Virus record (IMG/VR): IMGVR_UViG_3300024187_000007
Location: 2,131-66,130 of that record
Direction: 5' to 3' (one strand)
DNA: 64,000 nt
Origin: a virus
Lineage: Duplodnaviria; Caudoviricetes
Shown: positions 1-64,000 of the stretch, piece after piece
How positions within the stretch are numbered: position 1 is the first letter of the stretch
How the letters are laid out: the number at the start of each line of letters is the position of its first letter
Notes under the pieces: generated by a model
Told to the model about the DNA's origin: nothing
What the model saw: the letters and a program-made list of their open reading frames with translations, nothing else
Database searches by the model: none
Program-made: the position numbers and the translations under genes

Positions 1-2
1 AC

Positions 3-245
3 GGTCTCGGCCAGATGTTAGGCGTGGCTGATCAGCATCTGGCCGCGCCGGCGTGGCATGAGGCTCCACAGCAGGGCTTTGCGATGCCCGCCGAGCGACC
101 TCGGCAGATGCCAGGCCATGAGCGCCTCCGGCAGGCCATTGCCCAGGAACGCCTCCAGCGTGAGGCCGAGGCCACCGCTCGTCGTGAACAGGCGGCCCAC
201 AACCATCTGCAACCCCCGCCGACACGCCGTCGGCCGCGACCGTAG
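3..245 (+). CDS. 3' end of a hypothetical protein entering from the left edge (partial)
   Basis: Frame is open from the window edge to TAG at 243-245, followed by an AGGAG RBS for the next gene. Confidence 0.5.
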   Translation, partial: GLGQMLGVADQHLAAPAWHEAPQQGFAMPAERPRQMPGHERLRQAIAQERLQREAEATARREQAAHNHLQPPPTRRRPRP

Positions 246-266
246 CACGATCAGAGGAGTCAACCC

Positions 267-1271
267 ATGTGTGTCATCTTGGTGTGTCAAGAGAAAGCGC
301 CGACCAAGGCCATTCTGGAGGCCTGTGCGGAGAAGAACCCCCACGGGGCCGGCATGGCGTGGCGGGACGGGAACGTCGTCAAGTTCACCAAGGGCCTGAA
401 CTTCAAGGTCCCGGACATCCTGAAGGTCATCGACAAGATCAAGCTGCCGTACATCATCCACTTCCGGATCAGCTCGGTGGGCATTGTGGCCAGCGATCTC
501 TGTCATCCATTTCCCTTCGGCGCGGCCGACCAGCGGTGGACCGGGGAGACCAAGCACGGGGTGCTGTTCCACAACGGGACGTACCACCAGTGGAAATCCG
601 AACTGCGCGACATGTGCCGCGCGACGGGCCGCCGGCTGCCGGATGGGCGATGGTCAGATTCGCGTGCCATGGCGGCGCTGGCCGGGGCCTACGGCTCCAG
701 CTACCTGCACCTGCTCGACGAGAAGATCGCGTACCTGACGCCGACCGAGATTGAGATCATCGGGACGTTCCAGCAGGGCTGGAAGGAGATCGACAAGATT
801 TGGTTCTCGAACGATCTCTGGCTGCCGGAAAAAAAAACCACGCCGTATCACTACCCCGGCAACAACGCTGGCAATACGGGCACTGGGGCGACTAATGCCG
901 GCCCCGTGGTCGGCAGCTTCGCGGGCCGTGGACAAGGGACGGCCCGGACAGCCACCCTGCCGACCCCGGTCAAGAAGCCGGCCGAGTGCGGCCACGATTC
1001 GACCTACCACTGGACGGATTCCCGCCGCTTCTGCGTGACCTGCGGCATCCGGTTGGACAACGTGAAGAACGAGCCGTGGGTGTCGCCGCCGTACATCCGC
1101 ACCGAGCAGACGGTCCTGCCGGGCGTCGAGTCGACGGATCCGGATACGACGCTGCCGGTGGTCGCCGTGGCCAAGACCATCCACACCCAGAACATCGCCG
1201 AACGGGTGAAGCGCCTGTGCGTCCGCAACGTCGTCGAGACGCGCGAAGGCATCCCGCCGCAGATGCACTAG
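267..1271 (+). CDS. class II (Ntn) glutamine amidotransferase with low-complexity linker and C-terminal Cys/His zinc-finger-like tail
   Basis: N-terminal MC nucleophile, NPHGAG, IIHFRISS, CHPF, LFHNG and DSR motifs typical of GATase-II; AGGAG RBS; tail has CGH...CVTC. Confidence 0.88.
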   Translation: MCVILVCQEKAPTKAILEACAEKNPHGAGMAWRDGNVVKFTKGLNFKVPDILKVIDKIKLPYIIHFRISSVGIVASDLCHPFPFGAADQRWTGETKHGVLFHNGTYHQWKSELRDMCRATGRRLPDGRWSDSRAMAALAGAYGSSYLHLLDEKIAYLTPTEIEIIGTFQQGWKEIDKIWFSNDLWLPEKKTTPYHYPGNNAGNTGTGATNAGPVVGSFAGRGQGTARTATLPTPVKKPAECGHDSTYHWTDSRRFCVTCGIRLDNVKNEPWVSPPYIRTEQTVLPGVESTDPDTTLPVVAVAKTIHTQNIAERVKRLCVRNVVETREGIPPQMH

Positions 1272-1461
1272 AAGGGATAACCCCATGCGACGCTGTGCGC
1301 TGTGCGGTCAATGGTTCCACAATGTTCCTCGTCACGTCGTGCGCGTGCACGCGTTGACCTCAGACCGGGTCGACCCATTCCGGGCGACCCCAACGGACGG
1401 CCGTGAGGCCGACCATGCACCGGGCGAACTGGCCATCCAGTTCGACCCCTTCGGAGGTCCC

Positions 1462-1977
1462 ATGAAGTCAGCAACACAGCAGTGGCTCAGCTACACCGAC
1501 GGCCTGCTCGCCAAGGGCGACGAGGCGTCGGCCGAGATCGCGCTCCTCATGTCGGTCCAGCGCGGACCCGACTACGTCCGGACGGCGGCCCGCGAAGGCG
1601 CGCTCATCTCGCCCAAGTCGGATGACCGGCAGCCGGTCAAGTCGCTGACGACGGCGGTGCTCCGCGCGCTCTGCTTCCCCCAGACGGCCGCGGCGCTGTC
1701 GAAGGGATCCAAGCTCGTCCAGCAGCTCCAGAAGGACTTCGGCGTGTCGGCGTCCAAGGCGCAGGCCGTGGCCGACCTGCTGAACGGCGACGCCAAGGCG
1801 GCGAACACGCCCAACTGGCAGGTGGCGGACTTCGCGGTGAAGGGCAACTACGCGCCCTTCAACACCTACTCGGGCGATCGTCGCAAGGTCGAGCAGGTGA
1901 TGGCGCAGATCGGCTCCGCGAGCCACTTCGGCATCAAGGTCCGCAAGGCGGCGGCGCTGTTCGGCTACTCGATCTAG
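1462..1977 (+). CDS. hypothetical protein
   Basis: GGAGG RBS before ATG 1462; strong GC3 codon bias. Confidence 0.7.
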   Translation: MKSATQQWLSYTDGLLAKGDEASAEIALLMSVQRGPDYVRTAAREGALISPKSDDRQPVKSLTTAVLRALCFPQTAAALSKGSKLVQQLQKDFGVSASKAQAVADLLNGDAKAANTPNWQVADFAVKGNYAPFNTYSGDRRKVEQVMAQIGSASHFGIKVRKAAALFGYSI

Positions 1978-2185
1978 TCGGCCTCGGGCCGGCCAGAGGC
2001 CGCACGTCTAACGGGAACTCTGTTCAAAGGATGGCCGGGAAAGCCGGCTGCTGCACACACGGTGTGCTCAGAGCAACTTCCAACGACCGGCGGCATGGCT
2101 GTCAGGGTTGGAGTGGGTTAACCCCTGCTCCAGCCCTCCAGCTGTCAGTGAGGGCTAGGCCCATGAATTTCTGCTTGGAGGACGT
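1978..2185 (+). promoter_or_regulatory. structured 5' leader (candidate cis-regulatory RNA) upstream of the amidoligase
   Basis: Three-way junction (CTCTG 2018-2022/CAGAG 2069-2073; GCCGG/CCGGC; GCACAC/GTGTGC) plus mutually exclusive hairpins 2104-2137 and 2132-2156 near the GGAGG RBS. Confidence 0.35.
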
Positions 2186-3337
2186 ATGACTGCGAAAGCG
2201 ACGAGCGAGGGCACGCTGCCACAATTGGCGGCCATCTCGACCATGCGGCCGTTGTTCGGCTGCGACCCGGAGTTCTTCTTCGCTGCGCCTGATGGGCATG
2301 TCGTGGGGGCCGAGACGGTCCTGCCCGACGGCGGCCTGAAGTACAACGACCGCGCGGTCGGCACGGGGTCGAGGAACACCACGACCTACGTCGACGGCGG
2401 CGGAATGGTCGTGATCGACGGCGTGCAGGCCGAAATGCACCCCCACCCGAACACCTGCCGCGCCAACATCGTGTTCGAGGTGGCCGAGTGCTTCCGGACC
2501 ATCAAGAAACAGCTGGACGCCAAGGGGGTCTGCGCCAACTTCAAGGGCGTGGTGGAGGTCGACCAGGCCGTGCTGGACGCCCTGAGCGAGGCGGCCCGGA
2601 AGCTCGGGTGCAGTCCCTCGAAGAACGCCTACGGCCTCGGGTCGGCCGAGCTGGCCGCCATCGACGCCACGACCTACCGGACGCGCTCAGCCGGCGGTCA
2701 CTTGCACATGAGCGGGGCGCGGTGCTTCGGCAGCCCCGAGTCGACGGTCGAGATCCTCGACGCCATCGTCGGCAACACCTGTGTGCTGCTCGACCGCGAT
2801 CCGCAGATGGCCGAGCGGCGTCGGCTCTACGGCCGCGCGGGCGAGTTTCGGACGCCCAAGGTTGACAAGGGGCAGGGCGCGGATCTGGAGTACCGGACGC
2901 TGTCCAACTTCTGGCTGCGCTCGGACAAGCTCATGAGCTTCGCCTTTGGCCTCGCCCGGCTGGCGACGTCGATCATCGAGGCGGGCTACGCGCCGAACAT
3001 CAAAGCCGCGGTCGAGCGCGAGGCCATCATCACGGCCATTAACACGAACGACTTCGATCTGGCCCGGGCCAACTTCAACAAGCTGCGGCCGCTGATCGAG
3101 GTCATGGTGCCCAGCTTCTCGGGTATGGCGTCGCTGCCGCTGGGCCGGGGCGTCATGGACCCCTTCGACTTCTTTGTCGACAAGGGCCTCGACCACTGGT
3201 TCCCGGGTGACCCCGTGGCCCGGTGGTGCAGCTTCACCGAAGGTCACGGCCACGGCTGGGAGAGCTTCCTCGCCGGCGAGGTGACCAAGCAGTACAACGC
3301 GTCCAAGGTCGCGGCGGCTGCACAGCCGGCTGCCTAG
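2186..3337 (+). CDS. phiEco32-like COOH-NH2 ligase type 2 (glutamine synthetase/carboxylate-amine ligase fold)
   Basis: FGCDPEFF, DGVQAEMHP, RSAGGHLH, RRRLYGRAGEFR and LEYRTLSNFWL motifs; GGAGG RBS. Confidence 0.88.
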   Translation: MTAKATSEGTLPQLAAISTMRPLFGCDPEFFFAAPDGHVVGAETVLPDGGLKYNDRAVGTGSRNTTTYVDGGGMVVIDGVQAEMHPHPNTCRANIVFEVAECFRTIKKQLDAKGVCANFKGVVEVDQAVLDALSEAARKLGCSPSKNAYGLGSAELAAIDATTYRTRSAGGHLHMSGARCFGSPESTVEILDAIVGNTCVLLDRDPQMAERRRLYGRAGEFRTPKVDKGQGADLEYRTLSNFWLRSDKLMSFAFGLARLATSIIEAGYAPNIKAAVEREAIITAINTNDFDLARANFNKLRPLIEVMVPSFSGMASLPLGRGVMDPFDFFVDKGLDHWFPGDPVARWCSFTEGHGHGWESFLAGEVTKQYNASKVAAAAQPAA

Positions 3338-3341
3338 GGCC

Positions 3342-3467
3342 ATGTCCAGCAAGTGGTTCGAGTCGTTCTGCGTGAGGTGCCGACGGTTCAAGAAATGCCG
3401 AATCGTCGGCGGATTCTGTACAGGAGTTGCCCTCTGTGCAAAGTGTACGAAAAGTCAAGGGGCTTGA
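3342..3467 (+). CDS. 41-aa Cys-rich microprotein
   Basis: MSSKWFESFCVRCRRFKKC...LCAKC; fills the gap between neighbours. Confidence 0.45.
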   Translation: MSSKWFESFCVRCRRFKKCRIVGGFCTGVALCAKCTKSQGA

Positions 3468-3468
3468 C

Positions 3469-3687
3469 ATGTTCGCAAACTTCGTCAACACCGTCCTCGG
3501 CCTGCCCACGCCGTGGGATCAGCTGACCGGGTTCCAGCAGTCCATGGTCATGGTGCTGCTGGCCTTCTGGGCGTGGGTCCTGTTCATGGTCGGGCTGTTC
3601 GTGTGGCGGTGGATTGAGTCGTGGCGACTGCGCCGTCGGCTGATCTCCTCACAACAGTTCATGAAGCGCGAATGGCCGCTGCCATGA
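3469..3687 (+). CDS. small membrane protein
   Basis: Hydrophobic segment MVMVLLAFWAWVLFMVGLFVW; starts 1 nt after the previous stop. Confidence 0.6.
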   Translation: MFANFVNTVLGLPTPWDQLTGFQQSMVMVLLAFWAWVLFMVGLFVWRWIESWRLRRRLISSQQFMKREWPLP

Positions 3688-3845
3688 CGGCCGACGAGAA
3701 AATCGAGTTGCTCATGCAGGACATCCGCGGCATGATTCCTGTCGGAGACGGCTGGCTGTTCCGACAGATTGCCAGAATCCTTGTCCGCAAGGGCTGGGTG
3801 CGCTCGTCGGCCGAACCGCCGCGGTGCCCGTACTGTAAGTGTTAG
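3684..3845 (+). CDS. small hypothetical protein
   Basis: ATGA overlap with the upstream stop; ends CPYCKC. Confidence 0.55.
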   Translation: MTADEKIELLMQDIRGMIPVGDGWLFRQIARILVRKGWVRSSAEPPRCPYCKC

Positions 3846-4010
3846 GAGGCTGACCCGTGACCGACCACGCGGCCGACCGCTTCTACAATGGCCCCAGGCT
3901 GCCTATAATCGCCCTGTGGGCCACGATCGTTGTCTTGTCCATTGTCCGGTCCATTGTTACGTCCGTCACGTCCATACGGCCCTAGAGGCCAGAGAGGCTA
4001 GGTTAGTCCC

Positions 4011-4316
4011 ATGTCTATGCACGCATCCCAGTCCTGCTGTGGGTTCGGCGAGTTCGCCGGTCTGCGGGGCAAGACGCCCAAAGACATCTTGGGCGAGGTG
4101 CTGTCGGCCGAAGGCTTGGCCAGCCACGTGCTGTTCACCGACATCACGGCGAGCGCGGAGATGCCCAAGCTCGTCAGCATCATCAACGCGCTCGGCCTCG
4201 GTGAGATCGTCCAAGGGCCGGTGGCGGTCAACCCCAGCTCGCGCAACCGCATCACCGGCTGGATCTTCGCCCCGAACTACGGCAAGGTCCGCACGTTCGT
4301 CAACTCGGCCCTCTAG
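4011..4316 (+). CDS. hypothetical protein, paralogue A
   Basis: Alignable by eye with 4354..4755 (CGxxExxGL, HxxFxD, GLG...NPSSxNxIxGW...PxY). Confidence 0.75.
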   Translation: MSMHASQSCCGFGEFAGLRGKTPKDILGEVLSAEGLASHVLFTDITASAEMPKLVSIINALGLGEIVQGPVAVNPSSRNRITGWIFAPNYGKVRTFVNSAL

Positions 4317-4353
4317 GGTCGACCTTCGTCAACCAACGTCAGGAGACCAAACC

Positions 4354-4755
4354 ATGGCAACACTTCGTGAAACAAGCAGCTGCGGCATCCGCGAGCTGAA
4401 CGGCCTGAACGGCAACGGCTACGGCACCCGCACGGATGGCATCTCGGACAACCTCGTCCGGGTGCTGCAGACGGCGCTGCAGGGCAAGGGGCAGCGTGCC
4501 CACCTGTGGTTCAGCGACGTCAACAGTCCGAATCGCGGAGGCCGACGGCTCTGCGACGTCATCCTGCGCTACGGCCTCGGTCCGGTGGCCGAGTCGGTGC
4601 CGGCCCGCAACCCCAGCTCCGGCAACACCATCGTCGGCTGGGTCTGGACGCCGGACTACGCCGCGGTCGCCTCGTTCGTCAAAGGTACCCTCAAGCCCAT
4701 CAGCCCGAAGCCCATTGCGGCCAAGGGCACGGCGAGAAGCAAGGCCCGTCGGTAG
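4354..4755 (+). CDS. hypothetical protein, paralogue B
   Basis: AGGAG RBS; shares motifs with 4011..4316; basic C-terminal tail. Confidence 0.75.
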   Translation: MATLRETSSCGIRELNGLNGNGYGTRTDGISDNLVRVLQTALQGKGQRAHLWFSDVNSPNRGGRRLCDVILRYGLGPVAESVPARNPSSGNTIVGWVWTPDYAAVASFVKGTLKPISPKPIAAKGTARSKARR

Positions 4756-4768
4756 GGCAACGCGGGCT

Positions 4769-4802
4769 GGGTCAGCCGCCCCCTCTATAGGGGCGGCGAC
4801 CC
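4769..4802. terminator. GC-rich hairpin between convergent genes (probable terminator)
   Basis: GGGTC-A-GCCGCCCCCT-CTAT-AGGGGCGGC-GACCC inverted repeat between the + gene ending 4755 and the - gene ending 4870. Confidence 0.55.
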
Positions 4803-4869
4803 GCCCCACGTCAGATGTTAGGGTTAAGTCCTGCAACGGCAAGTACTTGCAGGCACATTTGCGGGTGGG

Positions 4870-5868
4870 TCACTTACTGGGTCGCGCCTTCTTCGACCCA
4901 CTCGGTTCTTCTGGCGGTTCCACGGCCTCAGAGGGTCGCCCCGGATCACTCAAGGGTTGACGGTGGTCTGTAGCCATCGCGCCTGATCCGGCTCGGCCGC
5001 TGGCCCCGTGGGACTGTGCTCGGCGCAGCAGTGATCGACAGGCCTCCTCGGTTTTCCCAGTTCGCTGGGCGAGCACCTTGGCCTTCTCTCGGATCGACGC
5101 GGTCCGGGGGTCAGTCATGACGAGAGCGACGGCCGTGTCCAGGTCCTGCTGCGCCGAGGTCCAGAAGCCGTTATCCAAGCGATGCAAGGACAAGTGGCCC
5201 TCTTCAATGGATCGGCCGGTGTAGTAGAGTCTGGCCTTGGTAAACCGCAGAATCGCGTCCATGCGGCCGACCACATAGTTCGACCCGCGGACATCCGAGA
5301 TCAGCGACTGCCCGCCCTCTTGACTGGGTTTGCGTTCATGGGTAATCAAAATCATGGCTGCCGGAAAGCAGGCCGCCTGCAACGCCGCCGTCACATTCCG
5401 CATGTCGGTCGAATCGTTCTCGTCCGACGGGTGGGCCTCTCGCAACGTATCGACGACCACCGCGACCGGTTGCCACTGGGCAATGGTCGCCGTCAGGAGA
5501 TGGGCATGATCAGGATTGAGAATGTTGAACGGCATCGTGTTGAGGGTTTCCCGGTCGGCGAAGATGACCTTATCGACGGCGGTGACCCCGCTGGCCTTGA
5601 GGTCTTTGAGCCGGGCGATCCACAGGCTCCGTGGTGTGTCGAGCTGGACGTAGACCACTGGTCCGGTTTTGCAGATCGGGAAGCCGAGCCAGTCTCCGCC
5701 GTCCTGTATCGCCTGCGCGAGCTGCAACGCTGCGTAGGATTTGCCGACCTTGGCTTCGCCGTAGAGGACAATGGAGCCACCGGCCGGGATTAATGGCTTG
5801 ACGAGCCACGTGTCAGGCTCAGTCGGCAGATCAAGGTAGTCTTTCCCGACGTAGGCAGCTGGAGGCAT
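4870..5868 (-). CDS. RepA/AAA_25-type (RecA-fold SF4-like) helicase
   Basis: WLVKPLIP, Walker A GEAKVGKS, Walker B VVVDTL, ILITHERK, DVRGS; probable start at MPPAAY. Confidence 0.85.
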   Translation of the reverse strand: MPPAAYVGKDYLDLPTEPDTWLVKPLIPAGGSIVLYGEAKVGKSYAALQLAQAIQDGGDWLGFPICKTGPVVYVQLDTPRSLWIARLKDLKASGVTAVDKVIFADRETLNTMPFNILNPDHAHLLTATIAQWQPVAVVVDTLREAHPSDENDSTDMRNVTAALQAACFPAAMILITHERKPSQEGGQSLISDVRGSNYVVGRMDAILRFTKARLYYTGRSIEEGHLSLHRLDNGFWTSAQQDLDTAVALVMTDPRTASIREKAKVLAQRTGKTEEACRSLLRRAQSHGASGRAGSGAMATDHRQPLSDPGRPSEAVEPPEEPSGSKKARPSK

Positions 5869-5913
5869 GGCCCATGGTCGCACGACCGGCGGCCGGCCGT
5901 CAAGGGGTAGCAC

Positions 5914-6180
5914 ATGGATGCGATCACACAACATCACATTTTGACCGCCAAGGCGAAGGATCTGTTCAAGATCCGTGCGACCCTGATCTCGGTCGTCGAG
6001 GACATGGCCGAAGAGATCAAAGATCGTGCCAACGACTTGGAGGACGCGTACTTCCCCGACCTCGGCGGCCCGGTGGTCAGCCGCGTTGACATGATGACGC
6101 TGGTCGACGCGGTCGTCAAGGACATCGTGCACATCATCGAGAAGGCCAGCGACGACGCCGTGGAGGCCGCCCATGGCTAA
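5914..6180 (+). CDS. hypothetical protein
   Basis: ORF with codon bias; overlaps the next start. Confidence 0.6.
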   Translation: MDAITQHHILTAKAKDLFKIRATLISVVEDMAEEIKDRANDLEDAYFPDLGGPVVSRVDMMTLVDAVVKDIVHIIEKASDDAVEAAHG

Positions 6181-6376
6181 GGTTAGTCAGCAGGTTCGAG
6201 AAGCTACTGGTGCTATCTACGTCGACGATTCGATCAAGTCGCACCTCTTGAGTGAGACGTGCCAAATGTGGGAGTGTATCACCTGTGGTGCCGTTGTCAC
6301 ACTCTTGGACGACTACCTGTGTACTCAGTGCGGCACACAGCACACGCCAGACTTTGGCGAGGATGGCGGTTCCTGA
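6173..6376 (+). CDS. small zinc-ribbon protein
   Basis: CITC...CTQC. Confidence 0.55.
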   Translation: MAKVSQQVREATGAIYVDDSIKSHLLSETCQMWECITCGAVVTLLDDYLCTQCGTQHTPDFGEDGGS

Positions 6377-6377
6377 T

Positions 6378-6710
6378 ATGCAGCCCTTTAAGCTGATCCC
6401 CAACAGCCTCCGCCCCGTGGGCGAGCGTGACGACCGTCCGGTGGTCTACGTCTGCTATCGGACGTGGGAACCCATCATCAAATGGTGTGCCCGCATGGAA
6501 GGCGGCACCGCGTGGGCGTTCGCCAAGAATCGCGGCATCGCCATCGAACGGGCCATCGTTGAAGGGACTGGCTGCCACTTCACCGATCACGAGACCATCC
6601 GCGAGGTCAAAGCCAGCTGTCGCATTAAAGTGTTCGAGGTCCGGCCGCCACGGGACGTCCAGTGGCCGGCCCAGACGTTTACCAACACGCCCAGAAAGGT
6701 GACCCCATGA
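6378..6710 (+). CDS. hypothetical protein
   Basis: Operon packing; start uncertain (6363 or 6378). Confidence 0.5.
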   Translation: MQPFKLIPNSLRPVGERDDRPVVYVCYRTWEPIIKWCARMEGGTAWAFAKNRGIAIERAIVEGTGCHFTDHETIREVKASCRIKVFEVRPPRDVQWPAQTFTNTPRKVTP

Positions 6711-7171
6711 AGATCCGTGTTAACCACCCCGTCGTCCGCTTCGCCTACCTGTTCCAAGGGCAAGAACCGCCGGAACGCTACGACTACACCCGCCAGCGGT
6801 ACGGCCCTAAGCCAACCAGCCTCTGTCCGTTGTTCTGGCGCTGTGTGCTGAACGCCATCGTGCTGGTCGTTCCGACGCTACTCGCCTGCGTCGGCCTGTT
6901 CTACCTCGGCCGGTTCATCTGGCACTACTGGAAAGACGTGCTGATAGGCATTGCCGTCACCGTCGCATGGATGTCCGCCCTGACCGGCATCGTGTACGCC
7001 TTCGCGTCAGACGGCCTCGACTGGGGTCAGAAGTGCCTTGATGGCTTGTCAACTGCCGCGGACGTGGTCATCGTCAAGCCGATTGACGCCGCGGCCGACT
7101 CGGTCGTCTGGGAAATGATCAAAGCGGTCAAAGCCAAGGTCTGCCCCATCGTCACCTTCGTCCAGGAGTAG
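6707..7171 (+). CDS. membrane protein (two predicted TM segments)
   Basis: AIVLVVPTLLACVGLFYLG and VLIGIAVTVAWMSALTGIVYAF; ATGA overlap. Confidence 0.7.
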   Translation: MKIRVNHPVVRFAYLFQGQEPPERYDYTRQRYGPKPTSLCPLFWRCVLNAIVLVVPTLLACVGLFYLGRFIWHYWKDVLIGIAVTVAWMSALTGIVYAFASDGLDWGQKCLDGLSTAADVVIVKPIDAAADSVVWEMIKAVKAKVCPIVTFVQE

Positions 7172-7174
7172 TCC

Positions 7175-7534
7175 ATGCCCGGTGAGCGTCCAAAACCTCC
7201 GCGTCCGGAGTTTGTCCGCGTGCCGCTGGGTCAGATCCAGTGGCGCACGATTGCCCCCGACTGGGCCGATCCGCCGAAGCCCGCAGCTAAGCCCGTCGAA
7301 CGGGGTTTTGCCTATCGGACGATCGATGGCACGCCTCGGGAGTACTTCCCCGGGGATCTGCCCAAGCTGATCCTCCGCAGCGACGGCCGGGTCGAGCAGA
7401 TCTGTGAGCACGGCGTCGGCCACCCTGTCGGGACCGCTGGTGTCCGCTGGGATCCCGCGTGGATGGGCGTCCACGGCTGCTGCGGCTGCTGCCGTCTGGA
7501 ACTGCCGCCCGGGGCCGAAGAGACAAGAGGCTAA
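7175..7534 (+). CDS. hypothetical protein with Cys/His-rich C-terminus
   Basis: AGGAG RBS; CEHGVGHP...HGCCGCC. Confidence 0.65.
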   Translation: MPGERPKPPRPEFVRVPLGQIQWRTIAPDWADPPKPAAKPVERGFAYRTIDGTPREYFPGDLPKLILRSDGRVEQICEHGVGHPVGTAGVRWDPAWMGVHGCCGCCRLELPPGAEETRG

Positions 7535-7539
7535 AGGCC

Positions 7540-7746
7540 ATGCCACTGCAAACTGTCGCAGACCTTGAACGGGAATTGCTGGCAAAGAGACGAGCCGCCC
7601 GTCGCAAACCCAAGGCCGTTCGTCTGCTCGAAGCCCAGATGGCCGTGGTCAACGCGATCCTCGCTGAATGGGGCCGCGGCACCAGCGACGACCGCAACCA
7701 CGCCGACGACCTCTCGGCCGCCATCGACAAGGTACAGGTGGACTAA
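7540..7746 (+). CDS. small hypothetical protein
   Basis: Operon packing; TAATG overlap with next gene. Confidence 0.55.
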   Translation: MPLQTVADLERELLAKRRAARRKPKAVRLLEAQMAVVNAILAEWGRGTSDDRNHADDLSAAIDKVQVD

Positions 7747-8033
7747 TGACCCGACACGACATGCTCATGGTCAAGGCCATGGAAGAGTGCAACGAAGTGG
7801 CACACCGCCTCTCGAAGGCACTCAGATTTGGTCTCGACGAAGTCCAGCCCGGACAGCCCTTGGACAACCACCAACGCATTGTGGACGAGTACAGCGATTT
7901 GGTGGCGGCCATGGAACTCCTCGGCATCGGGGCAGGCTTCCCGACCATCAGCCGCGACCTGATCGAGACCAAAAAGGCCCGCATCGAAAAGTACCTACAG
8001 GTCTCAGTGACCCGTGGTAGACTGGACCCATGA
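7746..8033 (+). CDS. MazG-like nucleotide pyrophosphohydrolase
   Basis: EECNEV...KALRFG...DEYSDL all-alpha NTP-PPase acidic pattern. Confidence 0.7.
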   Translation: MTRHDMLMVKAMEECNEVAHRLSKALRFGLDEVQPGQPLDNHQRIVDEYSDLVAAMELLGIGAGFPTISRDLIETKKARIEKYLQVSVTRGRLDP

Positions 8034-9187
8034 CCACAACTTTTGTCCCGCTCGACCGCGTCACCGACCGGACACGCACGACGACCGACTGGACGTGCAA
8101 GAAAGAACGCTTCTACCTGACCGAATACGGAGGGACTGGCATTGTCTCAGCCAAAGGGAAAACGGAACTCGACTTCGGCACCGACATTCACGATGCGCTG
8201 GCGGAGCTTGCCCGGCGGGTTGGTGCAGCTGATGTGGTGGGACCGCTCGCTCGGGAAGCGTACAGCCGTGTACGAGAACGTGAAACTGTCGCACTCGGCC
8301 ACCAACGTGCTACACAGCTTGCTGCAATCGCTGAAGGCGCACTCCGGGGCTATGTGCGATGTGTCTGGCCCCAAGTCCTGCAGCTTTACGATATCGTCGC
8401 GGTGGAACAAGAGGTCACCTACAAGCTGACCGACTGGCTGACGTTCATGGCCCGCCCGGACTTGATCCTCCGGTCCAAGGCCGACGGCACTTACTGGTAC
8501 TGGGAATACAAGACCACCGGCCAGCGTGTCGAAGACTGGCTCAAGCAGTGGCCGAAGGCCGTTCAAGTCCATTCGGCCATCGTCGCCGCCGAGTCGACCA
8601 TGGGCCTCAAGATCGCCGGCTGCATCATCCAAGGTCTGTCCAAGGGCTACAAGTACAAGGACGACCTGCGGTCCCCGTTCTGTGAAGGCTGGCGGTACTT
8701 GGGCGGCTCGGACGTGACATACTCCTACACCTACATGCGGTCCAAAGGCTGGGAACGCTTCGCCACATGGGATCATCCCGACGGCGTCGCCGGCTGGGTC
8801 GAGGGCATGCCGCCCGACCTGTTGTCCGACCAGTTCCCGCGGACGCAGCCGATCTTCTTGCGACGCGACCTGTCCGATCGGTTCTTCAACCAGCTGGTCA
8901 TCCGCGAAGAGAAGATCAAAAAAGGCGTCGAATACATTCGCATGCTGGCCAAGCAAGCCGAGCTGGATCCGACCAAACAGGTTGAGGTTGAGCTGTCCAT
9001 CCAGAACATCATGGACGAGGTCTTCCCGATGACCTTTGCCCAGTGCACCGGCCGCTACGGCAAGTACGACTGCTCGATGTTGGAGGCCTGCTGGAACCCG
9101 CGGGTTGGGGCAGATCCCGTGGGCAGCGGCCTGTACGTCCCCCGGACGCCCCATCACCAACTGGAAATCGACCTGTTCAAGGAGTAG
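8030..9187 (+). CDS. PD-(D/E)XK (RecB/Cas4-like) exonuclease
   Basis: FGTDIH, AVEQEV, RPDLI, EYKT, QVHS; C-terminal Cys residues (C...YDC...C). Confidence 0.85.
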   Translation: MTTTFVPLDRVTDRTRTTTDWTCKKERFYLTEYGGTGIVSAKGKTELDFGTDIHDALAELARRVGAADVVGPLAREAYSRVRERETVALGHQRATQLAAIAEGALRGYVRCVWPQVLQLYDIVAVEQEVTYKLTDWLTFMARPDLILRSKADGTYWYWEYKTTGQRVEDWLKQWPKAVQVHSAIVAAESTMGLKIAGCIIQGLSKGYKYKDDLRSPFCEGWRYLGGSDVTYSYTYMRSKGWERFATWDHPDGVAGWVEGMPPDLLSDQFPRTQPIFLRRDLSDRFFNQLVIREEKIKKGVEYIRMLAKQAELDPTKQVEVELSIQNIMDEVFPMTFAQCTGRYGKYDCSMLEACWNPRVGADPVGSGLYVPRTPHHQLEIDLFKE

Positions 9188-9190
9188 CCC

Positions 9191-9427
9191 ATGGACCTCG
9201 ATGAACGCACCGCCCTCCGCTCACGCCACGTCTCGATTGTGTTCAGCCTGCCGCTGACGCTGGTCGAAGTCGTGGACAAGTACGTCGACGCCCAAGGGTT
9301 GGACCCAGCCAACCGGGTCAACTCGTCCCAAGTCGTGGCCGACTTGATTCGGGACGGCCTGCGGGCGGCTGCGGCCCGCGCACGGGGCATGGACGCCGCA
9401 GTTGACATCCACGCCGAGACGCGCTAG
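9191..9427 (+). CDS. ribbon-helix-helix-like DNA-binding protein
   Basis: VSIVFSLP strand followed by two helices (LVEVVDKY; SSQVVADLIRDGL). Confidence 0.5.
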   Translation: MDLDERTALRSRHVSIVFSLPLTLVEVVDKYVDAQGLDPANRVNSSQVVADLIRDGLRAAAARARGMDAAVDIHAETR

Positions 9428-9430
9428 ACT
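9402..9430 (+). promoter_or_regulatory. sigma70-type promoter
   Basis: TTGACA (9402-9407), 17-nt spacer, TAGACT (9425-9430), upstream of the AAA ATPase gene. Confidence 0.7.
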
Positions 9431-9460
9431 CGGTCTACACAAACTTCCGAGGGGTGCCTT

Positions 9461-10363
9461 TTGCGATTTGACAACCTGACTATTGCCCTCTGGGGCGACA
9501 CCGGCCGTGGCAAGACGTTCCTCTTGGCCGAACTGATCGACCATCTGATGTCGACCAAGAAACAGCGTTCGGTCGTCTACATGGCCGACCGTGGCTGGCG
9601 GACCATGAAACCGCAGATCGACGCCGGGGCCGCCATCCCTGTCCCACTGTCGGGCGACCCCTTCAACTGGCTGAGCCACGCCGTCAAGGGCGAGGTGCTC
9701 GACAAAGCCGGCAAGTGGGTGCCTGCGCCGCCCGATGTCGGCCTCTACGCCTTCGAGTCGGGCACGTCCATCGGGGCCGAGCTGAAGCGGGCCGTGATTG
9801 CCAGCCACGCCAACTCCGGGGTCACCCAGAGGACCGACGGCACGACCAAGTCCATGGGCATCGGCCCCGCGGCCAACAAGTTCAAGGTGGGCACGGCTGA
9901 GGCTCCCTTGGACCGGGCGTCCTTGGACAAGGGCCACTTCGGCCTCATGCAGGACGAACTCCGGGACGCCATCTGGAAGTCCCAAGACCTGCCCGGGATC
10001 ATTCTGTGGACGTTCCTCGCCCAGCGTAAGCAGGACGACGATACCAAGCAGGAAATCATCGGACCCGAAGCCATCGGCAAGGCCCTGACCGCGGCCCTGC
10101 CCAGCTGGTTCCACTTGAGCTTCCACGTGGACTCGACGATTCCGATCACGCCGAACGCACCCGAGGAACATATCCTCTACATGTCCGGACACAACGACCT
10201 GACCACAGGCAACGCCCGAGCCGGCAGCAACTCGCGTGTCCCCTTCGGAGCCGATCCCATGCCCACGGTCATCAAGCCTGCGAGCTTGGTCAGGGCCTTG
10301 GAAGAACTGGCCAAGCGGGAAGTGTCGACCACCACCAAGATGAAAGCCAAATACGGCGTGTAA
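9461..10363 (+). CDS. AAA_24/Sak4-like ATPase (probable single-strand annealing recombinase)
   Basis: Walker A GDTGRGKT; GPEAIGKAL...LPSWF region; lies between an exonuclease and an SSB-like gene; TTG start. Confidence 0.72.
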   Translation: MRFDNLTIALWGDTGRGKTFLLAELIDHLMSTKKQRSVVYMADRGWRTMKPQIDAGAAIPVPLSGDPFNWLSHAVKGEVLDKAGKWVPAPPDVGLYAFESGTSIGAELKRAVIASHANSGVTQRTDGTTKSMGIGPAANKFKVGTAEAPLDRASLDKGHFGLMQDELRDAIWKSQDLPGIILWTFLAQRKQDDDTKQEIIGPEAIGKALTAALPSWFHLSFHVDSTIPITPNAPEEHILYMSGHNDLTTGNARAGSNSRVPFGADPMPTVIKPASLVRALEELAKREVSTTTKMKAKYGV

Positions 10364-10461
10364 TCGCTAGCAGGCGACCTACCTAGCGATAGGGCCGCCG
10401 CTTCAGGTCTTGCCGGTTCCCTGTTAGAAAAAGAACCGGACCCAACTTGAGGAGTCTAACC

Positions 10462-10656
10462 ATGGCGAACCCGATTGAAAATCTGCTCGTGTCCTTCGGC
10501 AAGAAAGAGTTGTCCAAGCATCCGGAGTTGCTGGCCAACCTCGTGGCCCATCAGCTGGAAGGTCACGGCATTCCCGAACCGGTCATCGTGGACATCAAAG
10601 GGCTGATCGTGGAGGCTCTGCCGCTGATGCTGGCCGCGCCAGCCAAGACGGCCTAG
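10462..10656 (+). CDS. small hypothetical protein
   Basis: GAGGAG RBS. Confidence 0.6.
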   Translation: MANPIENLLVSFGKKELSKHPELLANLVAHQLEGHGIPEPVIVDIKGLIVEALPLMLAAPAKTA

Positions 10657-10752
10657 ATCTACGCGGGGACTGCTGACTGGCGGACGTAGGATATCATACG
10701 CCGTCACGAGGTCCCCGCTCCATTCGGATAGCACAACGTACAGGAGGAACCT

Positions 10753-10995
10753 ATGAAACTCTCAGTGACAGTGACCCGAGACGACATCCGTCTGGGCAAG
10801 ACCTACGACGAATGCAACTGCCCCATCGCCCGGGCCATCAAACGTCAGTACAAGACCAAGGCTGTCTGTGTCCGCGGTGACGACGGCAACATCGACGGCC
10901 GAGAGGTGCTCTTTCCGAAGGCCGCAGAGACGTTCATCCGCCGGTTTGACTTGGGCCGCCCGGTCAAGCCGTTCACCTTCTTGGCAACACTCTAG
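10753..10995 (+). CDS. hypothetical phage protein
   Basis: AGGAGG RBS; VTRDDIRLG...CPIARA pattern. Confidence 0.7.
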   Translation: MKLSVTVTRDDIRLGKTYDECNCPIARAIKRQYKTKAVCVRGDDGNIDGREVLFPKAAETFIRRFDLGRPVKPFTFLATL

Positions 10996-11212
10996 GACGT
11001 CCCATGAGCTTCATCCGCGACGAGGACCCGCTGAACGTAGCGACGTTCATCGTCTTGTGTGTCTTTGTCGCGGTCGTGATCTTCTACTTGACAACGGGGA
11101 GACACCTGCCGTAAACTTGACCTATCGAACTTGAACTGGCACGGGAACGTCACACGCCAAGGGGGCGTGATTACGCTAACCACTAGCCCGTGCCCAACCA
11201 TGGAGTGACTAC

Positions 11213-11755
11213 ATGTCCACTGACATCTCACAGCTCAACCTGCAGGAACCCGATCAGATCGACTGGGCTGGTTACCAGCTGCAGTCCACCGGCGGCGGCA
11301 AGGCGATTCCGCCGGCCGGCACCTATCAGGGCGCGGCCCCGTCGACGTTCGACTATCAGGACAAGGACGGCAAGCTCGTCGTCTTGATGGATCCGATCAC
11401 GATCCTCGGGCCGACCAACGCGGGGTACGCGCTGCGCTTCACGCGCGTCTCGACCAAAAAGTACTCCAACCGGAACGCGAGTCCGGCGGGAGACTACCTG
11501 AAGGCGCAGGGGGTGCCGTCGCAGCCCCGGACCAACCAGGACTACGTGGACGCTGTCGAGTCCACGGCCGGCCGCCCGTTCCAGTTCGACCTCGACTGGG
11601 AAGCGTGGGACAAGGAAACGCAGGAGACGTTGGCCAAAGGCATGGACGCCTTCCCGGACAACGCCACCGGCGGCAAGCAGCCGTTCATCGTCACGGCTGA
11701 CGGCCGCAAGGTCTGGGCCAACGCGCGGATCAAGCGGTTCCGCCCGGCCGTCTAG
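11213..11755 (+). CDS. probable single-stranded DNA-binding protein (OB-fold-like)
   Basis: IPPAGTYQG beta-rich start, aromatic-rich strands; position after the nuclease and Sak4-like genes. Confidence 0.5.
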   Translation: MSTDISQLNLQEPDQIDWAGYQLQSTGGGKAIPPAGTYQGAAPSTFDYQDKDGKLVVLMDPITILGPTNAGYALRFTRVSTKKYSNRNASPAGDYLKAQGVPSQPRTNQDYVDAVESTAGRPFQFDLDWEAWDKETQETLAKGMDAFPDNATGGKQPFIVTADGRKVWANARIKRFRPAV

Positions 11756-11783
11756 GCCTGCTGCGTTAGGCTCGCGTGGGGGT

Positions 11784-11825
11784 CGGCCGGGTTTGGGAGA
11801 ACCTAGCCGGCCCCTTTTTCCTTTA
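11784..11825 (+). terminator. rho-independent terminator
   Basis: GGCCGG...CCGGCC stem followed by CCTTTTTCCTTT after the SSB-like gene. Confidence 0.6.
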
Positions 11826-11849
11826 TCCCCACTGAACCGAGGTACCCCC

Positions 11850-12152
11850 ATGGCCGACCTTGAAATCCGTCACCTGAAAGCAACCTCCGATCCGTCCCGG
11901 CTGGGCCAGATTGTTGATACCATCGCTAACATCGTCGAGTTCGCCAACGACGATGCGGCCTGTTTCTTCGCGCTGGCGCTGGTCATGAACGACCTGACGA
12001 ACCTGTCGCGGCCCAAAGATCCCGGCCAGATGTTCCGGGACCTGAACAACTTCTTCATGAACGTCCCCTGCGAAGACAACGGCCCCATGGCCTCTGCGGT
12101 CCTGCCCGAGGTTGACTTGCCGGTTCTCACCGATCCCAAGAGGCTCAACTAA
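11850..12152 (+). CDS. hypothetical protein
   Basis: GAGGT RBS; codon bias. Confidence 0.65.
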   Translation: MADLEIRHLKATSDPSRLGQIVDTIANIVEFANDDAACFFALALVMNDLTNLSRPKDPGQMFRDLNNFFMNVPCEDNGPMASAVLPEVDLPVLTDPKRLN

Positions 12153-12266
12153 TGGAGAGGCATGCTGTCCTCGCCAACTGGCATGCGACCTTCCGGGATC
12201 TCCGGCTGGCCGACGTGCCGCTCCAAGAATGGCTGGCCTTCCACGCGGCCAGACGGGAGGCCAACC

Positions 12267-12575
12267 GTGGCTAACCAACCTGTCCACATCGAGCAGCGCG
12301 TCGCTGAAGCCGGCAGCGCCTTTGATCTGGCCAAGGGCATTGGCCAGTTGATCGAGCAGACCGACGAGGCGACGGCGTTGGCCGCGCTGTTGATGGTCGG
12401 TTTCGTGCTGGCCAAACGCGGCTACCCCATGGTCGACGCCAACCTGAAGCCGTTCATTCAGGACGTCTCGACCTACATGTCGACCTACGAGGTGCCGATC
12501 ACGCGAATCGAACAGTTGGCCGACGTGGGCGCGTCCACGCCTGCGATCCCCGAGGTGCCGGTTGTTGTCAACTAG
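12267..12575 (+). CDS. hypothetical protein
   Basis: GGGAGG RBS before GTG 12267. Confidence 0.65.
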   Translation: MANQPVHIEQRVAEAGSAFDLAKGIGQLIEQTDEATALAALLMVGFVLAKRGYPMVDANLKPFIQDVSTYMSTYEVPITRIEQLADVGASTPAIPEVPVVVN

Positions 12576-12927
12576 AGCAGCTCTGCGCGCTCGTGCGGAG
12601 CAGGCGTTGCGTGGGCTACTGGGCCGAGGTCTGTCCCGGACTGACCGCCGTCTGGTAGCCCACGCCTACGCCAACGCCGCCGACCGGCTCCAACGCGGGC
12701 TGCCACCCCTTGCCCAGTCCAAGTACAGCCGCTGGCAGGGCCGGCCGGTCCACCTCAACCCAGCAATGGTCGAGTGGATTGCTGGCAAGGTTGATCCTAA
12801 TCCGCCACAGGAGACCATTTATGCTCGGCCAAGTGCTACCTAACATCAGCTGGCCCGCAGCCATCTGCCTCTGTGTCATGATCATCTGTGTGTCATCACT
12901 GTTTCACAAAATCACGGAGAAACTCCT

Positions 12928-13416
12928 GTGAGCCACGATAACTGGGAAACACCCAAGGACCTGTTAGAGGTCGTCCGCGCCGAATTCAGCTTCGATCTGG
13001 ACGCCGCCGCGGACAAGTACAACGCCGTCTGCCCCAAGTTCATCGACATGGAGCAGAACGCCCTGACCACCCGCTGGACAGGCACGACCGTCTGGTGCAA
13101 CCCGCCCTACACGATGAAGGAAGAGTTCATCGCGCGGGCCTACGATCAGCACCAGCACGAGGCCAACGACATCGTCCTGCTCCTCCCGGCCGACACCGAC
13201 ACCAAGTGGTGGGCCAACTACGCCCTGCAAGCCGACGAGATCAGGTTTCTGGTCGGCAGACTGCGCTTCCTCGAAGACGGCAAGCCGGGCAAGGACACCG
13301 CGAGATTCCCGTCGGCCCTGATCATCTTCAAGCACCATTACGGCGTCCGACGTAACGGCCCATCCATCTGGTGGTGGGACTGGAGGAACCGTGGCCAAGG
13401 TGTGGAACAAGCGTGA
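12928..13416 (+). CDS. phage DNA N6-adenine methyltransferase (phage Dam-like family)
   Basis: WETP, FDLDAAA, WCNPPY catalytic motif, LLPADTDTKWW. Confidence 0.9.
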   Translation: MSHDNWETPKDLLEVVRAEFSFDLDAAADKYNAVCPKFIDMEQNALTTRWTGTTVWCNPPYTMKEEFIARAYDQHQHEANDIVLLLPADTDTKWWANYALQADEIRFLVGRLRFLEDGKPGKDTARFPSALIIFKHHYGVRRNGPSIWWWDWRNRGQGVEQA

Positions 13417-13684
13417 TCCCAACTGTCCTTCTGACGCCGTCTACGTTGGTAGGCCGACCAAATGGGGAAACCCATGGAGTCACCTTCCGAGCAAGGTCAG
13501 TGGTGTCATGAAGGTGTCAGACCGACTCATGGCCGTCGAGTGCTACGCGTCAATGATGCGCAAGCGCCCGGAACTTTGCAAACAGGCACGAGAAGAATTG
13601 CGCGGCAAAGACCTTGTCTGCTGGTGCGCTCCGCTTGACTGCCATGCAGATATCCTCTTGGAGATTGCCAATGCAGACGTGTAA
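13391..13684 (+). CDS. DUF4326-family protein
   Basis: VYVGRPTKWGNP...LRGKDLVCWCAPLDCHADIL. Confidence 0.85.
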   Translation: MAKVWNKRDPNCPSDAVYVGRPTKWGNPWSHLPSKVSGVMKVSDRLMAVECYASMMRKRPELCKQAREELRGKDLVCWCAPLDCHADILLEIANADV

Positions 13685-13857
13685 GTCACATCCCACGGTC
13701 GACCCGACGGTCGTCCCCTCCGGAGGCTGTTTCAAATGCTGGCAGATCTACAAGTGGAACCAACGCCAACTGGCGATCTCTCGGACGGGCCAACCCGTTG
13801 GAAGTGCCCCCGTTGTCAAAACTGGCGACATGAGCCGATAGGAAAGGTGTGCCGATC

Positions 13858-14457
13858 ATGCGCGTGCTCATTGCCTGCGAGTTTTCAGGAGTTGTTCGTG
13901 ACGCCTTCCTCAGGCGCGGCCATGACGCCGTCAGCTGCGATTTGTTGGCCTCAGCCGCTTCCGGCCCCCACTACCAGTGCGACGTCCGCACCGTGCTGGC
14001 TCGGGAGTCCTTCGACCTGATGATCGCCCACCCGCCCTGCACATACCTGTGCTCGTCCGGCCTGCACTGGAACCGCCGACGGCCCGGCCGACAAGCCCAC
14101 ACCGACGCGGCCTTGGACTTCGTCCGCCTGCTGTTGGACGCGGACGTCCCACGGATCTGTGTGGAGAACCCCATCGGCCGGATTAGCACGGCCATTCGCC
14201 GGCCCGATCAGATCATTCAGCCCTACTGGTACGGTCATGACGCCGCCAAGGCCACCTGTCTCTGGCTGAAGAACTTACCAGAGTTGGGACCGACCAAGTT
14301 CATTGCGCCGCGTTACGTCAAGGGTAAGCCTCGCTGGTCCAACCAGACGGACTCTGGCCAGAACCGCCTTGGGCCGTCCGACACCCGCTGGATGGAACGA
14401 TCGGCCACCTACCAAGGGATCGCCGACGCCATGGCCGACCAGTGGGGGACACTATGA
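13858..14457 (+). CDS. phage DNA cytosine-C5 methyltransferase-like protein
   Basis: MRVLIACEFSG, DAVSCDL, DLMIAHPPC (catalytic PC), VENP. Confidence 0.8.
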   Translation: MRVLIACEFSGVVRDAFLRRGHDAVSCDLLASAASGPHYQCDVRTVLARESFDLMIAHPPCTYLCSSGLHWNRRRPGRQAHTDAALDFVRLLLDADVPRICVENPIGRISTAIRRPDQIIQPYWYGHDAAKATCLWLKNLPELGPTKFIAPRYVKGKPRWSNQTDSGQNRLGPSDTRWMERSATYQGIADAMADQWGTL

Positions 14458-14596
14458 AGGGTCTGACGTGGGGAATCATTTTGGGCCTACACCCGTGGGT
14501 CTACAACCAGACTATGTGGGGACCCTCAGTGTACGCCCATAACGACCTTGTGCGGATCGCCCCCTCGCTGTGTGTCCGCTGGAGTTGGTGAAAACA

Positions 14597-14968
14597 ATGA
14601 TCCGTCACGGCGTCGCCCCATTCCTTGAATGCTCGTCCCGAGGGGACAAGCGATTCTCAGCGTTTCACGCACGGCCCAAAATTCTCGGTGGGGCCTCCAT
14701 TGAGGAAACCTATCAGGCCATGAAGGTGTTTGCCGACGGCTCAACAGGACTCAACTGGCGACAGGCCAAGGGCAAAAAAGCCGTCAACCAAGTCGAGTGT
14801 GCTGTGGCCTACACCCATCTGTGGCACGAGTGGGTCAAGGAACAGGATCTGTTGCCAGTCCTGCAGGCCGCGTCAGGCCTGTCCGACATCTTTGGCCAAG
14901 TCGGGCATGTCTGCCAAGCGACGGTCCTGTGGAACATCCGGAACGGGGCTGAGGACGTCGTGGTATAA
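14597..14968 (+). CDS. NADAR-like protein (resembles DarT1-associated NADAR ADP-ribosylhydrolases)
   Basis: LECSSRG...FSAF...SIEETYQAMKVF resembles the E-x-S-S...SAF...E...Q..KVF pattern of that family. Confidence 0.5.
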   Translation: MIRHGVAPFLECSSRGDKRFSAFHARPKILGGASIEETYQAMKVFADGSTGLNWRQAKGKKAVNQVECAVAYTHLWHEWVKEQDLLPVLQAASGLSDIFGQVGHVCQATVLWNIRNGAEDVVV

Positions 14969-14969
14969 T
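14961..14969 (+). promoter_or_regulatory. extended -10 promoter
   Basis: TGG-TATAAT (TGn plus consensus -10) upstream of the polymerase operon. Confidence 0.5.
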
Positions 14970-14975
14970 CCTTTC

Positions 14976-15182
14976 GTGACCCCACTCAGCCATGTCTTGG
15001 TCTTCGAGGGGAGCGACGGCCAGCGAGTGTTTGTCTGCACCTTCTGTGGCAGCCAAGCTGGGCCGTTCCCCAAGGACGTCCCGTTGGGGGCCATCGAACT
15101 GTACCACAACCCGGAATGCTACTACACTGAGGCACGACACCTGACGGCACGCCTGATCATCGACAAAAAGGGGATGTCATGA
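14976..15182 (+). CDS. small zinc-binding protein
   Basis: CTFC...HNPEC. Confidence 0.45.
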   Translation: MTPLSHVLVFEGSDGQRVFVCTFCGSQAGPFPKDVPLGAIELYHNPECYYTEARHLTARLIIDKKGMS

Positions 15183-15352
15183 GCCAGCCTACTATGACCT
15201 GTGACAAGTGCGGGTTCCAAAAGGTGGTTACCAAGGATCCTCGATTGACACGCACGTGGTTTGCCAAGTACCACAAAGACTGTGGTCAACCTATCTACCG
15301 TGCTGGCATTGATCCGTACTTGGTTAAAATGTTCACAGGGGTCCTGCGCTAA
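15179..15352 (+). CDS. 57-aa zinc-binding microprotein
   Basis: CDKC...HKDC; ATGA overlap upstream and TAATG overlap with polA. Confidence 0.5.
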   Translation: MSQPTMTCDKCGFQKVVTKDPRLTRTWFAKYHKDCGQPIYRAGIDPYLVKMFTGVLR

Positions 15353-18165
15353 TGGCCGTGCTGCTGAAACCCGAATCCTGCAAGTCCTGCTTGGGCTACC
15401 AGTGGGCCTGCCCGTCGGCCGGCACCGGATTCGTCCCGGGCAGCGGCACCGGCGCGAATGGCGTTCTGCTGGTCTTCGAGGCCGCGGGCGAGGACGAGTC
15501 GCTCCAAGGCGTCCCCTTGGTCGGCAAGGCCGGCTTCCAGTTCACGACGATGCTGCAGCGGGCAGGATTGAGACGCGAAGACTTCAGGATCTGTAACGTG
15601 TTGAGCTGCCGTCCTCCGGGCAACCAACTGCGCGACACGCCCTACGGCAACCAAGCGATCTTGGCCTGCACGCCACATCTCGAACGCGAGATCTACGGCA
15701 TGGCCCCTCGCTGCATCGTGGCCTGCGGCGTCACGGCCTTCGAGAAGCTCCTGCCGGAGATCGCCTCCATCAAGAACATCGGTCTGCAGGACAGCAAGGC
15801 TCGAAAGGGTGCCCGCGGCTACGTCTTCTGGTCGGCCCGGTACAACACGTGGATCATCCCGACGGTCCACCCCTCGTTTATCATGCGTGGCAAGACCAAC
15901 ATGGAGTCGGTCTTCATCCACGACATTCAGAAGGCCGTGGACGTCGCGGCCCACGGATACACTTATGACGAACCGCTGGACTACGTCCTTGACCCGCCTC
16001 ATGACCAACTTGCGGCCTGGATGCGCGACTTCACCGCATGGGTTGAGGCCCATCCCGATACGCGCCTGTCTGAAGACATTGAAACGCCTACCAAAGGCGA
16101 TGATGAAGACGACGTTGACCTTGACGATCCCACCTATCAGATCCATCGCGTGGGATTCAGTTATCGACCCGGTTATGGCCTGAGCGTCCCATGGCAGGCC
16201 CAGTACCTGCCGGCTATCAAGCATCTGACCGAGTCGGCCGTCGACAAGGTCTGGTGGAACGGGGCCTACGACCAGCCGCGCCTCCGCGCCAACGGCTTGG
16301 CCATCGGCGGCACCCAGATCGACGGCATGGTGGCATGGCACCTGCTCCATTCCGACCTGCCCAAGTCCCTCAACTTCGTCACGACCTACTGCCAGCCCCA
16401 TCAGCGGATGTGGAAGCACGAGGCCAGCAAGACGCCGGCCCTGTACAACGTCATGGACGCCGACGTGGCGCTGCGCAACACCGCCGCCATTGAGGTCGAA
16501 CTACGGAAGGCCAGCTTGTGGCCGCTGTACGAACACCATGTCCTCAGGCTGAACCCCATCCGCGCGGAGATGTCGGCCGCGGGCGTCCCCATTGACGCCA
16601 AGGTCCGGCTCGTCTCGGCCTTGAAGCTGGACAAGCGCCTCAAGGACGTCAAGCGCCGCATGCAGGAGGCCGTCCCACTGAAGGCTAAGCGGATCGAGCC
16701 GGCCCAAGGGTTCGTCCGGACGCCGGCCGACACCACCGGCATGACCACCATTCAGGTCAAGACGTTCAAGGGCGTCTGTGACCGGTGTGGGCTGGACAAC
16801 CCAACAGCCCCTCACTTCAAAACCTTCGTCAAGAAAATCAACCCCTGCGCCGGGGCCAAGAAGGTGCTGGTCGAAACGGTCGTCGAGCGGTTTGCCCGCG
16901 TGGTGGAGTTCGTCCCGAGCCTCGTCCAGATCACGAACTATCAGCGGGTCATGAAGCACAACCCGGTCTACACAGGGCGCGGCAACGACCGCCGCGTCAC
17001 GACCGACGCCAAGGCTATCACCATTCTCATGGGCAAGTACCCCAATGATCCACTCTACCCTGAAATCGACGCCTACCGCGAACTGGACAAACTTGCCGGT
17101 ACGTACATCGGTCGACCTGTTAAGTTCGGCGCAGGACCTCGTGATTGGCGTGTTGACGGTGGTATGCCTGTGGATAGTTTGGGTCTGGTGCACACAACCC
17201 TGACCGACGCCCCGTCCACGTGGCGGATGTCATCAGTCGCCCCGAACCTGCAGAACATCCCACGGGGCACGGACTCCGACGTCCAAGCGTGGGTAAAGCA
17301 GATGTTCGTGGCCCCGGACGGCTGGCTGATTGGGAGTCGCGACTTCTCCGGCATCGAGGCCAAGTTGTCGGCGTATCTCATGGGGTCGCGGAACCTCTAC
17401 AGACTCTCGGCCCTTGGCATCCATGACTTCTATGGTCTGAACCTGCTGGTGGCCGACGGCAAGCTGCCGGACACCTACCGGCCACAGCTGGCATGGTCCG
17501 ATGGCGACCTGAAGGCCGCCTTCGGTGAGTACAAGACCATGTGCAAGGCCGGACATCAATTTGCCGGCCACCGGGACGTCTCCAAGCGGGTGATCTACCT
17601 GTCCCTGTACAAGGGCACCCCCATGAAGATGCACCAGGAGTACCCCAAGGACTTCCCGACGACCAAGTACGCGAGCAAGCTCCAGCGATTCCTCTACGAC
17701 CTGTTCCCTGAGATCACCACGTGGCACAAGTCCCTCTGTGACCAAGTCGACAAGACCACGTTCATCCGGATGCCCTTCGGCTACATCCACCGGTTCTACC
17801 GCGTCCTCCAGTGGGAGTTCCTCGGCGGCAAGTGGGAGTCGACCTTCGGTGACGACGCCAAGCGGTTGATCGCGTCGGTCCCGCAGAACACGGCCAGCGG
17901 CATCCTGAAGGAAGCCGCCATCCGCATCGGCGAAGGCTACCCGGACGTCCGAGCCATGCTGCGGTTGTTCATCCATGATGACATCACAGGCCTCTTCCGT
18001 GTCAACGAAGCCGACCGCTTCCTCGAAGTGACGCGCACCGAGATGGAACGCCCAGTTGAGTGCCTGCCCCTCGATCCCAGCTGGAACATGGGCACCCACG
18101 TCGTGGTCGGCACCGAGGCCAAGATCGGCCGCAGCTGGGGATCGCAGTCGACGGTGAAGGAGTAA
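15352..18165 (+). CDS. polA: family A DNA polymerase with N-terminal family-4 uracil-DNA glycosylase domain and 3'-5' exonuclease
   Basis: UDG4: CKSC, FEAAG, NVLSCRPPGN, HPSFIM; exonuclease: EDIET, NGAYD, YNVMD; polymerase: NLQNIP, DFSGIE (motif A), RDVSKRVIYLSLY (motif B), IHDD (motif C). Confidence 0.93.
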   Translation: MAVLLKPESCKSCLGYQWACPSAGTGFVPGSGTGANGVLLVFEAAGEDESLQGVPLVGKAGFQFTTMLQRAGLRREDFRICNVLSCRPPGNQLRDTPYGNQAILACTPHLEREIYGMAPRCIVACGVTAFEKLLPEIASIKNIGLQDSKARKGARGYVFWSARYNTWIIPTVHPSFIMRGKTNMESVFIHDIQKAVDVAAHGYTYDEPLDYVLDPPHDQLAAWMRDFTAWVEAHPDTRLSEDIETPTKGDDEDDVDLDDPTYQIHRVGFSYRPGYGLSVPWQAQYLPAIKHLTESAVDKVWWNGAYDQPRLRANGLAIGGTQIDGMVAWHLLHSDLPKSLNFVTTYCQPHQRMWKHEASKTPALYNVMDADVALRNTAAIEVELRKASLWPLYEHHVLRLNPIRAEMSAAGVPIDAKVRLVSALKLDKRLKDVKRRMQEAVPLKAKRIEPAQGFVRTPADTTGMTTIQVKTFKGVCDRCGLDNPTAPHFKTFVKKINPCAGAKKVLVETVVERFARVVEFVPSLVQITNYQRVMKHNPVYTGRGNDRRVTTDAKAITILMGKYPNDPLYPEIDAYRELDKLAGTYIGRPVKFGAGPRDWRVDGGMPVDSLGLVHTTLTDAPSTWRMSSVAPNLQNIPRGTDSDVQAWVKQMFVAPDGWLIGSRDFSGIEAKLSAYLMGSRNLYRLSALGIHDFYGLNLLVADGKLPDTYRPQLAWSDGDLKAAFGEYKTMCKAGHQFAGHRDVSKRVIYLSLYKGTPMKMHQEYPKDFPTTKYASKLQRFLYDLFPEITTWHKSLCDQVDKTTFIRMPFGYIHRFYRVLQWEFLGGKWESTFGDDAKRLIASVPQNTASGILKEAAIRIGEGYPDVRAMLRLFIHDDITGLFRVNEADRFLEVTRTEMERPVECLPLDPSWNMGTHVVVGTEAKIGRSWGSQSTVKE

Positions 18166-18291
18166 CTATGTGTTGGCACAAATGGCCGCGGTGGTCTGAA
18201 CTGAACACCGACAACAAGAAAATTCCGTACCAGACCCGCGAGTGTGCAAAGTGCGGGTTAGTACAAATTGCTGTCCCCAAGGTACTTCTTA

Positions 18292-18453
18292 ATGCTTAAA
18301 CACTTCCTGCTCGACCCCAAGATCTTCAACTACGCGCTGATCGGTCTATATGTCTTCGCAGCGATTCGGTGGTCTTATGAGCGTCGCTGGTGGGACGCCG
18401 GGTATTGGGCTGCTGCTGCAGTTCTGACCTTGTGCATCACCATGAACCACTAA
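18292..18453 (+). CDS. small membrane protein
   Basis: Two hydrophobic segments; TAATG coupling to the next gene. Confidence 0.55.
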   Translation: MLKHFLLDPKIFNYALIGLYVFAAIRWSYERRWWDAGYWAAAAVLTLCITMNH

Positions 18454-18659
18454 TGGCCAAACCCCAACGCTACCGGCGGCCCCCGTCCTACTGGCGCGAG
18501 AAGGCCCGAGGGGTCGGCGAGCTGGTCAAGATCGAGATCCACACGGGCGGCACCTTGGACAACATCTACTGGGACGCCCGCTACGCCGCCCGCTTTGCGG
18601 CCTTGAGTTTAGGCCAGCGGTCTGCTAACATAGGAATCAAGCCAAGGAGAACACCATGA
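18453..18659 (+). CDS. small basic hypothetical protein
   Basis: Coupled start/stop overlaps on both sides. Confidence 0.5.
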   Translation: MAKPQRYRRPPSYWREKARGVGELVKIEIHTGGTLDNIYWDARYAARFAALSLGQRSANIGIKPRRTP

Positions 18660-19246
18660 GTCGAATCGGCGTGGACGTAGACGGGGTTTTGGCCATGTTC
18701 AATGAATCGTTCATGGACCTAATGGTCAGGGTTGTCGGTGAAGACCGCTTCGGGACGCCACGGCCCCCGATCACCTGCTGGAACTATCCGGTTGATCAGT
18801 TCGGTTACACCAAGGCGCAGTTCTCCAAGGCGTGGAAGGCTGTCGAAACAGACCCCGGCTTCTGGTACAATCTTGACTGCTACGACGGTGCAATGGATGT
18901 CGTCCACAGGCTCAAGGAACTGGAGTCAGAGGATCACGACATCTACTTCATTACGTCGCGCGTCGGTGTCAATCCGAAGATGCAGACATTCGACTGGCTC
19001 GGTGGAGCAGGATTTCCCGAGGCTACGGTCCTGATCAGCTCGGCCAAAGGCCTGTGCGCGAAGGCCTTGAACCTCGACCTGTACATCGACGACAAGATCG
19101 AGAACGTCCAAGACGTGGTCTGTACGCAGCCCAGCTGCCGCACCTTCATGCTCACCCAGCCGTGGAACGTCGGGGCCGAGGTCAGCGGGTCGACCCGCTT
19201 GGATACGCTCACCCAGTTCCTCGACATCCTCAAGGAGATCCGTTAA
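18656..19246 (+). CDS. HAD-superfamily 5'(3')-deoxyribonucleotidase-like protein
   Basis: RIGVDVDGVL (motif I), FITSR (II), YIDD (IV). Confidence 0.85.
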   Translation: MSRIGVDVDGVLAMFNESFMDLMVRVVGEDRFGTPRPPITCWNYPVDQFGYTKAQFSKAWKAVETDPGFWYNLDCYDGAMDVVHRLKELESEDHDIYFITSRVGVNPKMQTFDWLGGAGFPEATVLISSAKGLCAKALNLDLYIDDKIENVQDVVCTQPSCRTFMLTQPWNVGAEVSGSTRLDTLTQFLDILKEIR

Positions 19247-20052
19247 TGCCGAGCTGCCGCGAGTGTTACAGCAATTGGGACGACCCCTTTGAGATTTGCC
19301 CAAACTGCAAGTCCACGAACATCATCGGCGGTGCGCCCAAGATCGAACCACCTCTTATCTATCCGCCGCGGACCAACGCGCCTATCGACGGCCTGCTGAC
19401 AACGGGCGAGGCGCAGAAGAACGTCAAACAATGGGGAAGTGGCCCTGCGCCCTACCCAGCCCCCCGCAGCGAAGCGAGGAGGGGCCAAGAGGGCGTCCAG
19501 AGTACAGCCAACACTCAAGGCCCCGCCCCAGCGACCGAGACCATCGACTTCCTGCAGACCGTTTGTTCGCACTGCAAGCGGCCCTTCCCGCTGGACCGCA
19601 TGCCGTGGCAGGACGCCACGGGCGCACACATCTGCTACGACTGCTACTGGAAGCCCAACGGCGAAAAGGCCCAGCAGGACGCCAAGGTCCGCCAGTTCGG
19701 GACAGGCGCGACCCGTTCAGCCGAGGCCAACAAGAACGACTACGAAGGGTTCCTCAGCCCATCGGCCTTGGAGGCCTTCGGCACCTACATGACCAAGCAC
19801 CGCGTCCAAGCCGATGGCTCGCTCCGCGACAGTGATAACTGGCAGAAGGGCATCCCGCTGGCGTCCTACCGGAAGTCCATGGTCCGCCACGTCATCGACC
19901 TCTGGGCACTGGAACGCGGCCATGTCACGGCCGGCGTGCTGGTCGATCATCACGACCGTGAGGACTCGGCCAAAGTGAAGCTCGACCTCGCCTGTGCGAT
20001 CCTGTTCAACGTCCAAGGCTACATCCACGAACTACTCAAGGAGACACGCTAA
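19246..20052 (+). CDS. dATP/dGTP diphosphohydrolase-domain (DUF5664-like) protein with N-terminal zinc ribbons
   Basis: C-terminal DYEGFLSP..LE..G.YM.KH...NWQKGIP...S..RH...ACAILFN; N-terminal CREC/CPNC and CSHC/CYDC. Confidence 0.78.
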   Translation: MPSCRECYSNWDDPFEICPNCKSTNIIGGAPKIEPPLIYPPRTNAPIDGLLTTGEAQKNVKQWGSGPAPYPAPRSEARRGQEGVQSTANTQGPAPATETIDFLQTVCSHCKRPFPLDRMPWQDATGAHICYDCYWKPNGEKAQQDAKVRQFGTGATRSAEANKNDYEGFLSPSALEAFGTYMTKHRVQADGSLRDSDNWQKGIPLASYRKSMVRHVIDLWALERGHVTAGVLVDHHDREDSAKVKLDLACAILFNVQGYIHELLKETR

Positions 20053-20198
20053 TGCCCTGCTCCCCGCACAACTACACCTTCGCCAGCGAGGTCTACAACA
20101 AGGCCGGCGCAGACCAGAAGTCCTACCGCGTCTTGGTCTGCACCCTCTGTGGCGACACCAAGGAAATCGTCGTGGCCGACCGGTTAGGAGCCAACTAA
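20052..20198 (+). CDS. 48-aa zinc-binding microprotein
   Basis: C..H...CTLC; TAATG overlaps on both sides. Confidence 0.5.
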   Translation: MPCSPHNYTFASEVYNKAGADQKSYRVLVCTLCGDTKEIVVADRLGAN

Positions 20199-20542
20199 TG
20201 AGCGCCCATGCTAAACTCCGCAAGGCCTTTCACGTGGCCGACGGCAGCTACGCCGAAGTGGTGGTCAACATCCACAACGTCGACCCCACGCCGGCCGACC
20301 TGATCCTGTCCAAGATCATGCTCGCGGCCGAACACGCGGTGGCCGACTACAAGGAGCTGATCAACAACCGGGTCAGGGAAGAGGCCGAGTCGACAGCTGC
20401 GCGGGTCGCGGCGCTTCGGCGTCAGGTCGATCCCGAGAACAAGGTGATCAGCCACGGCTCGGCCGAACTCCACGAGGAGATGGCCAAGGCCGTCGAACCA
20501 GCCAAGCCCTCGGCCAAGCGCAAGGCGGTCCAGCATGGCTAA
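20198..20542 (+). CDS. hypothetical protein
   Basis: AGGAG RBS; TAATG coupling. Confidence 0.65.
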   Translation: MSAHAKLRKAFHVADGSYAEVVVNIHNVDPTPADLILSKIMLAAEHAVADYKELINNRVREEAESTAARVAALRRQVDPENKVISHGSAELHEEMAKAVEPAKPSAKRKAVQHG

Positions 20543-20720
20543 GGACTTCCGCACCTTTGCCGAAGAGGCCGGCTCTGAGAAGAACCTCTACCTCAAGCGG
20601 CTCAAACTGACCGATACACCCATGGCCGACTGGACCGATGACGACGTCCAGTTAGCCTTGGTCTGCAGCTTCCCGTGGATGCAGTGGATGCAGCTGATCA
20701 GGAACGGCGGTGAATGGTGA
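20535..20720 (+). CDS. small hypothetical protein
   Basis: Operon packing. Confidence 0.5.
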   Translation: MAKDFRTFAEEAGSEKNLYLKRLKLTDTPMADWTDDDVQLALVCSFPWMQWMQLIRNGGEW

Positions 20721-20911
20721 CCAAAGCAGAAGTTGCAAAGGTGGATAGCGCCATCGCCGCAGGCACGGCCCCCGATGCCGTGACCTTGCCGCAGTACCAG
20801 CGGATGATCAGTGATCTGTTGGGGCGGGCGGTGGACTTGGAGGAAGTGTGGGAGTGGCTGTCGTCCTCGGCCGATGAGCGGGAGACGACCGGCTACGGCC
20901 ACGGGGTGTAG
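20714..20911 (+). CDS. small hypothetical protein (last gene of the + block)
   Basis: Operon packing; overlaps the convergent - gene. Confidence 0.5.
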   Translation: MVTKAEVAKVDSAIAAGTAPDAVTLPQYQRMISDLLGRAVDLEEVWEWLSSSADERETTGYGHGV

Positions 20912-21143
20912 GGACGACCTGCTCGACCGACACAAGCATACCTGCCGGGATGAACGTGACTGCCCGGTAGGTCCCGTCGGCGCACTCCTCGCCGGCCACC
21001 GTGATCCCCGCTTCGTCCTGCCGGAGCAACAGACCATAGGTCGCAATCTTGATGGCCGCATGCGGGATTTCATGGATGGCAAACGCGTCCGTGCCGCTGA
21101 TCCCGTGGGCGTCCAGCCATGTCACCTTGACCAGCTCAAGCAC
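20808..21143 (-). CDS. hypothetical phage protein
   Basis: VTWLDA...TYG.L...IP pattern common in small phage proteins; TTG start. Confidence 0.55.
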   Translation of the reverse strand: MLELVKVTWLDAHGISGTDAFAIHEIPHAAIKIATYGLLLRQDEAGITVAGEECADGTYRAVTFIPAGMLVSVEQVVPTPRGRSRSSPAHRPRTTATPTLPPSPPPAPTDH

Positions 21144-21267
21144 GACTGGACCTCATCGGCTGCCCACAGCAGACGGGCGGCACGGGATCACAGTCGCACT
21201 TGACAAAGGTCTTGTGGCAGACGTCGCAGCCGTAGAGGGTGTAGCCGGGGGCGACGTTAGCCGGCAT
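21136..21267 (-). CDS. 43-aa Cys-rich microprotein
   Basis: CDVC...CDC...CCG; overlaps both neighbours. Confidence 0.45.
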   Translation of the reverse strand: MPANVAPGYTLYGCDVCHKTFVKCDCDPVPPVCCGQPMRSSRA

Positions 21268-22033
21268 ACACCTTGCCCTCGATCAACGCCCGGCCGCGAA
21301 TAATCACCGCGATCTGGTCGTTGAACACGCCGCCCTCTTCCACCCAGCCGTACTCGAAGCCCTGCACCCACTTGTTCGGGATGCGCTCCATGTAGCCGAC
21401 GTCCTTCGAGCAGAGGCAGGGGACCGCCATTCCTGTTTTAGCAACCTCTGCATCCAGTGGCGACGTCTTCGTAAAAAGCTGTGCCGTATGGAAGTGTCCA
21501 AAACGTATGTTGCGTTCATAGTTGAGCACAGCATTCTTCGCCATGTGTTCACCACCTTTGATGGTGTCACCATGGACAAAGTACAACTTGTGATATTGGT
21601 AGCCGCGCCCCTGATCAACGATCTTCCACTTGTCTAGTTTCAGCAAGTGACGAATATCAACGAGGCCTTCAAGGGCCGGATCTTCGTCGAGTAGATCATC
21701 AATCCACGACTCGTGATTGCCTTGGATATATACCTTGACACCGTCACGGGGGAGGATCTTCTCAATAGGCTGAATGACGTTGGAACGACATTCTTCTGCA
21801 TCGCGCAGGAGTCTAAACCCTTCTGTCTTCCGTGGCTTGCCTTTGTTGTGGTGTCTGGCGATGGGACCGCAATCAAGGATGTCGCCGCCAAAGATGAAGT
21901 CGTGAGGCTTGAAGTCCTCAGCAAACTGCAACATGATGTCGACAGCCTTCGGATCGTGAAGGGTGTTCTTGTGACCTCCGACGGTCTCGTATCCCCAATG
22001 AACATCAGGGACGAACATGAAGCGTCGAATCAT
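21257..22033 (-). CDS. calcineurin-like metallophosphoesterase
   Basis: DVH, GD..D, GNHE, HG and GHFH motifs. Confidence 0.88.
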   Translation of the reverse strand: MIRRFMFVPDVHWGYETVGGHKNTLHDPKAVDIMLQFAEDFKPHDFIFGGDILDCGPIARHHNKGKPRKTEGFRLLRDAEECRSNVIQPIEKILPRDGVKVYIQGNHESWIDDLLDEDPALEGLVDIRHLLKLDKWKIVDQGRGYQYHKLYFVHGDTIKGGEHMAKNAVLNYERNIRFGHFHTAQLFTKTSPLDAEVAKTGMAVPCLCSKDVGYMERIPNKWVQGFEYGWVEEGGVFNDQIAVIIRGRALIEGKVYAG

Positions 22034-22433
22034 GGAGTTTCCTCTTTGGTTTTGGCCCCTTTGGCAGGGCAGGCCGTTGTGCGTACTCTTTAGCTTTCAA
22101 ACACGCGGCAGTGATTTGTGCCCTTTTGACAGGACTCAACCACTTCCATAGCATGGCAATAGCCGCTTGAGTGTCCTCAAAATTGTTTACGGTCCACAGA
22201 TAAAAGGGTTTGGTACCGCGCCCTTTGTTCTCGTACGGTCCGTTGATGTGGCCAAGCTGGACAGCAGCTTGCAACCGATCGAGCACGAAGCGATCAACTT
22301 GGTGAGCACTGGCACGAAGTGCGCCATATGCGCGAGGTCTGTTCGGGTGTCTTCCTGTCCAGAAGTTGAAGTGACCTTCCCCATCCATGAAGCCTGCAGC
22401 CCACGCTAACTCATGCGTGTCGAGGCTAACCAT
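22005..22433 (-). mobile_element. free-standing LAGLIDADG homing endonuclease
   Basis: ELAWAAGFMDGEG helix motif; visibly lower GC than flanks. Confidence 0.8.
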
Positions 22434-22580
22434 TTAAGTCACCGCGGTAGATGGTTGTGTACACGACGGTCAGGTGTTGCAGCGGACAGGTCACACAGAA
22501 CAGCCGCACAGGACTGGTTGGGTATTGCATCCCGCACACCGGGCAGTAGACCGCGCTGATCACCTTGGAGAGGTCAGGCA

Positions 22581-22955
22581 CTAGGGCAGCTCCACGTGAT
22601 CGAGGTCGACCAGCTTGAAGTCGCCGCCCCAGACGAGGCCCAAGGCATTGGCGGCTGCGCCCATGGCCGCCCACGGGTGGGTCGACCCGAAGGGATCGTC
22701 CCCTTGAAACGCAATGTCTGCAGCGTGTCCTAGACCGTCCGGATGGGCCTGATGATTGGATTTAGTGTGAAGGCCGTCGCAGTTGGTGACGATTGTGCCG
22801 GGCAGGGTCCGGCCCTTGGCCCAGAGCGCCGCCTGTTGGCCAGCGGTCCGCAGGCCGAAGACCACAAACAGCGGGAACTGCTCGAACAACTGGCCGAGCT
22901 TCGCCACCAAGTCAGGATGGACGCCAGCCAGTCGATCGAGGTCGCGTTGGGTCAC
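22581..22955 (-). CDS. endolysin, M15-family (L-Ala-D-Glu-type) zinc peptidase
   Basis: GLRT..QQ..L.AKGR, SNH, GHAADI, WGG, DLDHVEL. Confidence 0.88.
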   Translation of the reverse strand: MTQRDLDRLAGVHPDLVAKLGQLFEQFPLFVVFGLRTAGQQAALWAKGRTLPGTIVTNCDGLHTKSNHQAHPDGLGHAADIAFQGDDPFGSTHPWAAMGAAANALGLVWGGDFKLVDLDHVELP

Positions 22956-22987
22956 AGGCCGAGTGTACCACAGCCTGTAGGGGTTGT

Positions 22988-23614
22988 CTAGGGTTTGCCC
23001 GTGCCACCAAACTTGGCAGGAGGTGCCCAGTCTTGATCGCTGCGCAGTGGCTTGCTGGTCTCTTGACCGTACTTGTTAAAGTAGTTGCCCGGGACTTGCA
23101 TCCCTTGCGCGTCGTGATAGGTTTCACTCCACTGCGAAGGTGCAGGTGGCGGAGGCGCGTAAGGAATACCGTGCTTCTCCAGCGCGGCCGGGGTGACGGT
23201 CGACCGGTCCAGCGGGTGGCCTTGCGCTTCCACGTTGTACAGCGGCATGTGCGGGATCCCCTTCTCCGGCATACCGCGCTGCCAGCCGAGGAACTTGGCG
23301 ATGGGACCAGCAGCAGCTGCGCCTCCGACTTCGCCAAGGGGCGACGTGATCCCGGCCATACCCATGGCCGCGCCAACGCTCGGGTTGGCCGAGGCCCACT
23401 CGGGCACGCGGCCCTTGGGGCCGCTGACCACCTTGGACGTCCCCAGCAGCTTCTGGACGAGGCCCGTGAAGCTCTGTTGTTCCTGAGGGGTCAGCAAGGG
23501 CGTCCACGCGCCCTGTGGCGCACCGATGGAGCTGGCCTTGCCGAGGGCCTGCATGGGATCGGTGGGTGGCGCTGGGACGCGCGCAGGGGCCTTCTTGGCG
23601 GGTTTATCGGCCAC
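22988..23614 (-). CDS. hypothetical protein, Pro/Ala-rich
   Basis: GGGAGG RBS before GTG 23614. Confidence 0.65.
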   Translation of the reverse strand: MADKPAKKAPARVPAPPTDPMQALGKASSIGAPQGAWTPLLTPQEQQSFTGLVQKLLGTSKVVSGPKGRVPEWASANPSVGAAMGMAGITSPLGEVGGAAAAGPIAKFLGWQRGMPEKGIPHMPLYNVEAQGHPLDRSTVTPAALEKHGIPYAPPPPAPSQWSETYHDAQGMQVPGNYFNKYGQETSKPLRSDQDWAPPAKFGGTGKP

Positions 23615-23849
23615 TGCTGCCTCCCAGCAGAACATGCTTCGCAAACACTGCGATCATGGTCAGGAAGCCCGAGCCGGCCGATCCCCAGATCCACTTGGTC
23701 TGCTTCTCGACGGCCTCAAGGCGGGGTTCGTGGTTGGCCGCCACCTCGGAGACCTTCTTGACATCCGTGCGGACCTCTTGGATGTCCAAACGAATACGGC
23801 CTTCCATGGCGTCCAGGTGGGCAATGATGTCGAACTCAGCGGCGGTCAT
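23604..23849 (-). CDS. holin-like protein (coiled coil plus single C-terminal TM segment)
   Basis: Heptad region then WIWGSAGSGFLTMIAVFA; lies upstream of the endolysin. Confidence 0.5.
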   Translation of the reverse strand: MTAAEFDIIAHLDAMEGRIRLDIQEVRTDVKKVSEVAANHEPRLEAVEKQTKWIWGSAGSGFLTMIAVFAKHVLLGGSSGR

Positions 23850-25822
23850 TAGCGTGTCCTCGGCGCAGGCGGAATCTGGACATCACCCATCTGGGGTTTG
23901 TTCCCCCATAGGGTCGGATCGACGGAGGGGGTCTTGCCGGCGTTGGCGGCCTTGGCGGTCATATTCTGGCTGACCAGTCGGGTCAGGCCGGTGGCGATCT
24001 GCTGTTTAATCGTCGGGTCGGACTCTTCAAGGCCGCGGATCAGCAGGCCTCGGAGGTTCGGGTTGGTCATGATGCGGGCCAAGGCCCACGGGGCGATGAT
24101 GTAGGTGCCGGCGGCGGCCAAGGCTCCGGCCTCGCTGGCTTCCTTCTTGTCGCCACCCTGCTGGAGGACCGTGCCGGCCACGGCTCCGCCGACCATGCTG
24201 ACGGCCGCCGCCTGTCGCAGGTCGATGAAGAATTTGCCCGTCTGCCCCGGGACGCGGTGGGCCGCGGCCACAGCCTCGCTGAAGTCCTTGATCGGCTGGG
24301 CGCTGGTCTCGAACAGGGTCTGAAACGCGCCTTCGCCCATCTTCGAGATTTGGTCCTTCATGGTCTTCGCGGACAGCTCACCCACCGTGGCGTTGCCCGA
24401 GGACAGCTTGATGGAATTCTCGTAGAGCTTCTGGAGGGTCGCGGCTTGGAGTTCCTGCCAGCTCTGCGGCGGCAGGGCCTCTTTTACACGGCCCATCATC
24501 TCGGGGATCGCCTGACTGACGCGTGCGCCGTGGGGCACCATCTTGGGAAAGCTCTGCTCTGGGTTGAGGAGCATGTCGGCCAGCTGCTCGGGATGGACGC
24601 CACGCCGCAGCTTCGACATCAGCGGGTTGTCGTACTTCTCCATGACCTGCCGATAGGCCGATCCCAGCTGGTCATAGGCCGACGACCCAGCTTGGCCGAC
24701 CAGCTTCTGGATCCGGCCCAACGCGTTATCCGCGATCTTGTTGGCCTCGTAGGCTCCCTTCGCGTCACCGTCGGCGAGCGCGTCCCGGCCGCGTTCCAAG
24801 GCGTCCGATCGCATCTTATGCAGCTCAGCGACCGTCACACCGTCCTTCATCTCGTCTGTGATGGGATCCAGCGTTTGTTCTGCACGGCCGCCCCAGTTCT
24901 TGAGCCAGTCGCCATAGGCCTTCTGGACAGGCTTCTGCGCACGCTGAAACGTCTGAGACGCGACCTCACGGACATGCTGGGCCGACGAGTCGGACGGGAG
25001 GCCGAGACTGGGATGAATCTTGCCGGCGATCTCACGGACCCCGGCCGCCTCGACGCCTCGCTGGGCTTCGTGCTGGGCCGCGATCCGCGGCGAGCCGGTC
25101 ATACCACCGGCGATGTTGTACAGGAAGTCCAAGAGGGACGACTCAGTCATCTGATGCGGCATGGCGGTTTTGCCGTAGAGCTTCTCGACCGCCTGGCCGG
25201 CCTCCGACTGCAACGGCCGCATGCGGGGAGCCATCGGAATCATCTCGCCCGCGAAACCGCCGGCCCCGGCGGAGGTTACGCCGGATACGACGTTACTCGG
25301 CCGACGGCCACGGGCCAGATCCCACACGTCGGCCGCGGCCTCGCCCAGTGCGGCCCCGGTGGCGGCCCCCGCGGGCGCAGCCAAGCCAAAGGACTCGGGA
25401 CCGGCGACGGTCGCGCCGGCCACGGCCCCAATCGTAGGCAGGCTCGTGTGGGGATCTTGTGCGCCGGCCACGACGGACTTACCAACTTTCTTCAGGCCGC
25501 CGACAACGCCCGGGATCTTGGACTTCATCCAGTCGATCCCACTGGACAGGTCGCCAAACGGCGTATCCACGTTGATCGCCCGCTGGAGGATGCCCGAGGC
25601 TGGCGGCCGGTACGTCGAGGGATCGACCCCAGCTGCGTGCGATCCGTGCCAGTGGTTCCACAGGACCGTCTTCTGGTCCGGGGTCAGTGGCAGGCCGTCG
25701 ATGTTTTTTTGCAAGCTGCCGCTGTCCGTGGCCGTATGGTAGGCGTTCCACGTGCGGTCTTTGTCGGCCGGCGCGATGCCAAAGCCGTCAATCATCCCTT
25801 GCAGGTCCTGCGGATCAGGCAT
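23849..25822 (-). CDS. probable internal virion/DNA ejection protein
   Basis: 657 aa, Ala/Gly-rich helical, with amphipathic GAxAG segments; position after tail genes as in podoviruses. Confidence 0.6.
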   Translation of the reverse strand: MPDPQDLQGMIDGFGIAPADKDRTWNAYHTATDSGSLQKNIDGLPLTPDQKTVLWNHWHGSHAAGVDPSTYRPPASGILQRAINVDTPFGDLSSGIDWMKSKIPGVVGGLKKVGKSVVAGAQDPHTSLPTIGAVAGATVAGPESFGLAAPAGAATGAALGEAAADVWDLARGRRPSNVVSGVTSAGAGGFAGEMIPMAPRMRPLQSEAGQAVEKLYGKTAMPHQMTESSLLDFLYNIAGGMTGSPRIAAQHEAQRGVEAAGVREIAGKIHPSLGLPSDSSAQHVREVASQTFQRAQKPVQKAYGDWLKNWGGRAEQTLDPITDEMKDGVTVAELHKMRSDALERGRDALADGDAKGAYEANKIADNALGRIQKLVGQAGSSAYDQLGSAYRQVMEKYDNPLMSKLRRGVHPEQLADMLLNPEQSFPKMVPHGARVSQAIPEMMGRVKEALPPQSWQELQAATLQKLYENSIKLSSGNATVGELSAKTMKDQISKMGEGAFQTLFETSAQPIKDFSEAVAAAHRVPGQTGKFFIDLRQAAAVSMVGGAVAGTVLQQGGDKKEASEAGALAAAGTYIIAPWALARIMTNPNLRGLLIRGLEESDPTIKQQIATGLTRLVSQNMTAKAANAGKTPSVDPTLWGNKPQMGDVQIPPAPRTR

Positions 25823-25825
25823 GGG

Positions 25826-27685
25826 TTAGCGTCCTGCGGAGTTCGACCACCGAGGGGGCGGCGGGGCGACGGACTGTCCGGGGGTTGTCCCGCCCTGATA
25901 CGGCCGCGCCCGGTACGTGCTGTCCGCGGCGGTCACGGACTTCTTCATGTCATCCGAGATACGAAGTAGGCCCGTGAGCTTCTCCTTGAGCAGTTCAAGG
26001 CTGTCCCCCGGCTGGGCCGTGTGCATCTGGAGGATGTCGATCAGCTTCATGTTCGGTCGGCCACCCATAACGGTCTTCAAAGCATTGGCTTCGTTCGCGC
26101 CAACATTCTGGAACAGCTGGGCTTCGAGGTCGGAGGGCTTCCAGCCGTGGCTGTAGAACCACTTGTCGATGGTCTGGCCAATGGGGCTGGACATGTCCGT
26201 GCCCTGTTGTTCGAGTTGGTTGATGACGTCCAGGGCGCGTTTGGCTGTCGCTTCAACGACCCCGACAGATGTCAGGGTATTCGCCGCGCCTTCGCCGATG
26301 GGTTTCTGCGGTTCGTACTTGGTCGCCGGCACAGCCGTGGCGTTGGCCGCGTTGGGCCGCTGGCCCGGTGCGGGCGGCGGAGGCACGCCTTGACTGGTCG
26401 ATCCGGGACGGACCGTCAGGGGGACAACGGGGCCGCCCTGCCGGGGGATGCCGACGGGGACCGGCTGGTTGTTGTCCCCGAGGATCGTGGCCGTCCCACT
26501 GAACGCCGGTGGCGGCGTATACGGCTTGGCCAAGTCGGTATTGCCGGTCGTGTCGCTGATCGGGGCCGACGCGTTCCCGCCCACCTTGCTGACGACCCGC
26601 GCGACCCCGTTTCGGTCGACCACAATCTGGTTGGCCGAGGGGTCGACTTGGTTGTACTCGGGGCCGAGCACCTGGCCGGTCTGCGGGTGGACGTGCTGGA
26701 AGTTCCCGTAGTTGTCCTTCTGCAGGATCGACTTGAAGGCCTTCTGATCGGGGCCGACGTACCACGGACCTTCGCCCGAGGACATGCCGCCTTGAAAGCC
26801 TGTGAGCTTGCGCGCCACGGCCAAAGTCGCCATGTGGGGATCCATACCGGCCGCGACCAACGCGTCGAAGTCGGCCTTCGCTTGGTAGGGGATGGACTGG
26901 GTGTCGGCCGAGGCCTTCATCTGGGCCATCTGGTCCGGGTTGAAGAACGCCGACGGCGATCCCTTGGACTGTGCCATGATCTGGGCCGCGTTCGGTGGCG
27001 TCGGCAGCACAGGGCCATTGGCCTGCAGACTAGACGCGACACCTGACGCGGCGCTGGCCATGTGTCCGGTCCCGGGCGGACTGGGGACCGGTCCCTGCGG
27101 CGCGGGAGCAACTGCTGGCGTCGCCGAGTTGGCCTGCCCAGAGATCGGCGTGTCCGGATTCTTCGCGTGGAACGCCGACACGTAGGACGTCTGATCGCCC
27201 AGTGGCGGAATCGATCCGTCCGGTGGGGCCGTCATGGGGGGCGGTGCGACGGCCGGCGCGGGCGCACCTTGGGACGCCCCGGGCTGACCACTGACCGACT
27301 GGGCCAGATGGGTGCGGAGATCTTGGGACGTGCCCGTGCGGGCCTGATCGAAGGCTGCCTGATCTTGGAAGACCGGGATCGACCCGGAGGCCAGCTGGTC
27401 GAGGATTTCGGAGTGGTACGGCCCCGTCTCGGTCTGGCCGAGGAAGCCTTTGATGCCTGACTTCGGCTTGCGCTGCGCGCCCATGCCGGCATGCACCTTG
27501 AGCGTATCCTGCAGAACACGCTGGTACATCTCGGGCGTCGTCCGCGGGTCGTCCCGGAGCTGCTGCAGGATCTGCAGGTTTTGCGTAAACTCGCGATCCT
27601 CGCGGGCACGCTGCTCGGTGCGTTGCTTGGCGACCTCTCCGGCGAGGCCTTCTTCAAGGCCTGACAGGAGTCCAGGAATCGGCAT
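25826..27685 (-). CDS. probable internal virion/DNA ejection protein
   Basis: 619 aa, Pro/Gln/Ala-rich; position. Confidence 0.55.
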   Translation of the reverse strand: MPIPGLLSGLEEGLAGEVAKQRTEQRAREDREFTQNLQILQQLRDDPRTTPEMYQRVLQDTLKVHAGMGAQRKPKSGIKGFLGQTETGPYHSEILDQLASGSIPVFQDQAAFDQARTGTSQDLRTHLAQSVSGQPGASQGAPAPAVAPPPMTAPPDGSIPPLGDQTSYVSAFHAKNPDTPISGQANSATPAVAPAPQGPVPSPPGTGHMASAASGVASSLQANGPVLPTPPNAAQIMAQSKGSPSAFFNPDQMAQMKASADTQSIPYQAKADFDALVAAGMDPHMATLAVARKLTGFQGGMSSGEGPWYVGPDQKAFKSILQKDNYGNFQHVHPQTGQVLGPEYNQVDPSANQIVVDRNGVARVVSKVGGNASAPISDTTGNTDLAKPYTPPPAFSGTATILGDNNQPVPVGIPRQGGPVVPLTVRPGSTSQGVPPPPAPGQRPNAANATAVPATKYEPQKPIGEGAANTLTSVGVVEATAKRALDVINQLEQQGTDMSSPIGQTIDKWFYSHGWKPSDLEAQLFQNVGANEANALKTVMGGRPNMKLIDILQMHTAQPGDSLELLKEKLTGLLRISDDMKKSVTAADSTYRARPYQGGTTPGQSVAPPPPRWSNSAGR

Positions 27686-27687
27686 GA

Positions 27688-28395
27688 TTAACCCATCTCC
27701 GGGTTCCAGCCACCAGAGGTGTTGGTCCCGCCTTTATTCACTTGATCGCCCTTGCGGAAACTCGCCCATGCGTTCAGGGTCGGCATGATCAGGCCGGCGA
27801 GGCTCGCGCCCGTCTGCTTGTTTCGGTCGTACTGGGTATTGGCGATGTCCGTGGTCTGCTTGAGGGCGTTGGCGTAGATGCTGCCCGCGCCGGTCAGGCC
27901 TTGGAGCGCCTGTCCCGCGAAGCCCATGCCCTGTGCGCCCATGTTGCCAAGAGCGTTCGCCGCCTGAGGACGCAAGCCGACCGTGAGCTGCCCGAGCTGG
28001 CCACCCGTCTGCCGGGCCAAGTCGGCTTGGGCTTGGACCTTCTGCCCACCGGTCACGCCCAGCCGTTCGAGGTTCATGGTTGCGCCCTTGGCCGCGTCCG
28101 TGATCCCGGCGGCCTCCGGGGCGACCGCTTGCTGCATCGCGCCGCGGTTGCCGTTGAGCAGGGTGCTGTAGTAGCCCATGGCTCGGCCGAAGGCCGGAGC
28201 CGAGTACTGGGCCTGCTTCTGAAGGTACTTGGAGAGGGACGTCGCTTGATCGGCCGAGCGCGTCTGGGACTGCATTAAGGCTGTCTGGTCCGCGGACAGA
28301 CTCTGCCCGCCGGCCGCCTTCGGCCCGGAGTCACGCGATCCGAAGAGTGCGCCAATGCCAGAGGCAATGACTGGAGCAAACGGAGCAACCGGCAT
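27688..28395 (-). CDS. probable DNA pilot/ejection protein
   Basis: N-terminal IASGIGALFG amphipathic segment and Gln/Ala/Gly-rich body, typical of P22 gp7-like proteins. Confidence 0.6.
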   Translation of the reverse strand: MPVAPFAPVIASGIGALFGSRDSGPKAAGGQSLSADQTALMQSQTRSADQATSLSKYLQKQAQYSAPAFGRAMGYYSTLLNGNRGAMQQAVAPEAAGITDAAKGATMNLERLGVTGGQKVQAQADLARQTGGQLGQLTVGLRPQAANALGNMGAQGMGFAGQALQGLTGAGSIYANALKQTTDIANTQYDRNKQTGASLAGLIMPTLNAWASFRKGDQVNKGGTNTSGGWNPEMG

Positions 28396-28396
28396 G

Positions 28397-28762
28397 TTAC
28401 GCCTTCTGAGGAATGGGCAAGGTAAAGGCCCGGCCGGGGATAGGTGTCCCGCCCAGGCGGACCAAGAATGCGTCGACGTGGGCGGCCGGTGCATGAGTCA
28501 GGACGGAGGTGACACCAGCGGCCCCGAGATGCCCGAACATAGTCGAGAGCAGCAACTTGACGACGGCGGCCTTGCCCTGATGATCCGGGTGGACCCAAAA
28601 GCCTTCAAGATGGGGCAGGGCGACTACGGCCCATGTGCCGATGATCTGGCCGTCCCCGTCTTCCACGACCAGCAGTTGGCCCATCTCGGCCGGTTGGAGG
28701 TCCGCCCACGGAGTGCCGGCCAGTTTGGTCCATTCGTCCCGAGGCAGGAAGCGTACCGTCAT
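28397..28762 (-). CDS. GNAT-fold acetyltransferase-like protein
   Basis: LVVEDGDGQIIG, LEGFWVHPDHQGK, FLVRLG. Confidence 0.7.
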   Translation of the reverse strand: MTVRFLPRDEWTKLAGTPWADLQPAEMGQLLVVEDGDGQIIGTWAVVALPHLEGFWVHPDHQGKAAVVKLLLSTMFGHLGAAGVTSVLTHAPAAHVDAFLVRLGGTPIPGRAFTLPIPQKA

Positions 28763-28795
28763 GGCCCGAGCTTAGCAGACACGGCGTGCAGGGGT

Positions 28796-29092
28796 CTAGG
28801 GCTTGGGCTGGGCGAAGGCCGCGGTCAGCTGGGCGATCTGCTTGTCGAGGTAGGCTTTGGTGACCGCGTCCTGTTTGTCCACGGGGTCGGCCAGATTCTG
28901 CACCTTGTTCCCGTTGGCGTCCATGTGGGTGGCCAGCGGCTGAGTCACTTGGCCGATGTTCGGGGCTTGGTTGTTCAGGTTGCCGGTCTGGTCGAGAATC
29001 AGCTTGAACAATTGACGCACATGCGGATCCTTGATCTTGCTCAGGAACGCATACTGGTTCGCCTGTTGGGTTGTGATCGAGGGTGTCGCCAT
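28796..29092 (-). CDS. small tail/fibre-associated protein
   Basis: NKVQNLADPVDKQDAVTKAYLD fibre-neck-type motif. Confidence 0.55.
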   Translation of the reverse strand: MATPSITTQQANQYAFLSKIKDPHVRQLFKLILDQTGNLNNQAPNIGQVTQPLATHMDANGNKVQNLADPVDKQDAVTKAYLDKQIAQLTAAFAQPKP

Positions 29093-29101
29093 AGGGTGTC
29101 C

Positions 29102-32100
29102 TTAGAGGACGGCCGACCCGCCGCCGCTGCGGGCGGCCATTAGGCCGGAGTGGTGCATGCCTCTGGGCGTCATGTCGTCATTGCCGAAAGGCTGCAGGAG
29201 CTTCGTCTTGTCCGCACCCCACTCGCGGACGTAGAGCAGCGACTCCTCCCGGTAGAGCCAGAAGGCCGAGGCCGCCGTCCAGACGAACTTATAGAGCGTG
29301 CCCTTGTTCGCCGAGAAGGGGACATAGACCTTCTGCTTGGCCCCGCCGGTGGACGGAATGGTGTTGACCAACGTCGTCAACAGCGTGCCGTTCTGGCCGT
29401 AGACCGAAGTCGTCAATGTGACCGTCGCATTGGACTTGATCGTGACCCACGCGGCGGGACAGATCTTCCAGCCGGGCGTTTCCAGATCCAGCTCTTGGGT
29501 CTCCCACCGGGACAGAGCCAGCGGTTCCTCGTCGAAGATCCACTCCATGGAGTAGAGCCGGCCTGGATTGCTGTCGGTCGGGATCATGCGAAGGACGCGG
29601 CCGAGAGACTGAGCAAAGCTCACCTCCACGACCTTCCGACCGGTCGTGTTGACGGTCGTCGTGTTGACCACGACGCCGTCGACCTCGAAGGTGACCGTCT
29701 TGTTGGCCCCAAAGGTGTCGCATTCCAGCAGCGCCCCTTTGATCCACTTGTCCGAGAGGGTGCCCCCAATGGTGTAGTTCTGATTCCAGTTGGTCTGCAG
29801 ACCCGGCTCGGGATCGGACATCCACGTCCAGCTGTAGAGCAGACCGGGGTTGTCATCGGTGGCCCTGAAGCGAAACACCGATCCGCGGCCCGGCGGCTGC
29901 AGCGTCAGCTGCACCAGCTGGCGGCCAGAGGTCGTGACCGTCTGCGTCGAGACCAACGCTTGGTCGACATAGATCTCGATGGTCTTGGCCAAGCCGAAGG
30001 TGTCGCACTCGATGTTCAGCCCGGTGTAGTAGGCGTTCTGCTTGTTCTCGTAGTTGGAGTCCCAGCGGGTGATCCGCGGCGGCTCGGCTTGGGCGATCCA
30101 GCGGTAGTTGTACAGCTCCCACGGGGCACAGGTGCCTTCGGGCCGCAGCCGGACCATGTTGGCTTTAACCACGGGCCAGCTGAGCCACCACTTGTGACGG
30201 CCGGTGACGCCCGTCGGGTTGATCGTGAAGGGCGACCCGGTGGGTTCGCTGATCACGCCGTTGAGATCGTACTCGATGTGGACCAAGCGGCTGGCACTGC
30301 CGGTGTTGCAGTCGATCCAGACACCCGTCAGGTAGGTCTCGGCCTCGCCGGGGGTGTCCCATGCCGTCACGCGGTTCATAGTCACGTTGGGCTGTGGAAT
30401 GATGCTGATGCCGACCAGCTCAATGACTGGGCTGATCGCGGCCGATCCGGACCACGCCAAGTCAATGGAGATGTTGCGTCCCTGCTGGGGACCGTCTGTG
30501 GACGTGCCGAAGGCGTCAAAAATGAAGCGTTTGCGGCCAGCCAGCCCGACGACACTCTGCGAGCCGTCGGTGATGGTCTCGTTGTTCAAGAAGGCGGTCA
30601 GCGTCAACGTCGTGTTCTGCATGTCGGCATCCACGATGATGTCGCCGAACTCGGTGTTGCCTCGGGTGTAGCCAAAGTCCATCGCCCCGGTCCGCACTTG
30701 ACAGGCAATGGCCGTGCCGTTGTCGGACTGACCACTGTGCGTGTAGGTTGCACTGGCTGATCCGATCAGGAGCTGGAGGCCGGCGTCACCTTGGGTCAGG
30801 TCCGCGTAGACACACGACGGCAGATTGGCGAAGCTCACCTGCCGCCAGTAGTGGTAGATGGTCGAGTAGACCTGACAAATCAGGGTGCCGGCCGTGTCCT
30901 TGTAGATAAACCAGACGTCGTTATTGAAGGCCGCCAGCCGGATCGCCGACGGCTGCGTGAAGTCAATGGGGTTCAGGCCGTTCTTGGCCTGCCCGTTGAA
31001 CAGCGGGCGCAGCTGGTCCGAGACGATCACGGACTCGCCCCCCTTGGTCGCACGGACACCATCTTTGGCGACGTAGTAGACGCCGTCCGGGCCGACGCAC
31101 AGGCCCCAGTAGCTGGCCATGCCGGGCACACAGTCCGTGGGCGTGGCGACAAACCCGTTGGCGACACCGGCGAGATTGGTCGAGAGCAGGTAGCCGCGCT
31201 CCCGGCTGAAGACAAACGCTTGGCCGCCAAACACGGCCCCATTCATCAGCTCCTCGCTGGGCGCACAGACCTCCACCCAGTTGGCCGAGGGCCAGCTGTC
31301 CGGGACGCCGGGCTTACACCAGTAGACGGCTCCGGGCCGATAAGGGTCGCCACAGCCGAGCACCATGGCCGAGACGGGTCCCCAGATGGTCCGCAGCGGC
31401 TGGTTGTAGACGGCGTTGCCCGAGGCGTCGACGGTTGTCACTGGCTGGTCATTGTCGATCTCGACGGCTCCAGCGGCTTCGATGGTCGCGTCCGTGTTCT
31501 TGGCAATGGCCGGACTGACCGTCAGGTCAATGCCGTCGATGAAGTCACCGCCGTCTGAGGTGTTCGCCCCGCAAAAGAACCAGTCGTTGGTCAGCGTGCC
31601 GCCACGACGGTAGACCCGCTGGCGGATGGCCGGATCACCGTAGGCGGCCACTTGGACAAGGATTGGCTGCCGGTTTGAGTCGAGCTTGGCCGCATCGGCC
31701 TGCACATCCGAGGGATTCGACTCGGCCCCCGTCCGCGGATCGTAGTTGGTGGCCCGGTAGTCGAACGGGCTGTCCCCCGGCTCGGCGGAGTCGATCCCCG
31801 CGCCGCCTGTCAGGTAGATCTGCTGGAACTGGACATCGGTCGACACTTTGTCCGTCATCTGGATCGTGATGATGATGCCAGAGACCGTGTTCCAGTCGAG
31901 GGTCTCGTCCGCGCCAATGCGGGTGAAGTCTGAGCGTCGGCAGGGCAGGCCGATGGTGCCATAGGTCGAGCGGGCCTGTGCACCCAAGCTCATCGCCAGT
32001 GAGGGGAACGGTCCTGTGTCCTGCCCCGGCGCAGTCGATCCGTCGGCGTTGGCCGTGGCGAACTCGTCGATCAGCTGGTTCGTCCGGACCAAGTCGTTGA

Positions 32101-33049
32101 CGTCGATAGCCGTATTGCCGGCAAGGCTCACGAACCCTTGGAAGTCATTCGGCCGGAAGGCCTTAACGAACGCGTCGGTGTTCTTGGCAATGTCCGTGCC
32201 GGGGATGGTTCCTGCGGTGAACACCGACGTGCAGACCAGATAGAGGCGAATCTCGGCGATCTGGCCGGGATCGTTGGCCCACAAGCGCAGATGGAGTTCG
32301 TCGTCGTCCGTCGCCGTGACCGTGCCGCCGGCCAAGAGGCTCAGATTCACGGCCTTGGGCAGACTCATGATGGACGAGTAGCCGGTGGCCGCGGCTCCGG
32401 GGTGCGTCGTGAACACGACGGCCAGTCCGGAGGGATCGTCCGATGCTGTCGGAGGATCGGCGGCCACAGGTGGCGTCGACGTGTCCTCGCCGGCAGTCAT
32501 GGTCCACGCGGCGGCGTTGGTCCCGTCGCTGGCCGAGCAGGACGCGATCATCGTCAGGTACGTGTCGTAGATGGACGTCGTAGGAGTCGTCGGTTTCGGC
32601 AGGCCGATGGGCAGACGCGCGTCGGTCCGGTTGACCTTGGACATCCGCAAGCTGTCGGCGATGTACATGTAGCTCTGGCCAGAGAGCGGTGGCCGAAACG
32701 GGATCATGGTCAGGGGATTGCCCGAGTAACCGGTGTCGATGTTGTTCAACGCCCCTGACTGGCCACGTTGGAGGGTTGTCCCCACGCCGAACAGGCGCGT
32801 GAAGGTGGCGGCCTGTGGATCGTTGAGCCGCGCCATCGAGTGGTGGGTGCCCGCCGCGGTGGCCAAACTGGTCTGCCCCGGCCGCGTGAACAACTGGCCG
32901 CCCAACACGGGCACGACGTTCACCAGCCGCGAGGCTTCGGTCAGGCTCAGGACGTCCAGTGACTTCTTGATGTTCAGGCCGTCTTGACCAAGACGCAAAA
33001 TGACCGTATCAAACGGCGTGGCGTTGGCGCTAGGGGATTCAGAGGGCAT
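29102..33049 (-). CDS. tail hub/stabilisation protein (P22 gp10 / T7 tubular protein B-like), 1315 aa
   Basis: Beta-propeller-like WD/WS repeats, FDYRATNYDPRTGAESNPS Ig-like insert; position after the adaptors. Confidence 0.65.
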   Translation of the reverse strand: MPSESPSANATPFDTVILRLGQDGLNIKKSLDVLSLTEASRLVNVVPVLGGQLFTRPGQTSLATAAGTHHSMARLNDPQAATFTRLFGVGTTLQRGQSGALNNIDTGYSGNPLTMIPFRPPLSGQSYMYIADSLRMSKVNRTDARLPIGLPKPTTPTTSIYDTYLTMIASCSASDGTNAAAWTMTAGEDTSTPPVAADPPTASDDPSGLAVVFTTHPGAAATGYSSIMSLPKAVNLSLLAGGTVTATDDDELHLRLWANDPGQIAEIRLYLVCTSVFTAGTIPGTDIAKNTDAFVKAFRPNDFQGFVSLAGNTAIDVNDLVRTNQLIDEFATANADGSTAPGQDTGPFPSLAMSLGAQARSTYGTIGLPCRRSDFTRIGADETLDWNTVSGIIITIQMTDKVSTDVQFQQIYLTGGAGIDSAEPGDSPFDYRATNYDPRTGAESNPSDVQADAAKLDSNRQPILVQVAAYGDPAIRQRVYRRGGTLTNDWFFCGANTSDGGDFIDGIDLTVSPAIAKNTDATIEAAGAVEIDNDQPVTTVDASGNAVYNQPLRTIWGPVSAMVLGCGDPYRPGAVYWCKPGVPDSWPSANWVEVCAPSEELMNGAVFGGQAFVFSRERGYLLSTNLAGVANGFVATPTDCVPGMASYWGLCVGPDGVYYVAKDGVRATKGGESVIVSDQLRPLFNGQAKNGLNPIDFTQPSAIRLAAFNNDVWFIYKDTAGTLICQVYSTIYHYWRQVSFANLPSCVYADLTQGDAGLQLLIGSASATYTHSGQSDNGTAIACQVRTGAMDFGYTRGNTEFGDIIVDADMQNTTLTLTAFLNNETITDGSQSVVGLAGRKRFIFDAFGTSTDGPQQGRNISIDLAWSGSAAISPVIELVGISIIPQPNVTMNRVTAWDTPGEAETYLTGVWIDCNTGSASRLVHIEYDLNGVISEPTGSPFTINPTGVTGRHKWWLSWPVVKANMVRLRPEGTCAPWELYNYRWIAQAEPPRITRWDSNYENKQNAYYTGLNIECDTFGLAKTIEIYVDQALVSTQTVTTSGRQLVQLTLQPPGRGSVFRFRATDDNPGLLYSWTWMSDPEPGLQTNWNQNYTIGGTLSDKWIKGALLECDTFGANKTVTFEVDGVVVNTTTVNTTGRKVVEVSFAQSLGRVLRMIPTDSNPGRLYSMEWIFDEEPLALSRWETQELDLETPGWKICPAAWVTIKSNATVTLTTSVYGQNGTLLTTLVNTIPSTGGAKQKVYVPFSANKGTLYKFVWTAASAFWLYREESLLYVREWGADKTKLLQPFGNDDMTPRGMHHSGLMAARSGGGSAVL

Positions 33050-33052
33050 ATG

Positions 33053-33694
33053 TTACCACGCGCCGCTGACCCAACTACGGGCCAGTTCGACGCCTTCTTC
33101 AAAGCGCATCTCGCAGTAGGCGGCTCGGGGGACGTCCGCCAGCCGGCCGAGCTTGGTCAACATGTCGGCGATGACCCCGTACTTCAGGTATGGAATGAAC
33201 TCGTCCGGTGTGTTGAAGATCTCGCCCGAGCCGTCCAAGGTGTTGCCGAGGCTCACGTAGTACAAGCTGATTGTGCCCGGGCCGGTGGGTGCAGGAGCCA
33301 ACTGGAGCGCCAACGTGGGTGTCTCGCTGTCCATGTAGACCGTTGGCCGTGTAGCTGTCGCCGTGGCCCAAAGGGGTAAACCATTGTCCGCGGACCAACT
33401 GTCGGCCCTGGGCAGGTTCACGTAGGTCGAGCCTGACCCCAACCAGCTGGCCCGGACAGTCGCCACCCAGTCAACCGGCAGGGCCGGCCGTAGCTGTGCC
33501 GCGGTAACGGCAATTTGTGCCCAACTGATCAACAACTGGGATTCCTTCAAGAAGCGGTCCTGCCGCTGGTTGATGTACTGCAGGACCTCAGCTTGCGTCC
33601 ACATGGTGGAGGTCCACGTGACACCCCCGTCGATCGTCGGCTCCAAGAGGGCCGCTTGGATCTCGGACATCAGGGCTTGATCCGTGTAGGCCAT
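33053..33694 (-). CDS. head-tail adaptor/ring protein paralogue
   Basis: WTQAEVLQYINQRQ...IPYLKYGVIA pattern shared with neighbours. Confidence 0.65.
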   Translation of the reverse strand: MAYTDQALMSEIQAALLEPTIDGGVTWTSTMWTQAEVLQYINQRQDRFLKESQLLISWAQIAVTAAQLRPALPVDWVATVRASWLGSGSTYVNLPRADSWSADNGLPLWATATATRPTVYMDSETPTLALQLAPAPTGPGTISLYYVSLGNTLDGSGEIFNTPDEFIPYLKYGVIADMLTKLGRLADVPRAAYCEMRFEEGVELARSWVSGAW

Positions 33695-34398
33695 TAGAGA
33701 CGCTGTCCCGGCGTGGCCCGAGGGCCGGCCCGCAGCGGCAGCGCCTCACGGCCCTCGTCAATATTCAGCACACGCCGATACAAGCTGGAGGCCTTGAACT
33801 GCGCGTTGCGCTCGCCGGCGGCCGTGATCCACGACTTGTACAGGGGCATGGTCGACTCGAAGATCTCGCCCCCGAGTTTGAAGGCCGCCGCGTGGAGCGC
33901 GTAGCCCAGCAGCTGGTTGTGTTCCTCTTGGCCAAGGTCGACGAAGTCCCCCGGGTTGACCAGCACCGGGGTCTGCGCCATGCCGTCAATGGTCAGCGTG
34001 ACGCCCGGTGTGGAGGCCGGCCAGATGACGACCAGATCGATGGACACGGGTGCCCACATCTTGACCGTCGACGGACATCCCGTGGTCGTGGTCGTTTCGC
34101 CTTCCCAACTGGGCCGGCCACAGTCCAGCCCGATCAGGCTCGATGGGGCGACCACGGTGCCGTCTGGGAGCTGAAATCGGCTCTTGTAGGCCAAGACCCC
34201 GGGGATGGGAACGTAGTTGTCCCCGGGGGGTGCGTCGACCGTGGTCCGTTGCCGCCAATACCCCGTGATCGAGTTCCACATGTGCAGGCCCTCGTTCAGG
34301 GCCGTGCGTGCCTCCTCGTCAGACCAAAAGGGGACGTTGTCCCACTTGACCTTCAGTTCGGCTTGGAGCGTGGCGAGCGTGACTTGAGCAAAGGCCAC
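33694..34398 (-). CDS. head-tail adaptor/ring protein paralogue
   Basis: TLATLQAEL...WSDEEARTALNEG...HNQLLGYALH. Confidence 0.65.
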   Translation of the reverse strand: MAFAQVTLATLQAELKVKWDNVPFWSDEEARTALNEGLHMWNSITGYWRQRTTVDAPPGDNYVPIPGVLAYKSRFQLPDGTVVAPSSLIGLDCGRPSWEGETTTTTGCPSTVKMWAPVSIDLVVIWPASTPGVTLTIDGMAQTPVLVNPGDFVDLGQEEHNQLLGYALHAAAFKLGGEIFESTMPLYKSWITAAGERNAQFKASSLYRRVLNIDEGREALPLRAGPRATPGQRL

Positions 34399-34401
34399 AG
34401 G

Positions 34402-34608
34402 TTACTTCTTGGGCGGCTCCGGCGGTGGAACGACCAGCTTGCCCTGTTGGATGTTGTAGTTGATGACCTGCACGACGGCCCCAAGGAGCTGGTCCTTGGC
34501 CACGGACTCGGCATGGGCCGCGCGGATCTTGTTGAACCCAAACCAGAAGCCGACGGTCAGGACGATGCAAACCACGGCCGGCAGGATGTACAGTTTCACA
34601 ACACGCAT
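34402..34608 (-). CDS. small membrane-anchored protein
   Basis: N-terminal hydrophobic segment, Pro/Lys tail; preceded by TGG-TAGAAT on the - strand (34622-34630). Confidence 0.55.
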   Translation of the reverse strand: MRVVKLYILPAVVCIVLTVGFWFGFNKIRAAHAESVAKDQLLGAVVQVINYNIQQGKLVVPPPEPPKK

Positions 34609-34650
34609 AGAACCTCCGGCCCTATTCTACCACAGAGGCCGTTTCGGGGC

Positions 34651-36546
34651 CTAGATGGACTTGACCTGAATCATGACCGATCCGCCGCGCAGGCCGGTCA
34701 GGGTGCCGCCCATTTTGACGGCAATGCGGTTGCCTGCCGCGAATTGGAGGGTCGCGGTCGTTCCGGTCAGGGTATAGGTCGTGACGGTGTTGTTGGCCGT
34801 GGCATTGCAGTCGTAACTGCCGGTGCCCAGCACGGTGCCGGCCCCGGGGGCCGTCGTGCCCGTGAGCTTCTCGACGTCAATGACGCAGCCCCCAGCGCCT
34901 TGGGCTGTCTGGTTAATCTTGATGGACGTCACTTGGTATGCCCGGTCGAGGATGAAGTTGCAATCCCCGCTCAGGGTGTTCGCATCGAGGCCTTCGCAGT
35001 AAATGACACGCGTGTTCGGGATGATGTTGCCGCCAACCGTCAGCTTGTCCAGATCGGTGACGGCCGCGGTCTGACCGGCGGCTACGGTCAGACCGAGGTT
35101 GGCTGAGAGTAGGCCGGAGAATGTCCCAGAGGTCGCGGTCAGCGCCGTCATGCTGACCGTGCTGCTAAAGGCTCCGGTCGTAGCCGTCAGGGCGGTCATG
35201 GAGACGGTGCTACTGAACGCACCTGTAGTCGCGGACAGGCCGGCGGCCAAGGTGCCCGCGCCATTCTTGTCGACACTGAACTTGGAGACCCCAGCGATCT
35301 GGAGGTCTTCCAGCAGTGCGCCGGCGGACGAGTTCGTGTTGGTGACGTTGACCTTCAGCGCCGTGAAGGCGACACCCGCATTGTTCCATGTCTGGGTGAA
35401 CAGCCACGGGGTGTCTGCGACAATCGTCCCAGAGGCAAAACTCGACGAGCCGGCCGTCACAATGCCCTGGGCGTTAACCGTGACCAAAGGGTAGGTACCG
35501 GCCGTCACACCCGAGGTCGGGAAGTCGGCGTTGACCAGCGCGCGGAAGGCCGGTGCCACCGCACCGCCGCTTGTTGGACCAGCGAAGATCGTGTTGGCCG
35601 TCTGATTGGCTGCGGTCACCGCCAGCGTGCCGGAGGTCGTCACTGGACTGCCAGACACCGACAGAAACGCCGGTACCGACAGAGCCACGGATGTGACCGT
35701 CCCAGCCCCGGTGACCATGGACTGGGTAATGGTCGTCGCAGCCCACGCCGCGCCGTTCCACATGGGAACTTGGTTCGCCGAGGCTCCGTTCTGCGCCCAC
35801 CGGTTGAACAACAGCGTGGCCGCGGCCAGATCACCGGTCACCACTGATCCAGTCAGACTCAACTTGGCATATGTAATGCCGGCCCCACCAGCGATGTCCG
35901 CGTTGACAATACTGTTGCTCAGAGCCAACTTCGAGTAGGCAATGGCGGCCGAGGCCGAGATCTGCGCGTTGGCAATGTTCGCCAGCTGGGCCAGCGGCAC
36001 GGTGCCTGAGGCCAAGTTGGACGCGTTCAAATTGGTCAGGTTGACACCACTAATGGCTGGGAGCGTGCCTGTCAGGTTGGCAGCCGTCAGGCTGGTCAGC
36101 CCGGAACCGTCGGTGCCCCACGCGGCGTCGGTGCCGTTGGAGACAAACACGGTGTGATTCGCCCCGACGGTCAGGGCAGCCCACTTAGGTGTCGAGTTGG
36201 CGACAATGACGGATCCACGGACCGGACTGCCCGTGAGCGTATCCGGGTGCGTCGTGGACAGCAGGTTGTGCGGTGTGACGCCGCCGCCCGCGCCGGCGAT
36301 CAGGCCGCCGTTGAAGTAGAGGTTGCCCGACGTGTCCGCATAGATGCGATAGGTTGTGATCGACGGGATGGCCGAGTTCGTCACCCGCAGGTCGGCGAAG
36401 GTGTTCGTGGTCGTCCAGCTATTGCCTCCCACGCGGGTCAGCAGTTGCAGGACCTGATTGCTGAGCGTGCCCTGCGCGCCCAACGGGATATAGCCGATCC
36501 CGATGACCAGCGCCGCGGTAATAACCAGTCGTTTGATCCAGTGCAT
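34651..36546 (-). CDS. fibre-like protein with N-terminal signal peptide
   Basis: MHWIKRLVITAALVIGIGYIPLGA|Q; body has fibre repeats (GTVTSVALSVP..SGSPVTTSGTL; ATTGAFSSTVSMTALT x2) and a Cys-containing C-terminal domain. Confidence 0.75.
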   Translation of the reverse strand: MHWIKRLVITAALVIGIGYIPLGAQGTLSNQVLQLLTRVGGNSWTTTNTFADLRVTNSAIPSITTYRIYADTSGNLYFNGGLIAGAGGGVTPHNLLSTTHPDTLTGSPVRGSVIVANSTPKWAALTVGANHTVFVSNGTDAAWGTDGSGLTSLTAANLTGTLPAISGVNLTNLNASNLASGTVPLAQLANIANAQISASAAIAYSKLALSNSIVNADIAGGAGITYAKLSLTGSVVTGDLAAATLLFNRWAQNGASANQVPMWNGAAWAATTITQSMVTGAGTVTSVALSVPAFLSVSGSPVTTSGTLAVTAANQTANTIFAGPTSGGAVAPAFRALVNADFPTSGVTAGTYPLVTVNAQGIVTAGSSSFASGTIVADTPWLFTQTWNNAGVAFTALKVNVTNTNSSAGALLEDLQIAGVSKFSVDKNGAGTLAAGLSATTGAFSSTVSMTALTATTGAFSSTVSMTALTATSGTFSGLLSANLGLTVAAGQTAAVTDLDKLTVGGNIIPNTRVIYCEGLDANTLSGDCNFILDRAYQVTSIKINQTAQGAGGCVIDVEKLTGTTAPGAGTVLGTGSYDCNATANNTVTTYTLTGTTATLQFAAGNRIAVKMGGTLTGLRGGSVMIQVKSI

Positions 36547-36555
36547 GAGATCCTC

Positions 36556-37218
36556 TTAGGCTTGATACCCGTAGCCGGCAGGGACCGTCACAGGGGTCGT
36601 CGTGTCGGTACAGGCTTGCCCGCCACCTGCCGGTGTGGGAAACGGCAGACAGGCTGTGGCATAGGTGACTAACAGGTAGTACCAATCGACAAAGTACTGG
36701 TTGATGTAGGGATGTCCCGAGGGAACGGCTTGCATCTCCAAGCTGAACTCTGTCGCCTGCAACAGATCGGGCGTCCAGAGACCGCCACCCGGTTCGGTGA
36801 GCATCTCCGGCCCCTGCTGCGTCACGAACACTTGACTGGCCAAGGAGATATCCCACAGCGTCGTCAGGTTGGTGTTCGACGGCCGCTCGGCAGTCGCTCT
36901 TACCGGTACTGGTGCCGTGTCAGCGACCGTAATCGGATTCCGGCGATGCTGCGCCACAGCGGTCACCGAGAGAATCGTACCACCGGCCACTAAGAGCGCC
37001 AACTCAGCCATGTTGGCGGCGTTCGGGGCAAATCGGAGGCGTGGCTGCACCACCTGCGACGATTGTGCCGAACAGACCTGCCCATCGCCAGCGGCAAAGA
37101 CGGCACGTCCATAGTCGAAAAACGTCGCAGCCCACAAGCCACTAGTCCGGCCTTGATCACCGGGTGGAATGCCACCGAATTGGTTATCCCATGCGAACGG
37201 GAGATTATACGTCGGCAC
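36556..37218 (-). CDS. putative virion structural protein
   Basis: Beta-rich; located in the tail/fibre module. Confidence 0.55.
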   Translation of the reverse strand: MPTYNLPFAWDNQFGGIPPGDQGRTSGLWAATFFDYGRAVFAAGDGQVCSAQSSQVVQPRLRFAPNAANMAELALLVAGGTILSVTAVAQHRRNPITVADTAPVPVRATAERPSNTNLTTLWDISLASQVFVTQQGPEMLTEPGGGLWTPDLLQATEFSLEMQAVPSGHPYINQYFVDWYYLLVTYATACLPFPTPAGGGQACTDTTTPVTVPAGYGYQA

Positions 37219-37224
37219 AGCAGA

Positions 37225-38346
37225 TTACCGCGGAAAACAGATCCCCGTGACTTTGTCTCCAGCCGTGAACGATCCAATCAGGTCGGTGTGGGTCGTATCC
37301 ACAGGCGTCGTCCGCACCGCCACCGTGGTCGTGCTGTCATTGGCGGAGCAATCATATTCAGTGGGCGCGGCGACGGTAAACGCCACCCGGCACTGCGATC
37401 CGGATGTGGCTCCCACGGTAATCACAAAGGCATTGTTATTTCCGGCAATAGTCGCGGCGGTGGTCCCGCACGAGTTCGCGCCGACGTTCGCAACGGCCAT
37501 GCCCGAGCCGTTGGACTGATAGGTCGGACCTGACAGAACCCCTCCAGAGGTCAATGTCATTTGCGTCGTCCACGAGGACGCACTGTTGATGGTGTCTCGG
37601 AACAGCAGCGACGAGGTAGTGGTCCCGGCGACTGTGACGGGGACATTCTGGAGTGCCCACCGGTCAGTCTCAGCCGCCGCACCGCTGCTGTTCCACGCGG
37701 ACCCGTCCAGCGTCAGCATGGGCGACCGCTGTACGGTTACGCCCGCTGTTGCGACAGGCACACCGCTGACGAGCGCATCCCCAACAACATCCGTGGCCTC
37801 AACGCCGTGTGTGATGTCGCTGACACGAAATACGGAATGGGTCCATGCGCCGTTCCCGGTGATGGCCAAGAGTTTCGCGTCACACACCCCAGACGCGGTG
37901 TTGCAAAACCAGAAGGCTTGATCACCGCCGGCAACGGTAGCGAAGCTGGTCTTCTCTGCGTAAAACAACATCGCAGGCCACGTGGTCTGGATGTTTGAGA
38001 ACGCCCCGAGCGTCATCGCCGCTTGTGTGGGGGTCGCGGACTGATCCCAACCGTACAGAATCTGTCCGTAGCCGTCACCTTGAGAATTGTTGCCCTGCTG
38101 GCCAAGGAGGTTGTTAGTGGACCCGGCCCGGAATGTGAACCAGTACGCGTCGTTTTTGAATGTCTGGGCACCGGTCCACGTCTGCGCACCGGTCCATGTA
38201 TGCGCACTCACCACAAAGGAACGCAGTGCGGCTTGGATCTGTGCCGAGTAGGGGCCACTCTGGGCGAACACAGGAGAGAATGTCGCTATGTTCAGGATCA
38301 TTGCCACCACAAGGGCAGCACCCACAACTTTGATCCAACGCGTCAT
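37225..38346 (-). CDS. fibre-like protein with N-terminal signal peptide
   Basis: MTRWIKVVGAALVVAMILNIATFSPVFA|Q; HTWTGAQTWTGAQTF fibre repeat; six Cys. Confidence 0.72.
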   Translation of the reverse strand: MTRWIKVVGAALVVAMILNIATFSPVFAQSGPYSAQIQAALRSFVVSAHTWTGAQTWTGAQTFKNDAYWFTFRAGSTNNLLGQQGNNSQGDGYGQILYGWDQSATPTQAAMTLGAFSNIQTTWPAMLFYAEKTSFATVAGGDQAFWFCNTASGVCDAKLLAITGNGAWTHSVFRVSDITHGVEATDVVGDALVSGVPVATAGVTVQRSPMLTLDGSAWNSSGAAAETDRWALQNVPVTVAGTTTSSLLFRDTINSASSWTTQMTLTSGGVLSGPTYQSNGSGMAVANVGANSCGTTAATIAGNNNAFVITVGATSGSQCRVAFTVAAPTEYDCSANDSTTTVAVRTTPVDTTHTDLIGSFTAGDKVTGICFPR

Positions 38347-38350
38347 GGAG

Positions 38351-38953
38351 TTAGACCTTTTTCCCGATACCATGGACAACCTCAAACGGCCGATTCGCGG
38401 CCATGATTGCAACACCGCCGGGGTTGACCCCGGTCGGCTCTGGACTCAAATCGTCACCGGCCAGATCTGTCGGCGCGTCGTCCCCGTCGGCTTCTTGCCA
38501 CGCTTTGGCCGTCATGATGGGGCGGCCGTGGGTGACCATCACGATGGTCTTGGTCGAGTGGTAGAACGGCAGCAGGAACCCGATGAACCGCTTGGCGAAG
38601 ACCTCAAAGGACTCGCCTCCGGGGACGGCCTTTGATGGGGTCTTCATCATGTAGTACTCGACCGCGGGAGCCACGTCCTTGATCCGCTGGCCGGCAAAGT
38701 CGCCGAGGTTCCACGTGGCCAACCCTGTGGTCGTCGTGACGTCGGCCCCGGTCACCTTGGCAATCTCGTCGGCCATCAGCCGCGTTCGCTTGGAGCTGTC
38801 CGTGTAGATGTGATCGACCGCGATGCCCTTGAAGTAGCGAGCCGTATCCTTGGCAATCTGCACCCCCTCCGGAGGCACCGGCGGATCCAGCTGGCCGCGG
38901 ACTTTGCCGGCTTTGTTCAGCTTGGTCGGAGGGTGCCTGACCAGGATGATCAT
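38351..38953 (-). CDS. histidine phosphatase (phosphoglycerate mutase-like) family protein
   Basis: LVRHP (RHG-like), RGQLDPP, SSKRT, GGES, VTHG. Confidence 0.88.
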   Translation of the reverse strand: MIILVRHPPTKLNKAGKVRGQLDPPVPPEGVQIAKDTARYFKGIAVDHIYTDSSKRTRLMADEIAKVTGADVTTTTGLATWNLGDFAGQRIKDVAPAVEYYMMKTPSKAVPGGESFEVFAKRFIGFLLPFYHSTKTIVMVTHGRPIMTAKAWQEADGDDAPTDLAGDDLSPEPTGVNPGGVAIMAANRPFEVVHGIGKKV

Positions 38954-38964
38954 GGGCCTCGCCC

Positions 38965-39435
38965 TTAGTACACCGGCTGCGCGATACGGCCCTTGACCTG
39001 CACCGCGCCAGCATCGTTCGCCAGCTTGGATACGGCATTGCGGTTGAGCAGCGTCAGATGGAGCTTGCCAGCCTTGTCGGCGTCGAAGTAGGGGATATCC
39101 AGCCCGTCGATGTAGTACTGGAAGTCACCCGTGCCGGCCTTCTGAACGGCGTCGCCGGCCACAAACGTCCAGCGACCAATCCAGTTGGAGCCGGCCGCCG
39201 TGACAGCTGCGGTCAGGGTCGAATGGGTCGCGGACTGCCAGAGCCAGAGTTCCCAGTCGAGGTTCTGGATGCTGACAATCGTGAGGGACTTGATCGTCCC
39301 CCACGCCGTCCCGTTGATGCCTTGCAGCGTTGGCGGCAGAAGGAAGTCCAGATCGACGCCGGCGTTCTGGGCTAGTGCCCCCCTGAACTGGGTCGACGGA
39401 TCGGTGCCGAAGCTGTATTCGTAGACAGCGGACAT
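38965..39435 (-). CDS. putative virion structural protein
   Basis: Beta-rich 156 aa in the morphogenesis operon. Confidence 0.55.
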   Translation of the reverse strand: MSAVYEYSFGTDPSTQFRGALAQNAGVDLDFLLPPTLQGINGTAWGTIKSLTIVSIQNLDWELWLWQSATHSTLTAAVTAAGSNWIGRWTFVAGDAVQKAGTGDFQYYIDGLDIPYFDADKAGKLHLTLLNRNAVSKLANDAGAVQVKGRIAQPVY

Positions 39436-39445
39436 GGGCTACCTC

Positions 39446-39670
39446 TTACTTGACGGCGTCAGGCGTCATGCCCCCGCGCTTGATCGGCCCAGTGAGCTTC
39501 GGGTCGCCGGCGACGTTGTCGCGGTAGACCTCGGGCAGGAGGCCACCCTCACGCTGAGGCAGGTTGATGCCCTTTTCCATGTCGTAGGTCTTGTTGCTGG
39601 AGCCGCGCTGGGGGACGGTCGACTTGCCGATGGCGTCCTTGAACGGGCTGTTTTTGATGACACTGGCCAT
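39446..39670 (-). CDS. small hypothetical protein
   Basis: AGGAG RBS; operon packing. Confidence 0.6.
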   Translation of the reverse strand: MASVIKNSPFKDAIGKSTVPQRGSSNKTYDMEKGINLPQREGGLLPEVYRDNVAGDPKLTGPIKRGGMTPDAVK

Positions 39671-39672
39671 GA

Positions 39673-40149
39673 TTAGATCTCCTTGGCTACTGGACCTTTG
39701 CGGTTCAGTGCCCTGATTCGATTATACGCATCTTGTCTGCAGGCAGCAACCTCTGGAGGCATAGGGTTCTTTTTGCACCAGCGGCCACGTTTGTTTGTGT
39801 TCCACCCAGCCTCACCATCCCACGTGTCAATGACAATCTCTGCCTGTAGACGTTTTCCGACAAGGTACGGAAGAACCTGCTTCAGTAACTTGACCCCATC
39901 CAATCCCCTCCAGTGAACTAACCATGTAGGCTTCTGACGATCGGGGTGGCGGTTGTAGAAGTACTCACCAAACGGTACATCTACGTTATCCCTAATCCAC
40001 TGAACCAGCAACTCGTTGGTATTTGCAAATTGTACAAAAGGCCTTACAAAATAACCAGTTGTGCCATCTGCTTTTTTTGGGCCGGACAGAGATATAGTAC
40101 CCTCTCCGTCAATTAAACCTGCAAGATAAGCAAGGTGTTCGGACGTCAT
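39673..40149 (-). mobile_element. free-standing LAGLIDADG homing endonuclease
   Basis: HLAYLAGLIDGEGTI motif, VQFANTN..L; segment clearly more AT-rich than flanks. Confidence 0.88.
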
Positions 40150-40187
40150 GCCAAACAGCGTACCACGCCTGCAAAGTTTTGTCAACC

Positions 40188-41114
40188 CTACACAGCATGA
40201 CTTTGTAAAAAGTTCGCGCTGAGCGGTGCCCACGGCCAGCCGTACCAGTCGGTGTCGGACAGCCATGTCATGTAGATTTCTTCGTCTTGGCGTTCCAAGT
40301 CGACCATCTTATCCTCGAACTCGGCGAGGTAGGACCGGCGGTTGTATTCGGCGTTTGGCCCGGACGCCATGAGGTTTGGCTGATCGGCGACCCCCGGCCA
40401 TCGACACAGATCCGCCAAGGCCCGGCTGACGATGACGTCCGATCGGATCGGCCAGATGGGCGTGTCCGTGTCGTTGACGAGGTCGGCCGCCTGCTTGGTG
40501 TAGAAATAGCTGACCACCCGCTGGGACGTCGAATACGGCCATGCCTCGTACTGGACCACGCCAGAGCTATTGTACCGGCGGTCGACCAACGCGTAGGGCA
40601 GGCCGAAGAAGTTGCGCTGCGGATCCCACCGCAGCAGCTGGTCTTGGGTCACCCAGTGGCGGAGCTTGTAACCGGTCTGCGGGTCGACCGCCACAATCAA
40701 CTTCTTGAAGTCCGTCGGCATCGTGACGTAGCCGTCGAAGATCGTAAAGCTCAGCCCCGAGGCCGAGGCAATCCCGATGGCTAAATCCGTCGTCAGGGTC
40801 TGCAGGCCGACGTCAACCGCGGTGATGGTGTAGATAGGTGACCCCACCCCGGCCTTGAACTGACGGCCGACGTCAGTTGACGCAAACGTCGTCCCGCTGC
40901 CCGTGACGGTGGTCGAGTTGTTGACGACTGTCACCGTGCCGGTGGTCTTCTGGTTCTGGAAGAGGATCTGATTCTCGGCCCGTAGCCCGGACCACGGCCT
41001 CCGGTCACAAATCTGCCGATAGGCGTCCCGGATGAACTGCTGAGCGAGAAAAATGTCAAGGCTCGGACAATAAAGCCTGAGCGACCTTGACATCTCAAGG
41101 AAGTTATTGGCCAT
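40188..41114 (-). CDS. head-tail adaptor/ring protein (largest paralogue, with beta-rich insert)
   Basis: AQQFIRDAYRQIC..RPWS...Y.MP.DF...YEAWP...Y.Y pattern; insert GTVTV.NNSTTVTGSGTTF. Confidence 0.65.
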   Translation of the reverse strand: MANNFLEMSRSLRLYCPSLDIFLAQQFIRDAYRQICDRRPWSGLRAENQILFQNQKTTGTVTVVNNSTTVTGSGTTFASTDVGRQFKAGVGSPIYTITAVDVGLQTLTTDLAIGIASASGLSFTIFDGYVTMPTDFKKLIVAVDPQTGYKLRHWVTQDQLLRWDPQRNFFGLPYALVDRRYNSSGVVQYEAWPYSTSQRVVSYFYTKQAADLVNDTDTPIWPIRSDVIVSRALADLCRWPGVADQPNLMASGPNAEYNRRSYLAEFEDKMVDLERQDEEIYMTWLSDTDWYGWPWAPLSANFLQSHAV

Positions 41115-41132
41115 GTTGTCCGAGCCTCGTGG

Positions 41133-41957
41133 TTAGTTCGTGGTCGAGCAGCCGGTGGCCAGTGATCCTGACCCGTAGTTGATGCCTTCCAGCCAGATGG
41201 CCGTGGCGCTCTGCACCGTGGCCCTCAGCTTCGTGCCGATGACACCGCCGGTGGTCGTGCCGTTGGTCTTGTACGCGATGTGGGTCGATCCGTTGCAGAC
41301 GTCCGCACGTGACGTCGCCGTGGCCGACAGTTCGATCGGCACACCAGACAAAAAGTGCGCCGCGTTGCCACTTTCAATCTCATGCGAGTTCGAGGTGACT
41401 GACGTCGTGACAACGAAGTCGTAGGTACAGCCAGCGGCTGGTAGCGTCGAAGGCAGGATGTAGACCACCCCGGTGGCCGCGTCCAAGTTGAACGCCCCGC
41501 CGCACTGCGCGGCCGTGAGCGTCACCGGCGAGCCACCGAGCGACGCGCTCGACACCGGAATCGCCATGGTCGCCGACAGGCCTGAACTGACCGCCGGAGC
41601 CGTCATCGTCGTGCCGTCCGTGCCGGCCAACGTGATGCTATTGCTGACCGTGAAGGTCTTGCCGGCCGCGATGGACAGCACAAACGCGTCGCCACCCTGC
41701 AGTGTGCCGCTGTTGCTCACGGTGAGCGTCTTGTTCGCGGCAATCGCCAGCGTGTTGCCGTCACCGCCGGCGATGGTGCTGGACGACGTGGTCGTCAGCG
41801 TCTTGCCCGCGCCGAGGGTCAGCGTACCGGTGCCCGTGGTGATGGTGTTCCCGTTGATGGTACCGCCACCACCGATATTCTGGGCCTTGACGCTGGGAAA
41901 CGGGATGGCCAACGCCAACGCCACTGCCAGGGTCAGGCCATAAAGGTACTTCTTCAT
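41133..41957 (-). CDS. head-fibre-like protein with N-terminal signal peptide
   Basis: MKKYLYGLTLAVALALAIPFPSVKA|Q; Thr/Gly-rich repeats (AxKTLTVSNS); C-terminal TLTAAQ.G..F.LD...LP...G..YDF domain with four Cys. Confidence 0.72.
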   Translation of the reverse strand: MKKYLYGLTLAVALALAIPFPSVKAQNIGGGGTINGNTITTGTGTLTLGAGKTLTTTSSSTIAGGDGNTLAIAANKTLTVSNSGTLQGGDAFVLSIAAGKTFTVSNSITLAGTDGTTMTAPAVSSGLSATMAIPVSSASLGGSPVTLTAAQCGGAFNLDAATGVVYILPSTLPAAGCTYDFVVTTSVTSNSHEIESGNAAHFLSGVPIELSATATSRADVCNGSTHIAYKTNGTTTGGVIGTKLRATVQSATAIWLEGINYGSGSLATGCSTTN

Positions 41958-42011
41958 TGGAGTCCTGTAAGAAACGGACGAGATAGGGTTGCCCCCATCT
42001 CGTCCAAAGGG

Positions 42012-42464
42012 TTAGCGGCCTGTGGCCCGGCCCGGAACAGTGACAGCACTAAGGTTGGTCGTGGCCGCGACCTCGACAAGACTGGACGGCACACCGACAA
42101 GACCAAAGGTCGCGCCAGGGATCGTCCGCGTGGTCGCTGTGGTTTTGCCGAGGACGCCGGCATTGCTGTCGGGCGTAATCTGCAGTGCCGGCCCAGCGGA
42201 CTGGCCGCCGGTGACGGTGACGTTCGGAAGGTTCCCGCCGTCGACGTAGAACTTGACCTTGCCGGTTGCTACGACGTATTCAAGGACGTAGCCTGAGCCG
42301 TTGCCAAATTCCCAGAAGTCGACGACCCCCAGCCCGACTTGGGCTGGGGTGACGGCATACCCACCGGTAGGGTAGGAACTGTCGCCAGTGATGCTGAAGT
42401 TGGTGGCCCGCTTGCTGCCAACCGACTCCAGCCAATCGCCGGAGAGGGTGATTGTCGCTGCCAT
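42012..42464 (-). CDS. capsid decoration/cement-like protein
   Basis: GDSSYPTGGY motif; follows the capsid genes. Confidence 0.55.
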   Translation of the reverse strand: MAATITLSGDWLESVGSKRATNFSITGDSSYPTGGYAVTPAQVGLGVVDFWEFGNGSGYVLEYVVATGKVKFYVDGGNLPNVTVTGGQSAGPALQITPDSNAGVLGKTTATTRTIPGATFGLVGVPSSLVEVAATTNLSAVTVPGRATGR

Positions 42465-42473
42465 GTGCTCTCC

Positions 42474-43037
42474 TTAGATCAGGTTGCCGAACAGCCAGTT
42501 GGCCAGCACAAGGTTGGCTGACGCCGTCCCGTAGGCAATGGCGAACGGAATGTTCGTCACGGTGCTGCCCGCGGCGATCGTCGCCAGCTGACCGTCCGTG
42601 GTCGAACCGAACAGCATGTCGCCGGCGGACGTCGCGTCCTTCGAGCCGATGCTCTGGAGACCGCCGATCTGGATGAAGCAATAGTTCTCGTCCGTGACCG
42701 CACCGAGGAAGGCTCCGGCCACGGCGTTGACGGCCGCCTGCGTGTCGGTCTGATCCGAGACGACCACCGCGTTGGCGCGGTCGTTCCAGTAGGCCACGAA
42801 GCCGGCACTGGTCGTGACCGAGGCCGTGACCTTGTGCTTCTTCACCAGCCGGTAGACCTTACCGCTGTCCTCGATGACGGCCCCGAGACCGCCACCGATG
42901 CCAAACGTGCTGGACGATCCCGCTGCCTGCGGAATGTCGAACGGCAGCGTCGACTGATTGAAGGTGGCAATGGCCCCGGTGACACCGAGGTGGACTGCCT
43001 GAACCGGGAAGAACCGAGCGGAAAGTGTATTGGCCAT
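42474..43037 (-). CDS. capsid decoration protein
   Basis: G..YRLVK...AG...YW...GAV...YCFIQIGG pattern; directly after the MCP. Confidence 0.6.
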   Translation of the reverse strand: MANTLSARFFPVQAVHLGVTGAIATFNQSTLPFDIPQAAGSSSTFGIGGGLGAVIEDSGKVYRLVKKHKVTASVTTSAGFVAYWNDRANAVVVSDQTDTQAAVNAVAGAFLGAVTDENYCFIQIGGLQSIGSKDATSAGDMLFGSTTDGQLATIAAGSTVTNIPFAIAYGTASANLVLANWLFGNLI

Positions 43038-43049
43038 GTATCTTCTCCC

Positions 43050-44081
43050 TTAGCCGTTGATACCGAACAACACGCGCATCAGGCGGGGAGCCTGGTTCGT
43101 CACGTTGCCCGAGAAGAAGTACTGGCCCGCCACGACCGTCGAATCCTGCGCCGGCTTGAAGCCGCTGAATCCGAAGCCGAATTCCGGGTCGTTGGTCACG
43201 TACATGCGCAGGTACTTCGTGTTGAGGTAGTGGATGGTTTCGCCCGAGAGCGCGGCGTTGGCACCCAGCGAGCTGTCCACCGTCGAGACCACCGAGCCAG
43301 GCGCGTACTGCGACTGGATGACCATCGAGGCGTTAAACTTCAGGCCGTTGAAGCCGATGTTCGGATCCTGCGTTTCCGTACGCCACTGGGGCTGGAACTT
43401 CTCCTTGATGTACGACATCCCGAGGTTCGTCGTCACCATGAGGTTCGGATGCTCGTCGCCGATGACGACCGAGTTGTACGCCTCTTCGAGGATCTTGTAA
43501 GTAATCGGGCCGGCGACGTTCGCCGTCGGGCCGGTCATGGGCGAGTTCAGCGCCGCCCCAATCGTGCCGTTGCGGGAGAGCGTACCGTACGTCGTGTACG
43601 TGTTGCTGTCCCACTGCGCGGTGGTGCCATCGTTCAGCTGTTCGGCGAAGCCGTTGAGCTGGAGCGCGCGGGCCGCCGTCTGGCCGTTCTGGTAGAGGGC
43701 CAGCGCCAGCCGGGCCGACATCGTCAGCGCCGCGTTCTGGAGACGGCCATCGATCAGGCGGAACACCATCTGCGGACCCTTGTTGAAGATCTGGATCTGC
43801 TCCTTGGCGATGGAGACCGGCACGTAGTACAGCTTCGGGATGAAGCTCGCGCCCGTTTCCACCTGCGAGATGGTGATGGGGAACGTGTCACCGATGGCGT
43901 ACGCGCCACCGCCCAGCGGGGCGTAGATGAAGTTCTCCTGAATCAGCGTGCCGCCATCGAAGGTTTCGATGTTGTTCTTTTTGAGATACGCCAGCGTCGG
44001 GTCGTTCTTGAAAACCTCGTCAACGAGGCCGGGAACGATCTTGCGACGTGTGGACGTATTCAGCTCGTCCAAAAATGCCAT
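43050..44081 (-). CDS. major capsid protein (HK97 fold)
   Basis: 343 aa after the scaffold; F.GG..IQE.FIY, PNLMVT, IGFNGLKF..S.VI, YLNTKYL, N...APR. Confidence 0.85.
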   Translation of the reverse strand: MAFLDELNTSTRRKIVPGLVDEVFKNDPTLAYLKKNNIETFDGGTLIQENFIYAPLGGGAYAIGDTFPITISQVETGASFIPKLYYVPVSIAKEQIQIFNKGPQMVFRLIDGRLQNAALTMSARLALALYQNGQTAARALQLNGFAEQLNDGTTAQWDSNTYTTYGTLSRNGTIGAALNSPMTGPTANVAGPITYKILEEAYNSVVIGDEHPNLMVTTNLGMSYIKEKFQPQWRTETQDPNIGFNGLKFNASMVIQSQYAPGSVVSTVDSSLGANAALSGETIHYLNTKYLRMYVTNDPEFGFGFSGFKPAQDSTVVAGQYFFSGNVTNQAPRLMRVLFGING

Positions 44082-44121
44082 GGGTCAGACTCCTCTGGGT
44101 TGAGATCCTCAACCGCAGTTG

Positions 44122-44892
44122 TTAGAAGAAACTCTTGTGTTCCACGCCGTTCCAGTCAGAAATCGCCGCAGCCACGCGATCTACGCGGGTCTTCGGGACG
44201 TCCTTCTGGATATCCAGCACGTGCGGCTCCAGCGGCCCGGACTGATACGGGAGTTTGTGGTTGGACAACGCCTCGCGGGCACCTTCTTCCTTGGCCTTGG
44301 CGATGCGTTCCTCCATCACTTTCTCCTGTTTGGTCGTGCGATCCTCGGCGGTAAAGCGGTCGTAGGCCGCCTGCAGGGGGAGGCCGTTCTTGCCGGCATA
44401 GTCCAGCAGGGCGTCCGTATCGAGACGCTTCCCAAATTCCGAGCGGTAGTCGAACTTCAGGTCGAGCAGAATGTCCGCGAACTTGATGGCGTTGGCGTCG
44501 CGCTGGTTGAGTTCCGCCTGCCACTCGGCTTTGGCGTCCTCTTTGGTCAGGAACTTCGGCTTGGCTTTCGAGCCGTCCAGTTCGCCGAAGGTCGCCTTGT
44601 ACTGATCCAGCTGTTCCTTGGTCATCGAGACCTCTTTCACGGCCCCTTCGTACCAGTTGGACCAGCCTTTGATTTTCTCGGATTCGCCCTGGAGGTAGGC
44701 CTCCATGTCGCGCTTGGCTTTCGCCAGCTCGTCGGACTGCTTCGAGTAATCGGATCGCGCCATTACCTTTTCGCGGACGGCTTTGCTCACGCCGTCCATT
44801 CGGATGGTGTCCTCGAAGGCCTGTCGACGATCCTCGGGGATCGCGTCGAGTACTTCGGCCAGAAACGCATCAATCTCGGATTTCTTTGCCAT
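44122..44892 (-). CDS. capsid scaffolding protein
   Basis: Highly charged coiled-coil, 256 aa, immediately upstream of the MCP. Confidence 0.75.
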   Translation of the reverse strand: MAKKSEIDAFLAEVLDAIPEDRRQAFEDTIRMDGVSKAVREKVMARSDYSKQSDELAKAKRDMEAYLQGESEKIKGWSNWYEGAVKEVSMTKEQLDQYKATFGELDGSKAKPKFLTKEDAKAEWQAELNQRDANAIKFADILLDLKFDYRSEFGKRLDTDALLDYAGKNGLPLQAAYDRFTAEDRTTKQEKVMEERIAKAKEEGAREALSNHKLPYQSGPLEPHVLDIQKDVPKTRVDRVAAAISDWNGVEHKSFF

Positions 44893-44973
44893 GGGGTCCT
44901 CAGCCAGTGGTACGTGCGCACCTCCCGGTGGGGATCCCACGGGGCCAGTCCATCACGTCCGCCTTGAGCGCAA

Positions 44974-45330
44974 TTAAGTTAGATTCGATCCACCGCCGGG
45001 AAAATTCCCGGTGCCGTTGGGCGTAGCGGACGAGGGGATCCCAGAGGAGATTGCGACGCCCACCTGAGATCGCAGCTGCTGTGTCGTCTGATCGACCCAT
45101 GCGGACAGCTGCGGAGCCGCCTGAGCCAGAAGTTTGAGCGCCTGATCGATTTCCATCGCCAGCCGGACGAGCGCCCCCGAGGTCTGCGAGGCTCCCGGCG
45201 TCACGGGCTGACCGCCCTGCGGCTGTCCTCCGGCCAGACCGGCGAAGGTCGGCCCGGAGGCAGGACTTGCATTGGCGGGAAGCGGCGGCTGTCCGCCGGC
45301 TCCGCCCATCATGTCGCCTGCACCTGCCAT
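44974..45330 (-). CDS. Gly/Pro/Gln-rich hypothetical protein
   Basis: Between portal and scaffold; GGACGCTAAT-ATG coupling. Confidence 0.65.
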   Translation of the reverse strand: MAGAGDMMGGAGGQPPLPANASPASGPTFAGLAGGQPQGGQPVTPGASQTSGALVRLAMEIDQALKLLAQAAPQLSAWVDQTTQQLRSQVGVAISSGIPSSATPNGTGNFPGGGSNLT

Positions 45331-45331
45331 A

Positions 45332-45478
45332 TTAGCGTCCGAACTTTCTGCCGGCCGGACGATCCGTGACCGGACGAATCTTGAGCTTTTTCTTCAGGCC
45401 CGACCGCTTGTCCTTGGTCTTGACCGTGACGTCCGCCGGAAAGGGGAGCTTGCCGGCCGCGGCAATATCCTTGTGCAT
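45332..45478 (-). CDS. 48-aa basic microprotein
   Basis: MHKDIAAAGKLPF...RKFGR*; AGGA RBS; not in the supplied ORF track. Confidence 0.55.
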   Translation of the reverse strand: MHKDIAAAGKLPFPADVTVKTKDKRSGLKKKLKIRPVTDRPAGRKFGR

Positions 45479-45488
45479 CTGGGACGTC

Positions 45489-45572
45489 CTACTTCTTGCC
45501 GGACTTTTCGCCGACGCAGTGCGGCCCGATGCGGTCCTTGTACGGGGTCTTGATGTCGGGTTTGCTGGCCAT
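45489..45572 (-). CDS. 27-aa basic microprotein
   Basis: MASKPDIKTPYKDRIGPHCVGEKSGKK*; start 1 nt from the upstream stop. Confidence 0.45.
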   Translation of the reverse strand: MASKPDIKTPYKDRIGPHCVGEKSGKK

Positions 45573-45573
45573 A

Positions 45574-45741
45574 TTAGCGTCCTGTCGAACGGCCAGCGTA
45601 ATTGCGGGCCTTGGGCTGACGCGTCGCGGCGACCCTCGTCAGCGGGATCTTCTTGTTGCGCTTGTCGATTGCCCGCTTGAGGACATCCTTGTCGTCAAGG
45701 TTCTTCGGCAGCGGCGCGATGGGGTCAGACGGCTTCGGCAT
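45574..45741 (-). CDS. 55-aa basic microprotein
   Basis: MPKPSDPIAPLPK...STGR*. Confidence 0.55.
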   Translation of the reverse strand: MPKPSDPIAPLPKNLDDKDVLKRAIDKRNKKIPLTRVAATRQPKARNYAGRSTGR

Positions 45742-45743
45742 AG

Positions 45744-45893
45744 TTAGCGACCTGACGAAAGGGAACGCGCACGGCTGGACCGATTGCCGCCTCGACCCTT
45801 GGCCACGTAAATCTTGGCCGCGCGGGTCTTGCGCTCTTTTAACGAGAGGGACTTGGGTAAGCTGTCCCTGATGGCTTCATATTGGGCGGGCAC
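45744..45893 (-). CDS. 49-aa basic microprotein
   Basis: GTG start; MPAQYEAIRDSL...SSGR*. Confidence 0.5.
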   Translation of the reverse strand: MPAQYEAIRDSLPKSLSLKERKTRAAKIYVAKGRGGNRSSRARSLSSGR

Positions 45894-45942
45894 GTCGCTG
45901 CTAACTGCAAGTGTCGGGCTTGTCCCATGCAGCCGTCAAGGG

Positions 45943-47904
45943 TTAGGAGGTGGACGTCACTACACGGCCGTCGCCCTTCTGTTGCTGCTTGGGCGGCTGG
46001 TCATTCGTGGCCTTCCGACCTTGGGCGGAGACCGCCCCGACCAGTCCGATAGACTGGGCAAGGATCAAGCGGTCCGTGATGGTTGTGGCATCGCCGGGAG
46101 GCGCGCCACCGTTGGGAATCTCCAGCACCTCGAACAGGGTCCACGGGTCCATGAGGCCACCCTGCCACAGCTGCATGTAAGTCAGCTTCCGGCTAATCTG
46201 GCTGATGGCCAGCAGGCTGTTCGGCGTGATCTGGAACGTGAACTGTTTCATGTGGTGCTGGGCGCGGTTCGACTTCTCCAAGCGGTTGTCGTACTTGGGG
46301 TCGTAGCCCTCGTCGCCCTCGGACATGGACGGAATCATGTTGCCCGGGTCGAAGTCGAAGTCGGCGAAGTCCAGCCCGGCCTCGCCCAAGATCGAGATGC
46401 GGCGGCTCATGTTGTAGAACTGAAAGAAGTTGCACTTCACCATTTCGCCAACCTCACGGAGGAATACTTCCATGAGACGACCTTTGAGGCGCAGTACCGG
46501 CGATAACGCCTCTTGGAGCCGTTCGACCGAGTCGGCCCCGGGGGCCTGATTCAGCTGGGTCAGGGCGTTGAGATTGGCTACGTCCGCGTGGTAGTCCATC
46601 TCGGACACGGCCATCTTGAGCATGTCAAAGACGTAGGACGGCAGCTGCGGGGCTTCCGTGAACTCCAGACCCTTTCCCAACTGGGCGTTGATCTTGGCCT
46701 TCAGGCCAGGCATCCGGGTGTCGATCGACTGCCACTGGGACTCCGGCACCGCCCGGCGATCGGCAATCACACCCGGCCGCAGGGCCTTTCGGCAGGCATC
46801 CAGCGTGCCGTTGATCAGCTCGTTGACCGTGTCCTGCAGGGGCATGAGGTCGCGGACGAGGCTGGCCCCCAGCAGGCCCCACGGCCACGGGTCAAGGGTC
46901 AGTTTGGCAATGGGGAACATCCCATGCCAGTAGGGGTTAGGGCCGTCCCAGAGAACTGCAGTCCGGGTGGAAATAATCAGACGGCCACGCGGATACAGTC
47001 GGCACTCGGACTTGTCGATGATGTGGCCATCCTCAGGGGCTTCCTTGCCGACCATGTTCACGGGGTACACCTTGTACGACCAGTTGGTTCCCGGCTCGCC
47101 CATGATGATAGCTTCAGACCCGATGTGAAAGCGGCGGTCTTTGATCCAGCAGTTGAACAGATCGACTGTCGGGACGCGCTTGACGGCGTTCTGTGGCGCG
47201 GCCGTGAGGGTGTCCACAGGGGCTGGTGTCACCAACGCCGACATCAGCCGGCGTGCCCGGCTCCATGTCCGGTTGAACATGGACTGATCCCGGTCCGGCC
47301 GAATCAGATGGGCCTTCTCTGGGAACCGCGCTTGCAGTTCATTGATGGTTTTGGCCGAGCGGACAATGACCCCTTCCCAGTCCTGAATGGAATGGGTCAT
47401 GGTCGGCTTATAGGGCAAGACGTCTCGTGGGTCGCGGGGGATCAGCTTGACGTCGCCAATGCCGTTCCACGCATCGGGCATCCACTGGACTTCACAGTAG
47501 CCGGTCCCTGGGACGGCCGAGTAGCGCAGGACGTCGGCCAGCTGGACGTCACAGAAGTTGTTGACCCACCACGCCTGCGTCAGCTTCCAGAGGACCTCGT
47601 TCTGCTGCTGAAACTGGTTGTTGAAGGTCTTGAAACCGAAGAGGGGATGGATATCCGTCAGGGCGGCGATGGACTGTAGAACAATGTGCTTGGTCCGGTT
47701 GTCCGTGATGGACGACAGCATGGGCGAGCGTTTCGGGTCCAGCTGATCGCCCATAACGTACTGGATGCACCGCTCCATGTCCTCGTACATGGGATCGGAC
47801 TTGAGGATCGCTTCGCCGTCAATCACCGCGCCGTCCAGCCACTGAAGCATGGCATGTTCGTACGCCGAGGTCGTCTCGGGCAGGGGAAGTGCGTCCATCG
47901 CCAT
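45943..47904 (-). CDS. portal protein
   Basis: 653 aa between terminase and scaffold; G..GTGY.EV.W, P.D...P, W.GPNPY.HG.FP...L, P22-like architecture. Confidence 0.85.
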   Translation of the reverse strand: MAMDALPLPETTSAYEHAMLQWLDGAVIDGEAILKSDPMYEDMERCIQYVMGDQLDPKRSPMLSSITDNRTKHIVLQSIAALTDIHPLFGFKTFNNQFQQQNEVLWKLTQAWWVNNFCDVQLADVLRYSAVPGTGYCEVQWMPDAWNGIGDVKLIPRDPRDVLPYKPTMTHSIQDWEGVIVRSAKTINELQARFPEKAHLIRPDRDQSMFNRTWSRARRLMSALVTPAPVDTLTAAPQNAVKRVPTVDLFNCWIKDRRFHIGSEAIIMGEPGTNWSYKVYPVNMVGKEAPEDGHIIDKSECRLYPRGRLIISTRTAVLWDGPNPYWHGMFPIAKLTLDPWPWGLLGASLVRDLMPLQDTVNELINGTLDACRKALRPGVIADRRAVPESQWQSIDTRMPGLKAKINAQLGKGLEFTEAPQLPSYVFDMLKMAVSEMDYHADVANLNALTQLNQAPGADSVERLQEALSPVLRLKGRLMEVFLREVGEMVKCNFFQFYNMSRRISILGEAGLDFADFDFDPGNMIPSMSEGDEGYDPKYDNRLEKSNRAQHHMKQFTFQITPNSLLAISQISRKLTYMQLWQGGLMDPWTLFEVLEIPNGGAPPGDATTITDRLILAQSIGLVGAVSAQGRKATNDQPPKQQQKGDGRVVTSTS

Positions 47905-47987
47905 GGGTTAGGGCCTAACGCGACGATGACGTCGCAATGTGAACATGAAAAGAAGTCCGACGGTGGTAAGCGGAAGCCACATGCTCC

Positions 47988-48398
47988 TTATCGCCGACGG
48001 TCGTGTTTGAAGTCGTCATCTTGGCCGCGGTACCGAGGCAGGTCCTTAATGGGGGTCATGTCGTTCACGGATCGCTGACTGAAGGCCGAGAGAACAACCC
48101 CGTACTGTTTCTCGACGGCCCGGAGATGCCCCATGTTTTCGATGGTCATGGGCTTGCCGTCGGGATCGACGTGGTTCGTGGTGAAGGGGAAGACCGACCC
48201 AACGTACCGTCGACTTGGTTGAGCGAGGGGGAGCACAGTCAAGGTCCCGCCACACGACTCACAAGGAGGGTACGTCGGATCGGTCTGCTCGTCGGCCACG
48301 ATCGCGCGATTGGTCGCGGCTATGTACGTGTTGACCTGCTGGTAGAAGCGTTCTTGGGCGCGTCCGCAGGCGTTACAGGTGAAGTCTCTAAGCGGCAA
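47988..48398 (-). CDS. FmdB-like zinc-ribbon protein
   Basis: MPLRDFTCNACG...CESCGG. Confidence 0.7.
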   Translation of the reverse strand: MPLRDFTCNACGRAQERFYQQVNTYIAATNRAIVADEQTDPTYPPCESCGGTLTVLPLAQPSRRYVGSVFPFTTNHVDPDGKPMTIENMGHLRAVEKQYGVVLSAFSQRSVNDMTPIKDLPRYRGQDDDFKHDRRR

Positions 48399-48600
48399 GG
48401 TTCGCTCCCGGAGGGGTCAGAACGGCGGCTGCTGCCCGTGGGGCAAGGATGGCCAGTAGCGCAATGAACGCGTCGTGGAGCAGGCCTTCACGCATCTGGA
48501 CGCCAAACTTCGCCATGACCGCACCAATGATGATGCAGACGAACAGCGCAATAATGTGGCCCCCAGGCGTGTTCAGTGTGTCGCAAAATCTGGCAAACAT
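48388..48600 (-). CDS. small two-TM membrane protein (holin candidate)
   Basis: IIALFVCIIIGAVMA and AFIALLAILA. Confidence 0.5.
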   Translation of the reverse strand: MFARFCDTLNTPGGHIIALFVCIIIGAVMAKFGVQMREGLLHDAFIALLAILAPRAAAAVLTPPGANLAA

Positions 48601-48797
48601 TAGTGGATCACCTCTTGGACACCGTCGTCAGTCAGACGAAGGGAGAGCGGCACCGAGTGGCACTTTGGACACGGGACCAAGTAGAAGGACTCGCCCACCT
48701 TGAGGTCCTCAGGAATCAGCCGAAACAGCCCACAGGCGTGGCAATTAATGCCAAGGCGCATGCAGGGGTCGGCCAAGATGTCACCAACACGGCTCAT
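48600..48797 (-). CDS. small zinc-ribbon protein
   Basis: CHAC...CPKC. Confidence 0.55.
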   Translation of the reverse strand: MSRVGDILADPCMRLGINCHACGLFRLIPEDLKVGESFYLVPCPKCHSVPLSLRLTDDGVQEVIH

Positions 48798-48798
48798 G

Positions 48799-49167
48799 TT
48801 AGATCCGGTCGAAGATGTAGTCCAGCGCCTGATCGGCCGTGTACTTCATGAAGGCCTCGGGGGTCCATCCGTGGAACTTGGCCTGATCGCCGATCCGGAT
48901 CAGCTCCGAGGGGCTGAAGATCCGTTCGATGGCCCCAATCTTGACCGACCCGCAGTTGCGGAGGAAGTCCAGCAGCCGCTTAGGGGTCTCGACCGTGGTT
49001 TGCATCACCGCTTCAAGGGCCAAGCGGTCCGCACCCCAGACGGTCAGGCAGCGTTCGGTCGAGGGGACCTCGGCGAACCGGGTGAGGGTCTTGACCATCT
49101 CGGCATCGCCACCGCGGGCCTCGTAGGTCTCGTACAGGGCGTCAGGGATGGTCAACGTGACTTTCAT
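48799..49167 (-). CDS. hypothetical protein with RHH-like N-terminus
   Basis: MKVTLTIPDALYETY. Confidence 0.6.
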   Translation of the reverse strand: MKVTLTIPDALYETYEARGGDAEMVKTLTRFAEVPSTERCLTVWGADRLALEAVMQTTVETPKRLLDFLRNCGSVKIGAIERIFSPSELIRIGDQAKFHGWTPEAFMKYTADQALDYIFDRI

Positions 49168-49183
49168 GGGTGTCTCGTGTCCT

Positions 49184-50056
49184 TTACCAAGTCCCGCCGA
49201 AGAGGTCGTCGTCGGACTCGGCTTGCATTTGCTTCCAGCTGATGGCCCGGTTCTGGTAGTCCACCCGGGTCGTGGACGGCCGGGTCTCGTCGGCTGCAGC
49301 CTTAGTGTGCATCAACTGGGTTGCGGATGTCAACCGCCGGCGCTGTTCGGCGATGTCCTCGCCCGCGATCCACTCGTTGTCGTGGGCGGCCCAGTGGGCC
49401 ATGAGGATGGCCATCACCCGGTCGTCGTGGCGGTTGTACATGGCCGCGGCACGGGCCAGCGAGTGGTCTCGCTGAAAGGTTTTCCACTCATTAAAGAGGA
49501 AGGGGCTATTCATCACTAAATCCCCCTTCATGATGGCATGTTGCCCCCGGGCAATGAGCTTAGGACGAGTCGTCCGGTTGGTCCACCAGCCCAAGCGGTT
49601 GGTCTCCAAATGGGTCGTCCGGTCGTAGACCTTCCATTGGAACAGGTTGCCGTACTCCAGATGCGTGTTCAGGGCCAGAATGACACCGTCGCCCAACCCG
49701 TTGGCCTCCACAATGGCGATGGCCTCCATGCCGTCGGGGCCGCTATAGAATCGGCCCAGCTCGGCCACGACCGGGGCCAAGTCGATCGGGTCGTGGTAGT
49801 CCGAGGCGAACTCGGCCACCTGCTCGTCGGGGCGCTTGAGATCACCTACCCGGACCACCTCAATGACGGACCGATCCTTGCCAACGCCCTCGGCCACGTC
49901 GACGCCAATCGAGTAGGTCGCCCCACGTTCGGGCGCATCCCAGAGAATCAACCGGCCGTTCCACCAGTCATAGTCGTAGGCCGTGTCGATCTCGACGACC
50001 TTCATCCCGAGGCCGGGTCGGGCCAACTGGTCGAGCACCGCCTTAGACAGCGCCAC
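49184..50056 (-). CDS. terminase large subunit, nuclease (RNase H-like) half
   Basis: YSIGVDVAEG.GKD.S, IVEANGLG, HDDRVMA; own GGGAGG RBS 7 nt before GTG. Confidence 0.88.
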   Translation of the reverse strand: MALSKAVLDQLARPGLGMKVVEIDTAYDYDWWNGRLILWDAPERGATYSIGVDVAEGVGKDRSVIEVVRVGDLKRPDEQVAEFASDYHDPIDLAPVVAELGRFYSGPDGMEAIAIVEANGLGDGVILALNTHLEYGNLFQWKVYDRTTHLETNRLGWWTNRTTRPKLIARGQHAIMKGDLVMNSPFLFNEWKTFQRDHSLARAAAMYNRHDDRVMAILMAHWAAHDNEWIAGEDIAEQRRRLTSATQLMHTKAAADETRPSTTRVDYQNRAISWKQMQAESDDDLFGGTW

Positions 50057-51320
50057 GGTGGATCCTCCCAGCGCCGCCGGTCGTTTTGTTCACGATGTCG
50101 ATGACCGCCGCGTGGGGCCGGCTCTGGTTGTACAGCTGGTTGAGGAAGTCCGCGGGGATGATGCTGTTGGTCGTGGACTGGAAGGCCTCGACGTCGTCGG
50201 CGCAGTACTCCGTGAAGAACTTGTAGAGTTCATTCCGAGCCGCGTAGGACGCCCGCTTCCGTTCCCACCAGAATAGCTGGTCCTTGGACAAGTGGACCGT
50301 TCGGCCGGTCCATCGGGGGCTGGTCTGTTCGACCTTGGCCGCGTGAGCCAAAGCAATGTCGGAGGGTTCCCAGTCCAACGGGGCCGGCTTGGTGTAGGTC
50401 GACGGTTCGCTATACCACGGGATGAACACAGGGGTCAGGCGGTTGTTCCCGGCCTTGGCGTCTTCCCACGTATCGGGCCACCAGCCGATACAGCCCTTGG
50501 CGGACGACTCGAACACGGCGAAGGTCCTCGGGTGTTCGGGGATGGCCGGCATCAGGGCGTCATCAATCTGGCCGGCATTCTCCCACGTGGACAGCTCGGA
50601 CCCGTGGAACAAAGGGAGGGTCTTGCCCGTGCCCATCGAGCCGCGTTCGCCCGAGGACGACCCCGAGCCTTGGAGGTTCTTCGAGCTGTTGGCCAGAATC
50701 AGGTTGTCCAGTTCGTCGAAGTACATCTGCTTATCTTTGACGAGGTACTTCCGGTGGGGTCGCATCCACCACGGCATGTTGTCGTAGATGCGTTCCATCA
50801 TGTCAAAGAGGTAGGCCGACTGTTCGTCCACGTTGGCCGCGATCATTGCCGAGGTATTGGCGTAGAAAAAGACCCGATGCGGGATAATGGTCTCGCAGAC
50901 CGTAGAGGCTCCCAGTTGGCGGGCCTTGAGCAAGGCTAGCAGGATCCCGTCGCCGGTCTGCCCAGACAGACTCTTCCGCTCCTCCTTGGCGATGGCCTTG
51001 AGGAGCAACTCCTGCGATTCCCAGAAAGAAATCCGGACCTTTTCTTGGGCTTTGGTCTTGATCCACGCGTACCTCAGTGCCCAGTAGCGGTAATCGACCT
51101 TGGACCGGGCCAATTCGTGCTCGATGAACAGCTGCTCGTCCCGATCGAAGGGGCGGAGCTGGAGTTCCTGCTCTTTGTCCCAGATCCCGTCCAGCCGCTC
51201 AACGAAGTAGGCCGATTCGTCTAAGGACACGTCCCGGAACTCGAATCCGGGGTTCGTCCGGCGGCGGATCTCGTCCGCCATCTTGCCTAGACGGATGGCT
51301 GTGATGCCGGGATCGTACAT
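50043..51320 (-). CDS. terminase large subunit, ATPase half
   Basis: LLKARQLGAST (Walker A), FHGSE (Walker B), FESSAKG coupling motif, FIPWY. Confidence 0.9.
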   Translation of the reverse strand: MYDPGITAIRLGKMADEIRRRTNPGFEFRDVSLDESAYFVERLDGIWDKEQELQLRPFDRDEQLFIEHELARSKVDYRYWALRYAWIKTKAQEKVRISFWESQELLLKAIAKEERKSLSGQTGDGILLALLKARQLGASTVCETIIPHRVFFYANTSAMIAANVDEQSAYLFDMMERIYDNMPWWMRPHRKYLVKDKQMYFDELDNLILANSSKNLQGSGSSSGERGSMGTGKTLPLFHGSELSTWENAGQIDDALMPAIPEHPRTFAVFESSAKGCIGWWPDTWEDAKAGNNRLTPVFIPWYSEPSTYTKPAPLDWEPSDIALAHAAKVEQTSPRWTGRTVHLSKDQLFWWERKRASYAARNELYKFFTEYCADDVEAFQSTTNSIIPADFLNQLYNQSRPHAAVIDIVNKTTGGAGRIHRGAV

Positions 51321-51472
51321 GGGGTCGACCGGGCGGGGATCGGGTTGAGGTAGAAGTTGACCGTACGCAGGCTAAGGCCAAGTCTGATCGCGATTACTGC
51401 CTTGGTCAGTCCATGTTTGTCGCGGAGTTCGACCATCCGAGCCAAAACAGCCGGATCCACCTTTTTGGCCAC
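51287..51472 (-). CDS. small helix-turn-helix protein
   Basis: GLTKAVIAIRLGLSLRTVNFYL. Confidence 0.7.
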   Translation of the reverse strand: MAKKVDPAVLARMVELRDKHGLTKAVIAIRLGLSLRTVNFYLNPIPARSTPCTIPASQPSV

Positions 51473-51735
51473 TAGTTCGTGGTCCCCGGGGCTGGCGGGG
51501 TCTTGGCCGCAACCACAATAGCCGCCACCTGTTTGACATCGCCGACGATCTGGTTGTTGATGGCGACGCCGGCATTGACCTTGTCGACCACAGACTGGGG
51601 CACACCCGCCTGCTGGGCGATGGTCACCACTTGGCCGACGACTTCGGGATGTTCGCTGGCGGCAACAGCCCCCTTGGCGGCCAGTACCGCGACCTTGGCG
51701 AAGAAGTGTCCGAGACCTTTGAAGAAACTACCCAT
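51472..51735 (-). CDS. small amphipathic hypothetical protein
   Basis: GAGG RBS; MGSFFKGLGHFF. Confidence 0.6.
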   Translation of the reverse strand: MGSFFKGLGHFFAKVAVLAAKGAVAASEHPEVVGQVVTIAQQAGVPQSVVDKVNAGVAINNQIVGDVKQVAAIVVAAKTPPAPGTTN

Positions 51736-52414
51736 TGCTGACCTCACCCTCTTTGATATCTGCTGGACTGACGTCGTAGGCGACAGCGTCGGTGGATCGG
51801 ACGAACTTGTCCATGAACGACCCGCCGGAGACCACGCCGACCGCTGTGTTCTGCTGAATGTTGATGCCCCCCGACTTTTTGAGGAGGCCGGCCTGCTCCC
51901 AGACCATCTTCTGCTGCTCGACCTTCGCGTCCTTCACCCAAATGCCTGTCCCCAAGCACCGTTTGCAGGCCGCATTCGGCTGACCCGCCTTGAGGCACAC
52001 GCACTGCTGGCGGGTCTCGACGGCATTGGCGAGGATCTCGCGGGTCACGGTCGGCAACGCGTCGGCGATCTGGGACGTGGCGATCGCGGCGGCCTCGGCC
52101 ATGGCCCCCTTCTGGTACAGTTTGAGGACGTCCTCGGGGGTGATCCCAGCGTCGGCCGCCAAGGTCAGGACTGTGTCGCTGATCCGGCCCGGATCCAGCA
52201 GCAACGCGACGAACGCCTCTTGTTCGAGGGTCAGGGTGTTACTGGCGACACGGGCGGCGAGCTGTTGCCTACCCCCGACCGCCTGCTCAAACTTCCCAAG
52301 GGCCTTTGTTGCCCCGACCAAAGCGCCCGACCTTGGCTTCTTTGGCGACCTCGCGGTCAAAGGTGTCGGCGTCACTGGCATAACTGACTTCGATACCGGC
52401 AATGTCGACGTCAT
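51728..52414 (-). CDS. terminase small subunit candidate with zinc-finger insert
   Basis: Position upstream of TerL; helical core, CVC...CKRC, GGINIQQN tail; start uncertain. Confidence 0.5.
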   Translation of the reverse strand: MTSTLPVSKSVMPVTPTPLTARSPKKPRSGALVGATKALGKFEQAVGGRQQLAARVASNTLTLEQEAFVALLLDPGRISDTVLTLAADAGITPEDVLKLYQKGAMAEAAAIATSQIADALPTVTREILANAVETRQQCVCLKAGQPNAACKRCLGTGIWVKDAKVEQQKMVWEQAGLLKKSGGINIQQNTAVGVVSGGSFMDKFVRSTDAVAYDVSPADIKEGEVSNG

Positions 52415-52683
52415 CGCCTCGGTTGAGGGCGACAGAGCGCTGTCCGCAGTAGTGGTCTCGGAGATCACAGACGGCGTCGGAGAGTCGCTCGTGGGATCGG
52501 ACGTACCGGAGGGCGAGTTTGACAAGGGCGGCCTTCTGGATGAACTCAAACATGGCCTACCGCTGCCATGAGTGGGGGCCATCGTGCCCCTTGGGACGCG
52601 TACAGTGGACCATCGGGTTGGGATGACGTGATACCAACCCCGGAGTCTGGTAGCACAGGCGGGAATTAGTGACTGCCGGAACT

Positions 52684-53208
52684 TTAATCTTGGGCATGGT
52701 CTGGATCATGGACGTCCCAGACAGGCAACGTCCAATCGAGGGGTGTTCGCCGGCTGGGATGACGTCCGCGGAGGGCTTTGTAGAGCACCACACCGACATT
52801 GTAGCAGGTTTTGCAGGTTTTGCAAGCGATCTGGCCCGTCTGCCAGTCCACGACCGACTTGTGGAGGATCCGGCAAAGACAAATCCACCAGATCGTGCCG
52901 GCCAAGCGGCCTGTCATCGGTCGTCCGGGGGGCAAGTGGTCGATCACATTGGCCGTCCAGCCGCAGATCGTGGTCGAGTACCACCCGTCCAAGGGTCCAA
53001 AGGGGCTGATCGCGTCTCTGAAGGCCAATCCGACCGAGAATCGGCCTTCGCAGCGCGAACACTGGGCCGTGGGGCCGCGCCAGTCGACCTTTTCCTTCCG
53101 GCCGGCGTTCATGTTGGCGCACAGGGGGCAGATCCACTGGAGATTGCCGGTGAAGCGGGCTTGAATTTGAACGGTGGCGGGCTTGCGGTAGGCCTTGGAC
53201 GTGGACAT
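52684..53208 (-). CDS. double zinc-ribbon protein with internal duplication
   Basis: WIC..C...VDW....CSRC...VGL repeated as WIC.C...VDW....CKTC...VGV; GAGGGG RBS. Confidence 0.65.
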   Translation of the reverse strand: MSTSKAYRKPATVQIQARFTGNLQWICPLCANMNAGRKEKVDWRGPTAQCSRCEGRFSVGLAFRDAISPFGPLDGWYSTTICGWTANVIDHLPPGRPMTGRLAGTIWWICLCRILHKSVVDWQTGQIACKTCKTCYNVGVVLYKALRGRHPSRRTPLDWTLPVWDVHDPDHAQD

Positions 53209-53220
53209 CGACCCCCTCAA

Positions 53221-53705
53221 CTGTTGGGTTGACCCAAGATGACGGCCCCAGACTGGCGCGCGGGAGGAAGGGGGGAACTGCCGCGCGGCTTGGCGGTGTG
53301 GAGGGGGCACCGGGACCGGAGTCCGGGGGCAACCTGGGGCCGTCGGATTGAGATTACGCGCCTTTGAGCTGGATGTCAAGGGGCGAGTTGGGGTCACGAC
53401 GGGTCAGTGTGTAATTTTTACGTGACCCACGAAGTGACCCACCTGCTGACCCGGGGCTAAGTCGTTGGCTGGGCATGGGTTAGGTGTGGTTTTGCTCAAG
53501 GGTGGGTCAACCGCCCTATAAGAGAGTAGCTGACCCACCCCAGCCGAGGGCTTTCAGGCCCCTCGGGGCTGGTGTTTTGGCGCGACCCGGGGGTTTTCCT
53601 CAATGACCCGGCCTGACCCGGGGTCCGACCGTAGGGGCGACCCGGGGCTGACCCGGCCTGCGACCCACCTTGGGCAGACCGCTTTGATTTTTTCAAATTT
53701 TTTCA
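53221..53705. repeat. cluster of about 14 YGACCC repeats next to an AT-rich tract (candidate origin or packaging-recognition region)
   Basis: Copies at 53230, 53423, 53435, 53447, 53531, 53583, 53604, 53614, 53638, 53649, 53661; inverted copies at 53391, 53401, 53504; TTTGATTTTTTCAAATTTTTTCA at about 53683-53705. Confidence 0.7.
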
Positions 53706-54450
53706 CAGGTGTGACAAGCCGATCCACGTCGACCACGCCCCCTCGACCCCCTTCGACAATCCTTCGCCCCCTGGGGCTGGCATGGGTCTTGCAGGACAGC
53801 TCGATCCGGCATACATCTTGCAGGCCCCAGGCCGGCACGGAAATTGCTAATGCACGAATCGCGCCATACCAAACCGGCATTTGCAAGACTCGTGCCATGC
53901 CGTGTTCCACGGGCTGTCCGACAATCGGACACCGCAAGTCGTTGCAGCTCCAGGGGTTGTCCGTTTCGGCACACAGGCTGTCCGATTCCAGGACATGGTC
54001 TGCAAGGGCCATGCCAAAGCTAAGTCGTTGAAAACACAGGGCTTGCACCCAGGCGGCACCCCGGCACGGCACCTGCAGCCAAGTTCGGCGCACGGCCCCT
54101 TCGACTGCAGCACCACGGCGAACCGGCATGACCGGCGAGCTAGGCAAGCGGACGGGTTGACAACCGGACGGGTAAGAGCTGGGACAGTAGGCAATACCGC
54201 CATACGCCACGGCTTACCCAAATAGCGTTCAACCTGAACGCATTGCTTGACGGCCTACTAGGGCCGTTCATGGAAGCATCCTAGACGGGAATCCTTTGCT
54301 CCGGCACGTCTACCGGCGACTAATCAAAGCCCAGTCGAAGCGGCACCCAGCACCCCCTTACACCCTTGGCCTGTAGGCCACACCCTTGGGCGGATCTGGG
54401 GCAACATCCATGGACGTTCCTGTTAGGCCGTCAAGCGGGAGTATCACACC

Positions 54451-54963
54451 ATGATCGCGCAATTCTTCAAACCGCAGGCCACGGCCAAAGGCAACCAGCC
54501 CCCCGAGGGGTTGATCGCCCGTGTCAGCGTCCATCACGTTTCGCCGCTGATGCCTGACATCGCGCTGTCTTTCACGATCTGGCAGGGGGACGGCTCGCGG
54601 GGACGGCCCAAGGGCGTTCTCTCCGTCGGCCTGCCGCAGTACGGCGCACTGGCCGGTCGCCCCGTCCGCGTCCCCGGCACGAAGGACGAAGACGGCAACG
54701 ACACGCCCGAAACGACACGGCAGGCGAAAGCTGGAGTCGAACAGGTCGAAGCCCTGCAGGACGCCATCCTCGACGCGTTCACATCGGCGCGTCGCGCCGG
54801 GAAGGAGTTCGACGGCAAGTACGAACTTGTCGTCCCCGGCAAGTGGGCCGTCGAACCGGCCCGGCCTGCCGCCGCTCCGGTCGTCGATCCGGTCGATGCC
54901 GCCGCCGGACTGAACGAGGCGGATCTCGAACGGCTCACGGACCCCGCGTTGAACGCGGAGTAG
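54451..54963 (+). CDS. first early gene; SpoVG/SSB-like nucleic-acid-binding candidate with acidic tail
   Basis: GGGAG RBS; LSVGLP...LQDAILDAF resembles the SpoVG fold; acidic C-terminus. Confidence 0.5.
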   Translation: MIAQFFKPQATAKGNQPPEGLIARVSVHHVSPLMPDIALSFTIWQGDGSRGRPKGVLSVGLPQYGALAGRPVRVPGTKDEDGNDTPETTRQAKAGVEQVEALQDAILDAFTSARRAGKEFDGKYELVVPGKWAVEPARPAAAPVVDPVDAAAGLNEADLERLTDPALNAE

Positions 54964-54978
54964 ACGCATGAGGCAACC

Positions 54979-55030
54979 GGGGCAAGGGGCTGGAAACGGC
55001 CTTTTGCCCCGGACGGCCCCAAGGGGCCAA
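54979..55030 (+). terminator. hairpins after gene 54451
   Basis: GGGGCAAGG...CCTTTTGCCCC and GGCCCC-AA-GGGGCC stems. Confidence 0.4.
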
Positions 55031-55349
55031 ACGGTTGCGAACGGCGTTCCTAGTGCATCCTGAGCCGTTCTAGGGGGTGTTTGGGGCAAGGTCGAAACAG
55101 ACTGCAACGGTCGGTGATGTGCCGCTCTCAAGTTTGGGTATATAGAACGCTAAAGACGGTTGTTATAAGAGAGACTAAATTCTTATGACTCACACTATTA
55201 GCTTGACCGATACACGGTCGCTTAGTTGTGGGTTGGTTGGTTCCCAAGAACGTATGACGAATGACATCAAACATCAGGTATATAGCTCAGTGGTCGCCGT
55301 GGTGCTGACCGTGGCTATCTACACTGTGATCTGTGTGGTGGTCGGATAG

Positions 55350-55868
55350 ATGGCCCATTCCAACCCCGTCATGGCCCAGGTCGTCGCCTTGAGATACATA
55401 CTAGGCGTACTCACACCTGTGGCAGACATGGTGAAAGCCTCATGGGTTGGCCGTCCTGACCGTTGCTGTCAAGTGTGCTTTTCCAACCCGTGTATGTGTA
55501 GAGTGGTAGAGACTACTGTTAAGACCGCCCAGGTTGAGCTGGTCCAGTACAATCCCATCTACAACATCCACGGCAACACGGTCACACGTAACTGCGGTCG
55601 ATGCGACGTTCCAACCCGTATCCCTGATCTCAACAGGATTACGGTCTGTATCGGGTTCAAGAAGATCGAGGATGTTGAGTTAATCCCCGACGGTAATGAG
55701 CTGGTCGAGGTCATCCAGACCAGACAGATCCCCAAGCTGACCGCTACGGATGGCTGTCCGGACTGCTACTGGCTGTTCGTCAAGGAACAAGCAGCGGCCA
55801 AGGATCACTACGCCAGGACCGGCGAGAACAAGGCCGCGTTCATCTTCAGCATGAGGCTGAGCCAGTGA
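55350..55868 (+). CDS. Cys-rich hypothetical protein
   Basis: CCQVC...CMC, CGRC, CPDC. Confidence 0.55.
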   Translation: MAHSNPVMAQVVALRYILGVLTPVADMVKASWVGRPDRCCQVCFSNPCMCRVVETTVKTAQVELVQYNPIYNIHGNTVTRNCGRCDVPTRIPDLNRITVCIGFKKIEDVELIPDGNELVEVIQTRQIPKLTATDGCPDCYWLFVKEQAAAKDHYARTGENKAAFIFSMRLSQ

Positions 55869-56694
55869 CCGTCTCTATTCGCAAAGGAAACGGCAGCTAC
55901 TGGTGTTACGGTCGCTCCACTGACCGTATCTTTACTATCGGAGTCGGTCACTTGTTTATCATGTGGGTAATCGTCTAGTGGCCGTCACCGACTACCCGGA
56001 GCTGGAAGCCCAGCTGGACAAGCTGCGCACTGAGTGGTCTACGCACGCCGTGGTCAGTGTACTGGCGGAGCTGGCCAGGACGGACGCGATGGACGCGGCC
56101 ATGCGAGACAAGCGTGTCCGTTCAGTGATCTTCACGGCCGTGGCCAAGGGCCTTGACCAAGTGGCCTACTTATTGGAGTCATTGCCGCATGTCAGCTAGG
56201 ACTGCTGACCTCTGTACAGACTGTGGCGCGTCGATGGCCGCAGGCGACCACTTGACAGCCTCACACTGTCCAAGGGTTCGCCCCAAGGCCGCGCCACTCT
56301 GCGCCTGTCACAAGAAGGCCATGAGTTACATCTACGGCCGCTGGGTGTGCCTTGAACCCAAGGCGACGGCCAACCAGGCGGCCCAGCCCAATGGCTGACC
56401 GCGAGACGCGCCAGGCGAAGTATCTCGGCTCAGAGTGGAAGGATCTGATCCTCCGCGGCTGGGTCACGGCGTGGTTGGATCTGTCCACCATGACCGCCAC
56501 CATGATGAGGGACGACCGATGATCTGGATTCTGTTCGTGTGGGTGTTCTGCGGTACGCTGCTGGGCATCGGCGACATCATCGAACACGGCTGCGAGGGGA
56601 CGTCCGATTTGTTGGTCGCCAAGGCGTTCGCCGCGGTGGCCATCATGTGGATCGGTGGTCCGCTGCTGATCGTCATTTTTCTGAGGGACATGAA

Positions 56695-56982
56695 ATGAGT
56701 AAGGATCTCGGCCACGGCTGGACCAAGATCGAAGACCGCATGGACATCGAGCTGCTGACGCATCCGCCCATGGACGAGTTTGAGTCGCAGCTCTGGCGCG
56801 CCATCGTCGCGGCCAGCCAGGCTGGCGACACGTCCAAGATGCTCAAGCTGGTCAGCATGTTCGACCGCTACCAGGTCGGCGCAGAGATGGACCGCGAGCT
56901 GGAGATCATCGCGTTCGATCACATGCGGACGAACCACGACCTGTTCGGCTGCCAGCTCACCCACTTCGGGCTGGCCCTCTAG
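56695..56982 (+). CDS. hypothetical protein
   Basis: GAGGG RBS; ATGA overlap. Confidence 0.6.
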   Translation: MSKDLGHGWTKIEDRMDIELLTHPPMDEFESQLWRAIVAASQAGDTSKMLKLVSMFDRYQVGAEMDRELEIIAFDHMRTNHDLFGCQLTHFGLAL

Positions 56983-56998
56983 GGCCGAGTGGTCTGAC

Positions 56999-57361
56999 AT
57001 GGCAAAGGTGGTTGGTATCGTCGGCTCGCGTCGTCGGGACAGTGACGATGATTTTGGCGACACGCACGCCGCCTTCAAGACGATCTATCAGCCGGGAGAC
57101 ACGCTCGTCTCTGGCGGGTGTCCCAAAGGCGGCGATCGGTTCTGTGAGATCATTGCTCAGACCGAGGGCGTTCCTATCAAGATCCATCGCGCCGAGTGGA
57201 ATCGCTTGGGCCGTGGGGCCGGCTTCGCGCGGAACACGTTCATTGCCCAAGATGCCGATGTGCTGATCGCGGTTGTGTCCGCTGATCGCACCGGCGGCAC
57301 TGAGGACACGATTCGCAAGTTCAAGAAGTTTCACCCGGACGGGACACTGATTCTCGTATGA
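56999..57361 (+). CDS. SLOG-superfamily (YspA/DUF2493/DprA-like) protein
   Basis: GIVGSR, VSGGCPKGGD, W...G.GAG..RN, GGT..TI. Confidence 0.85.
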   Translation: MAKVVGIVGSRRRDSDDDFGDTHAAFKTIYQPGDTLVSGGCPKGGDRFCEIIAQTEGVPIKIHRAEWNRLGRGAGFARNTFIAQDADVLIAVVSADRTGGTEDTIRKFKKFHPDGTLILV

Positions 57362-57524
57362 GGACACGCACCGTCACCCTGTTCTACGCCGACGGCCGCC
57401 AGGAGCGGTTCAGCAGAGTCGTGGGCGAGATCCACGGCCACACGATCCTGACCGGGTTTCACCAGCGCAATTTGCATGACACCCAACTGATCCTCCGGCT
57501 GGGCGTCGTCCGCATGGAGATCGC

Positions 57525-57707
57525 ATGAGCCGGTCGAGACTGTGGCTGCTGCTGGCTGTGTTGTCCACTGGCTGTCGCGCCACGTCGCCCAAGTGTGTAA
57601 CCGTGCCGACCCCATGGATCGACTACGGCTACGTCATGGGCGCGCGCTACGTGGTCAGCACGCGAGTGGTCCCGATCACCGTGTGCTACTACAAGGTGAC
57701 ACCCTGA
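57525..57707 (+). CDS. small putative lipoprotein
   Basis: MSRSRLWLLLAVLSTG|C lipobox-like signal. Confidence 0.55.
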   Translation: MSRSRLWLLLAVLSTGCRATSPKCVTVPTPWIDYGYVMGARYVVSTRVVPITVCYYKVTP

Positions 57708-57991
57708 TGGACGTCCGTGCGTTGTTTGGCCTGCGGCCCACACCAACCGGCCGTGTCATTGTGATGGCCGAGCACAGAGGCTGGGGCAACACAATTGACT
57801 GGCTGGACTACCCGACACGCGAGTTGTACGGCTGTTTGCCGCTCAAGCCTGTGGTCGGCGATGTCGTCGAGTGTCAGATGCGATCAGGCCGGACAGCTCG
57901 GTTTCTGATCCTCAAAACGCGCTATCCCGGCGACCCGCACGACATGTTCTTTGCGACGACCGACGCTGGGACAGCTGTGGTGACGCCCTGA
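57707..57991 (+). CDS. hypothetical protein
   Basis: TGATG coupling; HRGWGNTIDW...RYPGDPHDMFF. Confidence 0.6.
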   Translation: MDVRALFGLRPTPTGRVIVMAEHRGWGNTIDWLDYPTRELYGCLPLKPVVGDVVECQMRSGRTARFLILKTRYPGDPHDMFFATTDAGTAVVTP

Positions 57992-58170
57992 TGGCCGATA
58001 CCAGAGGGTCGTATCAGCCGAAGCCCGAGGTCCGCGCGCCGCACCTGTACATCCGCCGCGGCCAGTATGGCTTCTGGCTCATGTGCCGCCACGGCGACGG
58101 CACGATCGAGGCCGTCGAGCTGTTCGAGTTTGACGCGGTCCCTGCAGCAATGCAGCTGGAGATCGCATGA
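57991..58170 (+). CDS. small hypothetical protein
   Basis: TGATG coupling. Confidence 0.5.
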   Translation: MADTRGSYQPKPEVRAPHLYIRRGQYGFWLMCRHGDGTIEAVELFEFDAVPAAMQLEIA

Positions 58171-58448
58171 GAATCGCCGCGTGGTGGCGCATGATCCGCT
58201 GTGGCCTCGGTGGCCATGAGCTGATCCGCCATTTCGCGCCGCGACGTGTGTACCTCGGCTGTCTCCACTGTCCGTATGAGACGCCAGGCTGGGAAGTGGG
58301 TCGGCCCAAGGTCGATCCCAAGAGTTCAGTACGCGGGGCGCAGGCTGGGCCACGCACCATTCCCGACAGCGGGCCGGAGGGCGACTTACATCGTCCGCTG
58401 GTACCGCGGGTGTCATGGCCGTGGCTCAAACCGACGCTCACCGCCTGA
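58167..58448 (+). CDS. hypothetical protein with C..GH...C..C motif
   Basis: RCGLGGHE...CLHCPYETPGW. Confidence 0.6.
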   Translation: MRIAAWWRMIRCGLGGHELIRHFAPRRVYLGCLHCPYETPGWEVGRPKVDPKSSVRGAQAGPRTIPDSGPEGDLHRPLVPRVSWPWLKPTLTA

Positions 58449-58737
58449 TCCGTGCGGGATGGCGGACAGAGGCGTCGTTGTGGACAGGAGTAACTCCGGT
58501 TTCGACCGGTTTAGTTCTCCAGACTTGTCGCACAGCGGGGTGCTCTGAGCCGTGTCAACGGGCGACCACTGGGGCATACTCAAGGGCCGTCACGTTGTCC
58601 ATCGACGTTAGCTTAGCTACCCTGCAGGGGGGCACCTGTACTGGCGCAGTACCACCAGACGCGGACAGCATGCGACACGTTGGGGCCACTAAGTCGAAAC
58701 CCCGCGTACTGACCAAGGACAACCCAAGGACGTCCCA
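58449..58737. ncRNA. candidate structured non-coding RNA
   Basis: UUCG-capped hairpin 58487-58520; long-range helix TGTCGCA 58526-58532/TGCGACA 58671-58677; internal hairpins 58592-58608 and 58638-58652. Confidence 0.4.
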
Positions 58738-59136
58738 ATGTTCAAATGGCTCTGGTGGAAGCTCGGCCAAGGCGTGTATGTGGTGCGAACGTTACGCACA
58801 GGCGAACGCACGATCGAACGCGTCTGGGTCGACAATGCGACACAGCGGCTGTTCATCACCCCAAACTGTGTCGACCAGCGGTACTACCTGAAGCCCGATG
58901 GTACGTTCGAGGACATCCGAGAGATGTTCAGTTCCAGGCCAACCAAGGTCACGTGTCAGTGGTCACCGTACACAGGCATCGGTTCCGCCACGCGTACCTA
59001 TTGGCCGATCGCAACGGCCACGTCTGCGGATGTGGAAGATCTGTTCTTCCGGCACCGCTGCCGGACGGACATTCAGCAGCTCATTGATCGGCTGAAGACG
59101 GGCAACCGTCTCTCGCTGGACACCGAGATGGACTAG
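58738..59136 (+). CDS. hypothetical protein
   Basis: AAGGA RBS. Confidence 0.6.
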   Translation: MFKWLWWKLGQGVYVVRTLRTGERTIERVWVDNATQRLFITPNCVDQRYYLKPDGTFEDIREMFSSRPTKVTCQWSPYTGIGSATRTYWPIATATSADVEDLFFRHRCRTDIQQLIDRLKTGNRLSLDTEMD

Positions 59137-59138
59137 CC

Positions 59139-59426
59139 ATGGCCATGGACGCCCCGACGCGCACTGACCTCAAGTTCGACTACACGTGCCCCAAGGGGCT
59201 GCGTGTGCGGCTGCGGCCACAGGACGAGATCAACGAGTGGCTTCGCCAGCAACCGCATCTGGCCGACCAAGTCACCCTGATCGACCGGCGCACGGCCTAC
59301 GTGGTGGACTTTGTCTACGAGATCAGCCCGTCGGTCATTTTCGTCAAGCTGGGGAGCTTCCAGTGGCGGTTCTTCAACGCCTTTCTGTTCGAGAGCGCCA
59401 CCACCGGGACCACCGGGACGCCATGA
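59139..59426 (+). CDS. hypothetical protein
   Basis: Operon packing. Confidence 0.6.
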   Translation: MAMDAPTRTDLKFDYTCPKGLRVRLRPQDEINEWLRQQPHLADQVTLIDRRTAYVVDFVYEISPSVIFVKLGSFQWRFFNAFLFESATTGTTGTP

Positions 59427-59761
59427 GCTGGCCACGGCGCGGAGCGAACATGTGCGCGTGGTGCCGGGCCAACGAGTGCGACAGTTGCACATGTGGTCCG
59501 GCCCCTGTGCGCTTCCGCTGGGATGTATTCTTCGCTATGATCCTCATGGGCCTGATCGTGGTCGCGCTGCTCAGCCGAACGGTCAGCGGCCAAGGATCCC
59601 GCGACCTCCTGTTCGTGTGCGACCGGCCCGAACGCGGCCCGGCCGTCATGGACTGCGCAACGAAAGTCTATTTCACCGGCGACTGGCGCGGCGTCGCGAT
59701 CTGCCGCGGCCAGGGCCACTGTTTCGCCTACACCGACCTGTTCCCGGAGACGGTCAAGTGA
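59423..59761 (+). CDS. membrane-anchored Cys-rich protein
   Basis: CAWC..NEC.SC.C, TM segment VFFAMILMGLIVVALL, C-terminal Cys-containing domain. Confidence 0.55.
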   Translation: MSWPRRGANMCAWCRANECDSCTCGPAPVRFRWDVFFAMILMGLIVVALLSRTVSGQGSRDLLFVCDRPERGPAVMDCATKVYFTGDWRGVAICRGQGHCFAYTDLFPETVK

Positions 59762-60051
59762 CGCTTGAACAGTTCACGATTGTGCAGCACCACTTGACTG
59801 TGGTGGCATTGTCATTGGCATCGCTGGCGTTTGTCGCCGTAGTGCGTTTCCTGATTGACGTCCACAAGAGGTAGTCCCCAGATGACCGCTCACACCAAGA
59901 AGAAGCTGTTCCGCCTCGCCTGCAGCCGTCAGAAGCGCAAGGGCTTGGTCAACGACGCCAACGGCAACTGGACCACCGGCGCGACCATGTCGCTGTCGGC
60001 CAAGCAGATGGTGATCTCGGGCGTCACGCGGGTCAAGTAGGGCGTCCCCAG

Positions 60052-60405
60052 ATGACCAAGCTGACGCTCTCCAACGGGACGACGCTGCGCTGTTACATTG
60101 GTGACGGCTTCGACGGCGCGTCGGGATTCTACTTCTCGGGCAAAGCACACGGTGAAAAGCCGCGCATCCCGAAGAAGGACATCCCCAAGGTGATCGCACA
60201 TCTGCGGCGTTTCGCGGTGAAGGAATTGCGCCTGCGCGAAGTCGAGGGGGGTATCCACCACGTGTGGAAGGACGACGCGCCGGTCCCGGACGTCGAACCG
60301 GTCTACGAGAACAGCACAGACCCGTACGATGCCGTCTATCAGATCGGACGTCTCGGTGTCGAGTTGAAGGCCCATACGAAGGCGCTACGGACGCGCAAAT
60401 CATGA
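60052..60405 (+). CDS. hypothetical protein
   Basis: Codon bias; operon packing. Confidence 0.6.
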   Translation: MTKLTLSNGTTLRCYIGDGFDGASGFYFSGKAHGEKPRIPKKDIPKVIAHLRRFAVKELRLREVEGGIHHVWKDDAPVPDVEPVYENSTDPYDAVYQIGRLGVELKAHTKALRTRKS

Positions 60406-60578
60406 CCATCATCGTCACCTTCACGTTCATCGGCCAGTCCAAGGAAGACGCCATGAACATGCCCGCGGTCTTCGAGGCCTATCGCGAGGGCGTCGAGAAA
60501 GCCAAGGCCGCCGGGGTCTACGGCCCGCCCGAGGCCGTCACGCTGCGGTACCTGCTCAAGCCGGGGAAGTGGGAATAA
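60402..60578 (+). CDS. small hypothetical protein
   Basis: ATGA overlap. Confidence 0.5.
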   Translation: MTIIVTFTFIGQSKEDAMNMPAVFEAYREGVEKAKAAGVYGPPEAVTLRYLLKPGKWE

Positions 60579-60694
60579 TGCGTCGCCATCTGGCCAACTT
60601 TCTGTTCTACCGCCTGACAATGTGGATCCCGTTTGATCTGCTGGTCTGGGCGAGCCTGCACGCAGACGAGACCGATCCCCGGGGGCGTCCCTAG

Positions 60695-60967
60695 ATGGCG
60701 ACCCAAGGCAATCCCATCCTCGAACAGGCCGAGGCCGACATGGACCGGCTGATCCAGCTGGCCGAACAGGCCGTCGAGGACAATCACAACAACCTGACGC
60801 AGGGCGGCAAGCGGCTGGGCATCAGCGGCCATGACTACAGTACGCACAGTTTGTGCGCGCACCCGGACTGCTACCTGCTGCGGACGCTCCGCTATACCAG
60901 GAAGACCATGAAGAACATGGAGCGCCACGCCGAGGCCGACACCGTCGCCGAGGGATCGTCCCGATGA
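60695..60967 (+). CDS. hypothetical protein
   Basis: H...C.HPDC motif; ATGA overlap with the next gene. Confidence 0.6.
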   Translation: MATQGNPILEQAEADMDRLIQLAEQAVEDNHNNLTQGGKRLGISGHDYSTHSLCAHPDCYLLRTLRYTRKTMKNMERHAEADTVAEGSSR

Positions 60968-62250
60968 GAGTCTACGCCCTGATCAACTGCTGGCCGATGG
61001 TCGGCGGCGATGCCGACACGCCACCCATCGACGACCGTGAGGCCTCCGACACGTGGCTGGAAGCCCTTGACGGGGTCTACAACTACGACGGCCTGTTGGT
61101 CGCCTTGGGCCAGCCGTTGTCGGCCCACCAGCACGCGATCCTGAAGAAGGACGGCGAGCTGACGCTGGACGAAGGGCTGCGCGAGATCCGCTGCTTCGAT
61201 ATCGACCCCGGGTCGGTCGTCAAAGGCTGGGTGGCTAAGGCTCGCAAGCAAGGCGCAGCCGACGAGCGCGACCGGATCTTCAGCTTGCTCTGCTACTTCA
61301 CCGGTCAGCTGGCCGACGCCCACGGCCTGATCAAGGGCCTGAGCGATCTGCCCCTCTGGATGGCCACTCTGCGCGAGTTCGGCGAGATGATCACCGACGG
61401 GACGGTGGCCCCGGTCCGGTACTACCTCAAGGGCCGCAAGCGGGGCCGAATCATCGAGGGGTCCGGTGCAGCCGTTGCGCCCACGACCGAGGCCGACACC
61501 GTGCCGGTCTGCCGCAAGTGTGGCTTCACCTTGGACCAGATCGGTCAGCAGGCGAACTACTGGGAATGCAGTACCACCGCCTGTACACGCCGCGGCGAGC
61601 GGGTGGTCTGGCCGCCGGATCCCTGCAACGAGTGTGGCAGTCCATTGGACACCGGTGGGTTCTGCCATTTCGTGGACTGCGCCAAGGCCGTTGAGCCGAA
61701 GGTGGACTTGGACGGCAAGTTGGCGGCTGGTCGTATACCGGCCCAGCCCAAGGTGGACCTCTGCGCGAGCTGTCAGAAACCCCTGCAGAGTTTCAACCAG
61801 CAGGAGATCTGCCTGACCGGAGGCTGCCGGTACGCCGGCGTCCGTGTGGTGGCCGACCCGACGCGGCCGTGTGCCGCATGTCAGGCCGCGATGGTCCCCA
61901 CCGGGAATGACTTCTTCAAGTGTATCGCCGACACCTGCTCGCTGTTCGGCATTCAGGTGCGACACACGCGCGGCCTGCTGCCGGTGGCGGCGGTCGAGCT
62001 GTGTGGCGCGACCTTCATGACCGCGAGCTGTGTGCTGACCAAGGGCCACACCGGGCCGCATGCCAGCGGGCATGACAAGAAGTTCACATGGGCGCAGAGT
62101 TTGAACCGGCATCCGCAAGCGACCGAGGCCGATTGCTGTGCCCTGCCACCGCCCGAGCTGCGGGCCGTAAACATCCACGAGGCCGTGGACGCGGCCGTCG
62201 TCGAGCTGGCGCAGACTGATCCGGCGGCCCTGAAGGTGGAGAAGCCGTGA
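60964..62250 (+). CDS. multi zinc-ribbon protein (four C4 repeats plus a C..H..H motif)
   Basis: CRKC..CSTTAC, CNEC..CHFVDC, CASC..CLTGGC, CAAC..CIADTC, CVLTKGHTGPH. Confidence 0.7.
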   Translation: MRVYALINCWPMVGGDADTPPIDDREASDTWLEALDGVYNYDGLLVALGQPLSAHQHAILKKDGELTLDEGLREIRCFDIDPGSVVKGWVAKARKQGAADERDRIFSLLCYFTGQLADAHGLIKGLSDLPLWMATLREFGEMITDGTVAPVRYYLKGRKRGRIIEGSGAAVAPTTEADTVPVCRKCGFTLDQIGQQANYWECSTTACTRRGERVVWPPDPCNECGSPLDTGGFCHFVDCAKAVEPKVDLDGKLAAGRIPAQPKVDLCASCQKPLQSFNQQEICLTGGCRYAGVRVVADPTRPCAACQAAMVPTGNDFFKCIADTCSLFGIQVRHTRGLLPVAAVELCGATFMTASCVLTKGHTGPHASGHDKKFTWAQSLNRHPQATEADCCALPPPELRAVNIHEAVDAAVVELAQTDPAALKVEKP

Positions 62251-62795
62251 GCCAGCCAACAGACGACTGCACGTTCCTGAGCGCCCGCGTCAAAGAGCTG
62301 GGCGAGGCGTTGCTCCGTGCCGATGCGCGGTATCTCGCCTTGAAAGCCTCTCTCCCCCAGGCCGAGCCGCCGACCCATGTAGATCGTTACCATGAGACGC
62401 CGTGCTGGCTCTGTAACAAGGCTGTCCCTGTGGGTGGCCCATTCACTAACCGCTGCTGGCCGTCATGTGAAACCACCGAGCCGCCGACCGACCTGCGGAT
62501 GCTGATTGAGAAGATGGGAGCGCTCTACGACAAGTGGAAGGGCCAGCAGGCGTATCGAATCCGTGAAGTTGGCATTCACGATGCTGGCGCGGCTGGTATC
62601 CAGTCATGCGCGATTGACCTTGCGCTCCTGAAACACGAACTTGAGGCGGCGGTGCGTGGAGCCGCGAGGCCGCAGACACTGGATCACCCATTCCTACTCA
62701 GCACGCAAGGCGAGTGGTGTAAAACGTGTGGCTTAATCGAACGATTGCACGTGGCCGCGCTCCCGTCCTCCTCGACGACAAAGGACTCCAAGTGA
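62247..62795 (+). CDS. hypothetical protein with zinc-finger motifs
   Basis: CWLC...C...C; H...CKTC...H; GTGA overlaps. Confidence 0.6.
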   Translation: MSQPTDDCTFLSARVKELGEALLRADARYLALKASLPQAEPPTHVDRYHETPCWLCNKAVPVGGPFTNRCWPSCETTEPPTDLRMLIEKMGALYDKWKGQQAYRIREVGIHDAGAAGIQSCAIDLALLKHELEAAVRGAARPQTLDHPFLLSTQGEWCKTCGLIERLHVAALPSSSTTKDSK

Positions 62796-63463
62796 TTGCC
62801 AAGTTTGCCCTCTACCCGTCCCCGCAGGAAATGCTGGGTGGCCGTGCCACGGCCGTGATTGTCCTCGTCCCGGGGTCCAACAGCGACGGCCGCGGCATGA
62901 TCCACGACCCGACGTGGGTCAAGTTCGCCCGCGCGCACAACTGTGCGCTGGTCGGCTGCTACTTCGCCGACGACCAGCCGTCCATGGCCGAGGCGTACTG
63001 CGATCTGCGCGGCCCCGGCAGTCAGGCAGCGGTGGATCTGACGTTGTTCTTGGCGAAGACGTACGACAAGATTCCGCCACTGCTGGTGTGGGGCTTCTCC
63101 GCTGGCGGGCAGTTCGCCTACGAGCTGACGTGTTGGGCCTCGTCCGGCCATTACGTGTTAGCAGGTGACCGGCGTGATGGCGTCCAGACGCGCCTTAACG
63201 TGGCCGGCTTCGTGGTCAACAAGGGCGGGATCTACTACACCCATCTGGCCAGCGAGGAAGCCAGAGCCGTCCCCGGCCTGTTGATCATCGGCCGCAAGGA
63301 CAGCCTCTGGCGGCAGCGGAGCGTCGAGGGGATCGCCGGCGTGAACATGGCGATGGGGGCCGGCTGGTCCCTGACCATGGAAGACTGCGGCCACGAGGTC
63401 TGCAATTCCGTCGCACTCGGCCAGAAATTCTTCTCGGACATCTTGAAGGAGCTGGGCCAGTGA
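62792..63463 (+). CDS. alpha/beta hydrolase (esterase/depolymerase-like)
   Basis: VLVPG oxyanion region, WGFSAGG nucleophile elbow, IIGRKD acid, CGHE histidine. Confidence 0.85.
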   Translation: MIAKFALYPSPQEMLGGRATAVIVLVPGSNSDGRGMIHDPTWVKFARAHNCALVGCYFADDQPSMAEAYCDLRGPGSQAAVDLTLFLAKTYDKIPPLLVWGFSAGGQFAYELTCWASSGHYVLAGDRRDGVQTRLNVAGFVVNKGGIYYTHLASEEARAVPGLLIIGRKDSLWRQRSVEGIAGVNMAMGAGWSLTMEDCGHEVCNSVALGQKFFSDILKELGQ

Positions 63464-63639
63464 TCCGGACGATCTATCTCGGCTGGGCCTTAAGCCTGTG
63501 GACGTATCTATGCGTCAACTGCCTCTGGATCGCGTGGCACTCAACCTATCCGTATCACATGCTCTGGACGGCTGCGGGCCTGTACTTTGGCGATCAGGCG
63601 TTTGGCCGTCTGGACGACCTCTTGGAGGAGCTTCGATGA
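63460..63639 (+). CDS. 59-aa membrane protein
   Basis: GTGA and ATGA overlaps; Trp-rich hydrophobic segments. Confidence 0.5.
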   Translation: MIRTIYLGWALSLWTYLCVNCLWIAWHSTYPYHMLWTAAGLYFGDQAFGRLDDLLEELR

Positions 63640-64000
63640 AACCTCGCCCCGAAGAACGCCGCCAGCAGGGCCGGTCCCTGACCGATCCCCATGCGGGCTG
63701 CAACCCGACGCTGATCGTGCCACGCGACCCGCCCGGTGGGGCCATCAACGTGTTCGCCTACGGCACGCTCCGGCCGAGCTTGTACCCGCAGGCGGTCGAC
63801 CGGTTCAGTCTGACGCCCGTCGGCCGTGGCGTGCTCTACGGCCACTACGAGATGCTGCACCTCGGCAGCTTCCCCGGCCTGATTGACACCAAGGTCACGA
63901 CCCACCCGGACGCCGGTGCCGCGATTGTGGGGGAAGTCGTCCAGGTGTCCGATCTGTCTCAGCTCGATCTCTACGAGGGCTACCCGCATCTCTACACCAG
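63636..64000 (+). CDS. gamma-glutamylcyclotransferase (GGCT/AIG2-like), truncated by the window end
   Basis: GGAGGAG RBS; NVFAYGTLR, FPGL, GEV, LDLYEG motifs; missed by the ORF track because it has no stop in the window. Confidence 0.85.
   Translation, partial: MKPRPEERRQQGRSLTDPHAGCNPTLIVPRDPPGGAINVFAYGTLRPSLYPQAVDRFSLTPVGRGVLYGHYEMLHLGSFPGLIDTKVTTHPDAGAAIVGEVVQVSDLSQLDLYEGYPHLYT

Follow-up and report, generated by a model that had tools for sequence, protein, structure and literature searches.

Sec-type leaders on three late fiber-like proteins of an uncultured soil podovirus: possible maturation outside the cytoplasm and docking at lysis

Described systems closest to the locus

Textbooks describe the assembly of tailed phages as wholly cytoplasmic, and the fibers and spikes of T7 (gp17) and of the K1-5/SP6 adaptor-plus-spike podoviruses are leaderless and assembled in the cytoplasm. 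The proteins considered here, SP1, SP2, and SP3, are encoded by three minus-strand late ORFs of an uncultured, short-tailed soil phage of 66 kb (GC = 62%), within a window of 64,000 nucleotides that comprises the whole stretch of DNA analyzed (Table 1). Literature searches for Sec-exported phage tail fibers found no paper. A likeness to T7 gp17 is found in the window, where a T7-type N-terminal anchor exists as a separate 98-aa protein on which separate receptor-binding proteins could dock.

The MAT fibers of Bdellovibrio bacteriovorus combine a signal peptide with a conserved N-domain and variable tips (Caulton et al., 2024; PMC10769870). SP1 has the same order of signal, conserved domain, and variable C-terminal tip as MAT fibers (PDB 8onf, 8ond, 8ol4), a likeness of architecture only. 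MAT fibers, however, are products of a cellular predator, which displays them on its own surface, and most of them end in an S74 chaperone-protease domain, whereas SP1-SP3 have no Peptidase_S74 match in Pfam. No sequence similarity to the solved MAT chains, which cover C-terminal domains only, was found, and the fold match between SP2 and MAT is weak. XepA of PBSX and YomS of SPbeta (PDB 6i56, 6i5o) are phage-encoded, XepA is named an exported protein, and their jelly rolls resemble residues 505-631 of SP1 (Z 8.1-8.2, a generic match at a Z rated common). XepA differs in being part of the lysis cassette of a Gram-positive element.

Two cultured Cellulophaga phages encode tail-end late proteins with classical leaders, namely gp091-gp094 of phi10:1 (KC821618) and gp085-gp087 of phi18:3 (NC_021794), the leaders of which end in ...AQ/T, ...GQ/N, or ...SQ/V (here and below, a slash marks the cleavage site). 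Their records, citing MS/MS of virions, annotate these leader-bearing proteins as structural. This is the one experimental pointer to proteins of this kind in particles, and the MS of these virions is also compatible with co-purifying envelope material. The Cellulophaga phages have a Bacteroidota host, as the phage studied here probably does not, and their proteins are unrelated in sequence to SP1 and SP3 (tblastn) and contain few Cys (0-3); the records are silent on leaders and cleavage.

The Q-rule of Bacteroidota places Gln directly past the signal peptidase I (SPI) site, where it is proposed to give a pyroglutamate cap and thereby shield the protein from aminopeptidases (PMC5837995, PMC10653852, PMC10367356). 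Gln at +1 is common to SP1-SP3, although the host here is probably not a member of the Bacteroidota. Q-rule proteins of P. gingivalis phages are of unknown function and are not described as fibers (PMC10367356). The case of SP1-SP3 would extend the leader-bearing pattern past Bacteroidota-type phages.

Table 1. Positions in the window of SP1-SP3, their leaders and domains, and neighboring genes.
Feature	Residues	Position	Strand	Remark
98-aa leaderless protein		28796..29092	-	contains only the final part of the N-terminal domain (tail attachment) of T7 gp17
Adaptor-type gene pair		33053..34398	-	33694-34398 and 33053-33694; just downstream
68-aa bitopic membrane protein		34402..34608	-	directly downstream of SP1
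SP1		34651..36546	-	631 aa; ORF and translation
SP1 jelly-roll, end of variable C-terminal part	505-631	34654-35034	-	all 4 Cys
SP1 conserved N-terminal region	25-~370	35437-36474	-	conservation map
SP1 leader	1-24	36475-36546	-	MHWIKR, 14 hydrophobic residues, PLGA/Q
SP2		37225..38346	-	373 aa; ORF and translation
SP2 C-terminal beta-sandwich domain	270-373	37228-37539	-	highly conserved, 4 conserved Cys
SP2 leader	1-28	38263-38346	-	MTRWIK, 12 hydrophobic residues, NIATFSPVFA/Q
308-aa leaderless gene		40188..41114	-	between SP3 and SP2; context only
SP3		41133..41957	-	274 aa; ORF and translation
SP3 C-terminal domain	~140-274	41136-41540	-	4 Cys
SP3 leader	1-25	41883-41957	-	MKKYLYG, 11 hydrophobic residues, PFPSVKA/Q

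Leaders, cysteines, and folds of SP1-SP3

An ORF and translation check reproduced the three ORFs, their coordinates, and their N-termini as originally predicted, and placed them on the minus strand. GC3 values of 0.80, 0.70, and 0.84 for SP1, SP2, and SP3, respectively, indicate that they are coding; each ATG lies 5-8 nt 3' of an AGGA/GAGG-type motif, and that of SP2 is 4 nt past the stop codon of the upstream gene. Wrong starts or frames could create apparent leaders, and a first GC3/GC2 filter did lose all three ORFs and retain antisense ORFs. This loss, however, was a GC2 threshold effect of proteins rich in Thr, Gly, and Ala, with GC3 at 0.70-0.84. Moreover, the leader ATGs are preceded by ribosome-binding motifs, the same leader and conserved mature start were called independently in hundreds of homologs, and no other start codon is close to the mature N-terminus in the homolog sequences listed. 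These features of the sequences effectively refute an artefact.

The leader architecture originally described, comprising a basic n-region, a hydrophobic core, a cleavage site, and Gln at +1, is present in all three proteins. Each has K or R within the first 7 residues, giving a positively charged n-region, followed by an uncharged core of 14, 12, or 11 residues (SP1, SP2, and SP3, respectively) that falls within the ~7-15 residues of a signal-peptide core and is too short for a membrane span. Small residues occupy the -3/-1 positions (L-G-A/Q, V-F-A/Q, and V-K-A/Q). Among 66 SP1 homologs, the mean net charge ahead of the core is +1.9, the Kyte-Doolittle value averages 2.1, and the leaders contain just 10 acidic residues over 1188 positions. 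At -1, these homologs have A (45/66) or G (13/66) in most cases, and at +1 they have Q in 51/66. Their pairwise identity is 15% in the leader versus 71% over the 20 residues that begin the mature protein.

As called by home-made scans rather than by a trained predictor, a leader is kept in 112 of 118 family 1 (SP1) and 114 of 117 family 2 (SP2) homologs with complete N-termini, far above chance. A small-x-small/Q site is present in 107/112 and 102/114 of the leader-bearing homologs, respectively. These statistics support the view that the leaders behave like true Sec/SPI signals across entire families. When all ORFs of the window were scanned by a crude method, no further long protein proved to have a leader of this kind; the scan otherwise gave only the bitopic membrane protein of 68 aa and a candidate lipoprotein of 60 aa. 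SP1 and SP2 had also been suggested to share a motif past the cleavage site; this is only moderately supported (BLASTP E 0.004; hhalign probability 83%, E 9e-6, with the leaders themselves partly driving the hhalign match).

Cys residues are located at 517, 529, 554, and 580 in SP1, at 148, 155, 293, 319, 333, and 370 in SP2, and at 152, 177, 221, and 270 in SP3, positions that bear out the several Cys noted earlier in the distal domains. Among homologs with Cys, 286/291 of those bearing a leader have an even number compared to 32/64 of the leaderless ones (binomial p ~1e-77 for even Cys, a figure inflated by the relatedness of the homologs). The SP3 family provides a clean internal control in which one domain occurs with and without a leader and Cys: at four columns of the C-domain, 20/20 members with a leader have CCCC and 10/10 leaderless members never have Cys, a co-variation of Cys and leader that may stem from a single evolutionary event. 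VKOR, a disulfide-forming oxidoreductase, is encoded in 5/5 Gemmatimonadales genomes. The proposal that disulfides form after export fits these Cys statistics, which strongly imply disulfide bonding of exported SP proteins. Taken together, the classical secretion signals and paired Cys suggest that SP1-SP3 almost certainly fold outside the cytoplasm, and export of the three is thereby strongly, if indirectly, supported.

Searches of SP1-SP3 against Pfam, PHROGs, and NCBIfam assigned no family, profile searches against PDB sequences gave no match, and tblastn of SP1 and SP3 against cultured phage records returned nothing. The Phage_T7_tail attachment domain (Pfam) is absent from SP1-SP3 and is found on the separate 98-aa protein. 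For SP1, 817 homologs at E<=1e-3 were identified among 8000 candidates scored. None of the SP1-family homologs among the matches listed is on a contig of > ~75 kb, and there is therefore no sign of a host-encoded copy. The N-terminal part of SP1 is conserved and the tip variable, as in fibers. Its monomer model is poor (mean pLDDT 61), and residues 505-631 resemble jelly rolls of phage baseplate, cement, and tail-fiber proteins and of XepA/YomS (Z 8.0-8.7, a commonly seen range).

In SP2, the N-terminal and middle parts are variable, and the C-domain, which is predicted with a pLDDT of ~90, occurs in 351 cluster representatives, in every case at the extreme C-terminus. Fold matches of SP2 comprise an uncultured-phage ‘T7 tail fibre protein’ in BFVD (E 2e-5) and the Bdellovibrio MAT fibers in PDB (Foldseek, E ~0.01), and the C-domain resembles pyocin and phage receptor-binding tips (Z 5.4-6.0, within the range common for the tool). 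SP3 contains Gly/Thr-rich repeats of the type found in leaderless phage fiber proteins. Distant leaderless relatives are ordinary phage fiber-type proteins, and look-alikes in the Atlas are of viral origin, Phage_fiber_2 and Mtd_N among them. The fold search favors the fiber-like nature ascribed to the bodies, through the BFVD match and the jelly-roll and beta-sandwich tips.

Gene context and a possible route to the particle

We propose that SP1-SP3 belong to the late genes of a podovirus that is lytic and has a portal of the P22 type and adaptors of the SU10 type. They are flanked by capsid and adaptor genes, and this synteny is conserved in comparison with the relatives L002 and L159. The adaptor-type pair matches SU10_adaptor (PF24175, E 1.2e-7), as do its counterparts in L002 and L159, and also matches the structural protein phrog_399; its location just downstream puts the SP genes among the head-to-tail genes of the late operon. 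The product of the 308-aa leaderless gene has weak PHROG tail-fiber matches at residues 57-137, and the same-position protein in L002 (292 aa) matches SU10_adaptor, indicating an adaptor-like counterpart. Megablast of the region against cultured phage records gave no match. By capsid protein, the closest isolates are Tunturiibacter and Myxococcus phages (~28% identity), which have a different tail module.

The 98-aa protein matches Phage_T7_tail in Pfam at 25.7 bits (cut-off 25.2; E 1.1e-5), and 24 PHROG tail fiber/spike families match the same stretch. The gene at this position encodes a leaderless protein of 302 aa in L159 and a protein of 88 aa in L002. The 98-aa protein is a candidate docking adaptor on the tail. 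The 68-aa protein has a basic N-terminus, one TM helix, and ~40 residues predicted to be periplasmic. A small TM protein also follows the SP1 homolog in L002, L003, and L159, and the L159 equivalent has the motif NYNIQQG in common with it. Its gene position makes it a candidate membrane-anchored fiber assembly factor.

We assign a probability of roughly 0.5 to the reading that SP1-SP3 are late fibers that are exported by Sec, cleaved by SPI, folded in the periplasm, and joined to the particle at lysis. The host Sec system would carry the products over the inner membrane, and SPI would cleave past small-x-small, exposing an N-terminal Gln that can cyclize to pyroglutamate. Periplasmic folding would then yield disulfide-bonded, fiber-like, and probably trimeric proteins. 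The rest of the particle would be assembled in the cytoplasm, opening of the envelope at lysis would mix both pools, and the fibers would then attach to the particle. For SP1 and SP2, docking may use the strongly conserved segment directly past the cleavage site, with the separate T7-type anchor or the adaptors as possible partners; SP3 may dock via its C-terminal domain, which is related to leaderless virion-module proteins. In form, export and cleavage are borne out by statistics on the architecture of the leaders and its conservation; cyclization of the Gln, trimerization, and attachment at lysis with its docking sites are what we infer. Addition at lysis appears the most likely of the proposed functions.

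Operon position, the conserved-N/variable-tip pattern of SP1, the T7-type anchor, and the Cellulophaga MS/MS were counted for a link to the virion. Counted against docking at lysis were the conserved C-terminus and variable N-terminus of SP2 (the reverse of a classical fiber), the poor SP1 model (pLDDT 61), the lack of homology to the Cellulophaga proteins, and the 302-aa leaderless T7-type fiber of L159, by which the clade may not need exported proteins for adsorption.

The main rival to docking at lysis is that SP1-SP3 are exported and processed, never join the particle, and act on the envelope of the infected cell, by masking or binding receptor material, which would keep progeny from being caught on debris, by superinfection exclusion, or as MAT-like surface fibers. 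MAT fibers are the one described family of Sec-exported, phage-fiber-like trimers (PMC10769870) and are the best PDB Foldseek matches of SP2, a role in changing the host surface has been proposed for Q-rule proteins of P. gingivalis phages (PMC10367356), the tip of SP1 is similar to XepA, the ‘exported protein’ of PBSX (Z 8.1), and the leaderless fiber of L159 could handle adsorption. However, the SP genes sit in a head-tail structural operon away from early and lysis genes, SP1 evolves as a virion-docked receptor-binding protein does, and the conserved docking parts have no host-encoded copies among the matches listed. An exclusion factor expressed late in a lytic phage would have little time for action, and an additional secretion step would be required to bring the proteins to the outside of the outer membrane. 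A T9SS-type sorting domain was not detected, and Por/T9SS C-terminal domain models did not match the SP2 C-domain (NCBIfam and Pfam, E<=1). We regard an envelope role as somewhat less likely than docking at lysis.

Considerably less probable is that the leaders stay uncleaved, whether as signal-anchors keeping the fibers at the periplasmic side of the inner membrane or as N-terminal hydrophobic helices for trimerization or particle attachment. AlphaFold does model the leaders as helices, the gene of a small bitopic membrane protein adjoins SP1, and cleavage is deduced from sequence. However, cores of 11-14 residues are short for a membrane span, and the small -3/-1 residues and the next Gln are conserved while the core drifts, a pattern that marks a cleavage site rather than a structural helix. 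The even-cysteine rule would, moreover, be left unexplained by an attachment helix that acts purely in the cytoplasm.

If docking of exported fibers at lysis is correct and fibers must pass Sec, a second compartment and a post-lysis step would be added to morphogenesis. This would explain disulfide-stabilized, exopeptidase-resistant host-recognition gear on environmental phages, would make the host export and oxidative-folding machinery a determinant of host range, and would imply that metagenomic receptor-binding proteins are better expressed under periplasmic or oxidizing conditions for structure or engineering. More tentatively, this large soil podovirus clade could form its particles in two compartments, with heads and tails made in the cytoplasm and every long fiber exported by Sec, disulfide-bonded, capped at its N-terminus in the periplasm, and snapped onto an anchor already in place only once lysis brings the two pools together. 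Export-dependent fiber maturation would in that case be a general, overlooked tailed-phage route beyond Bacteroidota hosts.

Host and the Gln at +1

The link to Bacteroidota drawn in the original prediction was not upheld. Besides the GC of 62%, Shine-Dalgarno motifs precede 25/34 genes (74%) versus a background of 16%, the Bacteroidota O-glycosylation sequon shows no excess, and a related 48.6-kb contig, the sole host clue, was binned with a Gemmatimonadales MAG. On these sequence grounds, the host is probably not a member of the Bacteroidota. A capsid search of 401 Gemmatimonadota genomes gave 3 matches, all of them phage-like contigs, and thus no prophage link to a host.

Gln occupies +1 in 3/3 SP proteins; this is real and may have a cause other than the Q-rule of Bacteroidota. 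The Gemmatimonadales MAG gave no match to the plant-type glutaminyl cyclase family, and a Peptidase_M28 search matches every genome, such that this family cannot single out a cyclase. In a crude test that left out samples G003 and G012 as too small or atypical, Gln followed the best -3/-1 site in 22-36% of cases in five Gemmatimonadales genomes, compared to 45% in a Chitinophagales control and 17% in a gammaproteobacterial control. By an any-site measure, the values were 76/242 versus 9/61, and the test is suggestive only.

Leader peptides and paired cysteines

The three fiber-like ORFs (SP1, SP2, and SP3) and their N-termini matched the original prediction exactly. Their GC3 (0.70-0.84) indicates that they are coding; all three had failed an initial GC3/GC2 coding filter because Thr/Gly/Ala-rich proteins have high GC2. 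An AGGA/GAGG-type ribosome-binding motif lies upstream of the ATG of every leader (a basic n-region, a short hydrophobic core, and a small-x-small site followed by Gln at +1), and a crude scan of all window ORFs revealed no other long leader-bearing proteins.

The leaders were assessed with comparative evidence from protein searches covering 5.8 billion proteins, which identified 817, 170, and 98 homologs of SP1, SP2, and SP3, respectively, at E ≤ 1e-3 (among 8000 candidates scored per query). The predicted signal peptides proved to be conserved: among homologs with complete N-termini, a basic-then-hydrophobic leader was present in 112 of 118 (SP1) and 114 of 117 (SP2), and 107 of these 112 and 102 of these 114 had a small-x-small motif followed by Gln. 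In 66 SP1 homologs anchored at a conserved mature motif, pairwise identity was 15% in the leader versus 71% in the first 20 mature residues. Position -1 was Ala in 45 and Gly in 13, position +1 was Gln in 51, and acidic residues were nearly absent from the leaders (10/1188 positions). A drifting sequence that keeps its features and a conserved cleavage motif is, at the sequence level, the look of a Sec/SPI signal.

Leaders also co-varied with cysteines, although common descent of the homologs inflates the counts, which may go back to few events: the predicted mature part had an even Cys count in 286/291 Cys-containing leader-bearing homologs versus 32/64 leaderless ones, and Cys was absent from 2/293 leader-bearing versus 24/88 leaderless homologs. 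The C-terminal domain of SP3 is also present in short leaderless phage proteins. Four of its alignment columns are Cys in 20/20 leader-bearing members (Fisher p 3e-8 vs leaderless), whereas in 10/10 leaderless members they hold S/T, L/T/V/M, G/A/P, and F. The direction of change is nevertheless coherent, the leader-bearing versions having gained paired cysteines, as expected for folding in an oxidizing periplasm. VKOR is encoded in 5/5 Gemmatimonadales genomes examined.

Fiber-like folds and modular anatomy

The SP2 model comprises a confident C-terminal beta-sandwich (pLDDT ~90). Its best viral matches are annotated as T7 tail fiber, collagen-repeat, or tail fiber (E 2e-5 to 1e-3), Foldseek against PDB ranked the mosaic adhesive trimer (MAT) fibers of Bdellovibrio highest (E ~0.01), and VIA-align recovered pyocin and phage receptor-binding tips (Z 5.4-6.0). 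The C-terminal 127 residues of SP1 are modeled as a jelly roll resembling phage baseplate, cement, and tail-fiber domains and XepA/YomS (Z 8.0-8.7, such values being common). Nearly all of the Atlas look-alikes were viral, among them Phage_fiber_2 and Mtd_N clusters, and the SP3 repeats are common to ordinary leaderless phage fiber-type proteins. Based on predicted folds (SP1, SP2) and shared repeats (SP3), we accept the bodies as fiber-like, in line with the fiber-type assignment made originally. Separately, on a 66.5-kb crAss-like contig, a relative of the SP3 C-domain that lacks both leader and cysteines (L113:8001-8615) adjoins Crass_capsid and CrAss_Ring_3_4 genes, which makes this domain part of the virion module in an unrelated phage lineage.

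Residues 25-370 of SP1 are conserved and the remainder is variable, as is usual in receptor-binding proteins that dock through the N-terminus. SP2 has the opposite layout, its last ~100 residues being up to 87% identical across otherwise unrelated proteins. When this domain alone (37228-37539, minus strand) was used as query against 1.84 billion representatives, 351 clusters at 50% identity were recovered. In every case the domain forms the extreme C-terminus; four Cys are conserved, the end reads ...AGDxVxxxCxxR (...C-x-x-R), and the N-terminal modules attached to it are many and unrelated, almost all with leaders (P0339-P0391). Sorting, docking, and lectin activity are possible roles for the domain, which did not match T9SS sorting-domain models. 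The SP1 and SP2 family profiles match each other across the leader plus the first ~25 residues of the mature part (probability 83%), lending moderate support to the N-terminal motif that the original prediction had seen as shared, and to a putative common module.

Proposed roles: joining the particle or acting on the envelope

We assign a probability of about 0.5 to the SP proteins being exported and then added to the particle at lysis. Counted for this reading are the location of the SP genes within the head-tail operon, where gene order is maintained in two related phage contigs (L002 and L159), and the fiber-type evolution of SP1; among the homologs listed, there was no sign of host-encoded copies of conserved SP parts. 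The reversed modularity of SP2 and a leaderless 302-aa T7-type fiber in L159 count against it. Two further points in its favor concern neighboring genes. The 98-aa T7-tail-anchor protein is just the end of a T7 fiber attachment domain, and could, judging from its sequence, be a docking site for exported fibers. The small membrane protein directly after SP1 is conserved in relatives and holds the slot in which fiber assembly factors are usually located. In the Cellulophaga phages phi10:1 (gp091-094) and phi18:3 (gp085-087), every N-terminus is a leader ending in Gln, and the records annotate these proteins as structural, 'based on experimental MS/MS proteomics analysis'. These records show that leader-bearing late proteins can occur in purified virions, although the proteins have no sequence relationship to SP1 or SP3 and their entries are silent on cleavage.

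A less probable but still serious alternative is that the SP proteins are exported and act on the envelope; cellular MAT fibers are exported fiber-like trimers able to work on the cell surface (PMC10769870). Leaders that persist as uncleaved anchors are an unlikely explanation, and an artefactual origin of the leaders is scarcely credible; leaders that drift in sequence yet end in a conserved cleavage motif are not what a structural helix or a wrongly called start codon would be expected to give.

Phage proteins of unknown function that follow the Q-rule (Gln after the signal peptidase I site in Bacteroidota) are on record (PMC10367356), as are exported fibers of cellular origin, namely MAT (PMC10769870), and our literature search found no description of Sec-exported tail fibers in tailed phages. 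We read the present case as phage fibers that would mature by a new route, in a probably non-Bacteroidota setting, and its cysteine/leader co-variation is unusually clean.

Host affiliation and the late operon

The original prediction connected Gln at +1 to Bacteroidota. Such a host is unlikely given the high GC of the window (~62%), Shine-Dalgarno motifs in 25/34 window genes versus 16% background, a lack of enrichment for the D-[ST]-[AILVMT] sequon, and a Gemmatimonadales-binned relative. The latter, the closest match in species-representative genomes (58% identity, residues 4-370), is a 48.6-kb phage-like contig linked to a Gemmatimonadales MAG by binning only. With a crude predictor, Gln was the residue most often following the best -3/-1 site of signal-peptide-like N-termini in five Gemmatimonadales genomes (22-36%; G001, G011, G022, G041, and G068; L020-L052, L116-L155); it reached 45% in a Chitinophagales control and 17% in a gammaproteobacterium, where Ala was on top. 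This is suggestive of a Gln bias after predicted signal peptides outside Bacteroidota, and high Q values have also been reported for some non-Bacteroidota FCB lineages, e.g., Ignavibacterium (PMC5837995). At least some 90% of the phage family members have Gln after the predicted cleavage site, and this residue may therefore be selected for the fibers' own sake, perhaps as a stable pyroglutamate cap.

The source IMG/VR virus record (66,130 bp) is rated ~99% complete, and no tRNA genes were found in the 64,000-bp window.

Table. Features of the late operon, in order of listing
Feature	Position	Strand	Match
Split terminase	listed before portal	minus	
Portal	45943-47904	minus	P22_portal
Scaffold-like gene	between portal and major capsid protein	minus	
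Major capsid protein	43050-44081	minus	phrog_9953
Two small head-associated genes	between major capsid protein and SP3	minus	
SP3	41133-41957	minus	
Adaptor-like gene, 308 aa	40188-41114, next after SP3	minus	
LAGLIDADG-type homing endonuclease	39673-40266	minus	weak Pfam match; PHROG 'HNH endonuclease' 7e-14
156-aa gene	between LAGLIDADG endonuclease and histidine phosphatase	minus	
Histidine phosphatase	38351-38953, directly upstream of SP2	minus	His_Phos_1, E 1.6e-24
SP2	37225-38346	minus	
220-aa gene	between SP2 and SP1	minus	
SP1	34651-36546	minus	
68-aa membrane protein	right after SP1	minus	
Two SU10-adaptor-type genes	after 68-aa membrane protein	minus	
Nozzle-sized protein, 1315 aa	29102-33049	minus	
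T7-tail-anchor protein, 98 aa	28796-29092	minus	
Small GNAT acetyltransferase	28397-28762, directly after T7-tail-anchor gene	minus	
Presumed internal proteins	after GNAT gene	minus	
M15-type endolysin; nearby 81-aa XhlA-like protein	22581-22955 and 23604-23849	minus	phrog_465 (4e-20); XhlA, weak (E 0.0025)

The LAGLIDADG endonuclease gene has a GC3 of 0.49 versus 0.7-0.88 in neighboring genes and shares 79 nt with the 3' end of the adaptor-like gene; its appearance is that of a mobile element inserted recently into the virion module. In L159, the histidine phosphatase gene (L159:294-896) is right after the portal, and a GNAT-like gene is at the position matching that in the window. The nozzle-sized protein had no family match; by eye, its C-terminal half comprises repeated modules (…ECDTFG…TVxFEVDG…) that are candidates for receptor-binding domains carried by the tail itself. 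The M15 endolysin and XhlA-like genes are a probable lysis cassette ending the late operon, in which neither a clear holin nor a clear spanin pair was recognized. Far from these lysis genes, a 60-aa ORF (57525-57707, plus strand; N-terminus MSRSRLWLLLAVLSTGC) has a lipoprotein-type signal with a lipobox-like LSTGC and is a candidate outer-membrane spanin or exclusion lipoprotein.
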